From the IMG/VR virus record IMGVR_UViG_2718218305_000006: a stretch of DNA of 64,000 nucleotides; one strand, given 5' to 3'. The number at the start of each line of letters is the position of its first letter. The stretch's first letter is position 1. The position numbers and the translations under genes are program-made. Origin of the DNA: a virus (Duplodnaviria > Heunggongvirae > Uroviricota > Caudoviricetes). This document shows, piece by piece, positions 1-64,000 of the stretch. The notes below the pieces were generated by a model. It saw only the letters and a list, made by a program, of their open reading frames with translations, made no database searches and was not told the DNA's origin.

Positions 1-214
1 TTGCTGCGCTTTCTATACCAGGTAATTATGAAGTAATAGTTCTTGGGAATGGTGAGTTTATCGTAATGCCATTGCCATCTGATGTTATTCTGATCAGCAA
101 AGAATCGCATGCGGATTCGGTCAGTTACTTCAGCATTAAAAGAGACTAGATTATAATGCTGTAGTAAAGCCAGCCTGAACAACTGGCGTCTGTCGCACCA
201 TTACGAGGATAGTA

Positions 215-493
215 GTGGTGCATTACAAGAAACTTAACAATTCTGATAATTCAGCCGTCTTTGCCAGCAGGCACGGGCGGTGTTCTCATGCATTCAAATC
301 TGACTGGTTCCAGCATGACCCATGCACTGAAGAACAGGCCGAATGGCTGATTCAGTGCTACCGCAGACGTGGTTACGAGTTTCAGAAAGATCTCAGCTTC
401 GATCGTCGTCACTGGATAATCTCCGCCAGGCTCCCTTATTCCGAACGCCCACCGCGTCCGTCCCGCACATTCCAGCAGCGCATCTGGAGGTAA
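215..493 (+). CDS. hypothetical protein (92 aa) immediately upstream of DUF968 gene
   Basis: ORF ends ..QQRIWR overlapping the next start; same slot and similar C-terminal pattern as 41150..41422 (..RQRVWR) in prophage 2. Confidence 0.35.
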   Translation: MVHYKKLNNSDNSAVFASRHGRCSHAFKSDWFQHDPCTEEQAEWLIQCYRRRGYEFQKDLSFDRRHWIISARLPYSERPPRPSRTFQQRIWR

Positions 494-494
494 C

Positions 495-1559
495 GTGCGG
501 GTATTACTTCGACCTGTTCTGGTACCGGAACTCGGGCTGGTGATCGTTAAGCCGGGCCGTGAATCCATGCCGGTATTCCACAATACCCGGGTACTGGTGG
601 AGCCGGAACCGAAAAGCATGCGTAATCTGCCGTCCGGGGTCGTTCCTGCCGTTCGCCAGCCGCTGGCGGAGGATAAATCATTACTGCCATTTTTCAGCGA
701 CGAACGAGTGATTCGTGCTGCTGGTGGCGCTGGCGCATTGTCTGACTGGTTACTGCGCCATGTTAAATCCTGCCAGTGGCCACACGGTGATTATCACCAC
801 AGTGAAACCGTCATTCACCGTTATGGTACCGGCGCAATGGTGTTGTGCTGGCACTGCGACAACCAGCTGCGCGACCAGACCTCCGAATCACTGGAACATC
901 TGGCTCAACAAAACCTGGCAGCTTGGATGATTGACGTCATACGCCATGCAATGAATGGCTCGCAGGAGCGTGAATTATCTCTGGCTGAATTATCCTGGTG
1001 GGCGGTCCGCAATCAGGTGGCGGACGCGCTACCGGAAGCGGTATTACGTCGTTCGCTGGGGTTGCGTGCGGAAAAAATCCGCTCAATGTACCGTGAAAGC
1101 GACATCGTACCGGGAGAGCAGACCGCCACCGGCATACTGAAGCAGCGCACAAAAAATATTGCGCTACCGCCTCACGTCCACCAGCACCAGCAACAGAACC
1201 CACCACAGGAAAAGACGGTGGTCAGCATTGCCGTTGATCCGGAATCTCCGGCTCAGTATCTCCAGCGCCAGAAACCACAACGGGAAGAGATGCCTGTATA
1301 CACGCGCTGGGTAAAAACGCAGAAATGCATGACATGCGGTAATCAGGCAGATGATCCGCATCACATCATTGGTCATGGACTGGGAGGGATGGGAACAAAG
1401 GCTGATGATTTGTTTGTTATTCCGCTGTGCCGTAAATGCCATAGCGAACTACACGCCGGGGTAAAAGATTTTGAAGAAAAACACGGCAGCCAGCTGTTGT
1501 TGCTGATTCGTTTTTTAATGCACGCGAGAAATTCGGGTGTTCTGAAGTGGAAAGCATAA
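495..1559 (+). CDS. DUF968-family prophage protein (YdfU-like)
   Basis: 354-aa ORF with GTG start and Cys/His-rich C-terminus; sits upstream of rusA-Q; paralogue at 41370..42473. Confidence 0.65.
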   Translation: MRVLLRPVLVPELGLVIVKPGRESMPVFHNTRVLVEPEPKSMRNLPSGVVPAVRQPLAEDKSLLPFFSDERVIRAAGGAGALSDWLLRHVKSCQWPHGDYHHSETVIHRYGTGAMVLCWHCDNQLRDQTSESLEHLAQQNLAAWMIDVIRHAMNGSQERELSLAELSWWAVRNQVADALPEAVLRRSLGLRAEKIRSMYRESDIVPGEQTATGILKQRTKNIALPPHVHQHQQQNPPQEKTVVSIAVDPESPAQYLQRQKPQREEMPVYTRWVKTQKCMTCGNQADDPHHIIGHGLGGMGTKADDLFVIPLCRKCHSELHAGVKDFEEKHGSQLLLLIRFLMHARNSGVLKWKA

Positions 1560-1925
1560 ATGACTGAACGCATAGAATTTGTTTTGCCTTACCCGCCAAC
1601 GGTGAACACTTACTGGCGTCGTCGTGGCAGCACATATTTTGTATCAAAAGCCGGGGAGCGTTATCGCCGGGCAGTGGCGCTTATTGTTCGCCAGCAGCGG
1701 CTGAAATTAAGCCTGTCCGGAAGGTTGGCAATAAAAATTATTGCAGAACCACCGGATAAGCGCCGCCGTGACCTGGACAATATCCTGAAAGCACCACTGG
1801 ATGCGTTGACGCATGCCGGACTTCTCATAGACGACGAGCAGTTTGATGAAATCAATATTGTGCGCGGTCAGCTCGTTCCTGGTGGGCGGCTGGGCGTGAA
1901 GATTTACAAAATTGAGAGTGAGTGA
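1560..1925 (+). CDS. rusA: Holliday junction resolvase RusA
   Basis: 121-aa translation MTERIEFVLPYPPTVNTYWRRRG..DLDNILKAPLDALTHAGLLIDDEQ matches the RusA family; nin-region position. Confidence 0.85.
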   Translation: MTERIEFVLPYPPTVNTYWRRRGSTYFVSKAGERYRRAVALIVRQQRLKLSLSGRLAIKIIAEPPDKRRRDLDNILKAPLDALTHAGLLIDDEQFDEINIVRGQLVPGGRLGVKIYKIESE

Positions 1926-2488
1926 TCGTAAATATGATATACCCGGAAATTACAGGCAAAAGCGGCGAGCATTTACGTCTAAAAACGCTGGAAGCCGTCT
2001 GGATCCAGGGGAAATTACGGATGTGGGGGCGTTGGTCGTATATAGGTGGTAGCAAAACAGGAAATATGTTCAATCAGTTGCTGGCATCCAAAAAACTGAC
2101 AAAAACCGCAATCAATGAAGCCCTGCGTAGAATCAGGGAGTCAGGGATTGATAAACCAGAGCTGGAAGCATTCTTGCGAGAGATGATCGCTGGCAGACAG
2201 AAGAGCTGGTTGTCTCACTGTACTGATGCAGAGGCGTTACGCATTGATGGGGTGATAAGTAAAGCGCTTGCACGTTATCCTGGATTGATTTATATCCTGC
2301 GGCAAAGATACGAAGGGCGGGGGATGAGTAAACGCAAAATGGCTGAATTGTTGAATGAGGTTCACCCTGAGTGGTGTTACGCCACGTGCCGTAATCGCAT
2401 AGATGCGTGGTTGAAAATGGCAGAGTTTATGCTCTATCTGCCGATGCGTGATGCATTCTCTTCCGGGGATCTAAAAACCGTCTGTTGA
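1922..2488 (+). CDS. late-gene antiterminator Q-like protein
   Basis: 188-aa ORF overlapping the rusA stop (GTGA), directly followed by a sigma70-like promoter and terminator; N-terminus shared with 42842..43408. Confidence 0.7.
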   Translation: MIVNMIYPEITGKSGEHLRLKTLEAVWIQGKLRMWGRWSYIGGSKTGNMFNQLLASKKLTKTAINEALRRIRESGIDKPELEAFLREMIAGRQKSWLSHCTDAEALRIDGVISKALARYPGLIYILRQRYEGRGMSKRKMAELLNEVHPEWCYATCRNRIDAWLKMAEFMLYLPMRDAFSSGDLKTVC

Positions 2489-2514
2489 CTCAATCTGTTA
2501 TCCGGGGCTATATT
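2485..2514 (+). promoter_or_regulatory. candidate late promoter pR' (TTGACT-N17-CTATAT)
   Basis: -35 TTGACT overlaps the Q stop codon; 17-bp spacer; -10 CTATAT/TATATT. Confidence 0.45.
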
Positions 2515-2577
2515 CCTCACGCGCCAGCAAAATCTGGCGTCGGGATTAGCACCCCGGATGTTTACGGAGCGATATGA

Positions 2578-2597
2578 GACGCGCCCGCGTCTTTTTT
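2578..2597 (+). terminator. rho-independent terminator (tR'-like)
   Basis: GACGCG-CC-CGCGTC hairpin followed by TTTTTT, about 65 nt downstream of the candidate pR'. Confidence 0.5.
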
Positions 2598-2761
2598 CAT
2601 ATCGTTTGCACAGTCACATTCGCGATTTATGGCGGGCTGTGTGGGGGAGCCGAAAGGCTCGCCGGTTTCCGTACCCGGTAGTGCTAACCCCGCACAGTTC
2701 GCCACCACGATGATTAGCACCTGACGGTGGCGATAATGTCCAAATGTACGGAGTTATCGTT

Positions 2762-3319
2762 ATGACCACTCAGATTTCTGTCGAAACTCTTTCCCCAATT
2801 ACACACAACCAAATTCCCGTTATCACTACCGAGTTACTGGCACAGCTTTACTGTACCGAGATCAACAACATCAAAGTAAATTACACCCGTAATTCCGAGC
2901 GTTTTGTTGAGGGTAAACACTTTTTCAAGGTTGTTGGTGATGAGTTGAAAAATTTGCGGGTTACTTTAAGTAACTCACAAACGCCTGTTTCCCCCAAAAC
3001 CCGCTCCCTCATCCTCTGGACAGAACGAGGCGCAGCCCGTCACGCCAAAATGCTCGAAACCGATCAGGCGTGGGATGTGTTCGAAAAACTGGAAGACTGC
3101 TATTTCAGACAAAAGGATCCGTCAGCGCCAGCTTCATGCCAGAAAAGTTACGACACGCGAGTTCTCTGTTATCAGCGAGGCGGTGTCACTGTTTCCACAA
3201 TTCAGTTGCGGGATGATGATATTGTTATTTCCCTTGAGTCATGGCTGGAACTGGCGAGAGCCAATGGTTGGTTTGTTGTTCGCAGAGATAAACTGGTGGA
3301 AAGGCTGATGCAGCTTTAA
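2762..3319 (+). CDS. ORF6N-domain (antirepressor N-terminal-like) protein
   Basis: GGAG RBS 8 nt upstream of ATG; motifs NSERFVEGKHFF..LWTERGAARHAKML..AWDVFEKLEDCYF resemble the ORF6N/antirepressor N-domain. Confidence 0.5.
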   Translation: MTTQISVETLSPITHNQIPVITTELLAQLYCTEINNIKVNYTRNSERFVEGKHFFKVVGDELKNLRVTLSNSQTPVSPKTRSLILWTERGAARHAKMLETDQAWDVFEKLEDCYFRQKDPSAPASCQKSYDTRVLCYQRGGVTVSTIQLRDDDIVISLESWLELARANGWFVVRRDKLVERLMQL

Positions 3320-3477
3320 AAAAGTTCTTGCAATTTTAGCCATAAACTGCTTCAATTCCGGTACGCTTCGCAAAGCTGTATCGCGAGGCGAACCAAGCGC
3401 ATGAACTTTACCAGAACCCGCCATTGAGCGGGTTTTTTATTGCGGAATTAATTACGGACCGTTATTATTCTGCTCCC

Positions 3478-3553
3478 GGCCCTTTAGCTCAGTGGTGAGA
3501 GCGAGCGACGCATAATCGCCAGGTCGCTGGTTCGAATCCAGTACAACGCGCCA
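3478..3553 (+). pseudogene. chimeric tRNA remnant (tRNA-Ile 5' part, tRNA-Arg 3' acceptor strand)
   Basis: 5' 56 nt near-identical to tRNA-Ile at 44708; 3' ACAACGCGCCA matches tRNA-Arg at 44884; acceptor strands cannot pair; position 33 is G instead of T. Confidence 0.5.
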
Positions 3554-3567
3554 CACTTATTTTCCCT

Positions 3568-3593
3568 GGCTCGCTTTTGCGGGCCTTTTTTTT
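3568..3593 (+). terminator. rho-independent terminator after tRNA remnant
   Basis: GGCTCGC-TTTT-GCGGGCC stem-loop followed by a T8 run. Confidence 0.55.
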
Positions 3594-3659
3594 AAATGTC
3601 TCACAATTCAGGCGGTTGACTGTTGTCTGGTTTGCGGGGAGTTTGTTAAAAGAAACTGG

Positions 3660-3765
3660 CATGGTGAATCCCCCTGTGCGGAGGGGCAATCAGTGAGTAG
3701 GTATATGGGATAATCGCGGATTCAGGTGCTGGTACTGAATTCACCGGGAGGCACCCGGCACCATG
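3660..3765 (+). other. conserved 106-nt structured element upstream of nanS-p (copy 1)
   Basis: Bounded by CATGGTG..CACCATG; internal CCCCTGTGCGGAGGGG hairpin; second copy at 45760..45865. Confidence 0.3.
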
Positions 3766-4032
3766 CAAGAAAAAGAATGTGCATGCAAACATGCCCCTCT
3801 CCGGAGGGGCATTTTTTATGGGTAAAAAATGCCCGAATGGGTTCGGGCAATAGCATGAGATACTGATATTGTTGTGTTGTTATCGTGTGGATTTTAACCA
3901 GGGTTTATCAGGCTGCGCAACTGCGTGGCCTTTTTTCATTTCTTGGGCTGTAGTCCCCGTGTGTCATTCAGGCTTCCGGACTACAGCCCACTCCATATCT
4001 GATTTAATACACTATCCCGGCCGGGAGGAATA

Positions 4033-5979
4033 ATGACATTTAAACATTATGATGTTGTCAGGGCGGCGTCGCCGTCAGACCTTGCTGATGCACTTGCTCA
4101 AAAAATTCGTGAAGGATGGCAACCATACGGCGGGCCGTTTTCTTCGTATACGGATGATGGCGCAGCACTTATTCAGGCGATTGTCGCAGAAGGTGATGTG
4201 AGCACACCTGTTGTGGTGAAGCCGACAGGTGGAGAAGGTGCAGTAATCAGCGCCACCAGAGACCCGGAGTATTACTTTGTTGTGGTTCTGGCGGGGCAGT
4301 CAAACAGCATGGCATATGGTGAAGGCCTTCCGCTGCCGGAGACATATGACCGTCCGGACCCGCGTATTAAGCAGCTGGCGCGCCGCAGTACGGTGACACC
4401 GGGCGGTGCAGCATGCAAATATAACGACATCATTCCGGCGGACCATTGTCTGCATGATGTGCAGGACATGAGCCGCCTTAACCATCCGAAAGCGGACCTG
4501 TCAAAGGGGCAGTACGGTACCGTGGGGCAGGGGCTGCATATTGCCAAAAAACTGCTGCCGTTTATACCGGAGAATGCGGGCATTCTGCTGGTTCCGTGCT
4601 GTCGTGGTGGTTCAGCGTTCACCACCGGAGCTGATGGCACATACAGTGACGCGAGTGGTGCCTCGGAGAATTCAACCCGCTGGGGTGTGGACAAGCCGCT
4701 GTATAAGGACCTTATCGGTCGAACAAAAGCAGCACTGAAGAAGAACCCGAAAAATGTGCTGTTTGCCGTGGTGTGGATGCAGGGGGAATTTGATTTTGAC
4801 GGCACGCCCGGAAATCACGCAGCACAGTTTGGTGCGCTGGTTGATAAATTCCGTGCAGACCTGACGGATATGGCAGGTCAGTGCGTCGGTGGCTCTGCTG
4901 GCGGTGTTCCCTGGATATGTGGAGATACGACGTATTTCTGGAAGCAGAAGAACGAATCCACGTACCAGACGGTGTACGGCAGCTATAAAAACAAAACGGA
5001 AAAGAATATCCATTTCGTACCGTTCATGACCGATGAGAACGGGGTGAATGTGCCGACGAACAAACCGGAAGAAGACCCGGACATTCCGGGTATCGGATAT
5101 TACGGTTCGAAATGGCGTGACAGCTCAGCCACCTGGACGTCACAGGACAGGGCGAGCCATTTCAGCGCCTGGGCACGCCGTGGGATTATTTCCGACCGTC
5201 TGGCAACGGCGATTTTGCGCCATGCGGGAAGAGTGGCGCTAAACGCGGGGGCATCATCGACAGTATCAGAGGTGCGCCCGTCATCGCCTTCCGGTGCAGA
5301 AGCCACAGGCGTCACAACACTGCTCTCTTACCTTGCCAGCGAGTCAGAGGGAAGCCTGAAAGTACAGGGATGGTCAGCCAGTGGCGGCAGGGCAGAAGTG
5401 GTCAGCGATGCGGAGGGAACCGGAGGTAAGGCAGTGAAGCTGACCAAGGAAGCCGGTAAAAGCAGCTGGGTGCTGGAGTACGCCGCGGGCAACGGTGCGG
5501 CTCTGTTACAGAAAGGGGGGCAGATTCGCTGCCGCTTTAAGGTTTCGGGAGCGCTGGCTGCGAACCAGTATGTTATGGCGTTTTACTGGCCGGTATCTTC
5601 ACTGCCACAGGGCGTTGCCCTGACCGGAGACGGGGGGAATAACCTGCTGGCAGCGTTCTACATCCAGACAGATGCAAAAGACCTGAATGTGATGTACCAC
5701 AATGCGAAAGTAGCGACAAACAACCTGAAACTGGGAACCTTTGGCGCATTTGATAACGAATGGCATACGCTGGCTTTCCGCTTTGCCGGGAATAACAGCC
5801 TTCAGGTGACGCCGGTTATTGATGGTCAGGATGGCACACCGTTCACGCTGACGCAGTCACCGGTCAGTGCATTTGCGGCGGATAAACTGCATGTGACAGA
5901 CATTACCAGGAATGCGACTTACCCGGTGCTGATTGACAGCATTGCGGTGGAAGTGAACAACGCGGATGCCGCGGCATGA
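4033..5979 (+). CDS. nanS-p: prophage sialate O-acetylesterase NanS-p (DUF1737 + SGNH/SASA domain)
   Basis: 648 aa; GGAGG RBS; N-terminal MTFKHYDVVRAASPSDLA (DUF1737-like) and VVLAGQSNSMAYGEG SGNH block I; same slot as nanS-p downstream of stx in Stx phages. Confidence 0.8.
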   Translation: MTFKHYDVVRAASPSDLADALAQKIREGWQPYGGPFSSYTDDGAALIQAIVAEGDVSTPVVVKPTGGEGAVISATRDPEYYFVVVLAGQSNSMAYGEGLPLPETYDRPDPRIKQLARRSTVTPGGAACKYNDIIPADHCLHDVQDMSRLNHPKADLSKGQYGTVGQGLHIAKKLLPFIPENAGILLVPCCRGGSAFTTGADGTYSDASGASENSTRWGVDKPLYKDLIGRTKAALKKNPKNVLFAVVWMQGEFDFDGTPGNHAAQFGALVDKFRADLTDMAGQCVGGSAGGVPWICGDTTYFWKQKNESTYQTVYGSYKNKTEKNIHFVPFMTDENGVNVPTNKPEEDPDIPGIGYYGSKWRDSSATWTSQDRASHFSAWARRGIISDRLATAILRHAGRVALNAGASSTVSEVRPSSPSGAEATGVTTLLSYLASESEGSLKVQGWSASGGRAEVVSDAEGTGGKAVKLTKEAGKSSWVLEYAAGNGAALLQKGGQIRCRFKVSGALAANQYVMAFYWPVSSLPQGVALTGDGGNNLLAAFYIQTDAKDLNVMYHNAKVATNNLKLGTFGAFDNEWHTLAFRFAGNNSLQVTPVIDGQDGTPFTLTQSPVSAFAADKLHVTDITRNATYPVLIDSIAVEVNNADAAA

Positions 5980-6115
5980 TAAAAAAAGCCGCCAGTTGCC
6001 TGAGACCTCTGGCGGTGTGAGATTCATGGAGAATCAAGGAAAGATACTACCACTTTCGTCATCGGCATTTTTAAATGAAAACTGTTTACTTAGTCAACAA
6101 TAACGGAAAGAAATT

Positions 6116-6295
6116 ATGACATTTCTGAACCAGTTAATGCTGTACTTCTGTACGGTGGTCTGTGTGCTGTATCTCCTTTCGGGTGGGTACAGGGCCATGC
6201 GTGACTTCTGGCGCAGACAGATTGACAAAAGGGCCGCTGAGAAAATCAGCGCCGGTCAGTCAGCCGGAAGCAAACCCGAAGAGCCGCTCATTTAG
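6116..6295 (+). CDS. small hydrophobic protein (59 aa)
   Basis: ATG with upstream GGAAAG; translation MTFLNQLMLYFCTVVCVLYLLSGG.. has one predicted TM helix; below the ORF-track size cutoff. Confidence 0.3.
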   Translation: MTFLNQLMLYFCTVVCVLYLLSGGYRAMRDFWRRQIDKRAAEKISAGQSAGSKPEEPLI

Positions 6296-6335
6296 CGGCA
6301 ACTTTCTTAATCACACCTTTCGACGAGAAAATCCC

Positions 6336-6608
6336 ATGTCAGAAATTACATCCCTGGTCACTGCAGAGGCAGTGAAGGAAGTCCTGCGCTCTGAAGAAGT
6401 CCTGAGCGCACTGAAACAAAAACTTCGCCATAACCTGGAAGCGCGTCTTGATGCAGAGGTTGATGCCATTCTGGATGAGCTGCTTGGTGTACAGGCAGAG
6501 CCACCGACTGAAGCGGGAGATACCACCGCAGAGAGCGGTGAAGTTCAGCCTGAATCACCGGTCGCCGATGCGACTGAACCTCAACCCGAATCGGTCATGA
6601 TGCTGTAA
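6336..6608 (+). CDS. hypothetical acidic helical protein (90 aa)
   Basis: Internal ATG of ORF 6162..6608; [21 protein letters not shown]..; between nanS-p and holin. Confidence 0.35.
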
Positions 6609-6684
6609 CGGGGAGTCAGGGCCATCAGTAAACAGCTGCTGGCCTTTTTCATGTTGTGAGCTTCCGGATAACGGGAGACGGGGT

Positions 6685-6900
6685 ATGTACCAGATGGAAA
6701 AAATCACAACGGGTGTGTCATACACCACGTCAGCGGTGGGGACGGGATACTGGTTACTGCAGCTGCTGGACAAAGTCTCTCCGTCCCAGTGGGTGGCGAT
6801 AGGTGTGCTGGGGAGTCTGCTGTTTGGCCTGCTGACGTATCTGACTAACCTGTATTTCAAAATTAAAGAGGACCGTCGCAAGGCTGCCCGGGGAGATTAG
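6685..6900 (+). CDS. S: class II holin (phage 21 S-like pinholin), dual-start
   Basis: 71 aa, [10 protein letters not shown].. with two in-frame Met codons (antiholin/holin pattern); resembles phage 21 S holin as recalled. Confidence 0.85.
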
Positions 6901-6903
6901 GTG

Positions 6904-7461
6904 ATGAACCATGAAGAAATGAATCAGCGCTTCAGTCGTCTGGAAAATGAAATTGCTGAACTGAATAAAAAACTGTCGACGCTGATGCCTTCTGAAGATG
7001 AAAAAAAACGCCGCGATGAGCAGTTTGCTGCGTTTGACGATTATTGTCGGAAAGTGATGAGCAGAAATCTCTCAGAGTGTTTCAGTATTCATAATGATAA
7101 TTTCAGTGAGCTGGAATGGGAGTGTAACCGGCCATCCTTTGTTGTATCCGGTGATGCTGGGAAAATAACCATCTCAGAAAATGGAAAAGTAACACCGCCA
7201 TCGCACCAGCATAGTGAGGAGCTCATTGAATTTGCCATTGATTACCTGAAGAACAATAAAAAACAGGGGCTGATGAAGTGCATTGGTCGTTGCATGGGAT
7301 ATCTGCAGATAGCTGCTGAGATTGAAGCGCTGGCCAGTGGTGCGGACAAGGATGCAGTTGTGCGGGAGGCTCTTCTTCGTGAGTTTGACAACCCGCCCTT
7401 TAAAAAAGTGCCGGCTTACTGGTTTCATCCAGGACTGACTTATCTTAAAGGACGTATATAA
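6904..7461 (+). CDS. hypothetical protein inserted between holin and endolysin
   Basis: 185 aa; N-terminal coiled-coil-like segment (ENEIAELNKKLSTL); no family recognised; tightly packed after the holin stop. Confidence 0.5.
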   Translation: MNHEEMNQRFSRLENEIAELNKKLSTLMPSEDEKKRRDEQFAAFDDYCRKVMSRNLSECFSIHNDNFSELEWECNRPSFVVSGDAGKITISENGKVTPPSHQHSEELIEFAIDYLKNNKKQGLMKCIGRCMGYLQIAAEIEALASGADKDAVVREALLREFDNPPFKKVPAYWFHPGLTYLKGRI

Positions 7462-7503
7462 GCTGGCTCGTTATCTGTTGCCGATAAATCCTGATAAATA
7501 TCC

Positions 7504-8037
7504 ATGAACACCAAAATCAAATACGGCCTGTCGGCTGCCGTTCTGGCGCTGATTGCCGCTGGTGCGCCTGCGCCTGACATTCTCGACCAGTTTCTGGATG
7601 AAAAGGAAGGTAACCACACCACGGCATACCGTGATGGTGCGGGTATCTGGACCATCTGCCGAGGTGCCATCATGGTGGATGGTAAGCCTGTGATTCCTGG
7701 CATGAAGCTGTCGAAGGAAAAATGCGACCGGGTTAACGCCATTGAGCGTGATAAGGCGCTGGCATGGGTGGAGAAAAACATCAAAGTGCCACTGACCGAA
7801 CCCCAGAAAGCGGGTATTGCGTCATTCTGTCCTTACAACATTGGCCCAGGTAAGTGTTTCCCGTCGACGTTTTATAAACGAATTAATGCAGGTGATCGCA
7901 GGGGAGCGTGTGAGGCGATTCGCTGGTGGATTAAGGACGGTGGGCGTGATTGCCGCACACGTTCAAATAACTGCTACGGACAGGTTATTCGTCGTGACCA
8001 GGAAAGCGCATTAGCTTGTTGGGGGATAGATCAGTGA
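7504..8037 (+). CDS. R: SAR endolysin (lysozyme R)
   Basis: 177 aa; N-terminal signal-anchor-release segment [16 protein letters not shown] then lysozyme-like domain; near-identical to 48943..49476. Confidence 0.85.
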
Positions 8038-8501
8038 GAAGAGTAACCGCGATTATTTACGCTCTGGTTATCTGCATCATCGTCTGTCTGTTATGGGCTG
8101 TTAATCATTACCGCGATAACGCCATCACCTACAAAGCGCAGCGCGATAAAAAAGCCAGAGAGCTGGAACAGGCGAATGCCACCATTACTGACATGCAGGT
8201 GCGCCAGCGTGATGTTGCTGCGCTCGATGCAAAATACTCGAAGGAATTAGCCGATGCGAGAGCTGAAAATGAAACTCTGCGTGCTGATGTTGCCGCTGGT
8301 CGTAAGCGCCTGCGGATCAACGCCACCTGCCACGGTACCGTGCGTGAAGCCACCGGCACCTCCGGCGTGGATAATGCAACCGGCCCCCGACTGGCAGACA
8401 CCGCTGAACGGGATTATTTCATCCTCAGAGAACGGTTGATGATGATGCAGAAGCAGCTGGAAGGGGCGCAGGAATATATCCGCACTCAGTGTATTAACTA
8501 G
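8034..8501 (+). CDS. Rz: i-spanin Rz
   Basis: GTG start overlapping the R stop; N-terminal TM then coiled-coil; embedded Rz1 in +1 frame. Confidence 0.8.
8269..8439 (+). CDS. Rz1: o-spanin Rz1 (lipoprotein), embedded in Rz
   Basis: [15 protein letters not shown] lipobox followed by a Pro-rich segment, entirely inside Rz. Confidence 0.65.
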
Positions 8502-8524
8502 TATTTTTGTTATCCGGAGAATGC

Positions 8525-8749
8525 ATGAAGAAATTACTGGTAACCGTAAAGCCTTTTCAGGGAACAATTCCGTTCCGTATTTTGCAGCGTGGTCGTGTTC
8601 TTGTTGAAGGTTCGTTCAGTGGTAAATGTACGCAATTACACTCCCGGACCTTTCAGGTGAATGCCACGAATGAAGAGCTAACCGTTGAGTGTACGATGAA
8701 TGCCGCTAAATGCCGCATGGTATCCGCTGCATTACAGCCAGTGTGTTGA
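8525..8749 (+). CDS. hypothetical small protein (74 aa)
   Basis: ATG after a GGAGA RBS; between lysis cassette and terminase; no family recognised. Confidence 0.3.
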   Translation: MKKLLVTVKPFQGTIPFRILQRGRVLVEGSFSGKCTQLHSRTFQVNATNEELTVECTMNAAKCRMVSAALQPVC

Positions 8750-9167
8750 GCGACCTTATTATCCATGCGCGGTATTGTCGCCGTATTCCCGTATTAACAG
8801 AGACCGCAGCCCGACAGGGAGACTCCTCTGCGCGAGTGTGCGGGGATAATCAAAAACGATACACACCGGGGTTTACCGCGTTAACGGAGCGCGGCGTTGT
8901 CCCCTCATGGTCGCTGGTCCGGTGCGATGGTGGAAGAAACCGGACTACATTACAAATGATAACCATTATCATTTTTCGGGTCCTCCTGGTGTGGTGGGCC
9001 TGAACACGGGGCGGGCGGCGCGGAAAAAGGCGCATTTTTTGATTTTTATGGCACCATCACCACCAGTGTAAGTTATTGATATATAGAAAAATAAAAATTT
9101 TTAGTGTCGAATCTGGTTGTTTTTTGTTCATCACTGGTGTGTGTTTACATAATTTTCAGGGGGAGTT

Positions 9168-9644
9168 ATGGATCGTGAATTAAAAAATCTGCATCTGAAT
9201 ATTTCCCAACTGGCCGCATTATCCGGTGCTCATCGACAGACTGTTGCGGCTCGGGTAAAAAACATAAGCCCAGCCGGTGGTCATGAGAGCAATCTCAAAC
9301 TGTACCGACTGACAGATATCCTTGCCGAGCTGATGAAAGCTCCTCTGCCTGTAGATAACGAGGAAATGGATCCTCATGCGCGTAAAGCATGGTACCAGTC
9401 AGAACGTGACCGACTGAAATTTGAGCAGGAAACTGGTCAGCTTGTGCCAGTCAGTGATGTCAGGCGGTCCTTTTCTGTCGTGGTGAAAGCGATAGTTCAG
9501 GTACTGGAAACCTGGCCTGACCGGCTGGAGAGGGACAGGGGGTGGACCGCATCACAACTGAATGAAGTACAGATTGTGGTTGATGAGATCCGCGACACAC
9601 TGGAAAAGGCAGTCATTGACTGTTGTGATGAGGCCGATATGTGA
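9168..9644 (+). CDS. terminase small subunit
   Basis: 158 aa with N-terminal HTH-like segment, immediately upstream of and overlapping the large terminase. Confidence 0.65.
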   Translation: MDRELKNLHLNISQLAALSGAHRQTVAARVKNISPAGGHESNLKLYRLTDILAELMKAPLPVDNEEMDPHARKAWYQSERDRLKFEQETGQLVPVSDVRRSFSVVVKAIVQVLETWPDRLERDRGWTASQLNEVQIVVDEIRDTLEKAVIDCCDEADM

Positions 9645-11764
9645 ATCAGGTGAACGAGAGCCATAGCCGCGCATCCGATATCTGGCGCGAAGTGGCCTCG
9701 CTGTTTCGCCCACCTGGCCGGTTACCAGTAGCGGAAGCCATCAGGCGTTATATGCGGGTTCCACGGGGAGCCAATACTTCCGGTCCGTGGGAGTCATCGC
9801 TGACGCCCTATATGATTGACCCCATTAATACATTATCAGCCCGTGAATATGACGCGGTGGTGTTTGTGGGACCTGCGCGAACCGGGAAAACCGAAGGGCT
9901 GATTGATGGCTGGATTGTGTACGGCATCATCTGTGATCCGGCGGATATGCTGGTGGTGCAGATGACTGAGACGAAGGCGCGTGAGCATTCCAGAACGCGT
10001 CTTTCCAGGACGTTTCGCCACAGTCCGGAGGTCAGCAAGCGCCTCAGTCCTTCCCGTAATGACAACAACGTCCACGATAAAATGTTTCTTGACGGCTCCT
10101 TCCTGAAGATTGGCTGGCCGTCGATCACCGTCTTTTCCTCTTCGGATTACCGTCGTGTGGCGCTGACGGATTATGACCGTTTCCCTGAAAACGTGGACGG
10201 GGAAGGGGATGCCTTCACGCTGGCCTCAAAGCGTACCACCACCTTTATGTCCTCGGGGATGACCCTGGTCGAGAGTTCACCGGGGCGGGATATCACCGAT
10301 ACCAAATGGCGTTGTGGTGGCGCACATGAGGCACCGCCAACAACGGGTATCCTGTCACTGTATAACCGGGGAGACCGCCGCCGGTGGTACTGGCCGTGTC
10401 CGCACTGCGGGGAATATTTTCAGCCGGTGATGGATAACATGACCGGATACCGGAATAACCCGGATTTTGTGGCTGCCGGTCAGGCTGCCCGTCTGATGTG
10501 TCCGCATTGTCGCGGGCTGATTGCCCCTGAGCAGAAACGCGAACTGAATAACCAGGGGATCTGGCTTCGTGAAGGTGAACGGGCGGCGGCGGACGGCAGT
10601 ATCACCGGAACGCCACGAAACTCCCGGATTGCGTCATTTTGGATGGAGGGGCCAGCTGCGGCGTTTCAGACCTGGGAACAACTGATTTTTAAACTGCTGG
10701 CGGCAGAAGAAGAGTATGAGCGAACCGGCAGTGAAGAGACCCTGAAAGCGGTGGTGAACACCGATATCGGACGACCCTATCTGCCCCGTTCAGCCACGGA
10801 ACAGCGTAAAAGTGAACTGCTTGAACAGCGTGCCGAGCCGTTTCCCCGGCGATCTGTGCCGGATGGTGTGCGTTTTATTGAGGCAACGGTTGACGTACAG
10901 GGCGGTAAAAATCGCCGTTTTGTTGTGCAGATCACCGGATACGGAGAGCAGGGGGAACGCTGGATTGTTGATCGCTACAACATCCGGCATTCACTGCGCT
11001 GCAGTCCCAACGGTGAAAGTCTGCCGGTTGATCCGGCGGCATATCCGGAGGACTGGGATTTGTTGCTGACGGATGTGTTCCATAAAACATGGCCGCTGGC
11101 TTCTGATCCGGATGTGCGCATGCGTCTGATGGCCATGGCGGTGGATACGGGAGGGGAAGCCGGGGTGACAGATAACGCCTATCGTTTCTGGCGTCGTTGC
11201 CGGAGTGACGGACTGGGCAACAGGGTGTTTCTGTTCAAGGGGGATGGACTTCGCCGTGACAGGCTGATTAACCGAACCTTCCCGGATAATACCGGCAGAA
11301 GTGCCCGCCGTGCCAGAGCCAGTGGCGATGTCGCGCTGTGGCTGGTTCAGACGGATGCGTTTAAGGATCGTGTAAATAATGCCCTGTGGCGTGACACACC
11401 AGGGCCGAACTATATCCACTTTCCCGACTGGCTGGGGCGGTGGTTTTACGATGAGCTGACCTATGAAGAGCGCGGCAGTGACGGAAAATGGCGAAAACCG
11501 GGCAGGGGCGCTAACGAAGCGTTTGACCTGCTGGTTTATGCGGATGCGCTTGCCGTTCTGCATGGTTACGAAAAGATCCGCTGGCCCTCCGCACCGGACT
11601 GGGCACAGCGGGAAACGTGGCTCGTCTTCCCGCAGGAGCGTTCTGGTGAAACGGTATCCCCGGAACTGACGGCCGGGGCAGAAAAACGCCGTCGCCGGAA
11701 GAAAAAACTGCGGACGGAGCGTGCGGAAGATAATCCATGGATAACATCAGGAGGCTGGTTGTGA
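9641..11764 (+). CDS. terminase large subunit (lambda gpA family)
   Basis: 707 aa; VFVGPARTGKTEG P-loop; overall colinear with lambda A as seen in prophage 2. Confidence 0.9.
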   Translation: MNQVNESHSRASDIWREVASLFRPPGRLPVAEAIRRYMRVPRGANTSGPWESSLTPYMIDPINTLSAREYDAVVFVGPARTGKTEGLIDGWIVYGIICDPADMLVVQMTETKAREHSRTRLSRTFRHSPEVSKRLSPSRNDNNVHDKMFLDGSFLKIGWPSITVFSSSDYRRVALTDYDRFPENVDGEGDAFTLASKRTTTFMSSGMTLVESSPGRDITDTKWRCGGAHEAPPTTGILSLYNRGDRRRWYWPCPHCGEYFQPVMDNMTGYRNNPDFVAAGQAARLMCPHCRGLIAPEQKRELNNQGIWLREGERAAADGSITGTPRNSRIASFWMEGPAAAFQTWEQLIFKLLAAEEEYERTGSEETLKAVVNTDIGRPYLPRSATEQRKSELLEQRAEPFPRRSVPDGVRFIEATVDVQGGKNRRFVVQITGYGEQGERWIVDRYNIRHSLRCSPNGESLPVDPAAYPEDWDLLLTDVFHKTWPLASDPDVRMRLMAMAVDTGGEAGVTDNAYRFWRRCRSDGLGNRVFLFKGDGLRRDRLINRTFPDNTGRSARRARASGDVALWLVQTDAFKDRVNNALWRDTPGPNYIHFPDWLGRWFYDELTYEERGSDGKWRKPGRGANEAFDLLVYADALAVLHGYEKIRWPSAPDWAQRETWLVFPQERSGETVSPELTAGAEKRRRRKKKLRTERAEDNPWITSGGWL

Positions 11765-11973
11765 GCACAGAAGAAGCCAGAGAAATGATACAGCGGTACC
11801 GTGAAGCGGAAATGGCCGTACTGGAGGGAAAGTCTGTCACCTTCAACGGGCAGCAACTGACGCTGGAAAGCCTTTCTCAGATCCGCGCCGGACGTCAGGA
11901 GTGGGAACGCAGGCTTGCCGCGATGGTGAGCCGCAGGCGGGGAAAACCGGGATTTAAACTGGCGAGGTTTTAA
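11737..11973 (+). CDS. head-tail joining protein (gpW-like)
   Basis: 78 aa between terminase and portal; W-like position and size. Confidence 0.6.
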   Translation: MDNIRRLVVSTEEAREMIQRYREAEMAVLEGKSVTFNGQQLTLESLSQIRAGRQEWERRLAAMVSRRRGKPGFKLARF

Positions 11974-13475
11974 TGGCAATTATTGATGATGTGATCGGCG
12001 TGTTTTCCCCCGGGTGGAAAGCAGCCAGACTGCGTTCAAGGGCGTTAATCATGGCCTATGAGGCGGTGAAACCGACCCGGACACATAAAGCCCGGCGGGA
12101 AAATCGCTCTGCTGATCAGCTCAGTAAATACGGTGCGGTTTCCCTGCGGGAGCAGGCCCGTTTTCTGGATATCAATCATGACCTGGTGATTGGTGTGTTT
12201 GACAAGCTGGAAGAGCGGGTGATTGGTGCCAGGGGAATTATTGTGGAGCCTCAGCCATTACGAAAAAACGGGGAAATGGCGGCTGAGCTGGCTGCGGATA
12301 TCCGCCGTTTGTGGGCTGAATGGTCCGTGAGTCCGGATGTGACAGGGCAGTATACCCGTCCTGTGCTTGAACGTTTACTGCTGCGGACCTGGCTGCGGGA
12401 TGGTGAAGTGTTTGCGCAGATGGTCAGTGGTGCGGGAAACGGTCTGGAACGGACGGCGGGAGTGCCATTCTGGCTTGAGGCGATGGAGCCGGATTTTGTT
12501 CCCATGCGCACTGATGAATCCGCCGGACTGAATCAGGGGGTTTTTCTTGATGAGTGGGGAAGACCGAAAAAATATCTGGTTTATAAAAATTATCCGGTCA
12601 GCGGCCGGCAGAGTGATACGAAAGAAATCGCTGCCGGAAAAATGATCCACCTGAAGTTCACTCGTCGTCTGCATCAGACGCGAGGCTCATCCATGTTATC
12701 GGGGGTGCTGATGCGGATCAGTGCCCTTAAGGAGTATGAGGATGCGGAACTGACAGCGGCGCGTATTGCTGCGGCGCTGGGACTGTATATCCGTAAAGGT
12801 GACGGACAGGACTATGAAGATCCGGGGATCAAAGAAACCGAGCGGGAAGTCCATATCACCCCGGGTATTATTTATGACGATTTGCGCAAGGGCGAGGATA
12901 TCGGCATGGTCAAATCTGACCGTCCCAATCCCAACCTTGAAACTTTCCGCAACGGCCAGTTGCGTGCAGTGGCAGCAGGCAGTCGTCTGAGTTTTTCCAG
13001 TGCGGCGCGTAACTATAACGGCACCTACAGCGCCCAGCGGCAGGAGCTGGTCGAGTCCACGGATGGTTACCTGATCCTGCAGGACTGTTTTATTGGCGCG
13101 GTAACCCGCCCGGTGTACCGGACATGGCTGAATATGGTGGTTGCGGCAGGTCTGCTGAAAATTCCGGCGGATGTGGAGATGAAAACGCTATATAACGCGA
13201 CGTATTCCGGTCCGGTGATGCCGTGGATCGACCCGGTTAAGGAAGCTGAAGCCTGGAGAATTCAGATCCGGGGTGGTGCAGCGACAGAATCTGACTGGGT
13301 GCGTGCTGGTGGGCGCAATCCGGATGAGGTCAAACGTCGCCGCAAGGCTGAAATTGATGAAAACAGCAGACTGGGGCTGGTCTTTGATACTGACCCCGTC
13401 AACGACAAAGGAGGCAACAGTGCCGGAACTGAACAACAGCGTCAGCAGGCCACCGACAGCCAGCATGAAGAATAA
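11973..13475 (+). CDS. portal protein
   Basis: 500 aa following the W-like gene; lambda B-like order. Confidence 0.85.
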   Translation: MAIIDDVIGVFSPGWKAARLRSRALIMAYEAVKPTRTHKARRENRSADQLSKYGAVSLREQARFLDINHDLVIGVFDKLEERVIGARGIIVEPQPLRKNGEMAAELAADIRRLWAEWSVSPDVTGQYTRPVLERLLLRTWLRDGEVFAQMVSGAGNGLERTAGVPFWLEAMEPDFVPMRTDESAGLNQGVFLDEWGRPKKYLVYKNYPVSGRQSDTKEIAAGKMIHLKFTRRLHQTRGSSMLSGVLMRISALKEYEDAELTAARIAAALGLYIRKGDGQDYEDPGIKETEREVHITPGIIYDDLRKGEDIGMVKSDRPNPNLETFRNGQLRAVAAGSRLSFSSAARNYNGTYSAQRQELVESTDGYLILQDCFIGAVTRPVYRTWLNMVVAAGLLKIPADVEMKTLYNATYSGPVMPWIDPVKEAEAWRIQIRGGAATESDWVRAGGRNPDEVKRRRKAEIDENSRLGLVFDTDPVNDKGGNSAGTEQQRQQATDSQHEE

Positions 13476-15444
13476 ATCCTGGTTCAGGATGCTGGCGGGT
13501 AGTCAGGGTGAGGCAGATATTTATATTTATGACGAGATTGGTTTCTGGGGAGTTACCGCGAAGCAGTTTGTCAGCGATATGAATGCCCTGGGTGATATCA
13601 CCCACATTAATCTCCATATCAATTCACCGGGTGGCGATGTCTTTGAAGGCATCGCCATTTTTAATGCCCTGAAAAATCAGGGGGCGACCATTACCGTGTA
13701 TGTGGATGGCGTTGCCGCCTCGATGGCATCTGTGATTGCGATGGCCGGTGATACGGTCATTATGCCGGAAAATGCCTTCATGATGATCCATAAGCCATGG
13801 GGATTCAGTGGCGGGGATGCTGAGGATATGCGCAGTTATGCCGATTTGCTGGATAAAGTCGAATCGGTACTGTTGCCAGCCTATGCGCAGAAAACCGGAA
13901 AAACCACCGATGAAATTGCCGCCATGCTGGCGGATGAAACCTGGATGTCCGGTGCCGAATGTCTGGCACACGGATTTGCTGACCAGGTGACACCCGCTGT
14001 TGAGGCAATGGCATGTATTCAGTCAAAACGTACAGAGGAATTTAAAAAGATGCCGGAATCCATCCGAAACATGATTACTCCGCCACGCAACAGTGCCCCG
14101 CGTGATACCACAGTGACAATCCCTGCACCGGCGGTAACAGAACCATCACCGGTACCGGCAGTGTCTGATGAGGCGACCATTCGCGCCCGCGTTATGGCTG
14201 AGCAGAAAGCCCGCATGTCAGGCATTAACGATCTGTTTGCCATGTTCGGTGGTCGCTATCAGACGCTTCAGGCACAGTGCGTGGCTGATCCTGACTGTTC
14301 GCTGGAAATGGCCCGTGAACGTCTGCTGAATGAAATGGGCAAGGAGTCCTCGCCGACCAACAAAAATACACCGGCTCATATTTATGCCGGAAACGGCAAT
14401 TTTGTGGGGGACGGGATCCGCCAGGCGATGCTGGCCCGTGCCGGATTTGAAAATGTCGAGAAGGATAACGCCTATAACGGGATGACCCTGCGTGAATGGG
14501 CTCGCATGTCACTGACGGAGCGCGGTATTGGGGTGGCCAGTTATAACCCCATGCAGATGGTCGGGCTGGCGCTGACGCACAGCACCTCTGATTTTGGCAA
14601 TATTCTGCTGGATGTGTCGAACAAGGGGCTGATCCAGGGCTGGGAGGAATCAGAAGAAACCTTCCAGAAGTGGACCCGTAAGGGACGCCTGTCAGACTTC
14701 AAAACAGCGTATCGCGTGGGGATGGGCGGTTTTGGTTCTCTGCGCCAGGTTCGTGAGGGGGCGGAGTATAAATACATCACCACCTCAGATCGCAAGGAGA
14801 CCATTGCACTGGCCACTTACGGGGAGATTTTCTCCATCACCCGCCAGGCCATTATCAATGATGATCTGAATATGCTGGTGGACGTGCCGATGAAGATGGG
14901 GCGTGCGGCGAAGGCAACGATTGGTGACCTGGTCTACAAGGTGCTGACGGATAACCCGAAACTGTCCGACGGTAAGGCGCTGTTCCATGCCGATCACAAA
15001 AATATTGCCACCGGGGGGATCTCCGTTTCCGGACTGGATGCGGCCCGTCAGATGATGCGCCTGCAGAAAGAAGGCGATCGTGCCCTGAATATCCGTCCGG
15101 CCTTTATGCTGGTACCGGTGGCACTGGAGACGGTGGCGAACCAGACCATCAAATCGGCCAGTGTGAAAGGGGCGGATGCAAACGCCGGTGTCATTAACCC
15201 TATCCAGAACTTTGCTGAGGTGATTGCAGAAGCGCGTCTTGATGCGGCAGACCCGAAAACCTGGTATCTGGCGGCGGCACAGGGCACTGACACCATTGAA
15301 GTGGCCTGGCTGGATGGTGTGGACACGCCATACATTGATCAGCAGGAAGGTTTCACCACTGACGGCATTGCCACAAAAATCCGTATTGATGCCGGAGTGG
15401 CACCACTTGACTGGCGCGGGCTGGTGCGTTCGTCGGTGGCCTGA
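13465..15444 (+). CDS. prohead protease (ClpP/S49-like) fused to major capsid protein
   Basis: Start ATG overlaps the portal stop; INSPGGDVFEGIAIFNAL..MASVIAMAGD serine-protease motifs then capsid-like C-terminal domain. Confidence 0.8.
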   Translation: MKNKSWFRMLAGSQGEADIYIYDEIGFWGVTAKQFVSDMNALGDITHINLHINSPGGDVFEGIAIFNALKNQGATITVYVDGVAASMASVIAMAGDTVIMPENAFMMIHKPWGFSGGDAEDMRSYADLLDKVESVLLPAYAQKTGKTTDEIAAMLADETWMSGAECLAHGFADQVTPAVEAMACIQSKRTEEFKKMPESIRNMITPPRNSAPRDTTVTIPAPAVTEPSPVPAVSDEATIRARVMAEQKARMSGINDLFAMFGGRYQTLQAQCVADPDCSLEMARERLLNEMGKESSPTNKNTPAHIYAGNGNFVGDGIRQAMLARAGFENVEKDNAYNGMTLREWARMSLTERGIGVASYNPMQMVGLALTHSTSDFGNILLDVSNKGLIQGWEESEETFQKWTRKGRLSDFKTAYRVGMGGFGSLRQVREGAEYKYITTSDRKETIALATYGEIFSITRQAIINDDLNMLVDVPMKMGRAAKATIGDLVYKVLTDNPKLSDGKALFHADHKNIATGGISVSGLDAARQMMRLQKEGDRALNIRPAFMLVPVALETVANQTIKSASVKGADANAGVINPIQNFAEVIAEARLDAADPKTWYLAAAQGTDTIEVAWLDGVDTPYIDQQEGFTTDGIATKIRIDAGVAPLDWRGLVRSSVA

Positions 15445-15531
15445 TAACCGCGTTATCACAATCACTGCCCGAAAGGGCTTTTTTTATGCCTGAAAAACAG
15501 CCCCACAGGGGCTGTCCGGAGAAACAGCATT

Positions 15532-15858
15532 ATGGCGAAAAATTTTGTACAGGACGGTACCACCATTGAACTGGTGAATGCCGGAGATCAGACCATCCTG
15601 AGCGGTGCTGCGGTGGTGGTCGGCAGTATGGTGGCCGTGGCCATTACCGATATTCCTGCCGGTGAGGCCGGTGACGGTTTTGCCGAAGGCGTGTTCCTGC
15701 TGCCCAAACAGTCTGCTGACGACATTCAGTCCGGCGCGGTGGTTTATCTGAAGGACGGGGTTGTGCAGCTGGCTGCCGACGGTGCGGTGGCCGCGGGGGT
15801 AGCCTGGGAAAATGCTCCTGCAAACAGCGCCACTGTGGCGGTAAAAATCAATGTCTGA
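15532..15858 (+). CDS. hypothetical head protein (108 aa, Gly/Ala/Val-rich)
   Basis: Position after the capsid gene. Confidence 0.4.
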   Translation: MAKNFVQDGTTIELVNAGDQTILSGAAVVVGSMVAVAITDIPAGEAGDGFAEGVFLLPKQSADDIQSGAVVYLKDGVVQLAADGAVAAGVAWENAPANSATVAVKINV

Positions 15859-16132
15859 TCTGTTTACGCGAATGTGTTGCCGGATGGACGTGGCGACCGT
15901 TCGGATGATGGGCAAACAGGCGGAGATTAACGGCGTCGTGTACGACGTGATGCCGGAGGAAGAGTCCGCGGAGATGGGGGCGCTTTCGGGCAGCCAGTTG
16001 TCACTGGTGGTGTTTTCAGCCCGGTACCGTCCGGCCCGTCATGATGTTGTTGTGTTTGCGGGGCGCACACTGACGGTGACCCGTTATGACACGTACAACG
16101 GTAAACCCCGGATTTTTGTCGAACAGGAATGA
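15851..16132 (+). CDS. putative head-tail adaptor (FII-like position)
   Basis: 93 aa, overlaps neighbours, position before the Z-like gene. Confidence 0.4.
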   Translation: MSDLFTRMCCRMDVATVRMMGKQAEINGVVYDVMPEEESAEMGALSGSQLSLVVFSARYRPARHDVVVFAGRTLTVTRYDTYNGKPRIFVEQE

Positions 16133-16758
16133 GTATGGCAATAAAAGGTCTGGCGCAGGCCATGAAAAATCTGGATGCAATTGATCGCCGTGCCGTTCCC
16201 CGGGCCTCTGCCACGACACTGAACCGCGTGGCGGGGGCCATTATTGCGAAAACGGCCTCTTCAGTTGCCAGGGAGCTGGCCGTTCCCCGTCGTCTTATCC
16301 GTGCCCGCATCCGGTTAAGTCCGGCACGACCGGATAAGGTTTACGCAAAGGTTTACATCAATACCGGCAACCTGCCCGCCATCAAACTGGGGGAGGCCCG
16401 CGTTCGACTTTCCCGCAGAAAACGGAGAAAGAAAGGACAGCGTGCGGCCCTGAAAGGGGGCGGCAGTGTGCTGATTGTGGGGAAAAGACGGATCCCGGAC
16501 GCCTTTATCACCCGGCTGGCTAACGGACGCTGGCATGTGATGCAGCGTATGCCGTGGGCATCATCATCCACCGGCGCGGACAGCAAAGGGAGGCCGAAAC
16601 GCCACCGTCTGCCGATCGAAGTGGTGAAGATTACGACTGCCGGACCGCTGGCAGAAACCTTTGAACGTGAACGGGACCGGATGTACCGGGAAAAATTACC
16701 GGCGCAGATGATGAAAGCCATGACGCATCAGTTACGCCTGGTGCTGAAAAGAAAATGA
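16129..16758 (+). CDS. Z: minor tail protein Z
   Basis: MAIKGL..RLANGRWHVMQR shared with lambda-type Z at 60192. Confidence 0.75.
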   Translation: MSMAIKGLAQAMKNLDAIDRRAVPRASATTLNRVAGAIIAKTASSVARELAVPRRLIRARIRLSPARPDKVYAKVYINTGNLPAIKLGEARVRLSRRKRRKKGQRAALKGGGSVLIVGKRRIPDAFITRLANGRWHVMQRMPWASSSTGADSKGRPKRHRLPIEVVKITTAGPLAETFERERDRMYREKLPAQMMKAMTHQLRLVLKRK

Positions 16759-16770
16759 CTGGGAGGGTGT

Positions 16771-17169
16771 ATGAAACACCGTGAAATACGGGCGGCAGTT
16801 CTGTCTGCCCTGAAAGAAAATATTTCTGAGAGGGTGAGCTGGTTTGACGGTCGCCCGGTTTTTATTGATGAACAGGAACTGCCTGCTGTTGCTGTTTACC
16901 TGACAGATGCGTCTGCTGCTGACGAGTTCGTTGATGAGGGAACCTGGGAGGCGACACTGCATATTGAGGTTTTTCTCAGGGCAAAAGAACCGGACTCGGC
17001 ACTGGATATGTGGATGGAAGAAAAAATTCTTCCTGCGCTGGAGGCAGTTCCCGGGCTCAGTGCATTACTGCTGAAGATGAATCTTCAGGGGTATGACTAC
17101 CGCCGGGATGATGAGTTTATGATGTGGGGATCGGCAGATCTCCTGTGGAAAATTACCTACGAGATGTGA
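16771..17169 (+). CDS. U: tail terminator protein U
   Basis: 132 aa, homologous to 60722..61117 (lambda U pattern ..YDYRRDD..ITYEM). Confidence 0.8.
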
Positions 17170-17176
17170 GGACGAT

Positions 17177-17929
17177 ATGGCAACACCAAATCCCCTTGAG
17201 CCGGTAAAAGGTGCCGGTACCACTCTGTGGGTTTACAACGGCAAGGGTGATGCTTATGCAAACCCGTTGTCAGACGATGACTGGCAGCGACTGGCTAAGG
17301 TGAAGGATCTGACGCCGGGCGAGATGACGGCAGAACCCTACGATGATAACTACCTGGATGATGAAGACGCGGACTGGACCGCGACCGGGCAGGGGCAGAA
17401 GTCTGCAGGAGATACCAGTTTTACGCTGGCCTGGAAACCGGGAGAAGAAGGTCAGAAAGGGCTTATAGGCTGGTTTGAAAGCGGGGATGTGCGGGCCTAT
17501 AAAATCCGTTTCCCAAATGGCACGGTGGATGTGTTCCGTGGCTGGGTCAGCAGTATCGGTAAGGCCGTGACGGCGAAAGAAGTGATCACCCGCACGGTGA
17601 AAGTCACTAACGTGGGCAAACCTTCCGTGGCGGAAGAACGCAGCGAAATTACGCCGGCCACTGCAATTAAGGTGACACCGACATCCGGTACGGTGGCAAA
17701 AGGGAAAACAACCACCCTGACGGTTTCTTTTGAGCCGGAAAGTGCAACCGACAAGACGTTCAGAGCGGTTTCCGCCGATCCGTCGAAAGCCACCATTAGT
17801 GTGAAAGATATGACAATTACGGTAAACGGCGTGGCGACAGGTAAGGTGCAGATCCCTGTGGTGAGCGGAAATGGTCAGTTCGCCGCAGTGGCTGAAGTCA
17901 CCGTTACTGAAGCGGGCGCTGCAGGGTAA
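17177..17929 (+). CDS. V: major tail protein V (with C-terminal Ig-like domain)
   Basis: 250 aa; translation identical to 61125..61877. Confidence 0.9.
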
Positions 17930-17942
17930 ACGGAGGTAATAC

Positions 17943-18365
17943 ATGTTTCTGAAAACAGAACAATTTGAATATAACGGTGTGTCCGTCACGCTTTCCGAAT
18001 TGTCTGCGCTGCAGCGGTTTGATTATATGAAGTTTGTTTCAGACGCAGCACAACAGAAGACAACGAAGCATAATGCCGTGCACATTAACCAGCGATATCT
18101 GGAAACGGCATCCCTGCTTGTGGCGATGTCGCTATGGCATTCCCATTCCCTCAAAGGCACTCTGGCCTCTCCGGAGACAGAGATGCAGCAGATCCGCCGT
18201 GAAGTGATGCTGGGATGGCCTGCTGATGCACTGAATCAGGCAACGAACCGGGTGCTTTATCTTTCAGGTATGCTGGATAACCGGCACGATGCCGATCCTG
18301 AACCAACCGGGAAAGCAGAAGCGACAGAGCCGGTAACATCAAAAAAGCATTCGAAGGTGAGCTGA
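17943..18365 (+). CDS. G: tail assembly chaperone G
   Basis: MFLKTEQFEYNGVSVTLSELSALQR.. lambda G-like; slippery heptamer near the 3' end. Confidence 0.85.
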   Translation: MFLKTEQFEYNGVSVTLSELSALQRFDYMKFVSDAAQQKTTKHNAVHINQRYLETASLLVAMSLWHSHSLKGTLASPETEMQQIRREVMLGWPADALNQATNRVLYLSGMLDNRHDADPEPTGKAEATEPVTSKKHSKVS

Positions 18366-18700
18366 ACTTTGTCCTGAAACTGGCGCGTGAGATGGGGAGA
18401 GCCGACTGGCGCGCCATGCTTGCCGGGATGACATCCACCGAATATGCCGACTGGCGACGTTTTTACTGCACGCATTATTTTCAGGATACCCAGCTGGATA
18501 TGCATTTTTCCGGGCTGACGTACGCCGTACTCAGCCTGTTTTTTTGCGATCCGGATATGCATCCGGCGGATTTCAGCCTGTTCGCTCCGGAGGCAGAGGA
18601 AGGACAGGCGGAGACGCCGGACGAAAATGATGTACTGATGCAGAAGGCGGCGGGCCTCGCCGGTGGAGTCCGTTTCGGGGAGGAGGGAAGGAGGTTGTGA
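18341..18700 (+). CDS. T: T segment of the G-T fusion (reached by -1 frameshift)
   Basis: A AAA AAG heptamer at 18341..18347 in the G frame; -1 frame reads KKAFEGELNFVLKLAREMGRADWRAML.. (lambda T-like) to a stop at 18700. Confidence 0.65.
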   Translation, partial: KKAFEGELNFVLKLAREMGRADWRAMLAGMTSTEYADWRRFYCTHYFQDTQLDMHFSGLTYAVLSLFFCDPDMHPADFSLFAPEAEEGQAETPDENDVLMQKAAGLAGGVRFGEEGRRL

Positions 18701-18734
18701 CAGTTATTGATGGTATCAGAGGACATTTCAGGAG

Positions 18735-21389
18735 GTGACCACGATGGCAGGTAATTTTGCCGATCTGACAGCCGTGCTGACACTGGATTCTGCCCGTTTT
18801 TCTGAAGAGGCAGCGCGGGTAAAAAAAGAGCTGGGTGAAACCAGTGCGCTTGCTGATTTGATGTCCGGGAAAGTCAGTCAGTCTTTCAGAAAACAGGCTG
18901 ATGCTGCTGAGCAGAGTCTGAGCCGACAGGCGCTGGCTGCACAAAAAGCCGGGATATCAGTCGGACAGTATAAGGCTGCCATGCGCACACTGCCCGCACA
19001 GTTCACGGATATTGTCACTCAGCTTGCCGGTGGTCAGAATCCCTTCCTTATCATGCTGCAGCAGGGGGGGCAGATCAGCGATTCATTCGGTGGACCGCTC
19101 AGCCTGCTTACCCTGCTGAAGGAGGAACTTCTCGGGATCAGGGATGCCTCTGAATCATCAGAGGAGTCGCTGTCAGATACGGCAAATGCACTGGCTGAAA
19201 ATGCCCGGAATGCCGGTGAGCTGGGACGATTTATGTCGGTGGCCCGTGTGGCGGCAGGTGGCGGGGTTGCCGTACTGGCCGCGCTTGCTGCCGCCGCCTG
19301 GCAGGCAGAGCAGGCTGACCGGGCCTTATTGCGTTCACTGACCCTGACCGGAGGGGCTGCTGCCACCACAACGGCAGAATTGTGGAAAATGGCCGGGGTG
19401 ATCAGCGATGAAGCCGGTGGTGGTATCAGACAGGCGGCAGAAAATCTGGCCCGTCTGGCAGAAAGCGGGAAATATACCGCCGGGCAGCTACGGATCATGG
19501 GGGAAACCTCTCAGAGATGGCTGCAGACGGTGGGGGACGATGCCGGGAAGGTGGAAAAAGCCTTTGAAGGGATTGCAGCAGATCCGGTGAAGGCGCTGGC
19601 CTCCCTGAATCAGCAGTATAACTTCCTGAGCGTTTCCCAGTTACGCCATATTGATGAGCTTGAGCGCACGAAAGGTAAACAGGCTGCGGTGACGGAGGCG
19701 ATGTCCCTGTTTGCGGATGTCATGAATGCACGTCTGGAGCAACTTGATAAAGCGGCCACGCCGGTGGAAAAAATCTGGGACGATGTTAAAACCTGGACTT
19801 CTGACGCATGGGCATGGATAGGTGATCATACACTGGGGGCACTCAGTCTGATCACTGACGTGGTGGCAGGAACCGTTGAACAGGTGAAGCTGCTGCTTGT
19901 GCAGGGGGATCTGGCGCTGGCTGAATTTATTCAGTCAGCCTGGGAAACGACAAAGAATGTGCCCGGCGTTGGTGCGTTGTTTGGTGAACTGGCAGAAGAG
20001 AACCGCGTATTTATTGAGAAAACAAAACGCGATGAACTGGCGCTGAGAAAATCCATTGCGGAACGGGATGCGCGTATACGCCAGGGGGAAATGGGGTACA
20101 TCAACCGTTCGCGTGCAACAGGCGTCAGCAAAGGTCCGGGGCAGCAGGAAGCCGTCAGCCGTCTGGCTGAAGAGCTGACAGGTAAAAAGCATACATCACC
20201 GAAAACGCGCTCTGCCGGGGAGAGGGAAGAGGAGCAGGCAAGAGAGGCTCTGCTTGCCCTTGAAGCTGAGCTCAGGACGCTGGAAAAACACAGCGGTGCG
20301 AATGAGAAAATCAGCCGGCAGCGCCGTGATTTATGGAAGGCGGAAAGTCAGTATGCGGTCCTGAAAGAGGCTGCCACGAAACGACAGTTATCTGAGCAGG
20401 AAAAATCCCTGCTGGCGCATAAAGACGAGACGCTGGAGTACAAACGCCAGCTGGCTGAGCTGGGCGACAAGGTTGAATACCAGAAACGCCTGAATGAGCT
20501 GGCACAGCAGGCGGTGCGGTTTGAAGAGCAGCAGAGCGCGAAGCAGGCCGCCATCAGCGCAAAAGCCCGCGGTCTCACTGACCGTCAGGCGCAGCGGGAG
20601 TCTGAAGCGCAGCGTCTTCGGGACGTGTACGGTGATAATCCGGCTGCGCTGGCGAAGGCCACATCGGCACTGAAGAACACCTGGTCTGCGGAGGAGCAGC
20701 TTCGTGGAAGCTGGCTGGCCGGGCTGAAGTCCGGCTGGGGGGAGTGGGCGGAAAGTGCGACGGACAGTTTTTCGCAGGTTAAAAGTGCTGCCACGCAGAC
20801 CTTTGACGGTATTGCACAGAATATGGCGGCGATGCTGACCGGTGCAGAGGCAGACTGGCGGGGATTCACCCGTTCGGTGCTGTCCATGATGACAGAAATC
20901 CTGCTTAAACAGGCCATGGTGGGCATTGTCGGGCGTATCGGCAGCGCCATTGGCGGTGCTTTCGGTGGTGGTGCATCTGCTTCCTCGGGGACGGCCATTG
21001 AGGCTGCGGCGGCGAACTTCCATTTCGCGACCGGAGGATTTACGGGGACGGGCGGCAAATATGAGCCTGCGGGGATAGTTCACCGCGGGGAGTTTGTTTT
21101 CACGAAAGAGGCAACCAGCCGGATAGGTGTGGGGAATCTTTACCGTCTGATGCGCGGCTATGCGGAAGGTGGTTATGTGGGTGGTGCCGGAAGTCCGGCG
21201 CAGATGCGGCGGGCGGAAGGTATTAATTTTAATCAGAACAATCACGTGGTGATTCAGAACGACGGCACCAACGGACAGGCGGGGCCGCAGCTGATGAAGG
21301 CGGTGTATGACATGGCCCGCAAGGGGGCGCAGGATGAGCTCCGGCTGCAGTTGCGTGATGGCGGTATGTTATCGGGGAGCGGGCGATGA
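18735..21389 (+). CDS. H: tail tape measure protein H
   Basis: 884 aa; C-terminal half colinear with lambda H (..LWKAESQ..HKDETLEYKRQLA..FHFATGGFTGTGGKYEPAGIVHRGEFVFTKEAT..). Confidence 0.9.
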   Translation: MTTMAGNFADLTAVLTLDSARFSEEAARVKKELGETSALADLMSGKVSQSFRKQADAAEQSLSRQALAAQKAGISVGQYKAAMRTLPAQFTDIVTQLAGGQNPFLIMLQQGGQISDSFGGPLSLLTLLKEELLGIRDASESSEESLSDTANALAENARNAGELGRFMSVARVAAGGGVAVLAALAAAAWQAEQADRALLRSLTLTGGAAATTTAELWKMAGVISDEAGGGIRQAAENLARLAESGKYTAGQLRIMGETSQRWLQTVGDDAGKVEKAFEGIAADPVKALASLNQQYNFLSVSQLRHIDELERTKGKQAAVTEAMSLFADVMNARLEQLDKAATPVEKIWDDVKTWTSDAWAWIGDHTLGALSLITDVVAGTVEQVKLLLVQGDLALAEFIQSAWETTKNVPGVGALFGELAEENRVFIEKTKRDELALRKSIAERDARIRQGEMGYINRSRATGVSKGPGQQEAVSRLAEELTGKKHTSPKTRSAGEREEEQAREALLALEAELRTLEKHSGANEKISRQRRDLWKAESQYAVLKEAATKRQLSEQEKSLLAHKDETLEYKRQLAELGDKVEYQKRLNELAQQAVRFEEQQSAKQAAISAKARGLTDRQAQRESEAQRLRDVYGDNPAALAKATSALKNTWSAEEQLRGSWLAGLKSGWGEWAESATDSFSQVKSAATQTFDGIAQNMAAMLTGAEADWRGFTRSVLSMMTEILLKQAMVGIVGRIGSAIGGAFGGGASASSGTAIEAAAANFHFATGGFTGTGGKYEPAGIVHRGEFVFTKEATSRIGVGNLYRLMRGYAEGGYVGGAGSPAQMRRAEGINFNQNNHVVIQNDGTNGQAGPQLMKAVYDMARKGAQDELRLQLRDGGMLSGSGR

Positions 21390-21715
21390 AAACATTTCGC
21401 TGGAAAGTGAAGCCGGATATGGAGGTGAACTCGCAGCCGTCGGTGCGTGAAGTGCGTTTTGGTGACGGGTACTCACAGCGTATGGCGGCAGGGCTGAATG
21501 CTGACCTGAAAACATACCGTGTGACGCTTTCCGTGACCCGGGAGGAGGCCCGGCATCTGGAAGCGTTCCTGGCAGAGCACGGAGGCTGGAAGGCATTTTT
21601 GTGGAAGCCACCCTATGCATACCGGCAGATAAAGGTGACCTGTGCCGGGTGGTCTGCGCGGGTCGGGATGTTGCGCGTTGAGTTCAGCGCGGAGTTTAAG
21701 CAGGTGGTGAACTGA
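21386..21715 (+). CDS. M: minor tail protein M
   Basis: 109 aa, lambda order after H. Confidence 0.85.
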   Translation: MKTFRWKVKPDMEVNSQPSVREVRFGDGYSQRMAAGLNADLKTYRVTLSVTREEARHLEAFLAEHGGWKAFLWKPPYAYRQIKVTCAGWSARVGMLRVEFSAEFKQVVN

Positions 21716-22413
21716 TGCAGGATATCCACGAAGAAAGTCTTAACGAGTCGGTAAAATCAGAGCAGTCACCGCGGGTGGTGCTCTGGGAAATTGACCTGAC
21801 GGTGCAGGGCGGTGAGCGCTATTTTTTCTGCAATGAGCTGAATGAAAAAGGGGAGGCGGTCACCTGGCAGGGGCGGCAATATCAGGCATACCCGATTGAC
21901 GGCAGTGGCTTTGAGATGAACGGGAAGGGCAGCAGTGCCAGACCGTCGCTGACGGTGTCCAATCTGTTTGGTCTGGTCACCGGGATGGCGGAGGACCTGC
22001 AGAGCCTGGTGGGGGCCACGGTGGTCCGCCGCCGGGTGTATGCCCGTTTTCTGGATGCGGTGAATTTTGTGGCGGGCAATCCGGAAGCGGACCCGGAGCA
22101 GGAGCTGAGCGACCGCTGGGTGGTGGAGCAGATGTCAGAGCTGACGGCCATGACAGCCTCGTTTGTGCTGGCAACACCGACGGAGACGGACGGGGCGCTG
22201 TTTCCTGGTCGCATCATGCTGGCGAACACCTGTATGTGGGATTACCGGGGAGATGAATGCGGGTATAACGGTCCTGCGGTGGCGGATGAGTTCGACAACC
22301 CCACCACGGATATCCGTAAGGACAGATGCAGCAAGTGCATGCGCGGGTGTGAGATGCGCGGCATGGTGGCTAATTTTGGCGGTTTCCTTTCCATTAATAA
22401 ACTTTCGCAGTAA
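21715..22413 (+). CDS. L: minor tail protein L
   Basis: 232 aa with C-terminal Cys cluster, lambda order. Confidence 0.85.
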   Translation: MQDIHEESLNESVKSEQSPRVVLWEIDLTVQGGERYFFCNELNEKGEAVTWQGRQYQAYPIDGSGFEMNGKGSSARPSLTVSNLFGLVTGMAEDLQSLVGATVVRRRVYARFLDAVNFVAGNPEADPEQELSDRWVVEQMSELTAMTASFVLATPTETDGALFPGRIMLANTCMWDYRGDECGYNGPAVADEFDNPTTDIRKDRCSKCMRGCEMRGMVANFGGFLSINKLSQ

Positions 22414-22423
22414 ATCCCGGTTT

Positions 22424-23167
22424 ATGACACAGACTGAATCAGCGATTCTGGCGCATGCCCGGCGGTGTGCGCCTGCGGAGTCGTGCGGCTTCGTGGTGAG
22501 AACGCCGGAGGGGGAGCGGTATATCCCTTGTGTGAATATCTCTGCAGAGCCGGAGGCGTATTTTCGTATTGCACCGGAAGACTGGCTGCGGGCAGAGATG
22601 CAGGGGGAGATTGTGGCACTGGTCCACAGTCATCCCGGTGGTCTGCCCTGGCTGAGCGAGGCCGACCGGCGGCTGCAGATAAAAAGTGCACTGTCCTGGT
22701 GGCTGGTCTGCCGGGGGGACATTCATAAATTCCGCTGTGTGCCACATCTGACAGGACGGCTCTTTGAGCACGGGGTGACGGACTGTTACACGCTGTTCCG
22801 GGATGCATACCATCTGGCGGGGACTGAAATGCCGGATTTTCATCGCGAGGATGACTGGTGGCGCAACGGCCAGAACCTGTACCTGGACAATATGGAGGGA
22901 ACGGGCTTTTACCGGGTGCCCCTGTCCTCTGCACAGGCGGGCGATATTCTGCTGTGCTGCTTTGGTGCTTCGGTACCGAACCATGCCGCCATTTACTGTG
23001 GCAACGGTGAGCTGCTTCACCATCTGCCTGAACAACTGAGTAAACGGGAGAGGTATTCCGAAAAATGGCAACGACGAACGCATTCTGTCTGGCGTCACCG
23101 CCACTGGCACGCATCTGCCTTCACGGGGATTTACAACGATTTGGCCGCCGCCTCAGCCTGTATGTGA
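22424..23167 (+). CDS. K: tail assembly protein K (MPN/NlpC-P60 domains)
   Basis: MTQTESAILAHARRCAPAESCGF..HSHPGG.. lambda K-like; the ORF-track upstream extension is not used. Confidence 0.85.
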   Translation: MTQTESAILAHARRCAPAESCGFVVRTPEGERYIPCVNISAEPEAYFRIAPEDWLRAEMQGEIVALVHSHPGGLPWLSEADRRLQIKSALSWWLVCRGDIHKFRCVPHLTGRLFEHGVTDCYTLFRDAYHLAGTEMPDFHREDDWWRNGQNLYLDNMEGTGFYRVPLSSAQAGDILLCCFGASVPNHAAIYCGNGELLHHLPEQLSKRERYSEKWQRRTHSVWRHRHWHASAFTGIYNDLAAASACM

Positions 23168-23742
23168 ACACGGCAGCGGAAGCCATCCGGGCGCTGTCGT
23201 TACAGGTGCCCGGATTCCGCCGTCAGATGAACGAAGGCTGGTACCAGATACGTATTGCCGGTGATGACACGGCACCGGAGGCGGTGTACGCCCGTCTTCA
23301 CGAACAGCTGGGTGAGGGAACGGTCATCCACATTGTGCCGCGACTGGCCGGGGCCGGAAAGGGTGGACTGCAGATTGTGCTGGGGGCGGCAGCCATCGTG
23401 GGCTCTTTCTTCACTGCCGGGGCATCGATGGCGTTATGGGGTTCAGCCCTGGCAGCCGGTGGTTTTTCTGCCACCACGATGCTGTTTTCTCTGGGGGCCA
23501 GCATGATTCTGGGTGGTGTGGCCCAGATGCTGGCCCCGAAGGCAAAAACACCGGATTACCGCGCAACGGATAACGGCAGACAGAACACGTACTTTTCGTC
23601 ACTGGACAACATGATTGCCCAGGGTAACCCGATGCCGGTGCCTTATGGTGAAATGCTGGTTGGTTCACGACGGATATCCCAGGACATCAGCACCCGTGAT
23701 GAGGGCGGAGACGGGAAAGTGGTGGTTATCGGGCGGGGATGA
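23065..23742 (+). CDS. I: tail assembly protein I
   Basis: 225 aa, ..ARICLHGDLQRFGRR..QNTYFSSLDNM..; overlaps the K 3' end as in lambda. Confidence 0.8.
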   Translation: MATTNAFCLASPPLARICLHGDLQRFGRRLSLYVNTAAEAIRALSLQVPGFRRQMNEGWYQIRIAGDDTAPEAVYARLHEQLGEGTVIHIVPRLAGAGKGGLQIVLGAAAIVGSFFTAGASMALWGSALAAGGFSATTMLFSLGASMILGGVAQMLAPKAKTPDYRATDNGRQNTYFSSLDNMIAQGNPMPVPYGEMLVGSRRISQDISTRDEGGDGKVVVIGRG

Positions 23743-23982
23743 AAATAAAAAAATCCCGCAGAGTTAGCGGAGCTGCGGGAGAGAACGATGAAGATTAACG
23801 TTATGGAGTTATTTTTCAGGCATCAAAAAAGTAACGCAGCGTCATTATTGCGGCTACAGGCAATTGCCGGAAATGTGAAGAGTTTCAGAAATTTTATTCC
23901 GTCATGACACAGGCACCCTCCGGGGTGCCTGTTGTTTTCTGGCATAAACAGATTCAGACATCAGACAGGAGAGGGGGACAGA

Positions 23983-26900
23983 GTGGGTAAAGGGGGCGGC
24001 AAGGGGCACACGCCGGTAGAGGCAAAGGACAATCTTAAGTCCACGCAGATGATGAGCGTGATTGACGCCATTGGTGAAGGGCCGATTGAAGGTCCGGTGA
24101 AGGGGCTGCAGAGTATCCTGGTGAACAAAACCCCGCTGACGGACACGGACGGTAATCCCGTGATACACGGTGTGACCGCGGTCTGGCGTGCCGGGGAGCA
24201 GGAGCAGACACCGCCGGAAGGTTTTGAGTCCTCCGGAGCTGAAACCGCACTGGGCGTGGAAGTGACGAAGGCAAAGCCGGTGACGCGCACCATTACGTCC
24301 GCGAACATTGACCGCCTGCGGGTCACCTTCGGGGTGCAGTCACTGGTGCAGACCACGTCAAAGGGTGACCGAAACCCGACATCCGTCCGCCTGCTGATTC
24401 AGTTACAGCGTAACGGTAACTGGGTGACGGAAAAGGATGTCACCATTAACGGCAAGACAACCTCGCAGTTTCTGGCGTCGGTGATTCTGGATAATCTGCC
24501 TCCCCGTCCTTTTAACATCCGGATGGTCAGGGAGACGGCGGACAGCACCACGGACCAGCTGCAGAATAAGACGCTGTGGTCGTCATACACCGAAATCATC
24601 GATGTGAAACAGTGCTACCCGAACACGGCTATTGTGGGGCTGCAGGTGGATGCGGAGCAGTTCGGCGGCCAGCAGATGACGGTGAACTACCATATCCGCG
24701 GTCGCATCATCCAGGTGCCGTCAAACTATGACCCGGAAAAACGCACGTACAGTGGTATCTGGGACGGTAGCCTGAAACCGGCATACAGCAATAACCCGGC
24801 CTGGTGCCTGTGGGACATGCTGACCCACCCGCGCTACGGAATGGGAAAACGCCTGGGGGCGGCGGATGTGGACAAGTGGGCGCTGTATGCCATTGCGCAG
24901 TACTGCGACCAGATGGTCCCTGATGGTTTCGGGGGCACAGAGCCGCGGATGACCTTTAATGCGTACCTGTCACAACAGCGTAAGGCGTGGGATGTGCTCA
25001 GTGATTTCTGCTCGGCGATGCGCTGTATGCCGGTATGGAACGGCCAGACGCTGACGTTCGTTCAGGACCGCCCGTCGGATGTGGTGTGGCCGTACACCAA
25101 CAGCGATGTGGTGGTGGATGATAACGGCGTGGGGTTTCGCTACAGCTTCAGCGCCCTGAAGGACCGCCACACGGCGGTGGAGGTGAATTACACCGACCCG
25201 CAGAACGGCTGGCAGACCTCCACGGAACTGGTGGAAGACCCGGAAGCCATACTGCGCTACGGGCGCAACCTGCTGAAGATGGATGCGTTCGGCTGCACCA
25301 GTCGCGGTCAGGCCCACCGTGCCGGGCTGTGGGTGATAAAGACCGGACTGCTGGAAACGCAGACGGTGGATTTCACGCTCGGGTCACAGGGGCTGCGTCA
25401 CACACCCGGTGACATTATTGAAATCTGTGATAACGACTATGCCGGGACCATGACCGGCGGACGTATCCTGTCCATCGATGCCGCCAGCCGCACCCTGACG
25501 CTGGACCGTGAGGTGACCCTGCCGGAGACCGGTGCCGCCACGGTGAACCTGATTAACGGCAGCGGTAAGCCGGTGAGTGTGGACATCACCGCACACCCCG
25601 CGCCGGACCGGATACAGGTCAGCACCCTGCCGGATGGCGTGGAGACATACGGTGTGTGGGGGCTCTCCCTGCCGTCACTGCGTCGTCGCCTGTTCCGCTG
25701 TGTCTCCATACGGGAAAACACGGACGGCACCTTTGCCATCACGGCGGTGCAGCACGTACCGGAAAAAGAAGCCATCGTGGATAACGGGGCCAGCTTTGAG
25801 CCGCAGTCAGGCACCCTGAACAGCGTTATTCCACCGGCAGTGCAGCACCTGACGGTGGAGGTGAGCGCGGCTGACGGTCAGTATCTGGCACAGGCGAAAT
25901 GGGACACGCCGCGGGTGGTGAAGGGTGTGCGCTTCAGTCTGCGCCTGACCAGCGGAAGCGGAGAAGACAGCCGTCTGGTGACCACCGCCATCACTGCGGA
26001 TACAGAGCATCGTTTCAGTGGTCTGCCGCCCGGGGAATACACCCTGACAGTCAGGGCAATTAACAGTTATGGCCAGCAGGGCGAACCGGCCACCACCACG
26101 TTCAGGATTAATGCACCTGCGGTACCCGCCACGATTGAGCTGACACCGGGCTATTTTCAGATAACAGCGGTCCCGCGTCTTGCGGTGTATGACCCGACGG
26201 TACAGTTTGAGTTCTGGTTTTCGGAGACAAAAATCGCAGACACATCTCAGGTGGAAACCTCTGCCCGTTATCTGGGGACCGGCAGTCAGTGGAGTGTATC
26301 CGGCCCGCACATTAAGCCCGGGAAGGATTTCTGGTTTTACGTGCGCAGCGTCAACCTGGTGGGGAAATCTGCTTTTGTGGAAGCCAGTGGCCGGGCCAGC
26401 AATGATGCAGAAGGGTATCTGGGGCTGTTTCGGGAAAAAATAGGAAAACTGCATCTGGCTCAGGGGCTGTGGGAGCTGATAGACAACAGCCAGCTTGCGG
26501 ATGAGATGGCGGAGATGAAGACCACCATCACCGAAACCCGCAATGAAATCACACAGACGGTCAGTAAAACGCTGGAAGACCAGAGCGCCACCATACAGCA
26601 GATACAGCGCGTGCAGAAGGACACAAATGATGACCTGGCTGCGCTGTACATGCTGAAGGTTCAAAAAACGAAAGACGGCATTCCCTATGTGGCCGGGATT
26701 GGTGCAGGGATTGAGGATACTGATGGCCAGCCACTGAGCAACATACTGCTGCTGGCTGACCGTATCGCGATGATAAATCCGGAGAGCGGCAACAGCACGC
26801 CGTTATTTGTGGCGCAGGGGAATCAGCTGTTCATGAACGACGTGTTCCTGAAACGACTGTTTGCGGTGAGCATCACGTCATCCGGCAATCCTCCGGCATT

Positions 26901-27459
26901 TTCCCTGACGCCGGACGGGCGACTGACGGCGAAAAATGCGGATATCAGTGGCAGTGTGAATGCGAACTCAGGGACGCTCAACAACGTCACGATTAATGAG
27001 AACTGTCAGATTAAGGGGAAACTGTCAGCCAACCAGATTGAAGGTGATATTGTCAAAACGGTCAGCAAGTCTTTCCCCCGCACGAGCACTTATGCCAGTG
27101 GCACCATCACGGTAAGAATCAGTGATGATCAGAAGTTTGACCGGCAGGTCATGATACCGCCAGTGTTATTCCGCGGTGGTAAGCATGAGAATTTCAACAG
27201 TAATAACCAACAGTCATATTGGTATTCAACCTGCCGGTTAAGAGTGACCCGCAATGGTCAGGAGATTTTTAATCAGTCCACGACGGATGCTCAGGGCGTA
27301 TTTTCCTCAGTTATAGATATGCCTGCCGGACAGGGGACGCTGACACTGACATTCACCGTATCTTCATCAGGAGCGAATAACTGGACACCAACAACCAGTA
27401 TCAGCGATCTGCTGGTTGTGGTGATGAAAAAATCCACAGCAGGTATCAGTATCAGCTGA
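23983..27459 (+). CDS. J: host specificity / central tail fibre protein J
   Basis: GTG start giving [22 protein letters not shown].. (lambda J N-terminus pattern); about 1158 aa. Confidence 0.9.
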
Positions 27460-27525
27460 ATTTTATAACCCATAACGGGCGTCAGAAATGACGCCTTTTT
27501 TATTGCAGAAAAGCGAGAGGTAATT

Positions 27526-28125
27526 ATGCGTAAACTTTATGCCGCCATTTTGTCCGCAGCCATCTGTCTGGCCGTATCCGGTGCGCCTGCATGGGCGTCT
27601 GAACATCAGTCCACGCTGAGCGCGGGCTATCTTCATGCCTCGACGAACGTTTCCGGCAGCGATGATCTGAACGGGATTAACGTGAAATACCGTTATGAGT
27701 TTACGGACACTCTGGGAATGGTGACGTCATTCAGCTATGCAGGAGACAGGAATCGCCAGCTTACCCGTTACAGCGATACCCGCTGGCATGAAGATTCCGT
27801 TCGTAACCGCTGGTTCAGCGTAATGGCGGGGCCGTCTGTGCGCGTGAATGAATGGTTCAGCGCGTATGCGATGGCGGGTGTGGCTTACAGCCGTGTGTCG
27901 ACTTTCTCCGGGGATTATCTCCGCGTAACTGACAACAAGGGGAAAACGCACGACGTGCTGACCGGAAGTGATGACGGTCGCCACAGCAACACGTCTCTGG
28001 CGTGGGGGGCTGGCGTGCAGTTTAACCCGACCGAATCCGTGGCCATTGATATTGCTTATGAAGGCTCCGGCAGTGGCGACTGGCGCACTGACGGTTTCAT
28101 CGTGGGTGTCGGTTATAAGTTCTGA
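27526..28125 (+). CDS. lom: outer membrane protein Lom (Ail/Lom family)
   Basis: Signal peptide [24 protein letters not shown], beta-barrel-like alternating pattern ending ..GVGYKF; position after J. Confidence 0.85.
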
Positions 28126-28152
28126 TTAGCCAGGTAACACAGTGTTATGACA

Positions 28153-28179
28153 GCCCGCCGGTTCAGGCGGGCTTTTTTG
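28153..28179 (+). terminator. rho-independent terminator after lom
   Basis: GCCCGCC-GGTTCA-GGCGGGC followed by TTTTTT. Confidence 0.5.
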
Positions 28180-28189
28180 TGGGGTGAAT

Positions 28190-29503
28190 ATGGCAGTAAA
28201 GATTTCAGGTGTACTGAAAGACGGCACAGGAAAACCGGTAGAGAACTGCACCATTCAACTGAAAGCCAGACGGACCAGCAGCACGGTGGTGGTGAACACG
28301 GTGGCCTCTGAAAATCCGGATGAAGCCGGTCGTTACAGCATGGACGTTGAGTACGGTCAGTACAGCGTCATTCTGTTGGTGGAGGGCTTCCCGCCGTCAC
28401 ATGCCGGGACCATCACCGTGTATGAAGATTCTCAACCCGGTACGCTGAATGATTTTCTCGGTGCCATGTCGGAGGATGACGTCCGGCCGGAGGCACTGCG
28501 CCGTTTTGAACTGATGGTGGAAGAGGTGGCGCGTCACGCTGAGGAGGCGAAGAAGAATGCCGGAGAGGCGGAGACGTCAGCGAGGAATGCCGGCATATCA
28601 GCCAGTCAGGCAGAAGAGAGCGCTGCAAATGCTGACACTTCAGCAGGGGATGCATCGGAGTCAGCCCGGCAGGCGGCAGAAAGTGCAGCCGCTGCAAAGC
28701 AGTCAGAGGAGGCGTCCTCGTCCTCGGCCTCTGCGGCCGCTCAAAAAGCCAGTGAGTCATCACAAAGTGCAGCAGAAGCTGAATTGTCAAGAAAGACGGC
28801 AGAAAGTGCAGCCGGTAATGCAGCCAGGGATGCAACGACCGCAGCAGAAAAAGCCCGGGAGTCAGCAGAAAGCGCACAGTCAGCGGAACAAAGCAGGATA
28901 GCGGCGGAAGAGGCCGTAAACCGAATCCCCACCGTGGTGGGGCCTCCCGGGCCAAAGGGGGAACAGGGTCCCGCGGGTCCTCAGGGGCCGAAGGGAGATA
29001 AAGGAGAGCGTGGCGACACCGGCCCGGCAGGGGCAACCGGTGAACGGGGGCCGGCAGGTGATGCTGGTCCGGCAGGCCCGCCGGGGCCGAAAGGTGACAG
29101 GGGAGAGCGGGGAGAGACCGGTCTGACGGGAAATGCAGGTCCACAGGGTCCAAAGGGAGATACCGGTGCGGCAGGCCCGGCAGGCCCACAGGGACCGAAA
29201 GGAGAAACAGGTGCGGCTGGCCCGGTGGGGGCGACCGGACCTCAGGGACCGAAGGGCGACCCGGGGGAGACGCAAATACGGTTCCGTCTGGGGCCGGGAA
29301 ACATTATTGAGACAAACAGCCATGGCTGGTTCCCGGATACAGATGGCGCACTCATCACCGGACTGACCTTTCTTGACCCCAAAGATGCCACACGGGTTCA
29401 GGGTTTTTTTCAGCATTTGCAGGTCAGGTTTGGTGACGGGCCGTGGCAGGATGTTAAGGGGCTGGATGAAGTGGGCAGTGATACAGGCAGAACAGGAGAA
29501 TGA
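28190..29503 (+). CDS. side tail fibre-like protein with collagen-like Gly-X-Y repeats
   Basis: Ala/Ser/Glu-rich coiled segment then long GPxGxxGxxG triplet run (about 28930..29280). Confidence 0.7.
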
Positions 29504-29506
29504 CAT

Positions 29507-29774
29507 GAACATATTAAAAAAAATTATGCAGCGTCTGTGTGGTTGCGGAAAGCATGATGACCGTGAACACGGGGAGTTACTTACAGCACAGCTGCGACTG
29601 GGACCGGCAGACATCCTGGAGTCAGATGAGAATGGCATTATCCCGGAGCAGGACAGGGTAATCACGCAGGTGGTGATACTGGATGCGGATAAAAAGCAGA
29701 TACAGTGCGTGGTAAGACCGCTGCAAATCCTGCGTGCTGACGGGACGTGGGAAAATATTGGCGGGATGAAGTAA
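29507..29774 (+). CDS. hypothetical protein (88 aa) downstream of tail fibre gene
   Basis: Internal ATG of ORF 29373..29774 just after the fibre stop; [19 protein letters not shown].. Confidence 0.35.
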
Positions 29775-29792
29775 CCCGACAGCTTCACAAAA

Positions 29793-29814
29793 CCGGAGTC
29801 CGGCTCCGGTTTTG
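29793..29814 (+). terminator. rho-independent terminator
   Basis: CCGGAG-TCCGG-CTCCGG hairpin followed by TTTTGTG. Confidence 0.45.
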
Positions 29815-30140
29815 TGTTGCAATGTCCGGGGGATATTTGTTAAGTAGATTGTATTGTATGTAAAGGCAGAGCTCCGAATTTTACTGTTGTAAGTGGGCCT
29901 GGCGGGAATGGTATCGCCAGCATCATTGGCTTGGGTCCAGTAAAAAGAGACGCAGAAAGATGCACAATAGGCACTACGCGTCATGCATGGATTAGGTCGC
30001 TCATTATTTACACAGTACTGCTAAAAAATTATTAAGGAAAGCGCGGCACTTCGTATGTAAGAGCGTGTCGCGGTTGGCTGGTGAACTTTCGATAGTGCGA
30101 GTATTGAATGATTTCCAGCCGTTACCGATTTACGTGTTTA

Positions 30141-30347
30141 TTAGCGAACAAACCACTCGTCAGCAGACTCCCAGGTATCTTTCAGCGTCTCCTGAACAAA
30201 AGTTTTTGCAGAATCTTTATCGGCGGTGCGAGTAACTGAAAGGCCATCGTTGCTGGTGGATTTGATGATCACTTCTACATCGTCATAACGTTTACTGACA
30301 CGTCGCAGCATTTCTTGTTGCAGGGCAGGAACAGAACCTTTTGGCAT
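30141..30347 (-). CDS. DinI-like protein
   Basis: 68-aa product from an internal ATG; C-terminus ..[20 protein letters not shown] resembles the DinI family end (..ILQETWESADDWFV). Confidence 0.6.
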
Positions 30348-30560
30348 TTTGTTGATTTTGGCTGCGGGGTATCTGTGGGGCATATATGGGACATAAAAAG
30401 GCCTCAAATAAACAGCAAAATCGAGATTAGGGATTTTTAGAAAAAATACAACCATCTGAAAAAACTTAGAAAACACCCAAAAACCCACAGAATAGTAAAA
30501 AACATCTATGAATTATGGATTTCAAGAGTCATTCAATCTAACTAATTGATAAATAAAAAA

Positions 30561-31112
30561 TTAACTTTTCATCGCTTCGTTATGGGGCATGGTTGGGGCA
30601 AACTCGCTTAACTGTGTATTTAACAGCGTTACCTGCGCATTATTATTTTCTGACATCCATTTCCCGTACACCTGAAACACCATTTGCGCATCTGCATGGC
30701 CCATCTGGTTTGCAATGAATGCCGGGTTAGCTCCTGCTGTTAACGACCAGCAGGCATAAGTGTGTCTCGACTGATACGATTTGCGATGGCGGATTCCGGC
30801 ACGCTTTACCGCTGCGTCCCACATCTGCCTTATTGAGTCAACGGTAAAATGGTCGCCATAATTTTTTACTTTCGCTGACACTTCAGGTTGAAAAACAAAG
30901 GTACATTTTTGTTTCTCTGTTCTGCCGAATTCTCTGAGGTGAACATCGATGATATGCTCTTTGCTCAGTCTCGTTAGTGCCATCTGACTCCGGAGAGCGT
31001 CGATTGCGGGCTTAATAAGGTGAATCACACGATTGGTTCCCGCCTGTGTTTTTGGTACTGTAAAACGGTCTTTTGCCAGATTTCTTCTGATTATCATTCT
31101 GCCATTGCGCAA
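30561..31112 (-). pseudogene. int: tyrosine integrase remnant, C-terminal catalytic half only
   Basis: ..TVPKTQAGTNRVIHL..SRHTYACWSLTAGANPAFIANQMGHADAQMVFQVYGKWM carries K/H-R-H-Y box residues; in-frame stop 6 codons upstream of the start; arm- and core-binding domains absent. Confidence 0.7.
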
Positions 31113-32338
31113 GATGGTTGCGGTTTTTCTTCATCATTTTCTTCTTCTGTTTCCTGCTTAGCAGACAGTTCGCGGTTAACTTCTTCCAGGATATCTTTTT
31201 CCGGTGTATGTCGTGCAGCAGTGAGAGTTTCCTTGCTGGGGTTCTCGTGATCAGTCTCCGTTAAGTAGGCGTTGATATACCCCTGAAGGCGTCCCGGGTA
31301 GTGATAAAACTCAGGGTGAGCGCTCCGGATAAGTGCAAAAATAGCGGCGCGGGAATAGTCCAGAATACCCGGGGTTGCGCGAAGTGCTGCGGACCATTCT
31401 TTGAACGGACTTTCTCTTTTCAGGACGATTTCTTTTGCGCGACGATAAACGCTGCCCGGAATTTCATAAATATTAAAATCCATCGGAAGTGTGGCTGCTG
31501 CAATCTCCACATCCAGCGTATCGAAGGTGTGTACTAAATTCGGATTGCGATCGGTTTTGTTCCCGCCACCGGCATTTGCACCGGAAGCCGTACGGGTGAT
31601 ACGCGAAACACGATTTCCTTTCATCCACTCTTTTGTCAGCAGACCCCGATCAGTGTAGTCAGCGTCCAGGTATGCCTCGAAAAAAGCAGTTATCAGTCCC
31701 AGGTCTGAATTACCGGGATTAGGGAAAACTTTGTCAGTGTCGCGTACCAGTTTGTGAAGGTCGCGAATCTCCAGCGGGTCGAGCAGCTTTGTTTTGTGAG
31801 AAATGGCCAGGGCAGTAACAGCCGGCAGTTCTTCCGCCCGTGCTATATGTAATGCCTGAAGTTCTTCCCGTGCAACGTGCGTTACTGGTTTTTCGCTGCC
31901 GTGTTGCGCAAGCCAGCGAATGGGCAGCTCCTGACCAGAAACCGGCAGGAGCATATTCTCCTCAATCTCCGTCATGTCTTCGCCGTTGACGTTGGTATTG
32001 TCAGTACTGGCTGGTTTCTCCTGCACGGAGGGAGAGGGCGCGATAAATACCATTGTAATGCCATCTTCCCCGCCTTTTTCGTATCGGTTGCAGAATTCGG
32101 TATCAAACACGCCTTCAGGTGGAAGGTCATTCACAACGGGTAAATGGACGCGAACGGGTTTTTTAAAGTCGTCTTCATCATAATCGTTGTCATCCATTGC
32201 GGTAATGCAGCGGGAGATGGCAACAGATAATTTTTTTGCTGTAGTCCAGTAAAAACCACCTTTAATTCCCAGACGTTTTCTGACTTTGTCATTTTTTGCT
32301 TCGCAATATAGCGCAAATTCTTCTTTATCAGTGCTCAT
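31094..32338 (-). CDS. hypothetical acidic protein (414 aa), ydfE-like position in a Qin-type operon
   Basis: Intact 1245-nt ORF overlapping the integrase remnant by 19 nt in another frame; Asp/Glu-rich stretches; no motif recognised. Confidence 0.55.
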   Translation of the reverse strand: MSTDKEEFALYCEAKNDKVRKRLGIKGGFYWTTAKKLSVAISRCITAMDDNDYDEDDFKKPVRVHLPVVNDLPPEGVFDTEFCNRYEKGGEDGITMVFIAPSPSVQEKPASTDNTNVNGEDMTEIEENMLLPVSGQELPIRWLAQHGSEKPVTHVAREELQALHIARAEELPAVTALAISHKTKLLDPLEIRDLHKLVRDTDKVFPNPGNSDLGLITAFFEAYLDADYTDRGLLTKEWMKGNRVSRITRTASGANAGGGNKTDRNPNLVHTFDTLDVEIAAATLPMDFNIYEIPGSVYRRAKEIVLKRESPFKEWSAALRATPGILDYSRAAIFALIRSAHPEFYHYPGRLQGYINAYLTETDHENPSKETLTAARHTPEKDILEEVNRELSAKQETEEENDEEKPQPSCAMAE

Positions 32339-32430
32339 TGATAAACCTCATTACAGATTTAAGGGTGAACAAATCCCTGCCATTGCTGGCATTTTTAATC
32401 CGTTGGTATGGTGTTAATATGGCTGGAGGG

Positions 32431-32619
32431 TTATCCAGCCGGTGTTTCGTTATTCAGGTACAGCGATACTTTTTTTACCGGGAGGCATTCACCAGAAATT
32501 TTTTGCTCGTCTCTTGCCTGGAGGCAGGATTCTTTACTGGCATAAATTCCGGTAATCACATTCTGTGATTCACCCGTTATAAGAAAAACCGTCATCATCA
32601 GTGCAAATGCTGAAGTCAT
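32431..32619 (-). CDS. YdfD-like small protein with N-terminal hydrophobic segment
   Basis: 62 aa, MTSAFALMMTVFLITG..; ATGA overlap with dicB; position as ydfD in the Qin dicB operon. Confidence 0.5.
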   Translation of the reverse strand: MTSAFALMMTVFLITGESQNVITGIYASKESCLQARDEQKISGECLPVKKVSLYLNNETPAG

Positions 32620-32804
32620 TGACGTTCTCCGAAAATACCAAGTTCAAGAAGAGCAATTCGGGAAAGTATGGAATTATCATTGAGCAGATAAGGCTCATAT
32701 TTCCTCATGTTAATGGCATCTTCAGTAAACTCCCGGTTACTGAGCAGAACACCAATATCAAAACAACCTTCAGACGTATTAACGTTTGGTAATAACGTTT
32801 CCAT
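32616..32804 (-). CDS. dicB: cell division inhibitor DicB-like
   Basis: 62 aa, METLLPNVNTSEGCFDIGVLLSNREFTEDAIN.. matches recalled E. coli DicB N-terminal half; lies just downstream of DicF. Confidence 0.7.
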   Translation of the reverse strand: METLLPNVNTSEGCFDIGVLLSNREFTEDAINMRKYEPYLLNDNSILSRIALLELGIFGERQ

Positions 32805-32973
32805 TATCGCGTCCTCAACAATGAATTTTGTGATGCAGTGCCTGGTGCCTCCAGGTGACGTTAACCAGTTAACAATTAACGCCGGATACAGAGAATCCAC
32901 CCATAACACTGTTTTTGGTTTTAACTGTTCCGCGTGCGCTTAGCCGCATTCACCGCATCACAAAATTCACTTT

Positions 32974-33031
32974 AAAAAGGGCGGCAGAGCAGCCACGGAG
33001 TAAAACTGATACCGCCAAACGTCACCAGAAA
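32974..33031 (-). ncRNA. dicF: DicF small RNA
   Basis: Minus strand reads TTTCTGGTGACGTTTGGCGGTATCAGTTTTACTCCGTGGCTGCTCTGCCGCCCTTTTT, matching recalled DicF with its terminator hairpin. Confidence 0.7.
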
Positions 33032-33368
33032 ATTGATAACAGAGGGCGTTGCAGCGGGGTTGTCACTTAAGCGTATGGTCAACCTGACAACCCGGTGTCC
33101 TCAATGGGGAAGGAATAACCCCGCCATACTTACCGCCGCGCCATTTCGCGGAGTGCCACAACCGGAAGCGCACGTTCGAAGAAATCTAACGACAAGCCTT
33201 CTAAGGGAAAGAGCTTCGCCGTACGCTTTCGCGTTATGCACTGACTTTTCAGGGAAATATCCTTTCAGTAAACTGTCAGTACCGGATTCTTATCCGTGTC
33301 CGGCGCACGACCACACGTGACAGCGTGTTGGTCTCCATTTTTAACCCAGAACCTCAATGGAGGATAAA

Positions 33369-33578
33369 ATGCCAAACAAAAAAAGAAATCCGCTTATTGA
33401 AAAACAGATTGAATGCCTGGTAAATCAACTCAGGCAATCAGGGTTATTAAAAACTCATTCAGAGTTGAGGCTCACAGAATCAGCATTCGACGATAAATTA
33501 AATAATGTCCTTTATAATGGCATTATTGATTTTAATCGTTCTGTTGGTCGCCGCGGCCCTGCTGGTGTTTCCTTATAA
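33369..33578 (+). CDS. hypothetical small protein (69 aa), convergent with dicB operon
   Basis: GGAGG RBS 6 nt upstream of ATG; an overlapping hydrophobic 32-aa ORF (33517..33615) is an alternative. Confidence 0.3.
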   Translation: MPNKKRNPLIEKQIECLVNQLRQSGLLKTHSELRLTESAFDDKLNNVLYNGIIDFNRSVGRRGPAGVSL

Positions 33579-34229
33579 TTACCAGTCAATCCAGAGTGGA
33601 CCGTGTTCAGCGTAAATATAACTGTACACATCCAGATTATATTTGTGGTCTGTTAAGAACAGGCCGCAAATACATGCCGAAGCTTCCAGTGCAGCGGCTC
33701 TGTTACTGAATAACCATGTAGCAACATTCCAGCGTTTTTCTGCATCCCAGTCTTTCTCAAGGCCTGATACCATGAAGAAACCGTTAGTGTTGCCATCAAA
33801 TAATTCTGTTTCCAAATTTTTAAGCAATGCCTGATGGACTCTTGCCAGGTATTCCGCCGGAATTTCGCCACGAATTCTGATGAGATTGTCATAAACAAAC
33901 ATGTTCCCCGCATATGGCGATTTTTCTTTCTTGTTTTTTAAACCAGCATCATGAGCAAACTGATCAATTTCTTCTTCCGTTGGTTTCGTATTGATGTTTT
34001 GCGCTGTCGTTTCTGCAATTTTATTTGCCACACTCTCTGAGTCGTGTTTATTTATAGACGCACAGAAATACAATCCGGTAAACGCATCGCGCACATTACG
34101 AGCCATATTATCAGTGTCTTTTTTCGTTACCGATTCCAATTCAAGTTCGTTCAGACGATGACGAAGTGTGTGTGCTGCAATCTCCTGGATTGAAGGAGGT
34201 AAATCTTTAAATTCCATCGTCAACCTCAT
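33579..34229 (-). CDS. hypothetical protein (216 aa), second gene of the coupled pair beside cI
   Basis: ATG overlaps the stop of the upstream 77-aa gene (TGATG); no family recognised. Confidence 0.6.
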   Translation of the reverse strand: MRLTMEFKDLPPSIQEIAAHTLRHRLNELELESVTKKDTDNMARNVRDAFTGLYFCASINKHDSESVANKIAETTAQNINTKPTEEEIDQFAHDAGLKNKKEKSPYAGNMFVYDNLIRIRGEIPAEYLARVHQALLKNLETELFDGNTNGFFMVSGLEKDWDAEKRWNVATWLFSNRAAALEASACICGLFLTDHKYNLDVYSYIYAEHGPLWIDW

Positions 34230-34462
34230 CAGTCAGTGTTTCTGGCTAACCAGCGACGCGCGCCAGCTTCAGTTTTAAACGTTTTGCTTTTGGTATACGT
34301 CATCGCGGTGAACGTACCGTCCTGGTTGGGGAACACGCCACATACCAGAGATTCGTTGTTGCCAAGATTGAGCGTATCCATGTTGACCTCATTTCCCCTT
34401 AACGCCGGGGTAGCGGAACAAAAACCTGCTGCATAGTTATTAAAGTTGAACCCTGCCGTCAT
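34229..34462 (-). CDS. hypothetical protein (77 aa), first gene downstream of cI
   Basis: Same strand as cI, separated by a 211-bp gap; coupled to the 216-aa gene. Confidence 0.5.
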   Translation of the reverse strand: MTAGFNFNNYAAGFCSATPALRGNEVNMDTLNLGNNESLVCGVFPNQDGTFTAMTYTKSKTFKTEAGARRWLARNTD

Positions 34463-34673
34463 GTTCTTACGCCTCGGGCTGGCTACTTAACCCCTGACCA
34501 CTGCCTGGTAACTCGAAGTATTGCCCTGCATTCTGTGGGGCGGGGTGAGGGAATGAATGAAGTTTAGAAAAACGAACATTTAAGGTCAATGTTTTTTTAT
34601 CAAAACATTTTAAGCAGGCAGCTGTTACGCCATCACTACGATGGCATACAGTTAATCAAATAGATGAGGTTGG

Positions 34674-35312
34674 TTAAATATCTTGTTGAATTTTAAAGCA
34701 TACTCCCAATATGCAAGATAGATCATCCAGCATAATTGAAGGGTAGCGAGGATTCGTGGGGACTAAAAGAATATCCGGCCCTTCTATCTCCAGTTTGCGA
34801 ATGACAGGCGTTGTGGTCCCTTTGGGTAAGGCAAGGACAATATTTCCTGGTTGTACGATTCGATCGGGATCAACAAAAACTGTTGAACCATTTGGGATGG
34901 AAACTCCACCACCAGATGTCGACATACTGTCACTCTCTAGAACAACAGCAAAGGTATTGGCCGGGATTTCTCCGACAAGCTGCACACAAGAGGTTATTGA
35001 GGAATTTTTCATATAATCACTCCAGCTTGCTGCCTGCTGAAGTGATAGTAGCGGAACCGTTTTTATCGGCGGTAAAGATAGATCAAGCGAATCACCTGTA
35101 TTTAACTCTCCTCCATTAAGAAGCCAATTTTCGTTTACTTTCAATATCTTTGCCAGTGAACTTATGTAACGCGAGGACGGCGCTCCTCCACCGTTCATCC
35201 ATTGACTTACGGAGCCTTTTGATGCGCCAGTGGCATTGACAAGGTCTTTGCCTTTCAAGTTTAGCGCATGCATACGTTGGGTTATGCGTTCAGATATTGT
35301 TTGCTTGTTCAT
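34674..35312 (-). CDS. cI: CI-type repressor (HTH + S24 LexA-like peptidase domain)
   Basis: 212 aa; N-terminal HTH (..GASKGSVSQWMNG..) and C-terminal S24-like segment; divergent from cro-like gene. Confidence 0.85.
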   Translation of the reverse strand: MNKQTISERITQRMHALNLKGKDLVNATGASKGSVSQWMNGGGAPSSRYISSLAKILKVNENWLLNGGELNTGDSLDLSLPPIKTVPLLSLQQAASWSDYMKNSSITSCVQLVGEIPANTFAVVLESDSMSTSGGGVSIPNGSTVFVDPDRIVQPGNIVLALPKGTTTPVIRKLEIEGPDILLVPTNPRYPSIMLDDLSCILGVCFKIQQDI

Positions 35313-35403
35313 GTTTTGATTTTAAAACACAGATGGTTTTGTTTCTTGACTTTCTTTGGTTTTGATTATTAAACTTTTGGCGTTCAGTTTTATGGAGCGA
35401 CTC
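35313..35403. promoter_or_regulatory. immunity-region intergenic (divergent pRM/pR with operators, inferred)
   Basis: 91-bp AT-rich spacer between divergent cI and cro-like genes containing TTGACT and partial palindromes. Confidence 0.4.
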
Positions 35404-35646
35404 ATGAAAAAATCAGAAGTATTAGGCTATTTTGGCGGAGTTGTTAAAACAGCCGCCGCTCTAGGAACGTCAAAAACCACAGTCAGCATGTGGGGGGAAG
35501 ACGTTCCGTGGAAATGGGCGTTGCTAATTCAGGCAGTCACTGCCGGGGCGCTCAAATATGAGTTACACATACCGACGGTTGTCATTCCCGATTCTGATCA
35601 TAATCCGCCTTCTAACCAAGGGGGGATTCATGAAAATCAAGCATGA
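35404..35646 (+). CDS. cro: Cro-like DNA-binding protein
   Basis: 80 aa, GGAG RBS, HTH-like ..AAALGTSKTTVSMW..; first rightward gene opposite cI. Confidence 0.65.
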   Translation: MKKSEVLGYFGGVVKTAAALGTSKTTVSMWGEDVPWKWALLIQAVTAGALKYELHIPTVVIPDSDHNPPSNQGGIHENQA

Positions 35647-36055
35647 ACACATCCGCATGGCGATGAATGCCTGGGCGCGTCCTGATGGCGAAAAAGTTCC
35701 GGCAGCTGGAATAACCCAGGCTTATTTTGAGTTGGGTATGACGTTTCCTGAACTGTACGACGACAGCCATCCGGAAGCCCTGGCTCGCAATACCCAGAAA
35801 ATTTTCCGCTGGATAGAGAAAGACACCCCTGATGCAGTTGAAAAAATGCAGGCTCTGTTACCGGCGATCGAAAAGGCAATGCCGCCTCTGCTGGTGGCCC
35901 GTATGCGCAGTCACAGCTCTGAATATTACCGTGAGATCGTCGAACGGAGGGATCGGCTGGTGAAAGATGTGGATGATTTTGTCGCAGCGGCGATCGCCTG
36001 GGGCACCCTGACTAACAGTGGGGGTCAGCCTGGTAATGCTGTTGTCGTGCATTGA
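35630..36055 (+). CDS. CII-like regulator (YdaT family)
   Basis: 141 aa from an internal ATG; position after cro; MKIKHEHIRMAMNAWARPDGEK.. resembles Rac YdaT as recalled. Confidence 0.55.
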   Translation: MKIKHEHIRMAMNAWARPDGEKVPAAGITQAYFELGMTFPELYDDSHPEALARNTQKIFRWIEKDTPDAVEKMQALLPAIEKAMPPLLVARMRSHSSEYYREIVERRDRLVKDVDDFVAAAIAWGTLTNSGGQPGNAVVVH

Positions 36056-36123
36056 CCAACAATATTCATGCCGGATTTCTTCCGGATGTTCGAGGGTAAA
36101 GTTCGGTATCAGAAGAGGTGAGT

Positions 36124-37167
36124 ATGGCTAATGCCTGGCTCAGATTGTGGCATGACATGCCAAATGACCCCAAGTGGCGAACGATTGCCAGGGTATCAGG
36201 ACAGCCAATCGCAACAGTGATGGCAGTGTATATCCATCTTCTGGTGAGCGCGTCACGAAATGTCACGACATGTCACGGCGTGTCACTACGTGGTCACATT
36301 GATGTCACGACGGAAGATTTAGCAAGTGCGCTTGATGTGACGGAAGACGTAATTGATTCAATTTTGCATGCAATGCAGGGGCGGGTTCTGGATGGTGACC
36401 TTATTTCCGGATGGGAAAAACGTCAGGTGCTGAAAGAGGACAATGGTAACGTTTCGCAAACGGCAAAATCCCCGGCAGAGCGCAAGAGAGCGCAGCGGGA
36501 GCGGGAAAAGCTGCGGAAACATAATGCTGATTGTCACGATGAGTCACGACGTGTCACGCATCTGTCACGACAAGTCACGACAGATAAAGATACAGATAAA
36601 GATACAGATACAGAATTAAACCCCACACATAACGCGCGCGAGAGTATTCCGACCAGTGAGTCGAATGGTGCGCCGTTGCAGACAGCCGAACCTGAATACC
36701 TGGACGGCCTGAGCGAACCGATCGGGAAATTTTCGATGACTACTGTCTGGCAGCCGTCGCCGGATTTTCGACAACGGGCAGCAGTGTGGGGTATGGCTCT
36801 GCCTGAGCCGGAATTTACACCTGCTGAGCTTGCCGCATTCCGGGATTACTGGATGGCGGAGGGGAAGGTTTTCACGCAGGTTCAGTGGGAGCAGAAATTT
36901 GCCCGCCACGTGCAGCACGTCAGGGCACAGGTAAAACCAGTCAGCAAGGGGGGAAGCCATGCAGCATCAGGTGGCACGGCATCACGGGCAGTTCAGGAAA
37001 TCCGGGCTGCACGCGAACAGTGGGAACGTGACAACGGATTTATCAGCAACGGAAACGGCCTGGAAGCTGTGGGAGCTCATGGGGGAGGTGTATTCGAACC
37101 GCTGGACTCAGAAGAACGGGGCCGCACCTTCGAAGCTCTGGATTGCCCAGATTGGTGCGATGACTGA
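36124..37167 (+). CDS. replication initiation protein (O-like, DUF1376/YdaU-type) containing origin iterons
   Basis: MANAWLRLWHDMPNDPKWRTIA.. N-terminus; two clusters of GTCACG repeats inside the coding sequence. Confidence 0.7.
   Translation: MANAWLRLWHDMPNDPKWRTIARVSGQPIATVMAVYIHLLVSASRNVTTCHGVSLRGHIDVTTEDLASALDVTEDVIDSILHAMQGRVLDGDLISGWEKRQVLKEDNGNVSQTAKSPAERKRAQREREKLRKHNADCHDESRRVTHLSRQVTTDKDTDKDTDTELNPTHNARESIPTSESNGAPLQTAEPEYLDGLSEPIGKFSMTTVWQPSPDFRQRAAVWGMALPEPEFTPAELAAFRDYWMAEGKVFTQVQWEQKFARHVQHVRAQVKPVSKGGSHAASGGTASRAVQEIRAAREQWERDNGFISNGNGLEAVGAHGGGVFEPLDSEERGRTFEALDCPDWCDD
36250..36312. repeat. iteron cluster 1 (GTCACG repeats at about 10-bp spacing)
   Basis: cgtcacgaaatgtcacgacatgtcacggcgtgtcactacgtggtcacattgatgtcacgac. 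Confidence 0.55.
36532..36615. repeat. iteron cluster 2 plus GATAAAGATACA tandem repeats
   Basis: tgtcacgatgagtcacgacgtgtcacgcatctgtcacgacaagtcacgac then gataaagatacagataaagatacagataca (encodes DKDTDKDTDTE). Confidence 0.5.
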
Positions 37168-37621
37168 ACAGCAAATCCGTCTGGTGTGCCGTCAGTGCAT
37201 GGACCGCTGCCGGGCGGGTGAAACGTGGCCCCCGGACCTGGCTGAGTTTGTTGCGCTGATTTCGGAGAGTGGGGCAAATCCATTTGGTCTTACGGTGGAT
37301 GCCGTGATGGAAGAGTACCGGCGCTGGCGCAATGAATCCTGGCGATACGACGGGAGTGATAAATACCCGTGGCCACAGCCTGTGCTGTACCACATCTGCC
37401 TCGAAATGCGTACCAGAGGGATTGAGCGCCAGATGACGCAAGGTGAGTTAAAACGACTTGCGGAACGGCAACTGACGAAATGGGCAAAGCATGTTGGTAA
37501 CGGGATGAGTGTTCCGCCAGTGCGACGACAACTGGAAGGGGCGAAACACCCGCAAGGGCCAACGCCAATTGAACGGCTGAAACAGGAATACGAACGCCGG
37601 AAGGCAGCTGGTTTTATTTGA
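37160..37621 (+). CDS. replication protein P-like (helicase loader family)
   Basis: ATG overlaps the O-like stop; ..FVALISESGA..KYPWPQPVLYHICL.. parallels lambda P (FVAWCREEA..SYPWKSNAHYWLV); start could instead be 37079. Confidence 0.55.
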   Translation: MTEQQIRLVCRQCMDRCRAGETWPPDLAEFVALISESGANPFGLTVDAVMEEYRRWRNESWRYDGSDKYPWPQPVLYHICLEMRTRGIERQMTQGELKRLAERQLTKWAKHVGNGMSVPPVRRQLEGAKHPQGPTPIERLKQEYERRKAAGFI

Positions 37622-37654
37622 ATCTGAGAAACGATTTTGTCGGAGGAAATATTA

Positions 37655-38371
37655 ATGGAAACCGTATTTGACGCACTGAAAGCACTGAAAAAAGCCTCTT
37701 CACAGGTAGTGGCATCGCGCCTTGGAATCAGCCGCGAAGATGCTGTCAACGAACTGTGGAAACTGAAGCGCCGTGGTGAAGCGGATAACAAGGGGTCGAT
37801 GTGGTGGCTGACTCAGACTGGTGAAAGTGAACCAGTGTCACCGGTACCGAAAGTGACAGCGCAAATGCTGACTGAGGCGATTGAACATCATGGCCCACAA
37901 ACGGCGGATGAGCTGGCACTGATGTTCGGGATTACCTCCCGCCGGGCGAATTCATCACTGGCCATGGCAATCAGCAAAGGGCGTCTGATTCGCGTGAATC
38001 AGGGCGGTAAATTTCGGTACTGCATACCGGGCGCTGATTTACCGGCAGAGCCGAAAGCCGCATCCATAACGGAAACGGATGGTAAAGCCTTTCCTCAGCC
38101 AGCAGGTGTTGCGTTACCAGTCGGGGAAGCGGAAACACAGGAAGAAATAAAAACGGAAAGTGTGGCGGTCACAGTGCAGTCACAGCCGTCGTTCACCAGA
38201 AAGCATCCGGATGGTCTGATTTTACCATCGCTGCATGTGGCTAACCGCGAGCTGCGCCGGGCAAAAGGTCAGGTTCAGAAGTGGGAGCGAGTCTGCGCCG
38301 CGCTGCGGGAGCTGAACAAGTGCCGGGATATTCTCCGGGATATTACCGCCACCAGAGAACAGCAGCGGTGA
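37655..38371 (+). CDS. hypothetical nin-region protein (238 aa)
   Basis: GGAGG RBS; two winged-helix-like segments; no family assigned. Confidence 0.45.
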
Positions 38372-38685
38372 GTGGGTGGAAGACGTGGTGCCGGGCGGAA
38401 ATCATGATACTCCGGCAGTGTGCGGGAACGATGAAGGTAAAAAGCGTTGGCGCACTTATCGGACGAACTGAAGCGGCAGTGAGAACGAAGGCACGGGAGC
38501 TGGGCATCAGCATGATGTTACGTGGTGATTTTCACCCGTCGGCAAAATATTCTCAGCGTGATATTGAGCTGGCGCGGCAACTGCATCAGAGAGGCATGCA
38601 AAGAAGGGAAATTGCCAGAAAATTAGGCATGCCGCTGCGCATAGTGAATAACTACGTTTATTTCGACAGGAGGGTGTCTGCGTGA
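38368..38685 (+). CDS. small HTH DNA-binding protein
   Basis: GTG overlapping the upstream stop; C-terminal ..[32 protein letters not shown].. HTH. Confidence 0.45.
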
Positions 38686-38909
38686 AAATCCTGTATCAGG
38701 ATTACGGCCCGGTGGGGCAGGTGGTTATCAGCAGTACTGTAATGGAGTTTCGGAAGCATAACCGTGTGGTGGATGCTGTGCTGTTAACCTGTCCGGGGAT
38801 ATCGGCGAGTCGTGCAGGTGTGTTTATTATGAAGACGAAATTATATGGCAGTAAGGCGTGGATAAAGAAGGCGTATCGTGTAGCGTTGCAGGAGGTTAAC
38901 AGTGAGTGA
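38682..38909 (+). CDS. hypothetical protein (75 aa)
   Basis: Overlapping operon member in the nin-like region. Confidence 0.4.
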   Translation: MKILYQDYGPVGQVVISSTVMEFRKHNRVVDAVLLTCPGISASRAGVFIMKTKLYGSKAWIKKAYRVALQEVNSE

Positions 38910-39213
38910 AATTAAAGAAATGCCGGTAGTTCGTGACGGATATGGCTACTGGACACATCCTGAATATGAAAAATTCTGTGATGGTCGGGAATATATTTCA
39001 ACGGAAGAGTTTAACGCCTGGATGGAGGAAAATAATCTTCAATACGTCCTCTGCTTCAGAGATGAAGGATGTGCTGACCTTGATGCGTGTGATGCTGATA
39101 TTTCTGCATGGGAACCGGAACGACCAGAGGGCGATGGCTGGTTTATTGGTTCCATTCATGATACGGAAGATGGCCCGGTTTGTGTCTGGTTGCGAAATAA
39201 GGCTGAAGCATAA
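38902..39213 (+). CDS. hypothetical protein (103 aa)
   Basis: Overlapping operon member; acidic, Cys-containing. Confidence 0.4.
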   Translation: MSEIKEMPVVRDGYGYWTHPEYEKFCDGREYISTEEFNAWMEENNLQYVLCFRDEGCADLDACDADISAWEPERPEGDGWFIGSIHDTEDGPVCVWLRNKAEA

Positions 39214-39340
39214 AGGCGATAAACCAACTAACAACTAAATACTGAAGATTTAAATCAGAAACGATTTTTATTAAATCCTTAACCGGAGGGATTCCTGCAC
39301 CCTCAGAACATCAGGAGGCCGCCCGAAAGGGCGGTAAGAA

Positions 39341-39559
39341 ATGAAACATTATTTAGAAAAAAATTACCCACGAAAGAGCAGAACAACAGAGTTTCTGTTT
39401 TTCATTCTGTTTATAGTGTTGATGATACCGATATCCCCGCTATTACTGGTCTGGATAATTGGAAGGACATTTGAACCAGTTATTGAGCTATATACCGATG
39501 TGACATGGGAATCATTCAGCGCACTGCACAATAAAATTAATCCGTATAAGGAAAACTGA
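39341..39559 (+). CDS. small membrane protein (72 aa)
   Basis: Central hydrophobic helix FLFFILFIVLMIPISPLLLVWIIG. Confidence 0.3.
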   Translation: MKHYLEKNYPRKSRTTEFLFFILFIVLMIPISPLLLVWIIGRTFEPVIELYTDVTWESFSALHNKINPYKEN

Positions 39560-39560
39560 T

Positions 39561-40118
39561 ATGAGCACTATTACCAGAGAACGCGCGGAGATTAAATCAT
39601 ACATCACAGGCTTCCTGAGCGACTCGGCGCACGATAACAAGTCTTCAGACAGCCTGCTGGCTAATGTGTTTCGTATCGCGCTGGCATCACTGGAAGCAGA
39701 GCCGATAGCAATGGTAGTGCCTGATGAAATGGATTTGCTTACCTGCCATCTCGACGGTGTAACTAAAACATATGCTGATGGCTGGAACGCCTGCCGCGTC
39801 GCCATGCTTCAGGCCGGAAACTTTCGGGAAAATAAGAATTCGTCAACCAACAATTTTCGGGAAATCTCGGAAACGTCAACCAGATCTCCGATAACTCTGG
39901 ATGGCTGGATAAGCTGTACTGAGCGAATGCCTGAAAAGAGCCAGAACGTGCTTATTTCGATGAATATCGATAGCGAGGCTGGGCCATTAATATATTCCGC
40001 ACGCTATCTCGGAGGCACGTTCCGGCGCGGAGGTATAGCAGTTAGTCCGGGTAATGATCTTAGGCAAGCAACCCACTGGATGTCGCTACCAGAACCGCCG
40101 CAGGAGGTGAATCAATGA
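39561..40118 (+). CDS. DUF551-like prophage protein
   Basis: C-terminal ..DGWISCTERMPE..THWMSLPEPP pattern typical of DUF551 as recalled. Confidence 0.5.
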   Translation: MSTITRERAEIKSYITGFLSDSAHDNKSSDSLLANVFRIALASLEAEPIAMVVPDEMDLLTCHLDGVTKTYADGWNACRVAMLQAGNFRENKNSSTNNFREISETSTRSPITLDGWISCTERMPEKSQNVLISMNIDSEAGPLIYSARYLGGTFRRGGIAVSPGNDLRQATHWMSLPEPPQEVNQ

Positions 40119-40408
40119 CCTGGCCTGAAGCATTCACAACGGTAGGAATTGCGATGGCGGTGGCGCTGGTGGTGTATTCGATTTGCCGCTGGGGATAAAA
40201 ACGGTTTGCGGGAAAAGGATAGTTAAGTAGAATTGCTGCGGGTGCTTGAGGCTATCTGCCTCGGGCATGAACACCAACGGCAGATAGAGAAAAGCCCCAG
40301 TTAACATTACGCGTCCTGCAAGACGCTTAACATTAATCTGAGGCTCAATCCATGCTGAACACATGTAGGTTAGCCTCTTACGTGCCGAAAGGCAAGGAGA
40401 AGCAGGCT

Positions 40409-40564
40409 ATGAAGCAGCAAAAGGCGATGTTAATCGCCCTGATCGTCATCTGTTTAACCGTCATAGTGACGGCACTGGTAACGAGGAAAGACCTCTGCGA
40501 GGTGCGAATCCGAACCGGTCAGACGGAGGTCGCTGTCTTCGTAGACTACGAATCTGAGAAGTAA
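40409..40564 (+). CDS. hok: Hok/Gef-family type I toxin (overlapping mok-like frame from 40352)
   Basis: MKQQKAMLIALIVICLTVIVTALVTRKDLCEVRIRTGQTEVAVFVDYESEK parallels Hok (..LTRKSLCEIRYRDG..EVAAFMAYE..). Confidence 0.7.
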   Translation: MKQQKAMLIALIVICLTVIVTALVTRKDLCEVRIRTGQTEVAVFVDYESEK

Positions 40565-40683
40565 GAGACCAGGCGGGGGAGTAATCTCCCGCCACCTCTG
40601 ATGTGTCAGGCATCCTCAACGCACCCGCGCTTTACCATACTGAAAATGCTGTTTGAATGTTCATCTCTGAAAGAGGACTATGA

Positions 40684-41028
40684 ATGAAAAAGGTATTGAT
40701 TGCAGCACTTATTTCCGGTGTGTCTTTTGGCGCTTTTGCACAGCAGGGTGGTTTCCAGGGGCCAGAAGCAGAGCGTTCAACAGTAGCGCAGGCAAAAGAA
40801 CTGAAGGATGATGCATGGGTTATCCTTGAAGGGAGCATCGTTAAAAAAGTGGGTGATGAACGTTATGAGTTTCGTGACAATAGCGGGACAATTGTCACGG
40901 ATATTGATGACAGCGTATGGGCCGGGCAGAATGTTTCTCCGAAAGACAAAGTAAGAATTGAGGGTGAAATTGATAAAGACCTGAGCAGTGTTGAAGTTGA
41001 TGTAAAGGCACTGAAATTATTAAAGTAA
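40684..41028 (+). CDS. YgiW/YdeI (BOF) family periplasmic OB-fold protein
   Basis: Signal peptide MKKVLIAALISGVSFGAFA then ..ILEGSIVKKVGDERYEFRDNSGTI.. Confidence 0.7.
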   Translation: MKKVLIAALISGVSFGAFAQQGGFQGPEAERSTVAQAKELKDDAWVILEGSIVKKVGDERYEFRDNSGTIVTDIDDSVWAGQNVSPKDKVRIEGEIDKDLSSVEVDVKALKLLK

Positions 41029-41149
41029 CCGCCCCTGCTTGTTAAGCCCGTCTTACTGACGGGTTTTCTGTTTGTACATTCCGGCGTATTGCCTTACAAT
41101 TCGCGCAGTCAGCCTGAACAACTGACACCTGCTGTCACCGGAGAATCCG

Positions 41150-41422
41150 ATGACACAACACATAAAATCCCACAATTCTGAAGCCGACCCGGAAATTAAG
41201 CAGGGGAGGCGTTTTCGTGCGCCTCAGTATGGCTGGTTTCACTATCTGTTCTGTACGATCGATGAGGCAGATATGCTTCAAGAGGCGTATCTGCGTCGCG
41301 GTGTCCGTGTGGAGCGGAGTCTGAACGCTGATCGTCTGACCTGGACCGTTTCTGTATATCTTCCTGTTCGTGCACATCTGCCACGGACACATGCCTGCTA
41401 CCGTCAGCGCGTCTGGAGGTAA
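41150..41422 (+). CDS. hypothetical protein (90 aa) upstream of DUF968 gene
   Basis: Same slot and similar pattern as 215..493. Confidence 0.35.
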   Translation: MTQHIKSHNSEADPEIKQGRRFRAPQYGWFHYLFCTIDEADMLQEAYLRRGVRVERSLNADRLTWTVSVYLPVRAHLPRTHACYRQRVWR

Positions 41423-42473
41423 TGTGCGGGTATTACTTCGACCTGTTCTGGTTCCGGAACTCGGGCTGGTGGTCCTTAAGCCCGGTCGTGAATCATTGCC
41501 AGTTTTTCATCGCGGCAGGGTGCTGGTGGAGCCGGAACCGAAAAACATGCGGGCGCTGCCATCTGGAGCGGTTCCTGCTGTTCGCCAGCCGCTGGCGGAA
41601 GATAAATCACTGCTGCCATTTTTCAGCGATGAGCGGGTGATTCGTGCAGCTGGCGGCGCTGGTGCACTGTCTGACTGGTTATTACGTCACGTGAAATCCT
41701 GCCAGTGGCCACACGGCGATTATCATCACAGCGAAACCGTTATTCACAGTTACGGTGCTGGCGCAATGGTGTTGTGCTGGCACTGCGACAACCAGCTGCG
41801 CGACCAGACCTCCGAATCACTTGAGCAACTTACTCAACAAAATCTGACAGCCTGGATGATTGACGTCATACGCCATGTAATGAATGGCACGCAGGAGCGG
41901 GAATTATCGCTGGCTGAATTATCCTGGTGGGCAGTCTGCAATCAGGTGGTGGACGCATTACCTGAGGCAGTATCGCGTCGCTCTCTGGGATTACCGGCGG
42001 AAAAAATCCGCTCCGTATACCGTGAAAGCGACATCATACCGGGAGAACAGACCGCCACCAGCATACTGAAGCAGCGCACAAAAAATATTGCGCTACCGCC
42101 TCACACCCACCAGCAACAGAACCCACCACAGGAAAAGACGGTGGTCAGCATTGCCGTTGATCCGGAGTCTCCGGAATCCTTCATGAAACGACCTAAACGT
42201 CGCCGCTGGGTAAATGAGAAATACACACGCTGGGTAAAGACACAGCCGTGTGCGTGTTGTGGTAAGCCAGCGGACGATCCTCATCATCTGATTGGTCATG
42301 GTCAGGGCGGAATGGGAACAAAATCCCACGATATTTTCACGCTACCGCTGTGTCGGGAGCATCACAACGAGCTTCATGCGGATCCGCTGGCGTTCGAAGA
42401 AAAGCATGGTTCCCAGGTTGATTTAATTTTTCGTTTTCTTGATCACGCCTTTGCAACCGGCGTGCTCGGGTAA
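41370..42473 (+). CDS. DUF968-family prophage protein (YdfU-like)
   Basis: 367 aa; long stretches identical to 495..1559. Confidence 0.65.
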   Translation: MHICHGHMPATVSASGGNVRVLLRPVLVPELGLVVLKPGRESLPVFHRGRVLVEPEPKNMRALPSGAVPAVRQPLAEDKSLLPFFSDERVIRAAGGAGALSDWLLRHVKSCQWPHGDYHHSETVIHSYGAGAMVLCWHCDNQLRDQTSESLEQLTQQNLTAWMIDVIRHVMNGTQERELSLAELSWWAVCNQVVDALPEAVSRRSLGLPAEKIRSVYRESDIIPGEQTATSILKQRTKNIALPPHTHQQQNPPQEKTVVSIAVDPESPESFMKRPKRRRWVNEKYTRWVKTQPCACCGKPADDPHHLIGHGQGGMGTKSHDIFTLPLCREHHNELHADPLAFEEKHGSQVDLIFRFLDHAFATGVLG

Positions 42474-42485
42474 AAGAGGTTACTG

Positions 42486-42791
42486 ATGCGTATAGAGTTT
42501 GTTTTGCCTTACCCGCCGACGGTGAACACCTACTGGCGACGTCGTGGCAGCACATATTTTGTATCAAAAGCCGGTGAGCGTTATCGCCGGGATGTGGCAC
42601 TTATTGTTCGCCAGCAGCGGCTGAAATTAAACCTGTCCGGAAGGCTGGCGATAAAGATTATTGCAGAGCCACCGGATAAGCGCCGTCGTGACCTGGACAA
42701 TATCCTGAAAGCACCACTGGATGCGCTGACGCATGCCGGACTTCTCATAGACGACGAGCAGTTTGATGAAATCAATATTGTGCGCGGCTAG
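42486..42791 (+). CDS. rusA: RusA resolvase, truncated by premature TAG
   Basis: Identical to the copy-1 N-terminus up to ..EINIVRG then TAG where copy 1 has CAG; downstream frame still encodes ..LVSGGRLGVKIYKIESE. Confidence 0.75.
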   Translation: MRIEFVLPYPPTVNTYWRRRGSTYFVSKAGERYRRDVALIVRQQRLKLNLSGRLAIKIIAEPPDKRRRDLDNILKAPLDALTHAGLLIDDEQFDEINIVRG

Positions 42792-42841
42792 CTCGTTTCT
42801 GGTGGGCGGCTGGGCGTGAAGATTTACAAAATTGAAAGTGA

Positions 42842-43408
42842 GTGAGCATAAATATGATATACCCGGAAATTACAGGCAAAAGCGGTGAGCATTTACGCCT
42901 GAAAACGCTGGAAAGTGTCTGGATCCAGGGGAAACTGCGTATGTGGGGGCGTTGGTCGTATATTGGCGACGGTAAGACGGGAAATATGTTCAACCAATTA
43001 CTGACCTCTAAAAAGCTGACAAAAACGGCAATTAACGAGGCGCTCCGGAGGATGAAAAAAGCGGGTCTGGACAAACCTGAACTTGAGGCTTTTTTGCGGG
43101 ATATGATCAACGGCAATCAAAAAAGCTGGCTGGCACATTGTACCGATTCAGAGGCGTTAATAATCGATAGGGTTATTGGTGAAGTACTGGCAGGTTATCC
43201 CGGGCTGCTCAATGTTCTGAGTCAGCGTTATGTGGGGCGGGGGATGACTAAGCGCAAAATGGCTGAATTGCTGAATGATGCACATCCGGAATGGAGTTTA
43301 AGAACCTGTGAAAGACGCATTGAGCATTGGCTAAAGGTGGCAGAATTTATTTTGTACAAACCAATGGTTATGGCTTTTGGTATAGAGAAAAAAGTTATTG
43401 CTTTTTGA
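42842..43408 (+). CDS. late-gene antiterminator Q-like protein
   Basis: 188 aa; N-terminal two-thirds near-identical to 1922..2488, C-terminus diverged; followed by conserved element and terminator. Confidence 0.75.
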   Translation: MSINMIYPEITGKSGEHLRLKTLESVWIQGKLRMWGRWSYIGDGKTGNMFNQLLTSKKLTKTAINEALRRMKKAGLDKPELEAFLRDMINGNQKSWLAHCTDSEALIIDRVIGEVLAGYPGLLNVLSQRYVGRGMTKRKMAELLNDAHPEWSLRTCERRIEHWLKVAEFILYKPMVMAFGIEKKVIAF

Positions 43409-43487
43409 CGTAAAAACTGCTTCAATTCCGGTAAGCTTCGCAAAGCTGTACCGCGAGGCGAATAGCAGACATGGACATTTGAAAGAG

Positions 43488-43509
43488 CCCGCTTTTTGCG
43501 GGTTTTTTT
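43488..43509 (+). terminator. rho-independent terminator (tR'-like)
   Basis: CCCGC-TTTTT-GCGGG followed by a T7 run about 80 nt after Q. Confidence 0.5.
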
Positions 43510-43632
43510 ATGACTGAAAAACGGCACGGGGCGTTAAACGCGCTGGTGGTTGCTAATACCGGTCTTTCAACTTGCTGGCTTTTTCGACAAGAGTTATTGG
43601 TATGTCACGTTAACCGGAAAAGGGAAAAAGAC

Positions 43633-43830
43633 ATGCTAAAACAGCAGGATATGACAGAAACCGCCAGAGTGGTGTTTAATGAATTAAGCGTTACCGAACC
43701 GGCGACAGTCGGGGAGATTGCGCAGAATACTTACCTTTCACGCGAACGCTGCCAGTTAATACTGACCCAGCTGGTTATGGCGGGTCTGGCAGACTATCAG
43801 TGCGGTTGTTACAGACGCATTCAGTCCTGA
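43633..43830 (+). CDS. small hypothetical protein (65 aa), possible winged-helix
   Basis: Internal ATG with purine-rich RBS; ..TVGEIAQNTYLSRERCQLILTQLVMAG.. Confidence 0.35.
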   Translation: MLKQQDMTETARVVFNELSVTEPATVGEIAQNTYLSRERCQLILTQLVMAGLADYQCGCYRRIQS

Positions 43831-43965
43831 AGGCTTTTTATTTGTGGTAAATGGGCGGCTGGTGGGGGGGGCGGCACCTGTCAGTCCTTTGCTTATGTGT
43901 TGATGATAATTTACCTTTTGGGGCTATAATTGAGCTAACCAATTGCTAATGAAAGTAAAATTATA

Positions 43966-44679
43966 ATGGCTGTTGTCTGTTCAGTTATCATGGTTTGCTC
44001 CCCAATTAATATTTTTCTTGAAAAGGATACGTTGTCACTTAAGCCAGGCTCAGTCGTTCTGGCCACCAAATGCATCAGGGAGCTTTTCCTTATGCATTAT
44101 GGCAAAGTTAAAATTGTCGATATAAGCGAATCCGTCGTAAGTCAATATCTGGAAAGTCAGCATAAGCTGACGAGGACTCGTCTGACTGACATTCCGCTTT
44201 ACCTGTTGCTGGAACCCAACAATCCTGCGTTGGCTGCGGCTTTAATTACCAGCCAGGGATTTTCCGGAGAGGTCACGGATATGTTTCTTATGATGGCCTG
44301 CCTGTCTCTGTTTGAAACAGATGAACGGATGTCATTGTTTTTAAGTGGATGTTTATCCAGCATAAGTGCCAAAGTCAGGGCGATAATTCAGACAGATATA
44401 TCAGCAAGCTGGACGCTTGGTGCGATTGCTCTACAGTTGCATATGAGTGAGAGTTTGTTAAAGACAAAACTGAAAAATGAAGGGGGCATGTTCAGTCGCT
44501 TGTTGCTGGAAGAGCGGATGCGTGTTGCTGTAAATATGTTATGTTCCCGGTATGGATATGGACAGGCTGTAGCAGAAAAATGTGGTTATTCAAGCCGGTC
44601 CTACTTTATTTCTGTATTTCACCGCTATTATGGCTTCCCGCCAGACAGATATGTATCCAGGCAAGGGCTTGATTATTGA
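43966..44679 (+). CDS. AraC-family transcriptional regulator
   Basis: C-terminal AraC HTH (..SWTLGAIALQLHMSESLLKTKLK..RSYFISVFHRYYGFPP); located between Q and the tRNA genes. Confidence 0.7.
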   Translation: MAVVCSVIMVCSPINIFLEKDTLSLKPGSVVLATKCIRELFLMHYGKVKIVDISESVVSQYLESQHKLTRTRLTDIPLYLLLEPNNPALAAALITSQGFSGEVTDMFLMMACLSLFETDERMSLFLSGCLSSISAKVRAIIQTDISASWTLGAIALQLHMSESLLKTKLKNEGGMFSRLLLEERMRVAVNMLCSRYGYGQAVAEKCGYSSRSYFISVFHRYYGFPPDRYVSRQGLDY

Positions 44680-44707
44680 TTTTCATCTGATTATTATTTT
44701 TTGGCTC

Positions 44708-44783
44708 GGCCCTTTAGCTCAGTGGTGAGAGCGAGCGACTCATAATCGCCAGGTCGCTGGTTCAAATCCAGCAAGGGCCACCA
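44708..44783 (+). tRNA. tRNA with CAT anticodon (ileZ-like tRNA-Ile2 or tRNA-Met)
   Basis: Cloverleaf: acceptor GGCCCTT/AAGGGCC, anticodon loop CTCATAA, T-loop GGTTCAAATCC, 3' CCA encoded. Confidence 0.8.
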
Positions 44784-44790
44784 TCACAAA

Positions 44791-44870
44791 CCGCCATTAG
44801 CTTATCAGGAAGAGCAGACGACACCATAACAGGGTTGTTGGTGCGGGGCCGGGTCCCCGATGGCGGTCCA
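44791..44870 (+). other. degenerate tRNA-like element between the two tRNAs
   Basis: Perfect 7-bp acceptor pairing CCGCCAT/ATGGCGG, D-stem and CGGGG/CCCCG T-stem, but 6-nt T-loop and no standard 7-nt anticodon loop. Confidence 0.25.
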
Positions 44871-44883
44871 TTATCGGTATTCT

Positions 44884-44960
44884 GCGTTGTTAGCTCAGCC
44901 GGACAGAGCAATTGCCTTCTAAGCAATCGGTCAGTGGTTCGACTCCACTACAACGCGCCA
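44884..44960 (+). tRNA. tRNA-Arg (anticodon TCT, argO-like)
   Basis: Acceptor GCGTTGT/ACAACGC, anticodon loop CTTCTAA, T-loop GGTTCGACTCC, CCA encoded. Confidence 0.85.
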
Positions 44961-44973
44961 CACTTATTTTCCA

Positions 44974-44997
44974 GGCTCGCTTCGGCGGGCCTTTTTT
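44974..44997 (+). terminator. rho-independent terminator after tRNA-Arg
   Basis: GGCTCGC-TTCG-GCGGGCC followed by TTTTTT. Confidence 0.55.
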
Positions 44998-45129
44998 GTA
45001 TCTGCGCCACGCCCGGCGCATACCAACCACAGAGCCTTTCGGGGGTGAGCTTACGGAGTGGTCAGTGTGACTTTCTCTGTGGGCAGATCGCTCCCGGGCG
45101 TTGGCTCACCCACCCAAAGGAACGTCACG

Positions 45130-45561
45130 ATGTTTGGAATCTTCAAAAAGAAAACCCGCAGAGCGGCAACGGAAATTAAAAAGTTTGAAAAACGCGATCT
45201 GGCACAGGTGGTGATTAACGCCGCATACCTGGTGGCCTGTGCAGATGGTGAATGTGAGGCATCCGAGAAAGCGAAGATCGAACAGGTACTGCGTAATCAG
45301 CCTGCGCTGTCCGCGTTTACGTCAGAAATTAATGCGATTAGCGCAACCATTATCGGTCAGCTGGATACGAACTTTAAAACTGGTCGTCGTGCGGCGTTAC
45401 GTGAGATTGAGGATGTGAAACACGATACGCGTGAAGCGGAAGATGTGCTGGATGTGGCGGTGGCCATTGCGGAGGCAGACGGCGAAATTGAGCCGGAAGA
45501 GCGCAAGGTGCTGGAAGAGATTGCCGGTGTTCTGGGTCTTCGTCTGGAGAATCACCTGTGA
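45130..45561 (+). CDS. TerB-like domain protein
   Basis: 143 aa from an internal ATG; paired ..ACADGECEASEKAKIEQVL.. and ..IAEADGEIEPEERKVLEEIAGVLGL.. motifs typical of TerB-like proteins. Confidence 0.5.
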   Translation: MFGIFKKKTRRAATEIKKFEKRDLAQVVINAAYLVACADGECEASEKAKIEQVLRNQPALSAFTSEINAISATIIGQLDTNFKTGRRAALREIEDVKHDTREAEDVLDVAVAIAEADGEIEPEERKVLEEIAGVLGLRLENHL

Positions 45562-45725
45562 CGGTAAAACTGCGCCTGGCTGTGGCTGCACTCCTGCTGT
45601 TTCTGGTGGTGATGGTGGATTTCACCAGCAGAATCATGTCGGTGCTGGCGGATGGGGTGCTGGTCTGCGGCATTGTGGTATTGCTGTGGCCGGTGATAAA
45701 AAGAAACAGCCTGCATAATGCTTGA
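45558..45725 (+). CDS. small membrane protein (55 aa), GTG start overlapping TerB-like stop
   Basis: VTVKLRLAVAALLLFLVVMVDF..VLVCGIVVLLWPV, two hydrophobic helices; below the ORF-track cutoff. Confidence 0.3.
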   Translation: MTVKLRLAVAALLLFLVVMVDFTSRIMSVLADGVLVCGIVVLLWPVIKRNSLHNA

Positions 45726-45759
45726 TTTTTTTGTTTGCTGTTTATTAAAAACACTTCTG

Positions 45760-45865
45760 CATGGTGAATCCCCCTGTGCGGAGGGGCGATCAGCAACCAG
45801 GTATATGGGATAATCGCGGATTCAGGTGCTGATACTGAATTCACCGGGAGGCACCCGGCACCATG
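45760..45865 (+). other. conserved 106-nt structured element upstream of nanS-p (copy 2)
   Basis: Same termini CATGGTG..CACCATG and core as 3660..3765, with a cluster of substitutions in the middle. Confidence 0.3.
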
Positions 45866-46038
45866 CTTTGCCACAAAAGTGTTGTTTCTGTTTTTCTCAA
45901 ACTATCATCGTTATCCCTTTATTTCCGGCTGCGCATGGCGCGGCTTTTTTTTACGACCAGCCACTGGCAGATGGTCATCCTGTGATTTGATTCCGGTTCC
46001 GGCTTTTTAACTCTGTTCCTGTACACGGGAGAAATTCG

Positions 46039-47889
46039 ATGTCGATTAAACATTATGATGTTGTCAGGGCGGCGTCGCCGTCAGACCTTGCGGAAAAGCT
46101 GACACACAAACTGAAAGAGGGCTGGCAGCCGTTTGGTAGTCCGGTGGCCATAACCCCTTATACCCTGATGCAGGCGATTACAGCAGAAGGTGATGTGGTG
46201 GTCAGTGGTGCAACTGAGCCGGATTGGTACTACGTCATCGTACTGGCCGGGCAGTCCAATGCCATGGCTTACGGTGAAGGGCTTCCGCTGCCGGATTCAT
46301 ACGATGCTCCGGATCCGCGCATTAAACAGCTGGCGCGCCGCAGTACAGTGACGCCGGGTGGGGCTGCCTGCAGATATAACGATATTATTCCGGCCGACCA
46401 CTGCCTGCATGATGTGCAGGATATGAGTACGCTGAATCATCCGAAGGCAGACCTGAGCAAAGGGCAGTACGGCTGTGTCGGCCAGGGGTTACATATTGCC
46501 AAAAAACTGCTCCCGTATATCCCGAATAACGCGGGGATCCTGCTGGTACCATGCTGTCGTGGTGGTTCGGCATTTACCCAGGGCGCGGAGGGGATATTCA
46601 GCGAGTCCACGGGGGCCAGCCAGGATTCGGCGCGCTGGGGTGTGGGTAAACCGTTATATCAGGACCTGATTGCGCGCACCAAAGCTGCATTACAGAAGAA
46701 CCCGAAAAATGTGTTGCTGGCGGTGTGCTGGATGCAGGGAGAGTTTGACATGAGCGCCGCCACCCACGCACAGCAACCTGCGCTGTTTACAGCCATGCTG
46801 ACACAGTTTCGTGCTGACCTCTCCGTGTTTAACGCGCAGTGCCATGGTGGCAGTGCTGCAGATGTGCCGTGGATTTGTGGTGACACGACGTATTACTGGA
46901 AAAATACATACGCTACCCAGTACGACACCGTGTACGGCGGGTATAAAAACAGGGAGAGTGAGGGCGTTTATTTTGTGCCCTTCATGACAGACGGTAACGG
47001 CGTCAATACCGCCACTAACGCGCCGGCAGAAGATCCGGATATTCCGGCATCAGGATATTACGGTGCGGCATCGAGAACGAATGGAAACCAGGTATCATCA
47101 AACCGCCCGACACATTTCAGTTCATGGGCGCGCAGGAGCATTATTCCGGATCGTCTGGCAACCGCTATTCTGAACGCAGCCGGGCGCACCTCAGCCTTCA
47201 TCAGTGGTAAGGCACCGGAAATCAAACCCTCGCCCGGCGGCAACACGCCATCGGGTCCGTCTGCAGATACGTCCGTTCGCACAATCTCCCTGCTGCCGGC
47301 AGCCGGAGAGGCTGCTGCGCAGGGCTGGAGCATTAAGGATGGCGGAATTCAGTTGTCAGATGGTGTATTTAAGATCACCAGGCAGAGCAATAAAACCTGG
47401 TCCCTGACGCATCCGGTGGATGACGCAATTACCCTGCTGACACAGGGCGGCAGACTGACCTGTAAGTTCCGCCTGTCAGGCGCACTGACCAACAATCAGT
47501 TCGGGCTGGGGATTTATCTGTATACGGACGCTCCCGTTCCTGATGGTGTGGCGATGACGGGTACCGGTAATCCGTTCCTGATGTCGTACTTCACTCAGAC
47601 CACTGACGGCAGAGTGAATCTGATGCATCACAGGAAAGCCGGAAACACGAAGCTGGGGGAGTTCGGCGATTACGGTAACGACTGGCAGACGCTGGAGCTG
47701 GTGTTCACCGCCGGCAGTGCCACGGTTACTCCGAAACTGAATGGAGTGGCTGGCCCGGCATTCCAGGTTATAAAAGACAGTCTGACACTGGGACTGAATG
47801 CGCTGACGCTGACGGATGTTACAAAAAATGCAGCGTATGGCGTTGAGATAGAAAGTCTGATGCTGGAGATAAATGCACCGGCAGCATAA
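46039..47889 (+). CDS. nanS-p: prophage sialate O-acetylesterase NanS-p paralogue
   Basis: 616 aa; MSIKHYDVVRAASPSDLA.. and VIVLAGQSNAMAYGEG; catalytic domain highly similar to 4033..5979, C-terminal domain diverged. Confidence 0.8.
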   Translation: MSIKHYDVVRAASPSDLAEKLTHKLKEGWQPFGSPVAITPYTLMQAITAEGDVVVSGATEPDWYYVIVLAGQSNAMAYGEGLPLPDSYDAPDPRIKQLARRSTVTPGGAACRYNDIIPADHCLHDVQDMSTLNHPKADLSKGQYGCVGQGLHIAKKLLPYIPNNAGILLVPCCRGGSAFTQGAEGIFSESTGASQDSARWGVGKPLYQDLIARTKAALQKNPKNVLLAVCWMQGEFDMSAATHAQQPALFTAMLTQFRADLSVFNAQCHGGSAADVPWICGDTTYYWKNTYATQYDTVYGGYKNRESEGVYFVPFMTDGNGVNTATNAPAEDPDIPASGYYGAASRTNGNQVSSNRPTHFSSWARRSIIPDRLATAILNAAGRTSAFISGKAPEIKPSPGGNTPSGPSADTSVRTISLLPAAGEAAAQGWSIKDGGIQLSDGVFKITRQSNKTWSLTHPVDDAITLLTQGGRLTCKFRLSGALTNNQFGLGIYLYTDAPVPDGVAMTGTGNPFLMSYFTQTTDGRVNLMHHRKAGNTKLGEFGDYGNDWQTLELVFTAGSATVTPKLNGVAGPAFQVIKDSLTLGLNALTLTDVTKNAAYGVEIESLMLEINAPAA

Positions 47890-48336
47890 TAAAAAAAGCC
47901 AGCGACTGACCTGAAAAAGAAGACGCTGGCTAAAAGGCCTTATATGTTTGTAGAGACTTATTTTTCACAGACAGCAATGATGCCTGTCAATATATTATCA
48001 ATATGCGGATTGTTTCAGTTACAGATGCTTTATTAAGGAAAAAAACAGCCAGCACTGACTTTCGGTGGAGAGGTGCTGGCTCAAAAGGATAGATGTACTT
48101 CACATGTTGCTTCTATATGGCAGTACATTTTCTGACAGACAGTGACGGATGTTGTCAAGATATTGTGTCATTTATAACCTGAATCGGGGGAGGCCGGAAT
48201 GTTATCTGGCATTTTTAGCAGAGCCTGAATGCCATAATCACGGCTCCCGGCGTTGGCCGTCAGTGGGTGACACTGGCGGCTTTTTTGTTTTCCTTTACTT
48301 TCATTTTCTGTCGGCGGTGACGGAGACATACATCAG

Positions 48337-48543
48337 ATGGAAAAAATCACAACGGGTGTGTCATACACCACGTCAGCGGTGGGGACGGGATACTGGTTAC
48401 TGCAGCTGCTGGACAAAGTCTCTCCGTCCCAGTGGGTGGCGATAGGCGTGCTGGGGAGTCTGCTGTTTGGGCTGCTGACATATCTGACGAACCTGTATTT
48501 CAAGATTAAAGAAGACCGGCGTAAGGCGGCGCGGGGAGAGTAA
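48337..48543 (+). CDS. S: class II holin (S-like), single start
   Basis: 68 aa MEKITTG..; the upstream in-frame Met codon seen in copy 1 is ATA here. Confidence 0.85.
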
Positions 48544-48547
48544 AGTG

Positions 48548-48892
48548 ATGAAGAAAAAATACGAACTGGTTGTTAAAGGGATAAATAATTACCCGGATAA
48601 GATTACTGTTACTGTGGCACTGGAAATTGGTGGGTATCCGTCACTGTTGTTGCCAGATGTGGCGATTAGTCTTGACCGTACTGAAGGTGCCACGCTGGAG
48701 TTTTACGAAGCTGAGGCGAAAAAGCAGGCGAAGCAGTTTTTCATGGATGTTGCTGCCGGGTTATGTGAAGGGGATGGTCCGTTACCGGAAAAGCGTCCCG
48801 TAATTTTAGAGGCGCAGGATGTGTTGATAACCTACAGAGGAAAACTACCGGGAATAATTACGGGTTCTCTGAAGACTCCACCGCTGGCCTGA
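48548..48892 (+). CDS. hypothetical protein inserted between holin and endolysin
   Basis: 114 aa, unrelated to the copy-1 insert at the same slot; no family recognised. Confidence 0.45.
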   Translation: MKKKYELVVKGINNYPDKITVTVALEIGGYPSLLLPDVAISLDRTEGATLEFYEAEAKKQAKQFFMDVAAGLCEGDGPLPEKRPVILEAQDVLITYRGKLPGIITGSLKTPPLA

Positions 48893-48942
48893 AGACTTAA
48901 CATATCCAGGGATTTGAAATCGATAAACCCTGATAAATATCC

Positions 48943-49476
48943 ATGAACGCAAAAATCAGATACGGCCTGTCGGCTGCCGTTCTGGCGCTGATTGGTGCAG
49001 GGGCGTCTGCGCCTGAAATCCTCGACCAGTTTCTGGATGAAAAGGAAGGTAACCACACCACAGCATACCGTGATGGTGCGGGTATCTGGACCATCTGCCG
49101 TGGAGCCACCCGGGTGGATGGTAAGCCTGTTATTCCTGGCATGAAGCTGTCGAAGGAAAAATGCGACCGGGTTAACGCCATTGAGCGTGATAAGGCGCTG
49201 GCATGGGTGGAGAAAAACATCAGAGTGCCACTGACCGAACCCCAGAAAGCGGGGATTGCGTCATTCTGTCCGTACAACATTGGCCCCGGTAAGTGTTTCC
49301 CGTCGACGTTTTACAGACGGATTAATGCAGGAGATCGAAAAGGTGCCTGCGAAGCTATTCGCTGGTGGATTAAGGACGGTGGCAGGGACTGCCGTATTCG
49401 CTCAAATAACTGTTACGGTCAGGTATCCCGTCGTGACCAGGAGAGCGCGCTGGCGTGCTGGGGAATCGACAGATAA
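48943..49476 (+). CDS. R: SAR endolysin (lysozyme R)
   Basis: 177 aa, near-identical to 7504..8037. Confidence 0.85.
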   Translation: MNAKIRYGLSAAVLALIGAGASAPEILDQFLDEKEGNHTTAYRDGAGIWTICRGATRVDGKPVIPGMKLSKEKCDRVNAIERDKALAWVEKNIRVPLTEPQKAGIASFCPYNIGPGKCFPSTFYRRINAGDRKGACEAIRWWIKDGGRDCRIRSNNCYGQVSRRDQESALACWGIDR

Positions 49477-49746
49477 GCAGAATATTTTGCTGAAAAATGC
49501 GGTTTGCTTACATGGACGGATAACACGAAATCCTGCAAATTGGCAAAATGTAAGTGAATAAAGTCAAAACAGTTGTTTAACACTCAGGCACCGTAATGAT
49601 GCCTTTGTCATTTCTGCGCATCTCACGCGCATCTCACAACACAGAACCTTTCAGGATGACCCTTGAGGATACCGGTTTGGCTGTCGGTGCCTTTCTGTGG
49701 GCTGGATTCCTGTGAGACAAGGTTCATCACTAAAAGGAAATAACCG

Positions 49747-50316
49747 ATGAATATGATGGCCGTGCCGTTTCACGGCAACTCTCTTTATGTAGTTAACCAT
49801 AATGGCGAACCATACGTTCCCATGAAACCTGTCGTTGCGGGGATGGGGCTGGCCTGGCAATCACAGTTGGCTAAGTTAAGACAGCGTTTTGCGTCAACTA
49901 TAACGGAAATCGTTATGGTTGCTGAGGATGGGAAACAACGCAATATGGTGTCCATGCCACTTCGAAAACTTGCCGGCTGGCTACAAACCATTAATCCCAA
50001 CAAAGTAAAACCCGAAATCCGCGATAAGGTCATCCGGTATCAGGAAGAGTGCGACGATGTTCTTTACGAGTACTGGACGAAGGGTTTTGTCGTTAATCCC
50101 CGTAAAATGAGCGTGATGGAAGAACTCAACCAGGCTTGTGCTGACATGAAACGGGATAAAAACATTGCCAGTGTGTTTGCTACCGGGCTGAATGAGTGGA
50201 AACAGGTTAAAGCCGCGCATGTATCAAAAATCCGTACGCTGGTAAATGAAGCGAATATGCTGATTGATTTTGTCCTGGCTGATACAGGCAAAGGGAAAAT
50301 AACAAAGGCGGATTGA
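49747..50316 (+). CDS. phage antirepressor-like protein (AntA/P22 AR N-terminal type)
   Basis: ..VPFHGNSLYVVNHNGEPYVPMKPVVAGMGLAWQSQLAKL.. antirepressor N-domain pattern; inserted between R and Rz. Confidence 0.6.
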   Translation: MNMMAVPFHGNSLYVVNHNGEPYVPMKPVVAGMGLAWQSQLAKLRQRFASTITEIVMVAEDGKQRNMVSMPLRKLAGWLQTINPNKVKPEIRDKVIRYQEECDDVLYEYWTKGFVVNPRKMSVMEELNQACADMKRDKNIASVFATGLNEWKQVKAAHVSKIRTLVNEANMLIDFVLADTGKGKITKAD

Positions 50317-50462
50317 TGGGGTGGCTAATGATATCAGATAAACTCATAACGCTGGTGAAGAGCCTCTGTGTACTTGTCGGCATTTCATTTTCACTAATGC
50401 TGGTTGCTCTTTTTCTTTCCATGGCCTGGATGGCGTTGACTTCGGCAGGGCTGGTGGGGTGA
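50316..50462 (+). CDS. small membrane protein (48 aa)
   Basis: ATG overlaps the antirepressor stop (TGATG) and its stop overlaps the Rz GTG; MGWLMISDKLITLVKSLCVLVGISFSLMLVALFLSMAWMALTSAGLVG. Confidence 0.25.
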   Translation: MGWLMISDKLITLVKSLCVLVGISFSLMLVALFLSMAWMALTSAGLVG

Positions 50463-50932
50463 GCATAAACCGAATGCTTTCCGCGTTTACCGTTATTCTG
50501 CTGGTGGTCTGTGGTGCGCTTAGTCTGGGGCTGAATCATTACCGCGATAACGCCATAACCTACAAAGAGCAGCGCGATAAAAAAGTCAGTGAGCTGGAGC
50601 TGGCAAATGCAACCATTACTGATATGCAGCAGCGCCAGCGTGATGTTGCTGCACTTGATGCCAGATACTCGAGGGAATTAGCTGATGCGAGAGCTGAAAA
50701 TGAAACTCTGCGTGCTGATGTTGCCGCTGGTCGTAAGCGCCTGCGCATCAACGCCAACTGTCCAGGCTCCTTGCGTAAAGCCCCCATCACCTCCGGCGTG
50801 GATAATGCAACCGGTCCCCGACTGGCAGAAGCCGCTGAACGGGATTATTTCATCCTCAGAGAACGGCTGATGGCAATGCAGAAGCAACTGGAAGGAGCAC
50901 AGGAATATATCCGTACCCAGTGTATACCGTGA
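50459..50932 (+). CDS. Rz: i-spanin Rz
   Basis: 157 aa, homologous to 8034..8501. Confidence 0.8.
   Translation: MSINRMLSAFTVILLVVCGALSLGLNHYRDNAITYKEQRDKKVSELELANATITDMQQRQRDVAALDARYSRELADARAENETLRADVAAGRKRLRINANCPGSLRKAPITSGVDNATGPRLAEAAERDYFILRERLMAMQKQLEGAQEYIRTQCIP
50700..50870 (+). CDS. Rz1: o-spanin Rz1, embedded in Rz
   Basis: [15 protein letters not shown] lipobox, embedded in the +1 frame. Confidence 0.65.
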   Translation: MKLCVLMLPLVVSACASTPTVQAPCVKPPSPPAWIMQPVPDWQKPLNGIISSSENG

Positions 50933-51395
50933 TGTTTTGTTACGAAGGTGTTACCGGTAACGTTAAGGTAATTTAACAAAGAGTCAGTTCCGGACTTTAT
51001 AGTGTGCTCAGTTCATGGCCAAAAACGATTTCTGTGATAAATATTTTGAATATTATTTACAGGTAAATGGAGTGGGGCACATGGATAGAAATATTACAAT
51101 AGAGTATGAAGTATATGCCCGTATTGTATGGGCAGAGAAGGCAAAAACATGGTAATTCCGTGTGTTGCCATGATACCTGACTGGCAGAATTGTTGTTTGG
51201 TTTTGAGTATATAGTCAGCGTCTTTTGTTCGGTAATTGCTCTTTCAATTAAAATGCCAGATATGATTTGCTTTTCTTTGTTGTTTAGTTTTTTTGTATAT
51301 TATTTTTATTGTTTTTATATAATTAGTTTTTTATTGTTGTCTTATTAAGGACGGTAAATTCAGGATGGCAGTCTGTAGATAAACGGAGGTTACTT

Positions 51396-51710
51396 ATGCT
51401 ACATGATCACCTGGCAGAATGTCTGGAGAAAAAAGGACTGTACCGGAGAGCAGCTGAACGATGGGCAAAAGTGATGGTACAGCTAAGTGATGACCAGAAA
51501 AGAAAAGTGGCGGCACAGAAACGAGCAGAGTGTTTGCGTAAGGCGCGCCGGACTCCGGTTTCACCGGTGAACCTGACCGAAATAAAACAAGCGGTCAACA
51601 GACTACATTCTGAGTTGGGAATGGGATTTGAAGAGCGGCGGGTATTCCGACGATATAAAGGGACAGGAGAACAGAATACGTCCGGAAACGCGCGGTCAAA
51701 AAAATGCTAA
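51396..51710 (+). CDS. PerC-family transcriptional activator (Pch-like)
   Basis: 104 aa, ..LAECLEKKGLYRRAAERWAKVM.. resembles PerC/Pch; preceded by a very AT-rich tract. Confidence 0.55.
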   Translation: MLHDHLAECLEKKGLYRRAAERWAKVMVQLSDDQKRKVAAQKRAECLRKARRTPVSPVNLTEIKQAVNRLHSELGMGFEERRVFRRYKGTGEQNTSGNARSKKC

Positions 51711-51791
51711 AAAATATCTGAGAGCGTTATTGCCTGTTACCATAAGAAAAAGCGACTTTAGTGGTCGCTTTTTGTGTCATATATAAGTCGT

Positions 51792-52016
51792 TTAAGTAAA
51801 CCTGTCTGAACAGGTTCTCTGGTCGTGTTTGTCTTTGTTGGGTACAAATTGAGAATATTTTTCATTAATTAATCTTCTTCTGCAGGCTTCAATAACCCAC
51901 GCTGAAAAATTTCCTGAACCTTTCAGATCAAGAGCGATGTTAATTTGTTCAATCATCTGGTTTGGAAATCGGATGTTGCGGGTTGTTGTTCTGCGGGTTC
52001 TGTTCTTTGATGACAT
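51792..52016 (-). CDS. YlcI/YnfO-family small protein (DUF3950-like)
   Basis: ..KNRTRRTTTRNIRFPNQMIEQINIALDLKGSGNFSAWVIEACRRRL.. matches recalled DLP12 YlcI. Confidence 0.5.
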   Translation of the reverse strand: MSSKNRTRRTTTRNIRFPNQMIEQINIALDLKGSGNFSAWVIEACRRRLINEKYSQFVPNKDKHDQRTCSDRFT

Positions 52017-52149
52017 AATGTTGCCCCATATTCAGTGTTGCTGATTTGTATTATCTGAAGTTGCTTTTACGTTAATTTGATGCAGATCAATTAATACGAT
52101 ACCTGCGTCATAATTGATTATTTGACGTGGTTTGATGGCGTAGATGCAC

Positions 52150-52400
52150 GTTGTGACATGTAGATGATAATTATTATCATTTTGCGGGTCCTTTCCGGCG
52201 ATCCGACCGGTTACGGGGCGGCGACCTCGCGGGTTTTCGCTATTTATGAAAATTTTCCGGGGAAAATCATGTCGGTACTTCTCGAACATAACTATTTGTT
52301 TTTTCTAATATCGAATCCGTAAAGGTCCGACATGAAAACGCCTGAAAAAGTCATTTTCGGGCACTTTCATGTCGGACCCTGTATTTGTTGTGAGACTGTT
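52150..52400. other. cos: lambda-type cos site (cosN with 12-nt cohesive end at 52206..52217, plus cosB)
   Basis: GGGCGGCGACCTCGCGGGTTTTCGCTATTTATGAAAATTTTCCGG matches the lambda left end; 197 nt upstream of Nu1. Confidence 0.65.
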
Positions 52401-52402
52401 TC

Positions 52403-52922
52403 ATGAAGGTTAATAAAAAGAAACTTGCCGAAATTTTCAACGTGGATCCGCGAACGATTGAACGCTGGCAGTCTCAGGGGCTCCCTTGCGTCTCCGGAGG
52501 TGGTAAGGGCGTTGAATCTGTATTTGATACCGCCACGGCAATTCAGTGGTATGCGCAGAGGGAAGCTGATATCGAAAATGAAAAACTCCGTAAAGAGGTT
52601 GAGGATTACAGGGCTGCCAGCGAGGCAGATCTCCAGCCTGGGACTATTGAGTACGAACGCCATCGACTTACGCGTGCGCAGGCTGACGCCCAGGAGCTGA
52701 AGAATGCCAGAGACTCCGCAGAAGTGGTGGAAACCGCATTCTGTACTTTCGTGCTGTCACGGATCGCAGGTGAAATTGCCAGTATTCTTGACGGGATCCC
52801 TCTCTCAGTACAGCGGCGTTTTCCGGAACTGGAAAACCGACATGTTGATTTCCTGAAACGGGATATTATCAAAGCCATGAACAAAGCAGCCGCGCTGGAT
52901 GAACTGATACCGGGGTTGCTGA

Positions 52923-52948
<26 letters not shown>
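52403..52948 (+). CDS. nu1: terminase small subunit Nu1
   Basis: 181 aa, [28 protein letters not shown].. near-identical to lambda Nu1 as recalled. Confidence 0.9.
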
Positions 52949-56629
<3,681 letters not shown>

Positions 56630-56649
<20 letters not shown>

Positions 56650-57949
56650 TCTCCCGCATATTGCCAGCATGGCTTTTAATGAGCCGCTGATGCTTGAACC
56701 CGCCTATGCGCGGGTTTTCTTTTGTGCGCTTGCAGGCCAGCTTGGGATCAGCCGCCTGACGGATGCAGTATCCGGCGACAGCCTGACTGCCGGAGAGGCA
56801 CCCGCGGCGCTGGCGTTATCCGGTGATGATGACGGACCACGACAGGCCCGGAGTTATCAGGTCATGAACGGCATCGCCGTGCTGCCGGTGTCCGGTACGC
56901 TGGTCAGCCGGACGCGGGCGCTGCAGCCGTATTCGGGAATGACCGGTTACAACGGCATTATCGCCCGTCTGCAACAGGCTGCCAGCGATCCGATGGTGGA
57001 CGGCATTCTGCTCGATATGGACACACCGGGCGGGATGGTGGCGGGAGCATTTGACTGTGCTGACATCATCGCCCGTGTGCGAGACATAAAACCGGTATGG
57101 GCGCTGGCCAACGACATGAACTGCAGTGCAGGTCAGCTGCTTGCCAGCGCCGCCTCCCGGCGTCTGGTCACGCAGACCGCCCGGACAGGCTCCATCGGCG
57201 TCATGATGGCTCACAGTAATTACGGTGCTGCCCTGGAGAAACAGGGCGTGGAAATCACGCTGATTTACAGCGGCAGCCATAAGGTGGATGGCAACCCCTA
57301 CAGCCATCTACCGGGTGATGTCCGGGAAACACTGCAGTCCCGGATGGATGCAACCCGCCGGATGTTTGCGCAGAAGGTGTCGGCATATACCGGCCTGTCC
57401 GTGCAGGCTGTGCTGGATACCGAGGCTGCAGTGTACAGCGGTCAGGAGGCCATTGATGCCGGACTGGCTGATGAACTTGTCAACAGCACCGATGCGATCA
57501 CCGTTATGCGTGATGCACTGGATGCACGTAAATCCCGTCTCTCAGGAGGGCGAATGACCAAAGAGACTCAATCAACAACTGTTTCAGCCACTGCTTCGCA
57601 GGCTGACGTTACTGGCGTGGTGCCAGCGACGGAGGGCGAAAACGCCAGCGCGGCGCAGCCGGACGTGAACGCGCAGATCACCGCTGCGGTTGCGGCAGAA
57701 AACAGCCGCATTATGGGGATCCTCAACTGTGAGGAGGCTCACGGACGCGAAGAACAGGCCCGCGTGCTGGCAGAAACCCCCGGTATGACCGTGGAAACGG
57801 CCCGCCGCATTCTGGCCGCAGCACCACAGAGTGCACAGGCGCGCAGTGATACTGCGCTGGATCGTCTGATGCAGGGGGCACCGGCACCGCTGGCTGCAGG
57901 TAACCCGGCATCTGATGCCGTTAACGATTTGCTGAACACACCAGTGTAA
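56630..57949 (+). CDS. C: head protease / minor capsid protein C (with nested scaffold Nu3 frame)
   Basis: GTG start giving VTAELRNLPHIASMAFNEPLML.. (lambda C), 439 aa. Confidence 0.85.
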
Positions 57950-57958
57950 GGGATGTTT

Positions 57959-58291
57959 ATGACGAGCAAAGAAACCTTTACCCATTACCAGCCGCTGGGC
58001 AACAGTGACCCGGCTCATACCGCAACCGCGCCCGGCGGATTGAGTGCGAAAGCGCCTGCAATGACCCCGCTGATGCTGGACACCTCCAGCCGTAAGCTGG
58101 TTGCGTGGGATGGCACCACCGACGGTGCTGCCGTTGGCATTCTTGCGGTTGCTGCTGACCAGACCAGCACCACGCTGACGTTCTACAAGTCCGGCACGTT
58201 CCGTTATGAGGATGTGCTCTGGCCGGAGGCTGCCAGCGACGAGACGAAAAAACGGACCGCGTTTGCCGGAACGGCAATCAGCATCGTTTAA
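57959..58291 (+). CDS. D: head decoration protein D
   Basis: 110 aa [27 protein letters not shown].. lambda gpD. Confidence 0.9.
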
Positions 58292-58346
58292 CCTGACCCT
58301 TCATCACTAAAGGCCGCCTGTGCGGCTTTTTTTACGGGATTTTTTT

Positions 58347-59372
58347 ATGTCGATGTACACAACCGCCCAACTGCTGGCGGCAAATGAGCAGAAATTTAAG
58401 TTTGATCCGCTGTTTCTGCGTCTCTTTTTCCGTGAGAGCTATCCCTTCACCACGGAGAAAGTCTATCTCTCACAAATTCCGGGACTGGTAAACATGGCGC
58501 TGTACGTTTCGCCGATTGTTTCCGGTGAGGTTATCCGTTCCCGTGGCGGCTCCACCTCTGAATTTACGCCGGGATATGTCAAGCCGAAGCATGAAGTGAA
58601 TCCGCAGATGACCCTGCGTCGCCTGCCGGATGAAGATCCGCAGAATCTGGCGGACCCGGCTTACCGCCGCCGTCGCATCATCATGCAGAACATGCGTGAC
58701 GAAGAGCTGGCCATTGCTCAGGTCGAAGAGATGCAGGCAGTTTCTGCCGTGCTCAAGGGCAAATACACCATGACCGGTGAAGCCTTCGATCCGGTTGAGG
58801 TGGATATGGGCCGCAGTGCGGCGAACAACATCACGCAGTCCGGCGGCACGGAGTGGAGCAAGCGTGACAAGTCCACGTATGACCCGACCGACGATATCGA
58901 AGCCTACGCGCTGAACGCCAGCGGCGTGGTGAATATCATCGTGTTTGACCCGAAAGGCTGGGCGCTGTTCCGTTCCTTCAAAGCCGTCAGGGAGAAGCTG
59001 GATACCCGTCGCGGCTCTCATTCCGAACTGGAGACAGCGGTAAAAGACCTGGGCAAAGCGGTGTCTTATAAGGGAATGTATGGCGATGTGGCCATCGTCG
59101 TGTATTCCGGACAGTACGTGGAAAACGGCGTCAAAAAGAACTTCCTGCCGGACAACACGATGGTGCTGGGGAACACTCAGGCACGCGGTCTGCGCACCTA
59201 TGGCTGCATTCAGGATGCGGACGCACAGCGCGAAGGCATTAACGCCTCTGCCCGTTACCCGAAAAACTGGGTGACCACCGGCGATCCGGCGCGTGAGTTC
59301 ACCATGATTCAGTCAGCACCGCTGATGCTGCTGGCTGACCCTGATGAGTTCGTGTCCGTACAACTGGCGTAA
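58347..59372 (+). CDS. E: major capsid protein E
   Basis: 341 aa MSMYTTAQLLAANEQKFKFDPLFLRLFF.. lambda gpE. Confidence 0.9.
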   Translation: MSMYTTAQLLAANEQKFKFDPLFLRLFFRESYPFTTEKVYLSQIPGLVNMALYVSPIVSGEVIRSRGGSTSEFTPGYVKPKHEVNPQMTLRRLPDEDPQNLADPAYRRRRIIMQNMRDEELAIAQVEEMQAVSAVLKGKYTMTGEAFDPVEVDMGRSAANNITQSGGTEWSKRDKSTYDPTDDIEAYALNASGVVNIIVFDPKGWALFRSFKAVREKLDTRRGSHSELETAVKDLGKAVSYKGMYGDVAIVVYSGQYVENGVKKNFLPDNTMVLGNTQARGLRTYGCIQDADAQREGINASARYPKNWVTTGDPAREFTMIQSAPLMLLADPDEFVSVQLA

Positions 59373-59413
59373 TCATGGCCCTTCGGGGCCATTGTTTTTC
59401 TGTGGAGGAGTCC

Positions 59414-59812
59414 ATGACGAAAGATGAACTGATTGCCCGTCTCCGCTCGCTGGGTGAACAACTGAACCGTGATGTCAGCCTGACGGGGACGAAAGAAGAA
59501 CTGGCGCTCCGTGTGGCAGAGCTGGAAGAGGAGCTTGATGACACGGATGAAACTGCCGGTCAGGACACCCCTCTCAGCCGGGAAAATGTGCTGACCGGAC
59601 ATGAAAATGAGGTGGGATCAGCGCAGCCGGATACCGTGATTCTGGATACGTCTGAACTGGTCACGGTCGTGGCACTGGTGAAGCTGCATACTGATGCACT
59701 TCACGTCACGCGGGATGAACCTGTGGCATTTGTGCTGCCGGGAACGGCGTTTCGTGTCTCTGCCGGTGTGGCAGCCGAAATGACAGAGCGCGGCCTGGCC
59801 AGAATGCAATAA
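59414..59812 (+). CDS. FI: DNA packaging protein FI
   Basis: 132 aa MTKDELIARLRSLGEQLNRDVSLTGTKEEL.. lambda FI. Confidence 0.85.
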   Translation: MTKDELIARLRSLGEQLNRDVSLTGTKEELALRVAELEEELDDTDETAGQDTPLSRENVLTGHENEVGSAQPDTVILDTSELVTVVALVKLHTDALHVTRDEPVAFVLPGTAFRVSAGVAAEMTERGLARMQ

Positions 59813-59823
59813 CGGGAGGCGCT

Positions 59824-60177
59824 GTGGCTGATTTCGATAACCTGTTCGATGCTGCCATTGCCCGCGCCGATGAAACGATACGCGGGTACATGGGAACGTC
59901 AGCCACCATGACATCCGGTGAGCGGTCCGGCGCAGTAATACGTGGTGTTTTTGATGACCCTGAAAATATCAGCTATGCCGGACAGGGCGTGCGCGTTGAA
60001 GGCTCCAGCCCGTCCCTGTTTGTCCGGACTGATGATGTGCGGCAACTGCGGCGTGGTGACACGCTGACCATTAACGGCGAGATGTTCTGGGTGGACCGTG
60101 TTTCTCCGGATGACGGAGGGAGTTGTTATCTCTGGCTCAACCGTGGGCAACCACCGGCAGTTAACCGGCGACGATAA
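59824..60177 (+). CDS. FII: head-tail joining protein FII
   Basis: 117 aa MADFDNLFDAAIARADETIRGYMG.. lambda FII. Confidence 0.85.
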   Translation: MADFDNLFDAAIARADETIRGYMGTSATMTSGERSGAVIRGVFDDPENISYAGQGVRVEGSSPSLFVRTDDVRQLRRGDTLTINGEMFWVDRVSPDDGGSCYLWLNRGQPPAVNRRR

Positions 60178-60191
60178 ACGCAGGGTGAATT

Positions 60192-60725
60192 ATGGCGATA
60201 AAAGGGCTTGATCAGGCGATTGAAAATCTGAGCCGGGTTCGTAAAAACGCCATTCCGGCGGCTTCAGCAATGGCCATTAACCGCGTGGCCACAACGGCGA
60301 TTAATCAGTCTTCATCACAGGTTGCCCGGGAGACAAAGGTACGCCGGAAACTGGTAAAGGAACGGTCCAGACTGAAACGGGCCACGGTCAGAAATCCGAA
60401 TGCCAGAATTATCGTTAAACGCGGTGATCTCCCTGTGATTAAGCTGGGGATCAGGATGCTGGGCCGTCGTCCGGACAGCATACTTAAAGCTGGTCAGCAT
60501 CGGTATCAGCGGGCATTTATCCAGCGATTAAAAAATGGTCGCTGGCATGTCATGCAGCGTGTGGCCGGGAAAAACCGTTACCCCATTGATGTGGTGAAAA
60601 TCCCGATGGCGGCCCCACTGAAACAGGCGTTTGATGAGAATATTGACCGTATCCGGCGTGAACGTCTGCCCGGAGAACTGGCATACGCGCTGAAACAACA
60701 ACTTAGGATTGCGATAAAACGATGA
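60192..60725 (+). CDS. Z: minor tail protein Z
   Basis: 177 aa, lambda order. Confidence 0.85.
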   Translation: MAIKGLDQAIENLSRVRKNAIPAASAMAINRVATTAINQSSSQVARETKVRRKLVKERSRLKRATVRNPNARIIVKRGDLPVIKLGIRMLGRRPDSILKAGQHRYQRAFIQRLKNGRWHVMQRVAGKNRYPIDVVKIPMAAPLKQAFDENIDRIRRERLPGELAYALKQQLRIAIKR

Positions 60726-61117
60726 AACATACTGATATCCGTGCGGCAGTGCTGGATGCACTGGAGCTGCATGAACACGGGGCGACGCTGTTTGATGGTC
60801 GCCCCGTTGTTTTTGACGAAGAGGATTTTCCGGCCGTCGCGGTTTATCTGACGGATGCAGAGTATACCGGTGAAGAGCTGGATGCAGATACCTGGCGGGC
60901 CACACTGCATATTGAGGTGTTTTTACCGGCACAGGTACCGGATTCGGAGCTTGATCAGTGGATGGAAAGCCGGATTTATCCGGCGGTGACTGCGATCCCG
61001 GCACTGGCAGACCTGATTACGACGATGGTTACGCAGGGCTATGAGTATCGTCGTGATGACGATATGGCGTTATGGAGTTCTGCGGATCTGACTTATTCCA
61101 TTACATACGAGATGTGA
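60722..61117 (+). CDS. U: tail terminator protein U
   Basis: 131 aa, lambda order. Confidence 0.85.
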
Positions 61118-61124
61118 GGACGAT

Positions 61125-61877
61125 ATGGCAACACCAAATCCCCTTGAGCCGGTAAAAGGTGCCGGTACCACTCTGTGGGTTTACAACGGCAAGGGTGATG
61201 CTTATGCAAACCCGTTGTCAGACGATGACTGGCAGCGACTGGCTAAGGTGAAGGATCTGACGCCGGGCGAGATGACGGCAGAACCCTACGATGATAACTA
61301 CCTGGATGATGAAGACGCGGACTGGACCGCGACCGGGCAGGGGCAGAAGTCTGCAGGAGATACCAGTTTTACGCTGGCCTGGAAACCGGGAGAAGAAGGT
61401 CAGAAAGGGCTTATAGGCTGGTTTGAAAGCGGGGATGTGCGGGCCTATAAAATCCGTTTCCCAAATGGCACGGTGGATGTGTTCCGTGGCTGGGTCAGCA
61501 GTATCGGTAAGGCCGTGACGGCGAAAGAAGTGATCACCCGCACGGTGAAAGTCACTAACGTGGGCAAACCTTCCGTGGCGGAAGAACGCAGCGAAATTAC
61601 GCCGGCCACTGCAATTAAGGTGACACCGACATCCGGTACGGTGGCAAAAGGGAAAACAACCACCCTGACTGTTTCTTTTGAGCCGGAAAGTGCAACCGAC
61701 AAGACGTTCAGAGCGGTTTCCGCCGATCCGTCGAAAGCCACCATTAGTGTGAAAGATATGACAATTACGGTAAACGGCGTGGCGACAGGTAAGGTGCAGA
61801 TCCCTGTGGTGAGCGGAAATGGTCAGTTCGCCGCAGTGGCTGAAGTCACCGTTACTGAAGCGGGCGCTGCAGGGTAA
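61125..61877 (+). CDS. V: major tail protein V
   Basis: 250 aa, identical translation to 17177..17929. Confidence 0.9.
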
Positions 61878-61890
61878 ACGGAGGTAATAC

Positions 61891-62313
61891 ATGTTTCTGA
61901 AAACAGAACAATTTGAATATAACGGTGTGTCCGTCACGCTTTCCGAATTGTCTGCGCTGCAGCGGTTTGATTATATAAAGTTTGTTTCAGACGCAGAACA
62001 ACAGGAGACAACGAAGCATGATGTCGTGCACATTAACCAGCGATATCTGGAAACGGCATCCCTGCTTGTGGCGATGTCGCTATGGCATTCCCATTCCCTC
62101 AAAGGCACTCTGGCCTCTCCGGAGACAGAGATGCAGCAGATCCGCCGTGAAGTGATGCTGGGATGGCCTGCTGATGCACTGAATCAGGCAACGAACCGGG
62201 TGCTTTATCTTTCAGGTATGCTGGATAACCGGCACGATGCCGATCCTGAACAAACCGGTAAAGCAGAAGCGACTGAGTCGGTAACATCAAAAAAGCATTC
62301 GAAGGCGAGCTGA
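61891..62313 (+). CDS. G: tail assembly chaperone G
   Basis: 140 aa, near-identical to 17943..18365. Confidence 0.85.
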   Translation: MFLKTEQFEYNGVSVTLSELSALQRFDYIKFVSDAEQQETTKHDVVHINQRYLETASLLVAMSLWHSHSLKGTLASPETEMQQIRREVMLGWPADALNQATNRVLYLSGMLDNRHDADPEQTGKAEATESVTSKKHSKAS

Positions 62314-62753
62314 ACTTTGTCCTGAAACTGGCGCGAGAGATGGGGAGACCCGACTGGCGCGCCATGCTTGCCGGGATGACATCCACCGAATATGCCGACT
62401 GGCGACGTTTTTACTGCACGCATTATTTTCAGGATACCCAACTGGACGCTCATTTTTCCGGGCTGATGTACGCCGTACTCAGCCTGTTTTTTGGCGATCC
62501 GGATATGCATCCGGCGGATTTCAGTCTGCTTGCTCCAGCGTGTGAGGAAGAGCAGACGGAGATGCCGGACGAGGAAGAAATGCTGATGCAGAAAGCGACA
62601 GGAGTTGCCGGAGGCGTCCGGTTCGGAGGGGACGGAGGGCGCGATATTTCACCTTCTGCGGATGTGGTGGATGTCAGCGAGGATGATGTTGCATTAATGA
62701 TGGCTTCAGCGGGGATTTCCGGAGGTGTGAGATATGTCCCAGCCAGCGGGTGA
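62289..62753 (+). CDS. T: T segment of the G-T fusion (reached by -1 frameshift)
   Basis: A AAA AAG heptamer at 62289..62295; -1 frame continues with the T-like sequence to 62753. Confidence 0.65.
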   Translation, partial: KKAFEGELNFVLKLAREMGRPDWRAMLAGMTSTEYADWRRFYCTHYFQDTQLDAHFSGLMYAVLSLFFGDPDMHPADFSLLAPACEEEQTEMPDEEEMLMQKATGVAGGVRFGGDGGRDISPSADVVDVSEDDVALMMASAGISGGVRYVPASG

Positions 62754-64000
62754 TCTGGTTATTGATTTGAGTCTGGATGCGGCCCGGTTTGATGAACAGA
62801 TGGCCCGGGTACGCCGTCATTTTTCCAGTCTGGAGGCGGATGCCAGAAAAACCGCCAGTACTGTTGAACAGGGGCTGAGCCGACAGGCGCTGGCGGCACA
62901 AAAAGCCGGGATATCAGTCGGACAGTATAAGGCTGCCATGCGCACACTGCCCGCACAGTTCACGGATATTGTCACTCAGCTTGCCGGTGGTCAGAATCCC
63001 TTCCTTATCATGCTGCAGCAGGGGGGGCAGATCAGCGATTCATTCGGTGGACCGCTCAGCCTGCTTACCCTGCTGAAGGAGGAACTTCTCGGGATCAGGG
63101 ATGCCTCTGAATCATCAGAGGAGTCGCTGTCAGATACGGCAAATGCACTGGCTGAAAATGCCCGGAATGCCGGTGAGCTGGGACGATTTATGTCGGTGGC
63201 CCGTGTGGCGGCAGGTGGCGGGGTTGCCGTACTGGCCGCGCTTGCTGCCGCCGCCTGGCAGGCAGAGCAGGCTGACCGGGCCTTATTGCGTTCACTGATC
63301 CTGACCGGAGGGGCGGCTGCCACCACAACGGCAGAATTGTGGAAAATGGCCGGGGTGATCAGCGATGAAGCCGGTGGTGGTATCAGACAGGCGGCAGAAA
63401 ATCTGGCCCGTCTGGCAGAAAGCGGGAAATATACCGCCGGGCAGCTACGGATCATGGGGGAAACCTCTCAGAGATGGCTGCAGACGGTGGGGGACGATGC
63501 CGGGAAGGTGGAAAAAGCCTTTGAAGGGATTGCAGCAGATCCGGTGAAGGCGCTGGCCTCCCTGAATCAGCAGTATAACTTCCTGAGCGTTTCCCAGTTA
63601 CGCCATATTGATGAGCTTGAGCGCACGAAAGGTAAACAGGTTGCGGTGACGGAGGCGATGTCCCTGTTTGCGGATGTCATGAATGCACGTCTGGAGCAAC
63701 TTGATAAAGCGGCCACGCCGGTGGAAAAAATCTGGGACGATGTTAAAACCTGGACTTCTGACGCATGGGCATGGATAGGTGATCATACACTGGGGGCACT
63801 CAGTCTGATCACTGACGTGGTGGCCGGAACCGTTGAACAAGTGAAGCTGCTGCTTGTGCAGGGGGATCTGGCGCTGGCTGAATTTATTCAGTCAGCCTGG
63901 GAAACGACAAAGAATGTGCCCGGCGTTGGTGCGTTGTTTGGTGAACTGGCAGAAGAGAACCGCGTATTTATTGAGAAAACAAAACGCGATGAACTGGCGC
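62734..64000 (+). CDS. H: tail tape measure protein H (5' part, runs off the window)
   Basis: ATG at 62734 giving MSQPAGDLVIDLSLDAARFDEQMARVRRHF.. (lambda H N-terminus); no stop before the window end. Confidence 0.85.
   Translation, partial: MSQPAGDLVIDLSLDAARFDEQMARVRRHFSSLEADARKTASTVEQGLSRQALAAQKAGISVGQYKAAMRTLPAQFTDIVTQLAGGQNPFLIMLQQGGQISDSFGGPLSLLTLLKEELLGIRDASESSEESLSDTANALAENARNAGELGRFMSVARVAAGGGVAVLAALAAAAWQAEQADRALLRSLILTGGAAATTTAELWKMAGVISDEAGGGIRQAAENLARLAESGKYTAGQLRIMGETSQRWLQTVGDDAGKVEKAFEGIAADPVKALASLNQQYNFLSVSQLRHIDELERTKGKQVAVTEAMSLFADVMNARLEQLDKAATPVEKIWDDVKTWTSDAWAWIGDHTLGALSLITDVVAGTVEQVKLLLVQGDLALAEFIQSAWETTKNVPGVGALFGELAEENRVFIEKTKRDELA

What the first reader, a model, noticed from the sequence alone, without database searches (positions are those of the whole stretch)
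2485..3470. Two late-promoter/terminator modules bracket the ORF6N gene in prophage 1
Q of prophage 1 is followed by its own promoter-like TTGACT-N17-CTATAT and terminator. After the ORF6N gene there is a second region (about 3330..3470) that is near-identical to the element directly following Q in prophage 2, including the terminator. This suggests a mosaic junction where an ORF6N module with one Q/qut type was recombined into another.
Basis: seen in the sequence. Interest (0 to 1): 0.35.

Follow-up and report, generated by a model that had tools for sequence, protein, structure and literature searches.

The report
Antirepressor RNA-switch cassette between Q and late promoter
The first "late promoter/terminator" after the prophage Q gene is really the promoter and small RNA (IsrK/C4 type) of a known antirepressor cassette. 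That cassette sits between Q and the true late promoter, which is the second element shared with prophage 2, so this is an ordinary though neatly resolved piece of phage mosaicism.

Summary
Both sequence elements exist, but only one looks like a late promoter.

**Module 1 (2485-2600)** matches three curated Rfam families: isrK, c4-a1b1, and downstream C4 antisense RNA. It is the promoter and leader of an immI-like antirepressor operon (ORF6N/AnrP, 2762-3319). The layout is the same as the Gifsy-1 locus antQ-isrK-orf45-anrP-isrJ.

**Module 2 (3319-3441)** is the constant partner of this Q family (Pfam DUF1133, a remote Q21 homologue):
- It occurs once, on Q's strand, in every DUF1133 locus that had enough downstream DNA.
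- Only 28 of 80 viral loci carry the cassette.
- Its layout copies phage 21 pR': -35, a 17-nt spacer, a -10-like hexamer, a TAnGCT element identical to the phage 21 sigma-dependent pause element, then a terminator, a tRNA, and P21-type lysis genes.

**Similarity to prophage 2** is real but overstated. It is 79% over about 121 nt (E about 1e-23). The promoter-proximal core is 48/52 identical. The terminator half is a different allele (28/52).

**The mosaic junction** is real but lies elsewhere. A clean crossover inside Q (2363-2376) joins a cassette-less backbone to a donor carrying the Q 3' end, the cassette and pR'.

Verdict: a new member of a known kind, of modest interest.

The parts
1934..2488 (+). 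Q1, a 184-aa antiterminator Q-like protein (Pfam DUF1133, PHROG 753). Its stop codon TGA (2486-2488) lies inside the -35 hexamer TTGACT of the next promoter.
   Evidence: Pfam DUF1133 E=8.5e-103 plus weak Phage_antitermQ. PHROG 753 'anti-termination protein Q-like'. A family profile hits the Q21 structures 6p18/6jnx at E=6.5e-6. 77% aa identity to Q2.
2363..2376 (.). Crossover interval inside Q (HPEW codons). To the left the window matches a cassette-less lineage; to the right it matches a cassette-bearing lineage.
   Evidence: Window 479-2376 differs from L003 at one position (923), and window 2363-3788 differs from L035 at one position (3694). The last L035 mismatch to the left is at 2362 and the first L003 mismatch to the right is at 2377.
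2485..2514 (+). PisrK-type promoter: -35 TTGACT 2485-2490, -10 TATATT 2509-2514 (or CTATAT 2508-2513). The predicted start is G2521.
   Evidence: Promoter scan, 10/12 match. The Rfam isrK model starts at 2521. The same promoter is conserved in Gifsy-1 and VT2-Sakai. PisrK activity was shown experimentally in Gifsy-1 (PMC4825925).
2521..2597 (+). IsrK-type small RNA, the a1/b1 target-mimic part of a C4 system. It has two 5' hairpins and an intrinsic terminator (stem 2576-2593, T-run to 2599). The b1 core AGCAC is at 2548-2552.
   Evidence: Rfam RF01394 isrK 74.4 bits (gathering score 50) and RF03163 c4-a1b1 at 2508-2560, 49.8 bits (gathering score 46.7). Fold. Terminator scan.
2625..2709 (+). 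C4-type antisense RNA (equivalent to STnc1160 of Gifsy-1). The b' core GUGCU at 2681-2685 sits in an unpaired internal loop.
   Evidence: Rfam RF01695 C4 78 bits (gathering score 45). MFE -49 kcal/mol, z=-5.75. b1/b'/b2 covary across four allele types.
2629..2727 (+). 32-codon leader ORF overlapping C4, the positional equivalent of Gifsy-1 orf45. The b2 repeat AGCAC is at 2716-2720.
   Evidence: Translation and alignment. Unlike Gifsy-1, it stops 34 nt before the antirepressor ATG.
2762..3319 (+). ORF6N-domain antirepressor (AnrP homologue, 185 aa from ATG 2762).
   Evidence: Pfam ORF6N E=3e-20. PHROG 2379 'anti-repressor' E=3e-91. 56% identity to Gifsy-1 AnrP with the same N-terminus MTTQISVETL.
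3319..3367 (+). Inferred late promoter pR' with its Q-loading region. It comprises an A-tract 3319-3324, -35 TTGCAA 3328-3333, a 17-nt spacer, TG 3348-3349, a -10-like TTCAAT 3351-3356, and a sigma-dependent-pause-like TACGCT 3362-3367.
   Evidence: Motif search: 2 hits in the window, 0 expected. A relaxed motif occurs once per DUF1133 locus in 103 loci. The layout, and a TAAGCT identical to the annotated phage 21 SDPE, are seen.
3363..3441 (+). Predicted pR'-tR' short transcript of about 75-80 nt. It has a conserved 5' part to 3393 (8-bp stem 3364-3371/3383-3390), a variable middle 3394-3412, and the tR' terminator (stem 3413-3421/3428-3436 plus T-run).
   Evidence: Fold -25.8 kcal/mol, z=-2.7. 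Allelic 3' halves. It occupies the position of IsrJ in Gifsy-1. The transcription start is not mapped.
3470..3546 (+). Degenerate copy of the phage tRNA-Ile(CAU)/'Met' gene that follows pR'-tR' in relatives.
   Evidence: Rfam tRNA partial hit at 3484-3543 (37 bits, model positions 7-64). ARAGORN does not call it. An intact copy is present in Sakai Sp10.
42854..43408 (+). Q2, the DUF1133 Q of prophage 2. Its last codons overlap the -35 of module 2.
   Evidence: sequence.
43389..43512 (+). Prophage 2 counterpart of module 2, with no cassette. It has TTGCTT 43398-43403, TTCAAT 43421-43426, TAAGCT 43432-43437, and a terminator at about 43480-43510.

Best explanation
Prophage 1 carries a self-contained, RNA-gated antirepressor cassette of about 0.85 kb. 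It is of the IsrK / C4 / AnrP type, which is immI-like. The cassette sits exactly between the Q gene and Q's own late promoter.

Module 1 is the cassette's constitutive-type promoter together with the IsrK small RNA.
- Most transcripts stop at the IsrK terminator.
- Read-through transcripts carry the C4 antisense RNA, a short leader ORF and the antirepressor gene.
- They end at the next terminator, which is tR' of module 2.
- The b1 site in IsrK, the b' site in C4 and the b2 site in front of the antirepressor gene form a three-way pairing code that decides whether the antirepressor is translated. By analogy with Gifsy-1, free IsrK in trans opens the leader. By analogy with P1/P7, C4 pairing closes it.
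- The antirepressor then inactivates a prophage repressor and triggers induction, including Q expression.

Module 2 is the true late unit. It is a phage-21-type pR' with a -35, a 17-nt spacer where Q is expected to bind, a weak extended -10, a TAnGCT sigma-dependent pause element at the start site, and the terminator tR'.
- Without Q it yields a short RNA of about 75-80 nt.
- With Q, RNA polymerase reads through into the tRNA remnant, nanS-p and the P21-type lysis genes.

The present arrangement arose by homologous recombination inside Q (2363-2376). That event brought the Q 3' end, the cassette and pR' from a donor prophage onto a different backbone.

Shown here: the family matches, the architecture, the distribution, the covariation and the breakpoint. 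Inferred: the transcription start sites, Q responsiveness, the pause, antirepressor activity and its target.
For: 1. Module 1 and its downstream leader reach curated Rfam thresholds for isrK, c4-a1b1 and C4. Gifsy-1 gives the same three hits in the same order, followed by anrP and isrJ.

2. The ORF6N protein is 56% identical to Gifsy-1 AnrP and falls in antirepressor PHROG 2379.

3. b1, b' and b2 change together in four allele types (AGCAC/GUGCU/AGCAC in the window; GGCGU/ACGCC/GGCGU in Gifsy-1 and VT2-Sakai; GGAAC/GUUCC/GGAAC in L037, L048 and L057; GGUCU/AGACC/GGUCU in Salmonella L091). This indicates a working RNA-RNA code.

4. The same promoter and leader follow three unrelated upstream genes: a DUF1133 Q here, a Q82-like Q in Gifsy-1, and nin60 in VT2-Sakai. 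The promoter therefore belongs to the cassette, not to Q.

5. All 80 IMG/VR DUF1133-Q loci have module 2 except L042, whose DNA ends at the 3' end of the ORF6N gene. Only 28 have the cassette. In cassette-less loci module 2 overlaps or abuts the Q stop codon. A relaxed motif occurs exactly once, on Q's strand, in 103 of 114 loci. That includes distant Qs of 52-65% identity from Klebsiella, Enterobacter, Buttiauxella and Phytobacter.

6. The DUF1133 profile hits the Q21 structures at E=6.5e-6. The annotated phage 21 record shows -35, a 17-nt spacer holding the QBE, -10, the start site, SDPE TAAGCTG, a terminator, tRNAs and the S21 holin. Module 2 has the same order and spacing, and TAAGCT (prophage 2) or TACGCT (prophage 1) at the same place. 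A tRNA remnant and a P21 holin, lysozyme and Rz lie downstream.

7. In Gifsy-1 the distance from the isrK start to the isrJ terminator is 910 nt. This equals the reported polycistronic RNA of about 910 nt, which an isrJ probe detects (PMC4825925). The isrJ promoter region overlaps the 3' end of Q82-like genes in cassette-less Enterobacter and Klebsiella phages. IsrJ is thus the positional analogue of module 2.

Against: - No transcription start, pause or Q-dependent read-through has been measured for module 2 or for any DUF1133 Q.
- The proposed -10 (TTCAAT) lacks the usually essential A at position 2. It relies on a TGn extension and a good -35. TAnGCT could instead be the real -10.
- No clear Q21-like direct-repeat QBE is visible in the E. 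coli-type spacer. Only a subgroup of distant relatives has AGTGAGCA, which resembles the phage 21 subsites, and there it is also coding sequence.
- The Hfq-CRAC list for O157 Sakai has no entry at the Sp10 copy of module 2. That screen excluded peaks within 100 nt of genes.
- The window's leader ORF is not translationally coupled to the antirepressor by an AUGA overlap as in Gifsy-1. The details of the switch may therefore differ.
- Sy et al. [quoted passage not shown]
Confidence: 0.82

Rival explanations
1. Module 1 is a genuine Q-utilised late promoter/terminator (a second qut type), so prophage 1 has two Q-responsive units in tandem, one on each side of the ORF6N gene.
For: Module 1 directly follows Q, with the Q stop codon inside its -35, and has a strong sigma-70 match and an intrinsic terminator. 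The early transcribed region contains a -10-like CAAAAT at about +8 to +13, which could act as a sigma-dependent pause element. Sy et al. 2020 refer to IsrK as the product of an antitermination-regulated promoter.
Against: The same promoter and leader sit after an unrelated Q family in Gifsy-1 and after nin60 in VT2-Sakai, whereas Q proteins are specific for their own binding element. Fifty-two of 80 DUF1133 loci lack module 1, yet all but one truncated locus have module 2. CAAAAT is the conserved a1 hairpin loop of the c4-a1b1 family, which also occurs in P1/P7 where no Q is involved. Module 1 has no TAnGCT element.
Confidence: 0.06
2. Module 2 is not the late promoter. It is an independent small-RNA gene, or a decayed remnant, that merely travels next to Q. 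Late genes would then be expressed from another promoter or by read-through from the early operon.
For: The -10 hexamer is poor and no start site is mapped. The 3' half is allelic like a seed region, as in the AgvB/AsxR sRNAs found nearby. IsrJ, its Gifsy-1 analogue, was described only as an sRNA.
Against: The TTG-N20-yTnAAT-N5-TAnGCT layout is conserved family-wide at the Q stop codon, even where it overlaps coding sequence. It has the same layout and the same SDPE hexamer as experimentally defined pR'21. No other promoter/terminator unit lies between Q and the lysis genes in cassette-less loci. Being an sRNA and being the pR' short transcript are not exclusive, as StxS shows.
Confidence: 0.08
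3. The resemblance between 3319-3441 and 43389-43512 is only shared ancestry of two sister prophages and carries no functional meaning.
For: The two prophages are closely related across rusA and Q.
Against: Within the element, conservation is sharply partitioned. The promoter-proximal core is 48/52 identical, against 28/52 for the rest. The flanks are non-homologous (ORF6N against the Q 3' end). The core is retained across genera while everything around it changes.
Confidence: 0.04

Closest known systems
Salmonella Gifsy-1 locus antQ - isrK - orf45 - anrP - isrJ (Hershko-Shalev et al. 2016, PMC4825925)
   Same: The order is identical: Q, then a promoter whose -35 TTGAC contains the Q stop codon, then IsrK with its terminator, a C4/STnc1160 RNA overlapping a leader ORF, an ORF6N antirepressor (56% identity), a short terminated RNA whose -35 abuts the antirepressor stop codon, and a tRNA. 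The same three Rfam families are hit.
   Different: The Q belongs to another family (DUF1133/PHROG 753 here, Q82-like PHROG 304 in Gifsy-1). The downstream short RNA is unrelated in sequence, with no isrJ hit. The b1/b'/b2 specificity allele differs (AGCAC here, GGCGU in Gifsy-1). The leader ORF has 32 codons and does not overlap the antirepressor start.
immI region of phages P1/P7 (c4 antisense RNA, a1 b1 / a2 b2 targets, icd, ant); Rfam C4 clan CL00128
   Same: There is a promoter-proximal a1/b1 element, a C4 RNA processed from the same transcript, repeated target sites before an antirepressor gene, and allele-specific complementary changes that define specificity. The P1/P7 heteroimmunity principle is from my own knowledge; the covariation is shown here.
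   Different: The host here is a lambdoid prophage. An intrinsic terminator lies between a1/b1 and C4, which turns a1/b1 into a separate small RNA (IsrK). The antirepressor is an ORF6N protein, not P1 Ant1/2, and there is no icd homologue.
Phage 21 late regulatory unit Q21 - pR' - QBE - SDPE - tR' (Yin, Kaelber & Ebright 2019; annotated record OL657228)
   Same: The Q protein is a remote homologue (profile E=6.5e-6). The promoter starts within a few bases of the Q stop codon and has a 17-nt spacer. A TAAGCT/TAnGCT element lies at the start site, a terminator follows within about 50-80 nt, and then come tRNA gene(s) and an S21-type holin.
   Different: Sequence identity of the proteins is too low for a single-sequence hit. 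No ATTGAGCA/AATGAGCA direct repeat is present. The -10 is TTCAAT with a TGn extension instead of AACACT. The distance from the -10 to TAnGCT is 5 nt, not 7. The terminated RNA is longer.
StxS and lambda 6S RNA, short pR'-tR' transcripts of lysogens (Sy, Lan & Tree 2020, PMC7547250)
   Same: A constitutive promoter directly after Q terminates immediately downstream. This predicts an abundant short RNA in lysogens that could have acquired trans-acting functions.
   Different: The Q family and the sequence are different. No expression, Hfq binding or target is known for the RNA predicted here.
ant cassette in the nin region of Stx2 phages (VT2-Sakai orf34-ant; 933W group)
   Same: The same promoter, IsrK, C4 and N-terminal ORF6N domain are present. 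Nucleotide identity is about 78-81% from window 2498 onward, and the Rfam hits are the same.
   Different: It is located about 2.5 kb upstream of Q, between nin60 and roi. It has its own terminator after ant. The antirepressor is longer (244 aa, with a different C-terminal domain).

Membership tests
IsrK / C4 (immI-like) antirepressor cassette | RNA elements matching the curated models isrK (RF01394), c4-a1b1 (RF03163) and C4 (RF01695), in that order on one strand | tested here: met
   74.4, 49.8 and 78.0 bits, all above the gathering scores, at 2521-2597, 2508-2560 and 2625-2709.
IsrK / C4 (immI-like) antirepressor cassette | Antisense-target complementarity (b1, b', b2) maintained by compensatory change | tested here: met
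   Four allele types show perfect three-way compensation across 16 distinct cassette sequences.
IsrK / C4 (immI-like) antirepressor cassette | Antirepressor gene immediately downstream on the same transcript | tested here: met
   ORF6N protein at 2762-3319. PHROG 2379 anti-repressor E=3e-91; 56% identity to AnrP.
IsrK / C4 (immI-like) antirepressor cassette | Leader ORF translationally coupled to the antirepressor by overlapping stop/start (AUGA), as in Gifsy-1 orf45 | tested here: not met
   The 32-codon ORF 2629-2727 ends 34 nt before ATG 2762. This is a feature of the Gifsy-1 member, not of the Rfam families.
IsrK / C4 (immI-like) antirepressor cassette | IsrK in trans activates, or C4 represses, antirepressor translation; the antirepressor induces the prophage | not testable with these tools
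   Known only from experiments in Gifsy-1 (PMC4825925).
Q21-type Q-dependent late transcription unit | Q protein homologous to Q21 | tested here: met
   The profile of 20 DUF1133 proteins hits 6p18/6jnx at E=6.5e-6 over residues 95-183, plus the N-terminal W-x-G-W motif. A single-sequence search finds nothing, so the homology is remote.
Q21-type Q-dependent late transcription unit | Sigma-70 promoter starting at the end of Q | tested here: inconclusive
   TTGCAA-17-(TGc)TTCAAT is conserved in all family members, but the -10 lacks A at position 2 and no start site is mapped.
Q21-type Q-dependent late transcription unit | Sigma-dependent pause element (-10-like) in the initial transcribed region | tested here: met
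   TACGCT at 3362-3367 and TAAGCT at 43432-43437. The latter is identical to the annotated phage 21 SDPE TAAGCT(G). This is a sequence match only; pausing is untested.
Q21-type Q-dependent late transcription unit | Q-binding element: two directly repeated 8-bp subsites between -35 and -10 | tested here: inconclusive
   The spacer TTTTAGCCATAAACTGC is conserved but shows no evident direct repeat. AGTGAGCA in some distant relatives resembles AATGAGCA.
Q21-type Q-dependent late transcription unit | Intrinsic terminator shortly downstream, followed by late (lysis) genes on the same strand | tested here: met
   Terminator hairpin at 3413-3436 plus T-run. P21 holin at 6685-6900, lysozyme at 7504-8037, Rz at 8016-8501.
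Q21-type Q-dependent late transcription unit | Q-dependent read-through of the terminator | not testable with these tools
   Needs reporter or in vitro transcription assays.
Moron (Hendrix-type autonomous insertion in a lambdoid genome) | Own promoter and own terminator flanking a gene inserted between two conserved phage genes or sites | tested here: inconclusive
   It has its own promoter, and presence/absence polymorphism at a fixed site is clear. In the Q context it has no terminator of its own after the gene and uses tR'. The VT2-Sakai copy does have one.

The most novel reading that the evidence does not exclude
The Q / pR' junction is not a random landing place but a selected docking site for RNA-gated antirepressor cassettes. 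The same cassette has been fitted, base-precisely, between Q and pR' in two unrelated Q/qut systems: Q21-like DUF1133 in Escherichia, Shigella and Salmonella, and Q82-like in Gifsy-1. In both, the Q stop codon lies inside the cassette's -35 and the antirepressor stop codon abuts the pR' -35.

In this position the cassette would gain three things:
- It borrows tR' as its terminator.
- It is co-transcribed with Q by early-operon read-through.
- It lets one induced prophage release an antirepressor that switches on co-resident prophages, for example prophage 2 of this window, which has the same Q/pR' type but no cassette.

In addition, the allelic 3' halves of the pR' short RNA would be prophage-specific trans-acting sRNAs of the StxS kind.
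Probability: 0.2. Interest if true: 0.55.

Novelty: new member of a known kind. Interest (0 to 1): 0.3.

Why it matters
- **Annotation.** A strong promoter plus terminator directly after Q is easily mistaken for pR'/tR', and one paper words it that way for IsrK. Here it is a riboregulated antirepressor switch.
- **The late promoter of a common Q family.** The analysis pins down, by comparison only, the likely late promoter and Q-loading region of the DUF1133 Q family. This family is very common in E. coli, including O157 prophages such as Sp10, and is still labelled 'unknown function' in Pfam.
- **Known sRNAs.** It suggests that the Salmonella sRNA IsrJ is the pR' short transcript of Gifsy-1.
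- **Pathogen biology.** Antirepressor cassettes with different RNA specificities may govern SOS-independent induction and cross-induction in polylysogens that carry Stx phages.

None of this changes current concepts.

Tried and rejected
- **Rfam on module 2.** A permissive E-value search of 2400-3650 found no family for module 2. isrJ did not hit, and the best matches were chance-level Trp/Leu leader hits at the terminator.
- **Single-sequence PDB search with Q1.** No hit. Only the family profile reached Q21. NCBIfam had no model for Q1, AnrP or AntQ.
- **Literature search by sequence.** Searching for the module 2 core string found nothing.
- **Hfq-CRAC sRNA table for O157 Sakai.** No entry at the Sp10 copy of module 2. 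The StxS paper's supplement is not held, so its TSS data could not be checked.
- **RNA duplex prediction.** RNAduplex of IsrK against the leader was not informative: -61 kcal/mol against -54 +/- 5 for shuffles. The covariation table is the useful evidence.
- **5' stem of the module 2 RNA.** I considered whether the 8-bp stem is a conserved RNA structure. It never varies within the E. coli type and is not clearly kept in L096 or the distant group. No covariation can therefore be claimed, and conservation fits DNA-level (promoter, pause) constraint at least as well.
- **A LexA box in PisrK.** Considered by eye; none is evident.
- **Source of the window.** No complete RefSeq E. coli genome carries this exact combination. 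The best full-length match is 94.1%.
Full report
**1. What is in the sequence**

Prophage 1 encodes a DUF968 protein (495-1559), RusA (1560-1925) and a 184-aa Q-like protein (Q1, 1934-2488).

Directly after Q1 come the following elements:
- TTGACT at 2485-2490, with the Q stop codon TGA inside it.
- CTATAT/TATATT at 2508-2514.
- A hairpin and T-run terminator at 2576-2599.

An ORF6N-domain gene follows. I place its start at ATG 2762, because the product then begins MTTQISVETL like its Gifsy-1 homologue. Its stop codon (3317-3319) runs straight into an A-tract and a second promoter-like and terminator element (3319-3441).

The counterpart in prophage 2 (43389-43512) begins inside the last codons of Q2 (42854-43408).

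Blastn of 2400-3600 against 43300-43600 aligns 3318-3438 with 43388-43508 at 79% identity, E=8e-24. Identity is uneven:
- 48/52 in 3342-3393.
- 16/23 in the -35 region.
- 28/52 (ungapped) in the terminator-bearing half.

**2. Module 1 is the leader of a known antirepressor cassette, not a late promoter**

Rfam at gathering thresholds places three families in this stretch:
- isrK (RF01394) at 2521-2597.
- c4-a1b1 (RF03163) at 2508-2560.
- C4 antisense RNA (RF01695) at 2625-2709.

The Gifsy-1 prophage gives the same three hits in the same order. They are followed by anrP (56% identical to the ORF6N protein), isrJ and a tRNA.

That locus has been dissected experimentally (PMC4825925):
- PisrK drives isrK-orf45-anrP.
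- Most transcripts stop at the IsrK terminator.
- Read-through RNA is translationally silent until short IsrK pairs with it in trans.
- AnrP then leads to antQ expression and prophage induction.

The reported long RNA of about 910 nt is detected by an isrJ probe. It equals the distance from the isrK start to the isrJ terminator in the Gifsy-1 record, 34316 to 33406. The cassette therefore ends at the next unit's terminator. In the window the equivalent span is about 2521 to about 3438.

The RNA switch looks intact and under selection. I aligned 16 distinct cassette sequences from the window, IMG/VR contigs, a Salmonella genome, Gifsy-1 and VT2-Sakai. The loop of the second IsrK hairpin (b1), an unpaired stretch of C4 (b') and a repeat just before the antirepressor gene (b2) change together in four allele types:

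| b1 / b' / b2 | Found in |
|---|---|
| AGCAC / GUGCU / AGCAC | the window |
| GGCGU / ACGCC / GGCGU | Gifsy-1, VT2-Sakai and others |
| GGAAC / GUUCC / GGAAC | L037, L048, L057 |
| GGUCU / AGACC / GGUCU | Salmonella L091 |

This is the kind of specificity code known for c4 of P1 versus P7 (from my own knowledge).

The promoter belongs to the cassette rather than to Q. The same TTGAC-N17/18-GGGGCTATATT promoter and leader follow three different upstream genes:
- A DUF1133 Q in the window.
- A Q of a different family in Gifsy-1 (PHROG 304 against PHROG 753).
- nin60, in the nin region about 2.5 kb upstream of Q, in the Stx2 phage VT2-Sakai. That copy has its own terminator.

**3. Module 2 is the constant partner of this Q family and is built like phage 21 pR'**

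I fetched 80 IMG/VR loci encoding close relatives of Q1.
- All but one contain module 2. The exception, L042, simply ends at the 3' end of the ORF6N gene.
- Only 28 contain the cassette.
- In cassette-less loci module 2 overlaps the Q stop codon, or follows it after an 80-nt spacer.

A scan of one genome per species added Qs of only 52-65% identity, from Klebsiella, Enterobacter, Buttiauxella, Phytobacter, Citrobacter and others. At their stop codons they all show the same layout: TTGCAA, 17 nt, (TGn)TTGAAT or TTAAAT, 5 nt, TAGGCT / TAAGCT / TATGCT, a short region and a terminator.

Two motif searches quantify this:
- The strict motif hits only the two expected places in the window, with 0 expected by chance.
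- A slightly relaxed motif occurs exactly once, on Q's strand, in 103 of the 114 loci held. The eleven loci without it are Gifsy-1, VT2-Sakai, the Enterobacter phage CobraSix, phage 21, truncated or IS-disrupted loci, and one single-base variant.

The DUF1133 family is a remote relative of Q21. A profile of 20 members hits the Q21 structures 6p18/6jnx at E=6.5e-6, although a single sequence finds nothing.

The richly annotated phage 21 record shows this order:
- -35 TTGACA.
- A 17-nt spacer containing the two Q-binding subsites.
- -10 AACACT.
- The start site.
- The sigma-dependent pause element TAAGCTG at +2.
- A terminator, then tRNAs and the S21 holin.

Module 2 has the same order and spacing. 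It has TAAGCT in prophage 2, identical to the phage 21 pause element, and TACGCT in prophage 1. Downstream lie a degenerate tRNA, convergent STnc100/AgvB sRNAs, nanS-p, a P21-type holin, lysozyme and Rz.

I conclude that module 2 is pR' with its Q-loading region and tR'. By the same logic IsrJ is the pR' short transcript of Gifsy-1. Its promoter region overlaps the 3' end of Q82-like genes in Enterobacter and Klebsiella phages that lack the cassette.

Two caveats remain. The -10 candidate TTCAAT lacks the canonical A at position 2, so TAnGCT might be the true -10. No Q21-like direct repeat is evident in the spacer.

**4. Where the mosaic junction really is**

- Window 479-2376 is identical, bar one base, to a cassette-less lineage (L003).
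- Window 2363-3788 is identical, bar one base, to a cassette-bearing lineage (L035).
- The crossover therefore lies in 2363-2376, inside Q at the conserved HPEW codons.

The last roughly 125 nt of Q, the cassette, pR'/tR' and the tRNA remnant came in together by homologous recombination.

The insertion polymorphism itself has sharp ends:
- On the left, homology with cassette-less Q alleles stops at about 2462.
- On the right, it resumes at the A-tract at 3319/3320.

Further shuffling occurs inside module 2. Its conserved core links at least three alternative 3' halves, independently of cassette presence. Sakai Sp10 has a prophage-2-type 5' half with a prophage-1-type 3' half.

No complete RefSeq E. 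coli genome has exactly the window's combination. The best full-length match is 94.1% identical, and 128 of 5426 genomes have the Q-cassette-module 2 arrangement.

**5. Mechanism (shown versus inferred)**

Shown by computation: family membership of the RNAs and proteins, the architecture, the presence/absence distribution, compensatory changes in the RNA code, similarity of layout to pR'21, and the breakpoint.

Inferred from the Gifsy-1, P1/P7 and phage 21 literature:
- In the lysogen PisrK makes mostly IsrK.
- Read-through RNA is kept silent by intramolecular and C4 pairing.
- Excess IsrK opens it, and the antirepressor triggers induction.
- Q then loads at module 2 on RNA polymerase paused at TAnGCT and overrides tR'.

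The window's leader ORF (2629-2727) is not overlapped with the antirepressor start as orf45 is. The coupling step may therefore differ.

**6. Novelty and verdict**

The cassette and the concept of a Q-pR'-tR' unit are both known. What this adds is a corrected reading, a comparative definition of the late promoter of the DUF1133 Q family, and the observation that the same cassette occupies the Q/pR' junction in two unrelated Q systems.

I rate it a new member of a known kind, interest about 0.3. The most novel reading still open is a selected docking site that couples antirepressor release to the late switch and to cross-induction, together with allelic pR' sRNAs. I give it about 0.2 probability.

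Noticed in passing
window 3630-3823 (+) and 3824-3885 (-); also 45730-45902 (+): Convergent small-RNA pair downstream of pR'. It comprises STnc100 (143.7 bits) and the anti-GcvB sponge AgvB (96.5 bits). A second STnc100 copy lies in prophage 2. This is the 'moron site' sRNA arrangement described for O157 prophages.
   Followed up: partly
window 3470-3546: Degenerate tRNA. It aligns with the intact tRNA-Ile(CAU) ('Met' by ARAGORN) of Sakai Sp10, but has a changed anticodon-loop base and a non-pairing 3' acceptor strand. ARAGORN does not call it. Prophage 2 keeps intact tRNA-Met and tRNA-Arg genes at 44708-44783 and 44884-44960.
   Followed up: partly
window 42480-42845: The rusA gene of prophage 2 has an in-frame TAG (..NIVRG*LVSGG..) where prophage 1 has CAG. 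It is probably a pseudogene.
   Followed up: partly
window 43633-43830 and 43966-44679: Between pR'/tR' and the tRNAs of prophage 2 lie a 65-aa winged-helix-like ORF (weak TrmB hit) and a 237-aa ORF that looks like a regulator. They are cargo genes at the moron site and were not analysed.
   Followed up: no
window 40240-40414 and 32979-33030 (-): sok antitoxin RNA (hok/sok type I toxin-antitoxin) and DicF sRNA in prophage 2.
   Followed up: no
window 4033-5979: 648-aa protein with DUF1737, a SASA sialate O-acetylesterase domain and DUF6645 (NanS-p type). In Stx phages this gene follows stx. Here no toxin genes lie between the tRNA remnant and it.
   Followed up: no
L095 2156-2735 (Pantoea osteomyelitidis): About 580 bp of unrelated AT-rich DNA, holding a possible 101-aa ORF, lies between the DUF1133 Q stop codon and a module-2-like element. 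This looks like another, different insertion at the same Q/pR' junction.
   Followed up: partly
L087, L088 (E. coli ECMA0423, Shigella flexneri): The same Q-isrK-C4 cassette, but the antirepressor gene is interrupted after about 20 codons by an IS element.
   Followed up: partly
L003-L033 type loci, about 80 nt between Q stop and module 2: A conserved 80-nt spacer (TAGAATCTGGAGGGCGTTTGTTGTTGCACGAAG...) separates Q from pR' in one Q lineage. Its nature is unknown.
   Followed up: no
L001 (PP818812.1, 'Actinobacillus phage vB_Apl-pPE4'): This record matches the window's Q-cassette-module 2 region at 89% over 1.5 kb and carries hok, a P21-like holin and similar genes. It looks like an E. coli-type lambdoid phage, so the stated Actinobacillus host seems doubtful.
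   Followed up: no

Follow-up and report, generated by a model that had tools for sequence, protein, structure and literature searches.

A deletion-derived tRNA-Ile/tRNA-Arg hybrid pseudogene in prophages of STEC

RESULTS

Two prophage regions share a gene order around a tRNA slot

The window, by which we mean the whole 64,000-nt stretch of DNA analysed here (IMG/VR record IMGVR_UViG_2718218305_000006), carries two prophage regions built in the same order: DUF968, RusA, a DUF1133/Q-like antiterminator, cargo, a tRNA slot, STnc100 and a NanS-p-like gene. In prophage 1, the genes for DUF968 (495-1559), RusA (1560-1925) and the DUF1133/Q-like antiterminator (1922-2488) are followed by isrK/C4 RNAs (2508-2709), an ORF6N protein gene (2744-3319) and a hairpin with a T run (3415-3440). 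Next come the 76-nt element that is the subject of this work (3478-3553, + strand) and its terminator (3568-3596). STnc100 (3630-3823, +, a full-length match of 143.7 bits) directly abuts AgvB, an anti-GcvB sponge encoded on the other strand (3824-3885, 96.5 bits), and the NanS-p-like gene (DUF1737, SASA and DUF6645 domains; 4033-5979) precedes the lysis genes.

Prophage 2 presents the corresponding genes for DUF968 (41370-42473), RusA (42486-42791) and DUF1133/Q-like antiterminator (42842-43408), then an AraC-type regulator (HTH_AraC, HTH_18; 43966-44679), the tRNA slot, a second STnc100 copy (45730-45902) and a NanS-p-like gene (46039-47889); no AgvB match was found in prophage 2. The cargo between the Q-like gene and the tRNAs is thus an ORF6N module in prophage 1, an AraC regulator in prophage 2 and a DNA methylase in Stx2 phages. 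The same order surrounds the 76-nt element in three further regions that we retrieved (L001, L002 and L006), and phage Stx2a_1447 has it with stx2AB.

The tRNA slot of prophage 2 contains an intact ileZ-type tRNA-Ile2 gene with anticodon CAT (44708-44783, +; Rfam tRNA score 72.5 bits) and an intact argO-type tRNA-Arg(TCT) gene (44884-44960, +; 67.3 bits), which served as references for the 5′ half and the 3′ end of the prophage 1 element, respectively. The 100-nt spacer between them harbors a decayed argN remnant (44791-44870, +), recognized by alignment to argN of phages Nil3 and Stx2a_1447. It keeps the acceptor halves CCGCCAT/ATGGCGG and a CCA end, its anticodon arm and T loop are scrambled, and neither ARAGORN nor an Rfam scan at E≤1 calls it. 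A remnant of the same form is present in phage mEp460_ev081 (L005 1647-1726).

Some other features of these regions deserve mention. The isrK/c4-a1b1/C4 antisense RNA module (2508-2709) and the ORF6N gene, which lie between the Q-like gene and the 76-nt element, resemble a P1/P7-type immI or a Gifsy-type isrK antirepressor cassette; its ORF6N counterpart in the O121 strain RM8352 carries the annotation of a truncated pseudogene (L002 2363-2713). RefSeq places on the minus strand, at 3649-3792, a 144-nt pseudo-CDS ('hypothetical protein, incomplete'), also found in L001 (5250-5393), L002 (3250-3393) and L006 (3209-3352); it lies wholly within the STnc100 match and was probably called in error. 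The early region of prophage 2 gives matches to the sok antitoxin RNA of the hok/sok type I toxin-antitoxin system (40240-40414, +) and to the DicF sRNA (32979-33030, −), and hokD is annotated at the spot of L001 that corresponds to the sok match.

The prophage 1 element joins a tRNA-Ile 5′ part to a tRNA-Arg 3′ end

The element at 3478-3553 reads GGCCCTTTAGCTCAGTGGTGAGAGCGAGCGACGCATAATCGCCAGGTCGCTGGTTCGAATCCAGTACAACGCGCCA. The sequence-only reading had described it as a 76-nt chimera with an Ile 5′ part and with the 3′ end, discriminator, CCA and terminator of an Arg gene, set against separate tRNA-Ile(CAT) and tRNA-Arg(TCT) genes in prophage 2. ARAGORN finds both prophage 2 genes, and index-by-index comparison and alignment bear out the coordinates and the content of the chimera: its 5′ half matches the Ile gene, its 3′ end and flank the Arg gene. 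Over tRNA positions 1-64 it differs from the intact Ile(CAT) gene only at position 33 (G vs T, window 3510) and position 57 (G vs A), then at seven positions from 65 on (65, 67-71 and 73). Its final 12 nt, TACAACGCGCCA (3542-3553), recur unchanged at 44949-44960 in the Arg(TCT) gene, and the 43 nt of 3′ flank that include the terminator (3554-3596) align to 44961-45002 with one gap and a few substitutions. Within the window, a 32-nt 5′ block and a 25-nt 3′ block each occur only at the chimera and at the prophage 2 locus, with 0 matches expected from 100 shuffles.

The segment derived from ileZ covers tRNA positions 1-49 (3478-3526) and equals 44708-44756 except for G33. It is followed by a heptamer shared by both genes, CTGGTTC (positions 50-56, window 3527-3533), and by the argO-derived segment (positions 57-76, window 3534-3553), which is identical to the 3′ end of Nil3 argO and brings the T-loop G57, the 3′ acceptor strand ACAACGC, the discriminator G73 and CCA. 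The D, anticodon and T arms are present and the acceptor stem is absent. The strands GGCCCTT (positions 1-7) and ACAACGC (66-72) can form only two of the seven standard pairs (G1-C72 and T7-A66), against seven of seven in each intact gene. The acceptor strands are therefore as unpairable as had been stated, and window 3510, read directly, is indeed the G reported at position 33, where every intact allele has T. The discriminator is G73, instead of A73 in the intact Ile gene. Moreover, the fold energy of the chimera is no better than that of shuffled sequences (z = −0.97), compared with z = −4.03 for the intact Ile gene.

Upstream of the chimera, a promoter-like TTGCGG-17-TATTAT (3440-3468, +) is a weak match of putative function. 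It falls below the threshold of a promoter scan both in the window and in the O111 copy (L006), while the homologous TTGATT-17-TATTAT that precedes the intact cluster (44669-44697) passes. Since the scan is passed only at the intact prophage 2 cluster, transcription of the chimera is something we infer rather than observe. Downstream, an intrinsic-terminator-like hairpin inherited from argO (3568-3596, +; 7 bp, GGCTCGC/GCGGGCC, and a T run) has homologous counterparts at 44973-44992 and in L006. With these signals, an unprocessed RNA of about 115-120 nt may still be made.

tRNA finders and public annotation disagree about the chimera

Run on the 64-kb window, ARAGORN calls two tRNA genes only, the CAT gene at 44708-44783 and the Arg(TCT) gene at 44884-44960; the chimera is not called here, nor in two other genomes that carry the same element (three genomes in total). 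The Rfam tRNA model gives only a local match to the chimera (3484-3543, model positions 7-64), in which the three arms are paired and from which the acceptor stem is excluded. The score of 37.3 bits exceeds the gathering score of 29 bits, and compares with 72.5 bits (Ile) and 67.3 bits (Arg) for the intact genes, both matched over their full length.

In RefSeq, PGAP labels the identical sequence 'tRNA-Met' in every genome examined, including all 161 complete E. coli genomes that have it, as a 71-nt gene equivalent to window 3483-3553 and without pseudogene flag (e.g. O157:H7 EC4115, NC_011353, with the junction at 1753702-1753756). A tRNA finder that calls a functional tRNA with a paired acceptor stem would speak against a scar. 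PGAP does make a call, but the span starts at T6 and thus contains no paired 7-bp acceptor stem, so that the label does not refute the scar reading. Intact CAT-anticodon copies are labelled 'tRNA-Ile' by PGAP, and ARAGORN labels the intact gene Met; because PGAP recognizes the intact copies as Ile, the 'Met' given to the chimera reflects failed Ile2-specific recognition. Throughout STEC genomes, the label on the dead hybrid is an annotation artefact of a systematic kind. PMC5552260 simply notes, for the intact gene, differences between Met and Ile labelling.

The parent is an ileZ-argN-argO cluster and the crossover probably lies in a shared heptamer

A 221-nt query around the chimera matched 288 records in a phage collection. 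Among the records listed, with the exception of mEp460_ev081, the query splits into two pieces that bracket annotated ileZ, argN and argO genes; these matches identify the parent array as the tRNA cluster known from Stx-converting phages and their lambdoid relatives. Both flanks of the chimera are collinear with intact ileZ-argN-argO clusters, and the parent cluster also held argN, or an argN remnant, that was lost in the deletion.

The cluster of phage Nil3 (AM051322) is particularly informative. The T arm of its argO, CACTGGTTCGAATCCAGT (CTGGTTCGAATCCAG), matches the chimera, and its 3′ flank has the sequence of window 3554-3700. Nil3 ileZ reads ...GGTCGCTGGTTCAAATCCAG, Nil3 argO reads ...GGTCACTGGTTCGAATCCAG, and the junction of the chimera reads GGTCGCTGGTTCGAATCCAG, with position 49 of the Ile type and position 57 of the Arg type. 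As Nil3 argO has A at position 49, G49 is the last Ile-specific base of the chimera, assuming parents of the Nil3 type. The exchange thus took place inside CTGGTTC (positions 50-56, window 3527-3533). The T arms of ileZ and Nil3-type argO make up a direct repeat of 20 nt with two differing positions, GGTC[G/A]CTGGTTC[A/G]AATCCAG, whose copies are 174 bp apart, the two heptamers being at L003 positions 390 and 564. Removing in silico the 174 bp between the Nil3 heptamers yields window 3478-3707 save for two of the 230 positions, one of which is T33G. This virtual deletion, together with the collinear flanks, upholds the view that the chimera is a deletion or recombination scar in a tRNA cluster.

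The argO of prophage 2 has a different T arm (GTGGTTCGACTCCAC). Comparison with that allele had led to a switch placed at position 64/65, with G57 taken as a deviation within the Ile part; this placement was dropped once the Nil3-type argO allele was seen, which moves the crossover to positions 50-56. With a Nil3-type argO as parent, G57 is derived from Arg and demands no extra mutation, so that T33G is the sole extra change within the gene. If the parental alleles are left open, the crossover can be bounded only to about positions 46-64.

Other alleles of the two genes exist. Intact Ile alleles with G57 (T loop TTCGAAT) occur in 28 genomes, those listed being porcine ETEC and O139:H1, and a single Arg allele with G49 was found in the junction-query survey, whose variant listing names porcine ETEC, O139:H1 and strain M15. 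Such alleles make the ileZ and argO T arms more alike, with up to 15-20 identical nt. Clusters that carry them might undergo the same deletion more readily.

One allele is shared by many STEC prophages in several flank contexts

The distribution of the hybrid was surveyed with a 55-nt junction query built in such a way that neither intact gene seeds a match. At 100% identity, the junction is present in 161 of 5,426 complete E. coli genomes, always on the chromosome and in at most two copies each; the carriers among those listed are all of STEC type and include O157:H7, O121, O111 and O145. An exact-pattern scan found it in 22 IMG/VR contigs, and the GTDB species-representative genomes that were scanned gave 0 matches. 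Since the allele is shared at full identity by these 161 genomes and 22 contigs, the deletion scar proposed for prophage 1 stands, but the event did not take place in this genome.

G33 is present in all 25 chimeras retrieved, and the 76-nt body is invariant in 23 of them. The two other copies, on IMG/VR contigs L010 and L019, carry G18A in the conserved D loop (CAGTAGTGAG), which could mark a sub-lineage. A chimera with T33 was sought with a synthetic query, whose best match (99.4%) was the G33 allele, so that no such intermediate was seen; likewise, a search for an intact Ile gene with G33 covered 7,481 places in 3,052 genomes and gave none (best identity 98.7%). G33 is therefore confined to the hybrid, as would fit a gene that decayed once the deletion had occurred, or at the same time: it is a secondary inactivating substitution. 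T33G, seen in the chimera alone, and G18A, present in L010 and L019, are as expected under relaxed constraint.

The hybrid occurs in three flank combinations: downstream of an ORF6N gene and a terminator, which is the situation in the window; immediately behind a DNA methyltransferase gene, as arranged in Stx2 phages; and in this second upstream context with a variant downstream trailer. The same body in these different contexts speaks for one origin, after which recombination moved the hybrid among prophage backbones. No stx gene was found downstream of the chimera in any examined region (L001, L002, L006 and L027). An STnc100-type sRNA and a gene for a nanS-p-like esterase are present in the downstream regions that could be read through. 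This holds also for the fully read L027, a copy with the variant flank, in which a nanS-p-like gene, and not stx, comes after an STnc100-like region. In L007, the approximately 700 nt up to the contig end contain no sizeable ORF; L013 has the downstream flank of these two. Intact ileZ-type genes reach up to 12 per genome.

In the searchable literature, no description of this Ile/Arg hybrid allele turned up. As for PMC2858043, a 'pS tRNA promoter' and SNPs of the intact cluster are all that it mentions.

DISCUSSION

The element at 3478-3553 is, by descent, a member of the lambdoid ileZ-argN-argO cluster and, by kind, a deletion-derived hybrid tRNA pseudogene, an ordinary kind of event. We hold with high confidence (probability of about 0.93) that it is a non-functional product of a short-homology deletion in this cluster, which later acquired T33G and then spread. 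Its flanks are collinear with the tandem array, the interior of the array is missing and the junction lies in a repeat common to both genes.

In the course of events that we propose, an ancestral lambdoid prophage would have carried ileZ (Ile2, CAT), argN (Arg, TCG) and argO (Arg, TCT) between the Q region and a nanS-p-like gene, the slot that in Stx phages is occupied by stx. An exchange inside CTGGTTC, through replication slippage or through short-homology or unequal recombination, would have removed ileZ positions 57-76, the whole of argN and argO positions 1-56. The product keeps the promoter-like region, three arms from ileZ (with the 3′ half of the T arm from argO), the 3′ acceptor strand, G73 and CCA of argO, and the argO terminator. 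Its acceptor strands, coming from two different tRNAs, cannot pair. T33G would then have struck the near-universal U33, and the dead allele would have been disseminated across STEC prophage backbones by recombination. Other prophages, such as the one at 44708-44960 of the window, still supply ileZ and argO, so that the dead allele would be neutral, which is probably why it persists. Loss of the cluster was probably neutral as well, with up to 12 intact ileZ genes per genome and one ileZ/argO pair in the window itself.

The way in which the 174 bp were lost allows more than one route. The same scar would result from an unequal homologous exchange, in which ileZ of one prophage or sister chromosome recombines with argO of another copy. 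STEC genomes hold up to 12 copies of the cluster, and the three flank combinations show that prophages swap this region. The shared tract, on the other side, comprises just 7 nt of perfect identity, or 20 nt if two mismatches are allowed, a length below that usually needed for efficient RecA-mediated exchange, and both flanks fit one known arrangement, that of Nil3, with no need for an event between elements. We consider unequal exchange rather unlikely, although the product alone cannot distinguish it from slippage. A site-specific event can be set aside with much more assurance. A 2026 preprint on Pas/STnc100 sRNAs takes tRNA matches near these sRNAs as remnants of integration sites. Here the junction does fall in the T arm, but no element boundary, integrase gene or direct repeat accompanies it, and the att-scar reading was rejected. 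The chimera sits within the late-regulatory region, with Q on one side and the lysis genes on the other, the window has no further copy of either half besides the intact genes of prophage 2, and what has been lost corresponds exactly to the inner part of the tRNA cluster. Crossover in the T loop of a tRNA gene, with a partial tRNA 3′ end left behind, is frequent among integrases, and the T arm is a common att core; for the present junction, such an origin has hardly any probability.

Is the hybrid nevertheless active in some way? The RefSeq annotation implies a working tRNA, tRNA-Met or tRNA-Ile2: PGAP lists it unflagged in every genome examined, its Rfam score lies above the gathering threshold, and three arms (D, anticodon and T) are preserved, as is the CCA end. 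The stack of acceptor and T arm, however, is needed by RNase P and by the CCA/aminoacylation machinery. The acceptor stem is read by RNase P, TilS and IleRS/MetRS alike; TilS and IleRS recognize the acceptor-stem pairs and the discriminator of tRNA-Ile2, and U33 forms the U-turn of the anticodon. With two of seven acceptor pairs, a 71-nt span that starts at T6, a model match limited to positions 7-64, negative ARAGORN results in three genomes, G33 for U33 and G73 for A73, the chimera cannot serve as a tRNA, and we give this possibility practically no credence. More subtle would be the exaptation of an acceptor-less, tRNA-like sRNA, with transcription starting at the old tRNA promoter and ending at the argO terminator. 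As a decoy or sponge, it might occupy, for instance, anticodon nucleases, defence systems that target tRNAs, tRNA-modifying enzymes or enzymes specific for tRNA-Ile2. Such a role, if true, would explain the identical allele in several STEC prophage backbones. The promoter-like element and the terminator are retained, 23 of 25 copies, spread over three flank contexts, have an identical body, and the surroundings are rich in sRNAs, with STnc100 and AgvB immediately downstream. The invariant body, the retained signals and the unflagged tRNA annotation also speak against a dead hybrid, although recent common descent explains the invariance equally well. No sign of covariation or of selection beyond such descent was seen, G18A in two copies would break the contact between D and T loops, G33 alters the very anticodon loop that a decoy must mimic, and the fold is no better than that of shuffled sequences. 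Moreover, the hybrid is carried by only about 3% of complete genomes and is absent from all GTDB species representatives. An exapted sRNA is thus very improbable, and a dead hybrid formed by deletion accounts best for the locus.

The hybrid shares its slot with the ileZ-argN-argO clusters of Nil3, Stx2a_1447 (AP012536) and phage 2851, downstream of Q/DNA methylase and upstream of stx or a nanS-p-like gene. Its 5′ 49-56 nt are those of ileZ, G33 excepted, and its 3′ 20-27 nt and terminator those of Nil3-type argO. It differs from these clusters in that a single 76-nt hybrid stands in place of three intact tRNA genes: argN is gone, the partner acceptor strands are lost and U33 is mutated. Hybrid or fused tRNA genes that arise by deletion between neighbors sharing T-arm or D-arm sequence are a known class. 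As in this class, the junction lies in sequence common to tandem genes, one repeat and the intervening DNA are lost, and secondary mutations follow. While tandem copies of the same isoacceptor recombine to a working gene, the partners here are different isoacceptors, so that the product is dead. The argN remnant of prophage 2 and mEp460_ev081 is likewise an eroded cluster member in stx-less lambdoid prophages; it decayed by substitutions and small indels with both acceptor halves in place and no fusion deletion. The tRNA 3′-end fragments found at prophage attachment sites are also partial tRNA sequences inside or beside a prophage, but they mark the ends of an element and duplicate the 3′ end of a host tRNA, whereas the chimera is internal and joins two phage tRNA genes.

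For annotation, the practical consequence is that the 'tRNA-Met' label inflates tRNA-Met counts and can mislead studies of tRNA repertoire and codon usage in STEC. The unique junction and G33 together make a clean marker of identity by descent, useful because the same allele is found in at least three flank contexts, and could serve to trace recombination among STEC prophages. The biological weight of the finding is small. By comparison with intact clusters, both prophages of the window carry eroded ones, along two routes: prophage 2 lost argN through substitutions and small indels, and prophage 1 lost everything through the fusion deletion. The locus illustrates the ways in which the lambdoid rare-codon tRNA cluster is eroding in stx-less resident prophages of hosts that hold redundant copies.

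Follow-up and report, generated by a model that had tools for sequence, protein, structure and literature searches.

The 106-nt element at positions 3660-3765 is the 5′ structured domain, or folded core, of a small RNA of the STnc100 family (EcOnc27/sRNA103 in O157:H7). The family is already catalogued, and the element itself is known and represents no new kind of object; added here are a covariation-supported pseudoknot, a placement of the promoter and a broader map of genomic contexts. The element probably forms the 5′ domain of an independently transcribed, Hfq-associated, trans-acting sRNA gene, of which lambdoid prophages carry many copies as a ‘moron’. Its link with nanS-p is positional, a shared moron slot with no dedicated leader function. 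Family membership, fold, terminators and contexts were computed in the present study, and transcription, Hfq binding and trans effects are taken from published work.

The window, that is, the whole 64,000-nt stretch of DNA analyzed, holds two close copies of the element, each upstream of a nanS-p type esterase gene with the domain composition DUF1737+SASA+DUF6645. Copy 1 (3660-3765) lies 266 nt upstream of the esterase gene at 4033-5979 (plus strand), and copy 2 (45760-45865) lies 172 nt upstream of the one at 46039-47889 (plus strand). As read from the window sequence, copy 1 runs CATGGTG...CACCATG, with the ends CATGGTGAATCCCCCTGTGCGGAGGGGC...CACCGGGAGGCACCCGGCACCATG and the hairpin CCCC[CUGUGCGGA]GGGG. 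The 27-mer CATGGTGAATCCCCCTGTGCGGAGGGG, its first 27 bases, is found at 3660 and 45760 and nowhere else in the window, where shuffled sequences would be expected to yield none. The alignment of the two copies is gap-free across the element and shows six substitutions (3688, 3694, 3695, 3697, 3698 and 3732), five of them clustered. Downstream, the flanks diverge straight after CACCATGC; upstream, they are alike over only ~30 nt and differ beyond that. These comparisons bear out the first-pass annotation, which had reported the same CATGGTG..CACCATG element before both nanS-p genes, differing surroundings and a substitution cluster in mid-element. The closing stem proved one pair longer than had been given (G3659-C3766), and a third, divergent copy on the minus strand (32958->32832) had been overlooked.

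An Rfam scan of the whole window, one of the checks that the first-pass annotation had proposed, places both copies far above the gathering score of 47 for RF02076 (STnc100), a gammaproteobacterial sRNA family of Salmonella/E. coli prophages. Copy 1 is a full-length match (3630..3823, plus strand, 143.7 bits, model positions 1-206), and copy 2 (45730..45902, plus strand, 104.7 bits) skips 24 model positions; the core of copy 2, at 45759-45866, scores 106.9 bits with the covariance model built in this analysis. Orthologues from other genera, re-scanned with Rfam, all fall within RF02076. Helices P1, P2, P4 and P5 of both window copies agree with the family model, as does their prophage location, whereas the terminator agrees in copy 1 only, copy 2 lacking the adjacent terminator part of the model.

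The structured core of copy 1 spans 3659..3766 (plus strand), the 106-nt element with one additional nucleotide on each side, as delimited by MFE folding and covariation. The closing stem P1 pairs 3659-3666 with 3759-3766, P2 pairs 3671-3674 with 3683-3686 around the loop UGUGCGGA, P4 pairs 3718-3725 with 3735-3742, and P5 pairs 3744-3748 with 3754-3758 around the loop AGGCA. P2 was identified by MFE folding, and P1, P4 and P5 by MFE folding and covariation; all four are present in the MFE folds of all three window copies. The pseudoknot helix P3 pairs 3689-3694 with 3728-3733 and was identified by covariation; its 5′ strand leads into the variable loop L1 (3695-3717). In the alignment, read by eye, the P4 loop is in every case complementary to the 5-8 nt that follow P2, and covariation supports a pseudoknot in which the P4 loop would pair with this strand, a feature absent from the structure line of the Rfam model. 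The P3 strands are AUCAGU/GCUGGU in copy 1 and AUCAGC/GCUGAU in copy 2, and elsewhere they take forms as different as CUGGUG/CACCGG, UUUGAUC/GAUCAAA and GCCAGUC/GACUGGC, with 57 distinct duplexes in 62 unique combinations. The mean P3 duplex energy is -8.5 kcal/mol with a member's own loop, against -4.5 kcal/mol with the loops of other members and -3.6 kcal/mol with its own loop shuffled.

In a MAFFT alignment alone P3 is out of register, and a covariance model was needed to test it. The model was built with P1, P2, P3 and P5; 104 hits were aligned to it, and 100 distinct rows were tested. Across these rows, 94.5% of cells are paired, compared with 82-83% in shuffles (none of 500 attains so high a value) and 36-52% with sliding partners. 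Changes on both sides are seen at six of the eight pairs of P1. P3 is 92% paired with both-side changes at all six of its pairs, P3 itself being part of the model to which the alignment was fitted; the five outermost P4 pairs, which are absent from the fitted model, are 94.4% paired with both-side changes at 5/5. The covariation analysis that had also been proposed for the element thus supports P1, P3, P4 and P5 in 100 distinct sequences. Of the six positions at which the window copies differ, two belong to P3, where pairing is preserved (U3694·G3728 becomes C-G, and U3690·G3732 becomes U-A); of the others, one lies in the joint between P2 and P3 and three at the start of L1.

While P3 and P4 covary freely, the stems P2 and P5 and their loops are near-invariant across genera. 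The near-invariant frame consists of (Y)RUGGUGAAUCCCCCUnnGCGGnGGGG on the 5′ side and YYACCGGGAGGCACCCGGCACCAYR on the 3′ side, with 45-70 highly variable nucleotides between them. No conserved single-stranded seed is evident in the alignment. Tertiary base pairs between the P2 loop (GCGG) and the CGC before P4 were considered and set aside, as they are not kept in the KdgM subfamily described below; a small ORF within the element, with an SD-like GGAGG in P5 and the AUG of CACCAUG, was likewise rejected, the AUG being missing outside Escherichia (CACCACA). A correct fold shows which residues are free for target pairing and which mutations are structure-neutral; the P4 loop, for its part, would be locked by the pseudoknot.

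Both ends of the proposed transcript can be placed from sequence features. A putative sigma-70 promoter precedes copy 1 (3623..3652, plus strand), with a -35 TTGTCT (3623-3628), an 18-nt spacer and a TG-extended -10 TAAAAG (3647-3652); the motif read from the sequence of copy 2 is TTGATT-N18-TAAAAA. A strict consensus promoter scan lists neither of the two motifs. Orthologues of many genera carry TTGAC(A/G)-N17-TAnAAT at a fixed distance from P1, such that the start would fall at P1. For copy 1, we infer a transcription start at ~3659-3661, the first bases of P1. Because the spacing between these promoter-like motifs and P1 is constant, the conserved UUAAAA within the first 30 positions of the Rfam model is probably a -10 element, and model positions 1-29 of RF02076 probably represent promoter DNA and not RNA. 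At the 3′ side of copy 1, an A-rich linker (AAGAAAAAGAA...) leads into an intrinsic terminator (linker and terminator 3767..3818, plus strand; stem 3791-3812 followed by a U tract), corresponding to Rfam model positions 147-206. A second terminator-like hairpin precedes nanS-p of copy 1 (3910..3931, plus strand), the counterpart of which is the intrinsic terminator of copy 2 (45927..45953, plus strand; stem 45927-45945, GGCTGCGCATGGCGCGGCT then T8), located 60 nt after P1. A terminator thus stands between the element and the nanS-p ORF at both window copies. More broadly, 45 of 82 distinct copies have a terminator-like hairpin within 160 nt 3′ of the core, mostly 13-74 nt (chiefly 20-45) after it, and the terminator sequences are unrelated between subfamilies. 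The copy 1 terminator hairpin at 3791-3812 (GCCCCUCUCCGGAGGGGC) closely resembles the P2 hairpin at 3670-3687 (CCCCCUGUGCGGAGGGGC), a likeness that other genera do not show.

The genomic neighborhoods of the two copies are those of prophage late regions. Copy 1 is accompanied by a DUF1133/Q-like gene, isrK and C4 RNAs, an ORF6N gene, a degenerate tRNA and a convergent AgvB gene, and copy 2 by an AraC-type gene, tRNA-Met, tRNA-Arg and a TerB-domain gene. Given these neighbor genes (Q-like, tRNA and others), both copies are therefore located in the late-operon leader of lambdoid prophages. The prophages that carry them are stx-less. All four records of sequenced phages that were inspected have the element on the late-operon strand, with Q/tRNA/stx on one side of it and the esterase gene on the other.

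The third family member occupies a different setting. It fills the spacer between DicF and dicB on the minus strand (32832..32958), with DicF at 33030->32979 and the dicB start codon at 32803; its end is 29 nt short of this ATG. It scores 42.6 bits (E 1e-8) with our own model and 34.5 bits with Rfam STnc100, under the gathering score of 47. All helices are kept by compensatory changes in P1, P3, P4 and P5, with P5 as CCUGG/CCAGG, P3 as CAGUUAA/UUAACUG and P4 as GGCGUUAA/UUAACGUC. O157:H7 EDL933 matches the window at 100% identity across the dicB region, and of 5426 complete E. coli genomes, 3976 (~73%) contain the dicF-dicB spacer.

A pattern scan over one genome per species retrieved ~70 true members and ~25 chance hits. 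Members occur in Escherichia, Shigella, Klebsiella, Raoultella, Kosakonia, Enterobacter and Citrobacter, and further in Superficieibacter, Phytobacter, Trabulsiella, Leclercia, Kluyvera, Erwinia and Kalamiella. The first co-oriented ORF downstream (100 aa or longer) was identified for the copies, giving 65 distinct ORFs, of which 18 encode KdgM-family porins, 12 phage lysozymes and ~8 holins; 7-8 are of the nanS-p type, in Escherichia only, and the remainder are of other kinds. Because only 7-8 of the 65 are of the nanS-p type, the link to nanS-p is not obligatory. The first-pass annotation had suggested a leader or regulatory RNA for nanS-p. A conserved, structured regulatory RNA that regularly precedes nanS-p in Escherichia phages stands, and the dedicated leader does not, given the match to a stand-alone sRNA family, the promoter-like 5′ site, the element's own terminator and the 7-8 nanS-p genes among 65. 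That annotation had named as contrary evidence an element scattered over many unrelated loci with no connection to nanS-p, and the counts of 18 KdgM and ~20 lysozyme/holin genes come close to this picture.

Two of these contexts are distinctive in their architecture. The KdgM subfamily is a 124-nt variant found in Klebsiella, Kosakonia, Raoultella, Enterobacter and Citrobacter (L029 2083-2208, L035 1845-1970, L063, L064, L009, L021-L024, L032, L052, L060, L065, L071, L089 and L098). Its copies lie 40-200 nt upstream of the porin gene, with a divergent LuxR-type regulator upstream and a periplasmic pectate lyase gene after the porin. The leaders have in common a CUGC-loop-GCAG hairpin, UACCUUUGG and a Shine-Dalgarno sequence, and they contain no promoter-like site between the element and the porin gene. 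In most KdgM-type copies, and in this subfamily alone, N-CCA directly follows P1. NanC is a KdgM-type channel, and a sialic-acid theme joining nanS-p with the KdgM porin was considered; it was rejected because the order of porin and then periplasmic pectate lyase marks an oligogalacturonate locus. The second context comprises tandem arrays of two to five copies (three to five in several genomes) with differing variable loops, in prophage late regions just 5′ of holin/lysozyme/Rz genes (L085 5469-6546; L026 6384-7916; L087; L040 139-1622; L028 6373-6997; L037; L058). Each of the array copies examined has its own promoter-like motif and terminator.

Published data supply the transcript and its partners. 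In EDL933, 11 STnc100 copies are transcribed and show low ribosome coverage, and one of them, STnc100_4, gave a positive Northern blot (PMC5331693). As cited in PMC12711010, EcOnc27 (Tree et al. [quoted passage not shown] This sRNA is a member of the family to which the window copies belong and, like them, sits in the slot before nanS-p (loci L003/L004); its copy, however, resides in an Stx2 phage, whereas the window copies are in stx-less prophages and have a different variable loop L1. The EcOnc27/sRNA103 family is reported to be homologous to EPEC PasD, as a structural homologue. In EPEC E2348/69, the stability of PasD1/PasD2 is Hfq-dependent and RIL-seq partners have been identified (PMC8550237); per the authors, the sequence divergence is too great for BLAST, and the proposed seed regions differ. 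STEC outer membrane vesicles contain STnc100, one copy of which is located 75 nt downstream of stx2 (PMC12370729). In the literature examined, no validated direct mRNA target of STnc100/EcOnc27/PasD was found, and a full-text search for the core sequence under other names matched only a primer in the outer membrane vesicle paper. The AgvB/AsxR anti-sRNAs, and StxS as well, are encoded in the same late-leader region in EHEC prophages, but their sequences and folds are unrelated to STnc100. The family matters in that its copies adjoin stx2 and nanS-p, and in a machine-learning study HUS was best predicted by sequence variants that overlap the predicted STnc100/EcOnc27 sRNA downstream of stx2 (PMC12711010).

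These observations can be assembled into a model in which lambdoid prophages would carry STnc100 as a moron in the late-operon leader, between Q/tRNAs/stx and the lysis genes. A constitutive sigma-70 promoter, placed by its motif, would start the RNA at P1; on the evidence of covariation, the RNA would fold into a closed five-helix core with a pseudoknot; and an A/U-rich linker followed by the intrinsic terminator found in the sequence would set its end at ~160-200 nt. The U-tailed 3′ end may be the Hfq-binding end, Hfq binding being known from the literature, as is the action in trans on mRNAs that the model adopts. In the lysogen, the terminators would shield nanS-p and the lysis genes from the sRNA promoter, and upon induction Q-modified polymerase would pass them. 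Read-through by Q-modified polymerase is established lambda biology. Promoter-like sites at a fixed distance, terminators and arrays of self-contained copies support an independent transcription unit.

Several features of the core fit less comfortably with a seed-type sRNA. With P2, P5 and their loops near-invariant, it looks more like a protein- or ligand-binding RNA, no conserved seed is evident, and copies tend to be co-oriented with the next long downstream ORF (62 versus 24, compared with 37 versus 34 upstream, from crude ORF calls and non-independent copies). The element might instead be a cis-acting leader or attenuator, the core binding a host factor or small ligand and setting how far transcription from the element's own promoter continues past the downstream hairpin into nanS-p, kdgM, dicB or lysis genes, so that the catalogued ‘sRNA’ would be the terminated leader. 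This reading is improbable, although it draws on the orientation bias, on the aptamer-like conservation of invariant loops and stems with a covarying pseudoknot, and on the terminator that follows roughly half of the copies at a short, conserved spacing. It is also consistent with the 18 distinct KdgM genes preceded by the element and the common hairpin with no intervening promoter-like site, and with the copy that stops just short of dicB. Riboswitch and attenuator leaders resemble the element in how they work, having a closed, pseudoknotted multi-helix core with invariant loops, then a terminator hairpin and an ORF; they differ in that the element shows no conserved alternative pairing and no Rfam riboswitch match, and STnc100 is not known to bind a ligand. 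Inspection found no conserved, mutually exclusive pairing between core and terminators. One such antiterminator was considered and rejected: the 5′ half of the E. coli terminator, GCCCCUC, could pair with the 3′ half of P2, and the terminators of other genera are unrelated. The downstream genes, moreover, have no obvious common metabolic theme, arrays of copies that each carry a promoter-like motif and a strong terminator are more in keeping with sRNA genes, a lysogen would be harmed if a constitutive promoter fed transcription into the lysis genes, and trans effects and Hfq interactomes have been reported (PMC12711010 and PMC8550237). A narrower proposal is that the P2 and P5 loops and the pseudoknot form a receptor for a host protein or ligand that could act in cis at the kdgM leaders of Klebsiella, Kosakonia and Enterobacter, at dicF-dicB and possibly at nanS-p; we consider this somewhat less probable still. 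If it were true, what was catalogued as the sRNA ‘STnc100’ would be the terminated form of an orphan cis-regulatory RNA of wide occurrence. In the dicF-dicB spacer and the KdgM subfamily, the stretch between the RNA and the ORF that follows contains neither a convincing terminator nor a convincing promoter, pointing to a cis role in at least some of the family. With the same fold at the head of KdgM porin mRNAs and in front of dicB, the family may be more than a trans-acting sRNA.

The trans-acting sRNA gene is also preferred over three further readings. A tRNA-like processing signal, with P1+P5 as an acceptor/T minihelix, P2 as a D arm and RNase P or RNase E cutting the late transcript, possibly derived from the neighboring phage tRNA genes, is very unlikely: the topology is cloverleaf-like, with P5 continuous with the 3′ strand of P1, a 4-bp P2 bearing an 8-nt GG loop, invariant P2 and P5 loops, phage tRNA genes adjoining the element and the N-CCA of KdgM-type copies, but ARAGORN makes no call at the element, 3640-3790 yields no tRNA or other Rfam match to the core even at E<=10, the P5 loop has 5 nt where a T loop has 7, and the N-CCA tail is confined to one subfamily. 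A processive antiterminator of the HK022 put type would let polymerase ignore the terminators before nanS-p and would suit an element at the 5′ end of a unit in which terminators and then genes follow. It is scarcely credible, as the core model run against the whole HK022 genome with filters off gives a best score of only 8.2 bits (E 1.6), discrete terminated RNAs have been seen experimentally (PMC8550237, PMC5331693), and a lysogen would not survive constitutive read-through into its lysis genes. Least credible is a dispersed repeat of the ERIC/REP type without RNA function; the first-pass annotation had allowed for a small repeat element, with a core loosely reminiscent of ERIC-type repeats. 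The element is multi-copy and shares the 10-mer GTGAATCCCC with the ERIC core, and the likeness ends there. Of the ERIC core, GTGAATCCCCAGGAGCTTACAT ... AAGTAAGTGACTGGGGTGAGCG (the ERIC1R/ERIC2 primer sequences), neither half has a match in the window at up to 3 mismatches. The repeat reading is already refuted by covariation, five helices being kept by extensive compensatory changes; strand and prophage slot are fixed, and copies are transcribed (PMC5331693).

Additional features surround the window copies. The AgvB anti-sRNA gene (3824..3885, minus strand; RF02702, 96.5 bits) is a neighbor of copy 1 outside the element and convergent with it. AgvB, a short RNA, sponges GcvB. The AgvB terminator is located at 3849-3830 (minus strand), and within 3791-3885 the terminators of STnc100 copy 1 and AgvB stand back to back where the two sRNA genes converge; the ~120-nt module of copy 1 terminator and AgvB is missing at copy 2. 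Upstream of copy 1, the stretch 2508-3319 comprises isrK (2521-2597), a c4-a1b1 target, a C4 antisense RNA (2625-2709) and then the ORF6N-domain gene, downstream of the DUF1133/Q-like gene, an arrangement reminiscent of the Gifsy-1 isrK-anrP module. The degenerate tRNA at 3483-3553, tRNA-Met in RefSeq and without an ARAGORN call, has a partial Rfam match only (37 bits, model positions 7-64) and is flanked by terminators at ~3413-3440 and 3568-3585. In the region of copy 2, a sok RNA lies at 40240-40414, the AraC-type regulator gene at 43966-44679 and the TerB-domain gene at 45058-45561, between the tRNA-Met/tRNA-Arg pair and the STnc100 copy. Current annotations do not reflect the element: phage records leave it unannotated or overlay it with short hypothetical proteins, and RefSeq NZ_CP074756.1 (L104 3649-3792) carries no ncRNA feature and a partial pseudo ‘hypothetical protein’ antisense across the element, which an ncRNA feature should replace.

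What the first reader, a model, noticed from the sequence alone, without database searches (positions are those of the whole stretch)
6904..7461. Unknown 185-aa gene inserted inside the lysis cassette between holin and endolysin (prophage 1)
Holin and endolysin are usually adjacent. Here a 185-aa ORF with a coiled-coil-like N-terminus is wedged between them and packed tightly after the holin stop, so it would be expressed from the late promoter at lysis. No family recognised. Prophage 2 carries an unrelated gene at the same slot, so this is a variable cargo position.
Basis: partly seen in the sequence, partly recalled or inferred. Interest (0 to 1): 0.6.

Follow-up and report, generated by a model that had tools for sequence, protein, structure and literature searches.

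The report
Stand-alone half of a YdfR-family prophage gene
The 185-aa gene between holin and endolysin is real, but it is not a foreign insert: it is the free-standing back half of a modular, still uncharacterised "YdfR-family" late gene that normally fills this position in E. coli lambdoid prophages, and the gene at the same position in the second prophage is the front half of that family.

Summary
The ORF (6904-7461, +) is real. It starts 3 nt after the holin stop, has its own Shine-Dalgarno sequence, and has no promoter or terminator before the lysozyme gene. It is under purifying selection (dN/dS about 0.2 for the C-terminal domain).

It has no Pfam, NCBIfam or PADLOC match, but it matches PHROG 1085 (function unknown). 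It is 81-90% identical to the C-terminal ~180 aa of 287-333-aa "YdfR family / DUF1327" proteins. I call the family's modules A (DUF1327), B (coiled-coil hairpin) and C (a ~115-aa alpha/beta domain). The target is B+C. The prophage 2 gene at the same position is A alone.

In 74 related loci, holin and lysozyme are adjacent in 31. In the other 43 the position is filled, always by A, AB, BC or ABC. E. coli K-12 Qin (essQ-ydfR-rrrQ) shows the same layout, so the arrangement is ordinary for this cassette type.

Distant Salmonella ABC relatives lie upstream of the holin instead. The C domain (AlphaFold2 pLDDT 80-94) has no fold relative in PDB or BFVD. The only experimental data for the family is that K-12 YdfR (module A) binds the RNase E catalytic domain.

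The function of B+C is unknown. My best guess is a soluble cytoplasmic late factor that partners with the DUF1327 module. A role in lysis timing is the main rival.

The parts
6618..6651 (+). Terminator-like hairpin plus U-run between the DUF826 gene and the holin. The late transcript would have to read through it.
   Evidence: RNA fold: stem GGGCCAUCAG...CUGCUGGCC followed by UUUUUC; the 60-nt stretch folds at -20 kcal/mol, z -1.7. The consensus scan did not list it. Function not tested.
6685..6900 (+). P21-type class II holin, 71 aa, with a Met1/Met4 dual-start motif.
   Evidence: PF04971 E 8.5e-33; phrog_20 and phrog_9876 holin; 79% identical to K-12 EssQ.
6892..6895 (+). Shine-Dalgarno GGAG for the target gene, inside the last holin codons. 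This suggests translational coupling.
   Evidence: Read directly: 8 nt upstream of ATG 6904; holin stop TAG at 6898-6900.
6904..7461 (+). The target gene: 185 aa, 21.3 kDa, pI 5.8, no transmembrane segment. It is a stand-alone B+C form of the modular YdfR family.
   Evidence: phrog_1085, E 7e-112, profile positions 117-296 of 296; dN/dS.
6904..7083 (+). Module B (residues 1-60): antiparallel coiled-coil hairpin, followed by a disordered linker (residues 54-71).
   Evidence: AlphaFold2 helices 3-27 and 31-53; pLDDT below 50 for residues 54-71; heptad count; also found after DUF1327 in 183-aa A+B proteins (phrog_2091).
7117..7458 (+). Module C (residues 72-185): conserved alpha/beta domain of three strands and four helices, with motifs GRCMGYLQ.AAEIE and DNPPFK. 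No recognisable fold and no Pfam model.
   Evidence: AlphaFold2 pLDDT 80-94; invariant residues F79, H103, G128, R129, L134, Q135, A137, E139, I140 and P165; no fold match; dN/dS 0.22.
7462..7503 (+). 42-nt spacer before the lysozyme gene. The right-hand mosaic joint lies at about 7481/7482. No terminator or promoter.
   Evidence: fold -4.2 kcal/mol, no better than shuffles.
7504..8037 (+). RrrQ-type lysozyme with a SAR-like N-terminus, 177 aa.
   Evidence: PF00959 E 1e-23; 90% identical to K-12 RrrQ.
8016..8501 (+). Rz spanin, with Rz1 embedded at 8254-8439.
   Evidence: PF03245 E 1.4e-50; ORF list.
48545..48892 (+). Prophage 2 gene at the same position: DUF1327 (module A) alone, 114 aa from the ATG at 48548.
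   Evidence: PF07041 E 1.7e-46; 47% identical to K-12 YdfR residues 1-74; same flank joints as the target (48552 and 48921).
48337..48543 (+). Prophage 2 P21-type holin.
   Evidence: PF04971 E 7.3e-33.
48943..49476 (+). Prophage 2 RrrQ-type lysozyme.
   Evidence: PF00959 E 1.5e-24.

Best explanation
Shown (confidence about 0.9): the ORF is a genuine, selectively maintained late gene. It is the stand-alone 'B+C' form of a modular lambdoid-prophage family. B is an N-terminal coiled-coil hairpin. C is a ~115-aa alpha/beta domain with no recognisable fold. The full-length members (287-333 aa, named 'YdfR family protein' by NCBI, PHROG 1085) carry a DUF1327 domain (A) in front of B+C. The gene sits where this family normally sits in E. 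coli cassettes with a P21-type holin and an RrrQ-type lysozyme. It reads as co-transcribed with the lysis genes and translationally coupled to the holin. The protein is predicted to be soluble, acidic and cytoplasmic. The prophage 2 gene at the same position is module A alone.

Inferred (confidence about 0.3-0.4): B+C is the partner or effector half of a two-part late cytoplasmic factor. [quoted passage not shown] In fusions the halves work in cis. Here B+C would work alone, or in trans with DUF1327-only proteins such as the one prophage 2 encodes in the same cell. The expected effect is on host or phage RNA turnover late in the lytic cycle, not on the holin-endolysin machinery itself.

The overall confidence given (0.42) is for the whole statement including the inferred mechanism.
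For: Identity and architecture:
- 81-90% identity over 98% of the target to the C-terminal part of DUF1327-containing proteins (alignment).
- phrog_1085 match to profile positions 117-296 of 296.
- Distant Salmonella relatives (30-32% identical to the target across the shared region; DUF1327-like N-terminus) keep the A+coil+C order.
- In L045 a B+C gene is followed by a separate DUF1327 gene at the same position.
- The flank joints are identical for the target and the prophage 2 gene.

Real gene: dN/dS is 0.22 for C and 0.43 for B, including stand-alone versus stand-alone pairs at 0.21-0.23. Stand-alone forms are a diversified group of 185, 208-217 and 184 aa at 47-97% identity.

Expression context: SD plus a 3-nt spacer after the holin stop. 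No promoter or terminator between holin and lysozyme.

Cytoplasmic: no transmembrane segment (maximum Kyte-Doolittle 19-residue window 0.95), pI 5.8.

Not tied to the holin|endolysin junction: four distant loci place the ABC gene between the Q antiterminator and the holin, with holin and lysozyme adjacent.

RNase E link: K-12 YdfR residues 1-72 bind the RNase E N-terminal catalytic domain in two-hybrid assays and by co-purification, and RNA co-purifies with it (PMC13232886). The prophage 2 module A is 47% identical to that region.
Against: - No experiment addresses B+C.
- The RNase E data concern only module A, which the target lacks. In that study ydfR overexpression changed few transcripts.
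- The target shows no sequence similarity to K-12 YdfR.
- Fusion and adjacency argue for a shared pathway but do not identify it.
- In the 74 IMG/VR loci the family gene was found only next to RrrQ-type lysozymes: 43 filled and 8 adjacent, against 0 filled and 23 adjacent for R21-type. That would fit a lysis-related role equally well.
- Interaction in trans between B+C and A is pure inference.
Confidence: 0.42

Rival explanations
1. Cytoplasmic lysis-timing accessory. The protein tunes when or how the pinholin triggers, or how the RrrQ-type SAR endolysin is exported or released. T4 RIII is a functional precedent: a cytoplasmic protein that acts on the holin (own knowledge).
For: - Translationally coupled to the holin and immediately upstream of the lysozyme.
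- The family always lies in or next to the lysis cassette in E. coli, Shigella and Salmonella.
- In the 74-locus sample it is present only with RrrQ-type lysozymes (43 of 51, against 0 of 23 with R21-type).
- Two of three distant loci whose lysozyme could be read also have RrrQ-type lysozymes.
- A published envelope-integrity screen flagged ydfR, as cited in PMC13232886. I could not verify this in the main text of PMC3879167.
Against: - No transmembrane segment, signal peptide or similarity to any holin, antiholin or PHROG 'lysis' family.
- 8 of 51 RrrQ-type cassettes lack the gene.
- Distant relatives sit upstream of the holin, and one has a different lysozyme. L091 has a filled position with a lysozyme only 43% identical to the window's.
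- The association may be plain linkage within one cassette lineage, since the loci are not independent.
Confidence: 0.25
2. A late-expressed accessory gene for something other than lysis or RNA turnover, such as counter-defence, superinfection exclusion or a host-fitness effect. This would make it cargo in the first reader's sense.
For: - It lies in the Q-to-lysis region where lambdoid phages keep accessory genes; NanS-p-type esterase, DUF1378 and DUF826 genes lie just upstream.
- Patchy distribution: DNA matches in 810 of 5426 complete E. coli genomes.
- Narrow taxonomic range: 42 representatives among 1.84 billion proteins, and 3 of 185,579 species genomes.
- Rapid module shuffling.
Against: - No own promoter or terminator.
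- No PADLOC match for any of the 53 family members above noise.
- Every filled position holds the same family rather than diverse cargo.
- No positive evidence for any specific activity.
Confidence: 0.15
3. A decaying remnant: a 5'-truncated ABC fusion that still has an open frame but no function.
For: - The target lacks the family-defining DUF1327 domain.
- Several related copies are frameshifted or split: L036, L043, L055, L018, L052.
- Many E. coli prophages are cryptic.
Against: - dN/dS is 0.2 between stand-alone copies.
- The stand-alone N-terminus (MNHEEMNQRFSRLENEIAELNKKLS) is a distinct, conserved allele shared by 185-, 213- and 209-aa forms at 47-97% identity. It is not a simple deletion product: homology to the fusions resumes only at 6957 or 6999.
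- It has its own SD and ATG.
- Independent stand-alone forms exist among distant relatives (P0133, P0141).
Confidence: 0.07
4. One reading: an independent foreign gene wedged into an otherwise contiguous holin-endolysin pair, unrelated to the gene at the same position in prophage 2.
For: - No pairwise similarity between the two genes.
- Holin and lysozyme are adjacent in 31 of 74 sampled loci.
Against: - The two genes are fused in one protein in many prophages.
- Every one of the 43 filled positions holds modules of this family.
- K-12 Qin has the same layout.
- 23 of the 31 adjacent cases carry a different, R21-type lysozyme.
Confidence: 0.05

Closest known systems
Long 'YdfR family / DUF1327 domain-containing' proteins of E. 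coli prophages (287-333 aa; e.g. P0035, P0007, and the 297-aa ORF of ATCC 25922), PHROG 1085
   Same: Modules B+C are 81-90% identical to the target over 98% of its length. They sit in the same position between a P21-type holin and an RrrQ-type lysozyme, with the same flank joints.
   Different: They carry an N-terminal DUF1327 domain of about 110 aa that the target lacks. The first ~30 residues of the target's coil are a divergent allele. Their function is also unknown.
E. coli K-12 YdfR (b1555, Qin prophage, 103 aa, DUF1327)
   Same: It occupies the same position, essQ-ydfR-rrrQ. It is linked to the target through the fusion proteins. It is the only family member with experimental data: it binds the RNase E catalytic domain and co-purifies RNA (PMC13232886).
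   Different: No detectable sequence similarity to the target. It corresponds to module A only, that is, to the prophage 2 gene (47% identity).
Salmonella enterica 240-338-aa hypothetical proteins (P0129, P0160-P0169)
   Same: Same order of DUF1327-like domain, coil and C domain. The C-domain motifs GR(C/S/A)MG.LQ.AAEIE and DNPPFK are conserved. They lie in lambdoid late operons next to P21-type holins.
   Different: Only 30-32% identical to the target. They lie upstream of the holin, between Q (plus a toxin-antitoxin pair) and S, and holin and lysozyme are adjacent.
Cytoplasmic lysis regulators such as T4 RIII or P1 LydB (own knowledge; functional analogy only)
   Same: Small soluble proteins encoded with lysis genes that modulate holin timing.
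   Different: No sequence or fold similarity was detected to anything in the Pfam or PHROG lysis categories. No lysis phenotype is known for this family.
Phage modulators of RNase E: T7 gp0.7, phiKZ Dip, T4 Srd (own knowledge; functional analogy only)
   Same: Phage proteins that target RNase E. Module A of this family binds the RNase E catalytic domain.
   Different: No homology. The target lacks module A. No effect on RNA decay has been shown for any family member.

Membership tests
DUF1327 / YdfR family (Pfam PF07041) | Match to PF07041 above the gathering score (25 bits) | tested here: not met
   The target has no PF07041 hit at E<=1. The prophage 2 gene scores 156.8 bits. K-12 YdfR shows no alignment to the target.
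PHROG 1085 (phage protein family, function unknown) | Significant match to the family profile | tested here: met
   E 7.2e-112, 374.6 bits. Residues 1-185 align to profile positions 117-296 of 296, so the first 116 positions (the DUF1327 part) are absent.
Long YdfR-family fusion (A+B+C architecture) | Homologous coiled-coil (B) and C-terminal domain (C) | tested here: met
   81-90% identity over 98% of the target; alignment A1.
Long YdfR-family fusion (A+B+C architecture) | N-terminal DUF1327 domain in the same polypeptide | tested here: not met
   The target ATG lies 3 nt after the holin stop, with no upstream coding sequence in frame.
Long YdfR-family fusion (A+B+C architecture) | Late-operon position beside a P21-type holin | tested here: met
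Holin / antiholin | One or more transmembrane segments, or homology to a holin family | tested here: not met
   Maximum Kyte-Doolittle 19-residue window is 0.95, against 1.83 for the neighbouring holin. No holin family hit.
Known lysis accessory proteins (PHROG 'lysis' category, Pfam lysis families) | Sequence or fold similarity | tested here: not met
Known lysis accessory proteins | Effect on lysis timing | not testable with these tools
   Needs lysis curves of isogenic cassettes.
Moron (autonomous promoter-gene-terminator unit) | Own promoter and terminator flanking the gene | tested here: not met
   No promoter-like or terminator-like site between 6685 and 7504 on the + strand. The spacer before the lysozyme is unstructured.
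Anti-phage defence proteins (PADLOC-DB) | Match to a defence-system model | tested here: not met
   No family for the target at E<=10. Only noise-level hits in 53 family members.
RNase E-binding YdfR function | Binding to the RNase E N-terminal catalytic domain | not testable with these tools
   Shown for K-12 YdfR residues 1-72 (PMC13232886). The target lacks that region.

The most novel reading that the evidence does not exclude
B+C is a new functional domain pair that acts in trans with DUF1327-only proteins made by co-resident prophages. That would be a split, inter-prophage two-component late factor. It would either redirect RNase E and RNA decay during lytic growth or set lysis timing for cassettes with a pinholin and an RrrQ-type SAR endolysin. 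The constant shuffling of A, AB, BC and ABC forms would then reflect selection on how the two halves are coupled.
Probability: 0.12. Interest if true: 0.65.

Novelty: new variant of a known kind. Interest (0 to 1): 0.33.

Why it matters
The gene belongs to a family found beside the lysis genes of a large share of E. coli lambdoid prophages, including O157 and Stx-phage relatives. DNA matches occur in 810 of 5426 complete genomes, yet nobody knows what the family does.

Three results sharpen the question:
- The two different genes at this position in the window are the halves of one fusion protein, which gives a concrete, cheap hypothesis: test whether B+C binds DUF1327 proteins or RNase E, or changes lysis timing.
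- The C-terminal domain is an undescribed domain, with no Pfam model and no fold relative.
- RefSeq annotation leaves the B+C coding region unannotated in at least one intact fusion, so the family is likely under-counted.

If the family turns out to control RNA decay or lysis timing, it would bear on Stx-phage induction biology. If not, it is one more uncharacterised accessory gene.

Tried and rejected
1. First AlphaFold2 run with 30 close homologues: pLDDT 49, unusable beyond the N-terminal hairpin. A second run with 53 sequences including the Salmonella relatives gave pLDDT 78.6.
2. Fold searches with the good model:
   - Foldseek against BFVD and PDB gave nothing at E<=0.001.
   - afdb50 was unavailable.
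3. A profile search against PDB sequences found nothing below E 0.03.
4. Pfam, NCBIfam and PADLOC scans of the target and of all 53 family members gave only DUF1327 in the fusions plus weak coiled-coil noise such as Relaxase_C and ABC_tran_CTD.
5. The idea that the C domain is an internal duplicate of DUF1327 was rejected by hhalign (probability 0.6%).
6. The idea that the target is a simple deletion derivative of a fusion was rejected. The first ~30-50 codons are a divergent allele, and homology to the fusions resumes only at 6957 or 6999.
7. Three large repeat proteins in the representatives search (P0142, P0149, P0159) were inspected or judged false positives.
8. The literature has nothing on DUF1327 as a term. 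For ydfR there is only the 2026 RNase E interaction paper. The envelope-integrity screen it cites does not mention ydfR in its main text.

Full report

- The preceding gene (6685-6900) is a P21-type class II holin (PF04971, E 8.5e-33).
- The following gene (7504-8037) is a phage lysozyme with a hydrophobic, Gly/Ala-rich, SAR-like N-terminus.
- Rz (8016-8501) with embedded Rz1 (8254-8439) follows.
- The holin stop TAG (6898-6900) is 3 nt from the ATG, and GGAG at 6892-6895 lies 8 nt upstream.
- No promoter-like or terminator-like site lies between the holin start and the lysozyme start, and the 42-nt spacer before the lysozyme is unstructured.
- A terminator-like hairpin sits upstream of the holin at about 6618-6651.

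The gene therefore reads as part of the late transcript and as translationally coupled to the holin. This is inferred from the layout and has not been measured.

**2. It is a real gene.** A word-indexed search of 5.8 billion proteins found 169 homologues, all E. coli where a source names them. From 15 distinct intact copies (the window plus IMG/VR loci), pairwise Nei-Gojobori dN/dS has a median of 0.22 for residues 70-185 and 0.43 for residues 1-60. Comparisons between stand-alone copies give 0.21-0.23. The protein is 21.3 kDa with pI 5.8. Its highest 19-residue hydropathy is 0.95, against 1.83 for the holin, so it has no membrane segment.

**3. What it is.** Pfam, NCBIfam and PADLOC give nothing. 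PHROGs places it in phrog_1085 (function unknown, E 7e-112), but it covers only profile positions 117-296 of 296.

The homologue list explains this. Many hits are 287-333-aa proteins that NCBI names 'YdfR family' or 'DUF1327 domain-containing'. Their C-terminal ~180 residues are 81-90% identical to the whole target. The alignment shows three modules:

- A is the DUF1327 domain.
- B is a coiled-coil segment.
- C is a conserved C-terminal domain with the motifs GRCMGYLQ.AAEIE and DNPPFK.

The target is B+C.

The gene at the same position in prophage 2 (48545-48892) is A alone (PF07041, E 1.7e-46). It has no pairwise similarity to the target. So the two 'unrelated' genes are the two halves of one fusion protein seen in other prophages.

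Other observed architectures are A, A+B, B+C, B+insert+C (213 aa), A+C and A+B+C. In locus L045 a B+C gene is followed by a separate DUF1327 gene (34.7 bits) at the same position. An hhalign test found no relationship between A and C.

**4. How ordinary the arrangement is.** I fetched the 80 IMG/VR loci with the closest holins and classified the space between holin and lysozyme. Of 74 loci with both genes:

| State of the position | Loci |
|---|---|
| Holin and lysozyme adjacent | 31 |
| A only | 20 |
| B+C (three disrupted) | 9 |
| A+B+C (two split) | 11 |
| A+B | 3 |

- Every filled position contains modules of this family. A few also contain extra reverse-strand ORFs.
- Splitting by lysozyme type, RrrQ-type lysozymes (at least 70% identical to the window's) have 43 filled and 8 adjacent. 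R21-type lysozymes have 0 filled and 23 adjacent.
- The loci are not phylogenetically independent. One E. coli genome (L091) has a filled position with a lysozyme only 43% identical to the window's.
- E. coli K-12 Qin has essQ-ydfR-rrrQ-rzpQ. Its holin is 79% and its lysozyme 90% identical to the window's.
- Nucleotide homology between variants breaks at the same two points. The left break follows the first two codons of the inserted gene (6908). The right break lies 22 nt before the lysozyme ATG (7481/7482). Prophage 2 shows the same breaks.
- Target-like DNA occurs in 810 of 5426 complete E. coli genomes, and in 248 of them at 80% coverage or more.

**5. Wider distribution.** A profile search of 1.84 billion representative proteins found only 42 hits, three of which are repeat-protein false positives. 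The real distant relatives are 30-32% identical to the target and come from Salmonella enterica where named. They keep the order DUF1327-like domain, coil, C domain. Stand-alone forms also occur among them (P0133, P0141).

In four such loci the gene lies between the Q antiterminator (plus a ParE or HicAB toxin-antitoxin pair) and the holin. Holin and lysozyme are adjacent in the three loci that reach the lysozyme. So the family is tied to the late operon next to the lysis genes, but not to the holin|endolysin junction as such.

Among 185,579 species-representative genomes, only three carry the C domain: an Escherichia sp., Shigella flexneri and E. coli. All three have it as B+C between holin and lysozyme.

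**6. Structure.** With 30 close homologues AlphaFold2 failed (pLDDT 49). With 53 sequences including the Salmonella relatives it gave pLDDT 78.6 and pTM 0.58:

- a helical hairpin (helices 3-27 and 31-53);
- a disordered linker (residues 54-71);
- a C domain of three strands (79-97) and four helices (101-117, 123-144, 151-161, 178-184) at pLDDT 80-94.

**7. Function.** No family member has an assigned function. The only experimental data are from PMC13232886:

- Residues 1-72 suffice for binding.
- RNA co-purifies with it.
- Overexpression changes few transcripts.

The prophage 2 module A is 47% identical to that region. The target lacks it.

From the fusions and the adjacency, I infer that B+C works in the same pathway as A. 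My best guess is a soluble cytoplasmic late factor acting with DUF1327 on RNase E or RNA. Here it would act alone or in trans with DUF1327-only proteins such as the one prophage 2 encodes.

The main rival is a cytoplasmic lysis-timing accessory. The tight coupling to the holin and the association with RrrQ-type lysozymes favour it. The upstream position in distant relatives and the lack of any similarity to lysis proteins argue against it. A decaying-remnant reading is unlikely given dN/dS and the diversified stand-alone group.

**8. Comparison and novelty.** The target is not a DUF1327 or YdfR-family member by the Pfam definition (tested, not met). It is homologous to the C-terminal two-thirds of the long proteins that NCBI files under that name, and it is a partial member of PHROG 1085.

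A gene between holin and endolysin is already visible in the K-12 annotation. What has not been described, as far as these libraries and the paper search show, is the following:

- the modular A/B/C structure of the family;
- the fact that the two genes at this position in the window are its halves;
- the C domain as a separate domain with no recognisable fold.

I rate it a new variant of a known, uncharacterised kind. Interest is modest. The arrangement is ordinary, but the fusion link gives a cheap and specific hypothesis for a widespread gene of O157-type prophages.

Noticed in passing
L088 (E. coli ATCC 25922, NZ_CP009072.1) 1350-2243; many 'none' rows: An intact 297-aa A+B+C ORF is annotated in RefSeq only as a 112-codon 'YdfR family protein, incomplete, missing C-terminus' pseudogene. 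The B+C coding part is left unannotated. Other genomes also show no annotated feature under the match. Only this one genome was checked.
   Followed up: partly
window 49747-50316 (prophage 2); L081 7391-7921: A second variable position lies between lysozyme and Rz. Prophage 2 has an antirepressor-like gene there (P22_AR_N + ORF11CD3), and a Salmonella relative has a KilA-N gene at the same place. In prophage 1 the lysozyme and Rz genes overlap.
   Followed up: partly
window 4033-5979 and 46039-47889: Both prophages carry a large esterase gene upstream of the lysis cassette, with SASA sialate O-acetylesterase, DUF1737 and DUF6645 domains. In prophage 1 it is followed by DUF1378 and DUF826 genes. 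This is the NanS-p-type layout of Stx-phage late regions (own knowledge).
   Followed up: partly
window 44708-44960 and 45058-45561: In prophage 2, tRNA-Met and tRNA-Arg genes are followed by a 167-aa TerB-domain ORF, just upstream of the esterase gene. Stx phages carry stx at this place (own knowledge). No stx gene is present.
   Followed up: partly
L027 4871-5239 (-) and L045 2516-2866 (-): Some loci carry an extra reverse-strand ORF (122 aa and 116 aa, no Pfam match) between the B+C gene and the lysozyme. These may be genuine independent cargo.
   Followed up: partly
L081 3136-3838; L084 2780-3434; L085 3136-3769; L087 2508-2921: In the Salmonella and other distant loci, a toxin-antitoxin element (ParE with an HTH partner, HicA/HicB, or HicB alone in L087) sits between the Q antiterminator and the YdfR-like gene.
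   Followed up: no
window 6618-6651: A terminator-like hairpin with a U-run lies between the DUF826 gene and the holin. The whole lysis block, including the target, would then depend on read-through, presumably by Q antitermination.
   Followed up: partly
L046, L049, L058, L063, L066, L073, L076, L079: The eight RrrQ-type cassettes without an inserted gene have a lysozyme that begins MSRK or MSK instead of MNTK, directly after a 'TAAGCTGATG' junction. This resembles the start of the inserted gene here ('TAGGTGATGAA'). It hints that they arose by deletion between the start of the inserted gene and the lysozyme start.
   Followed up: no
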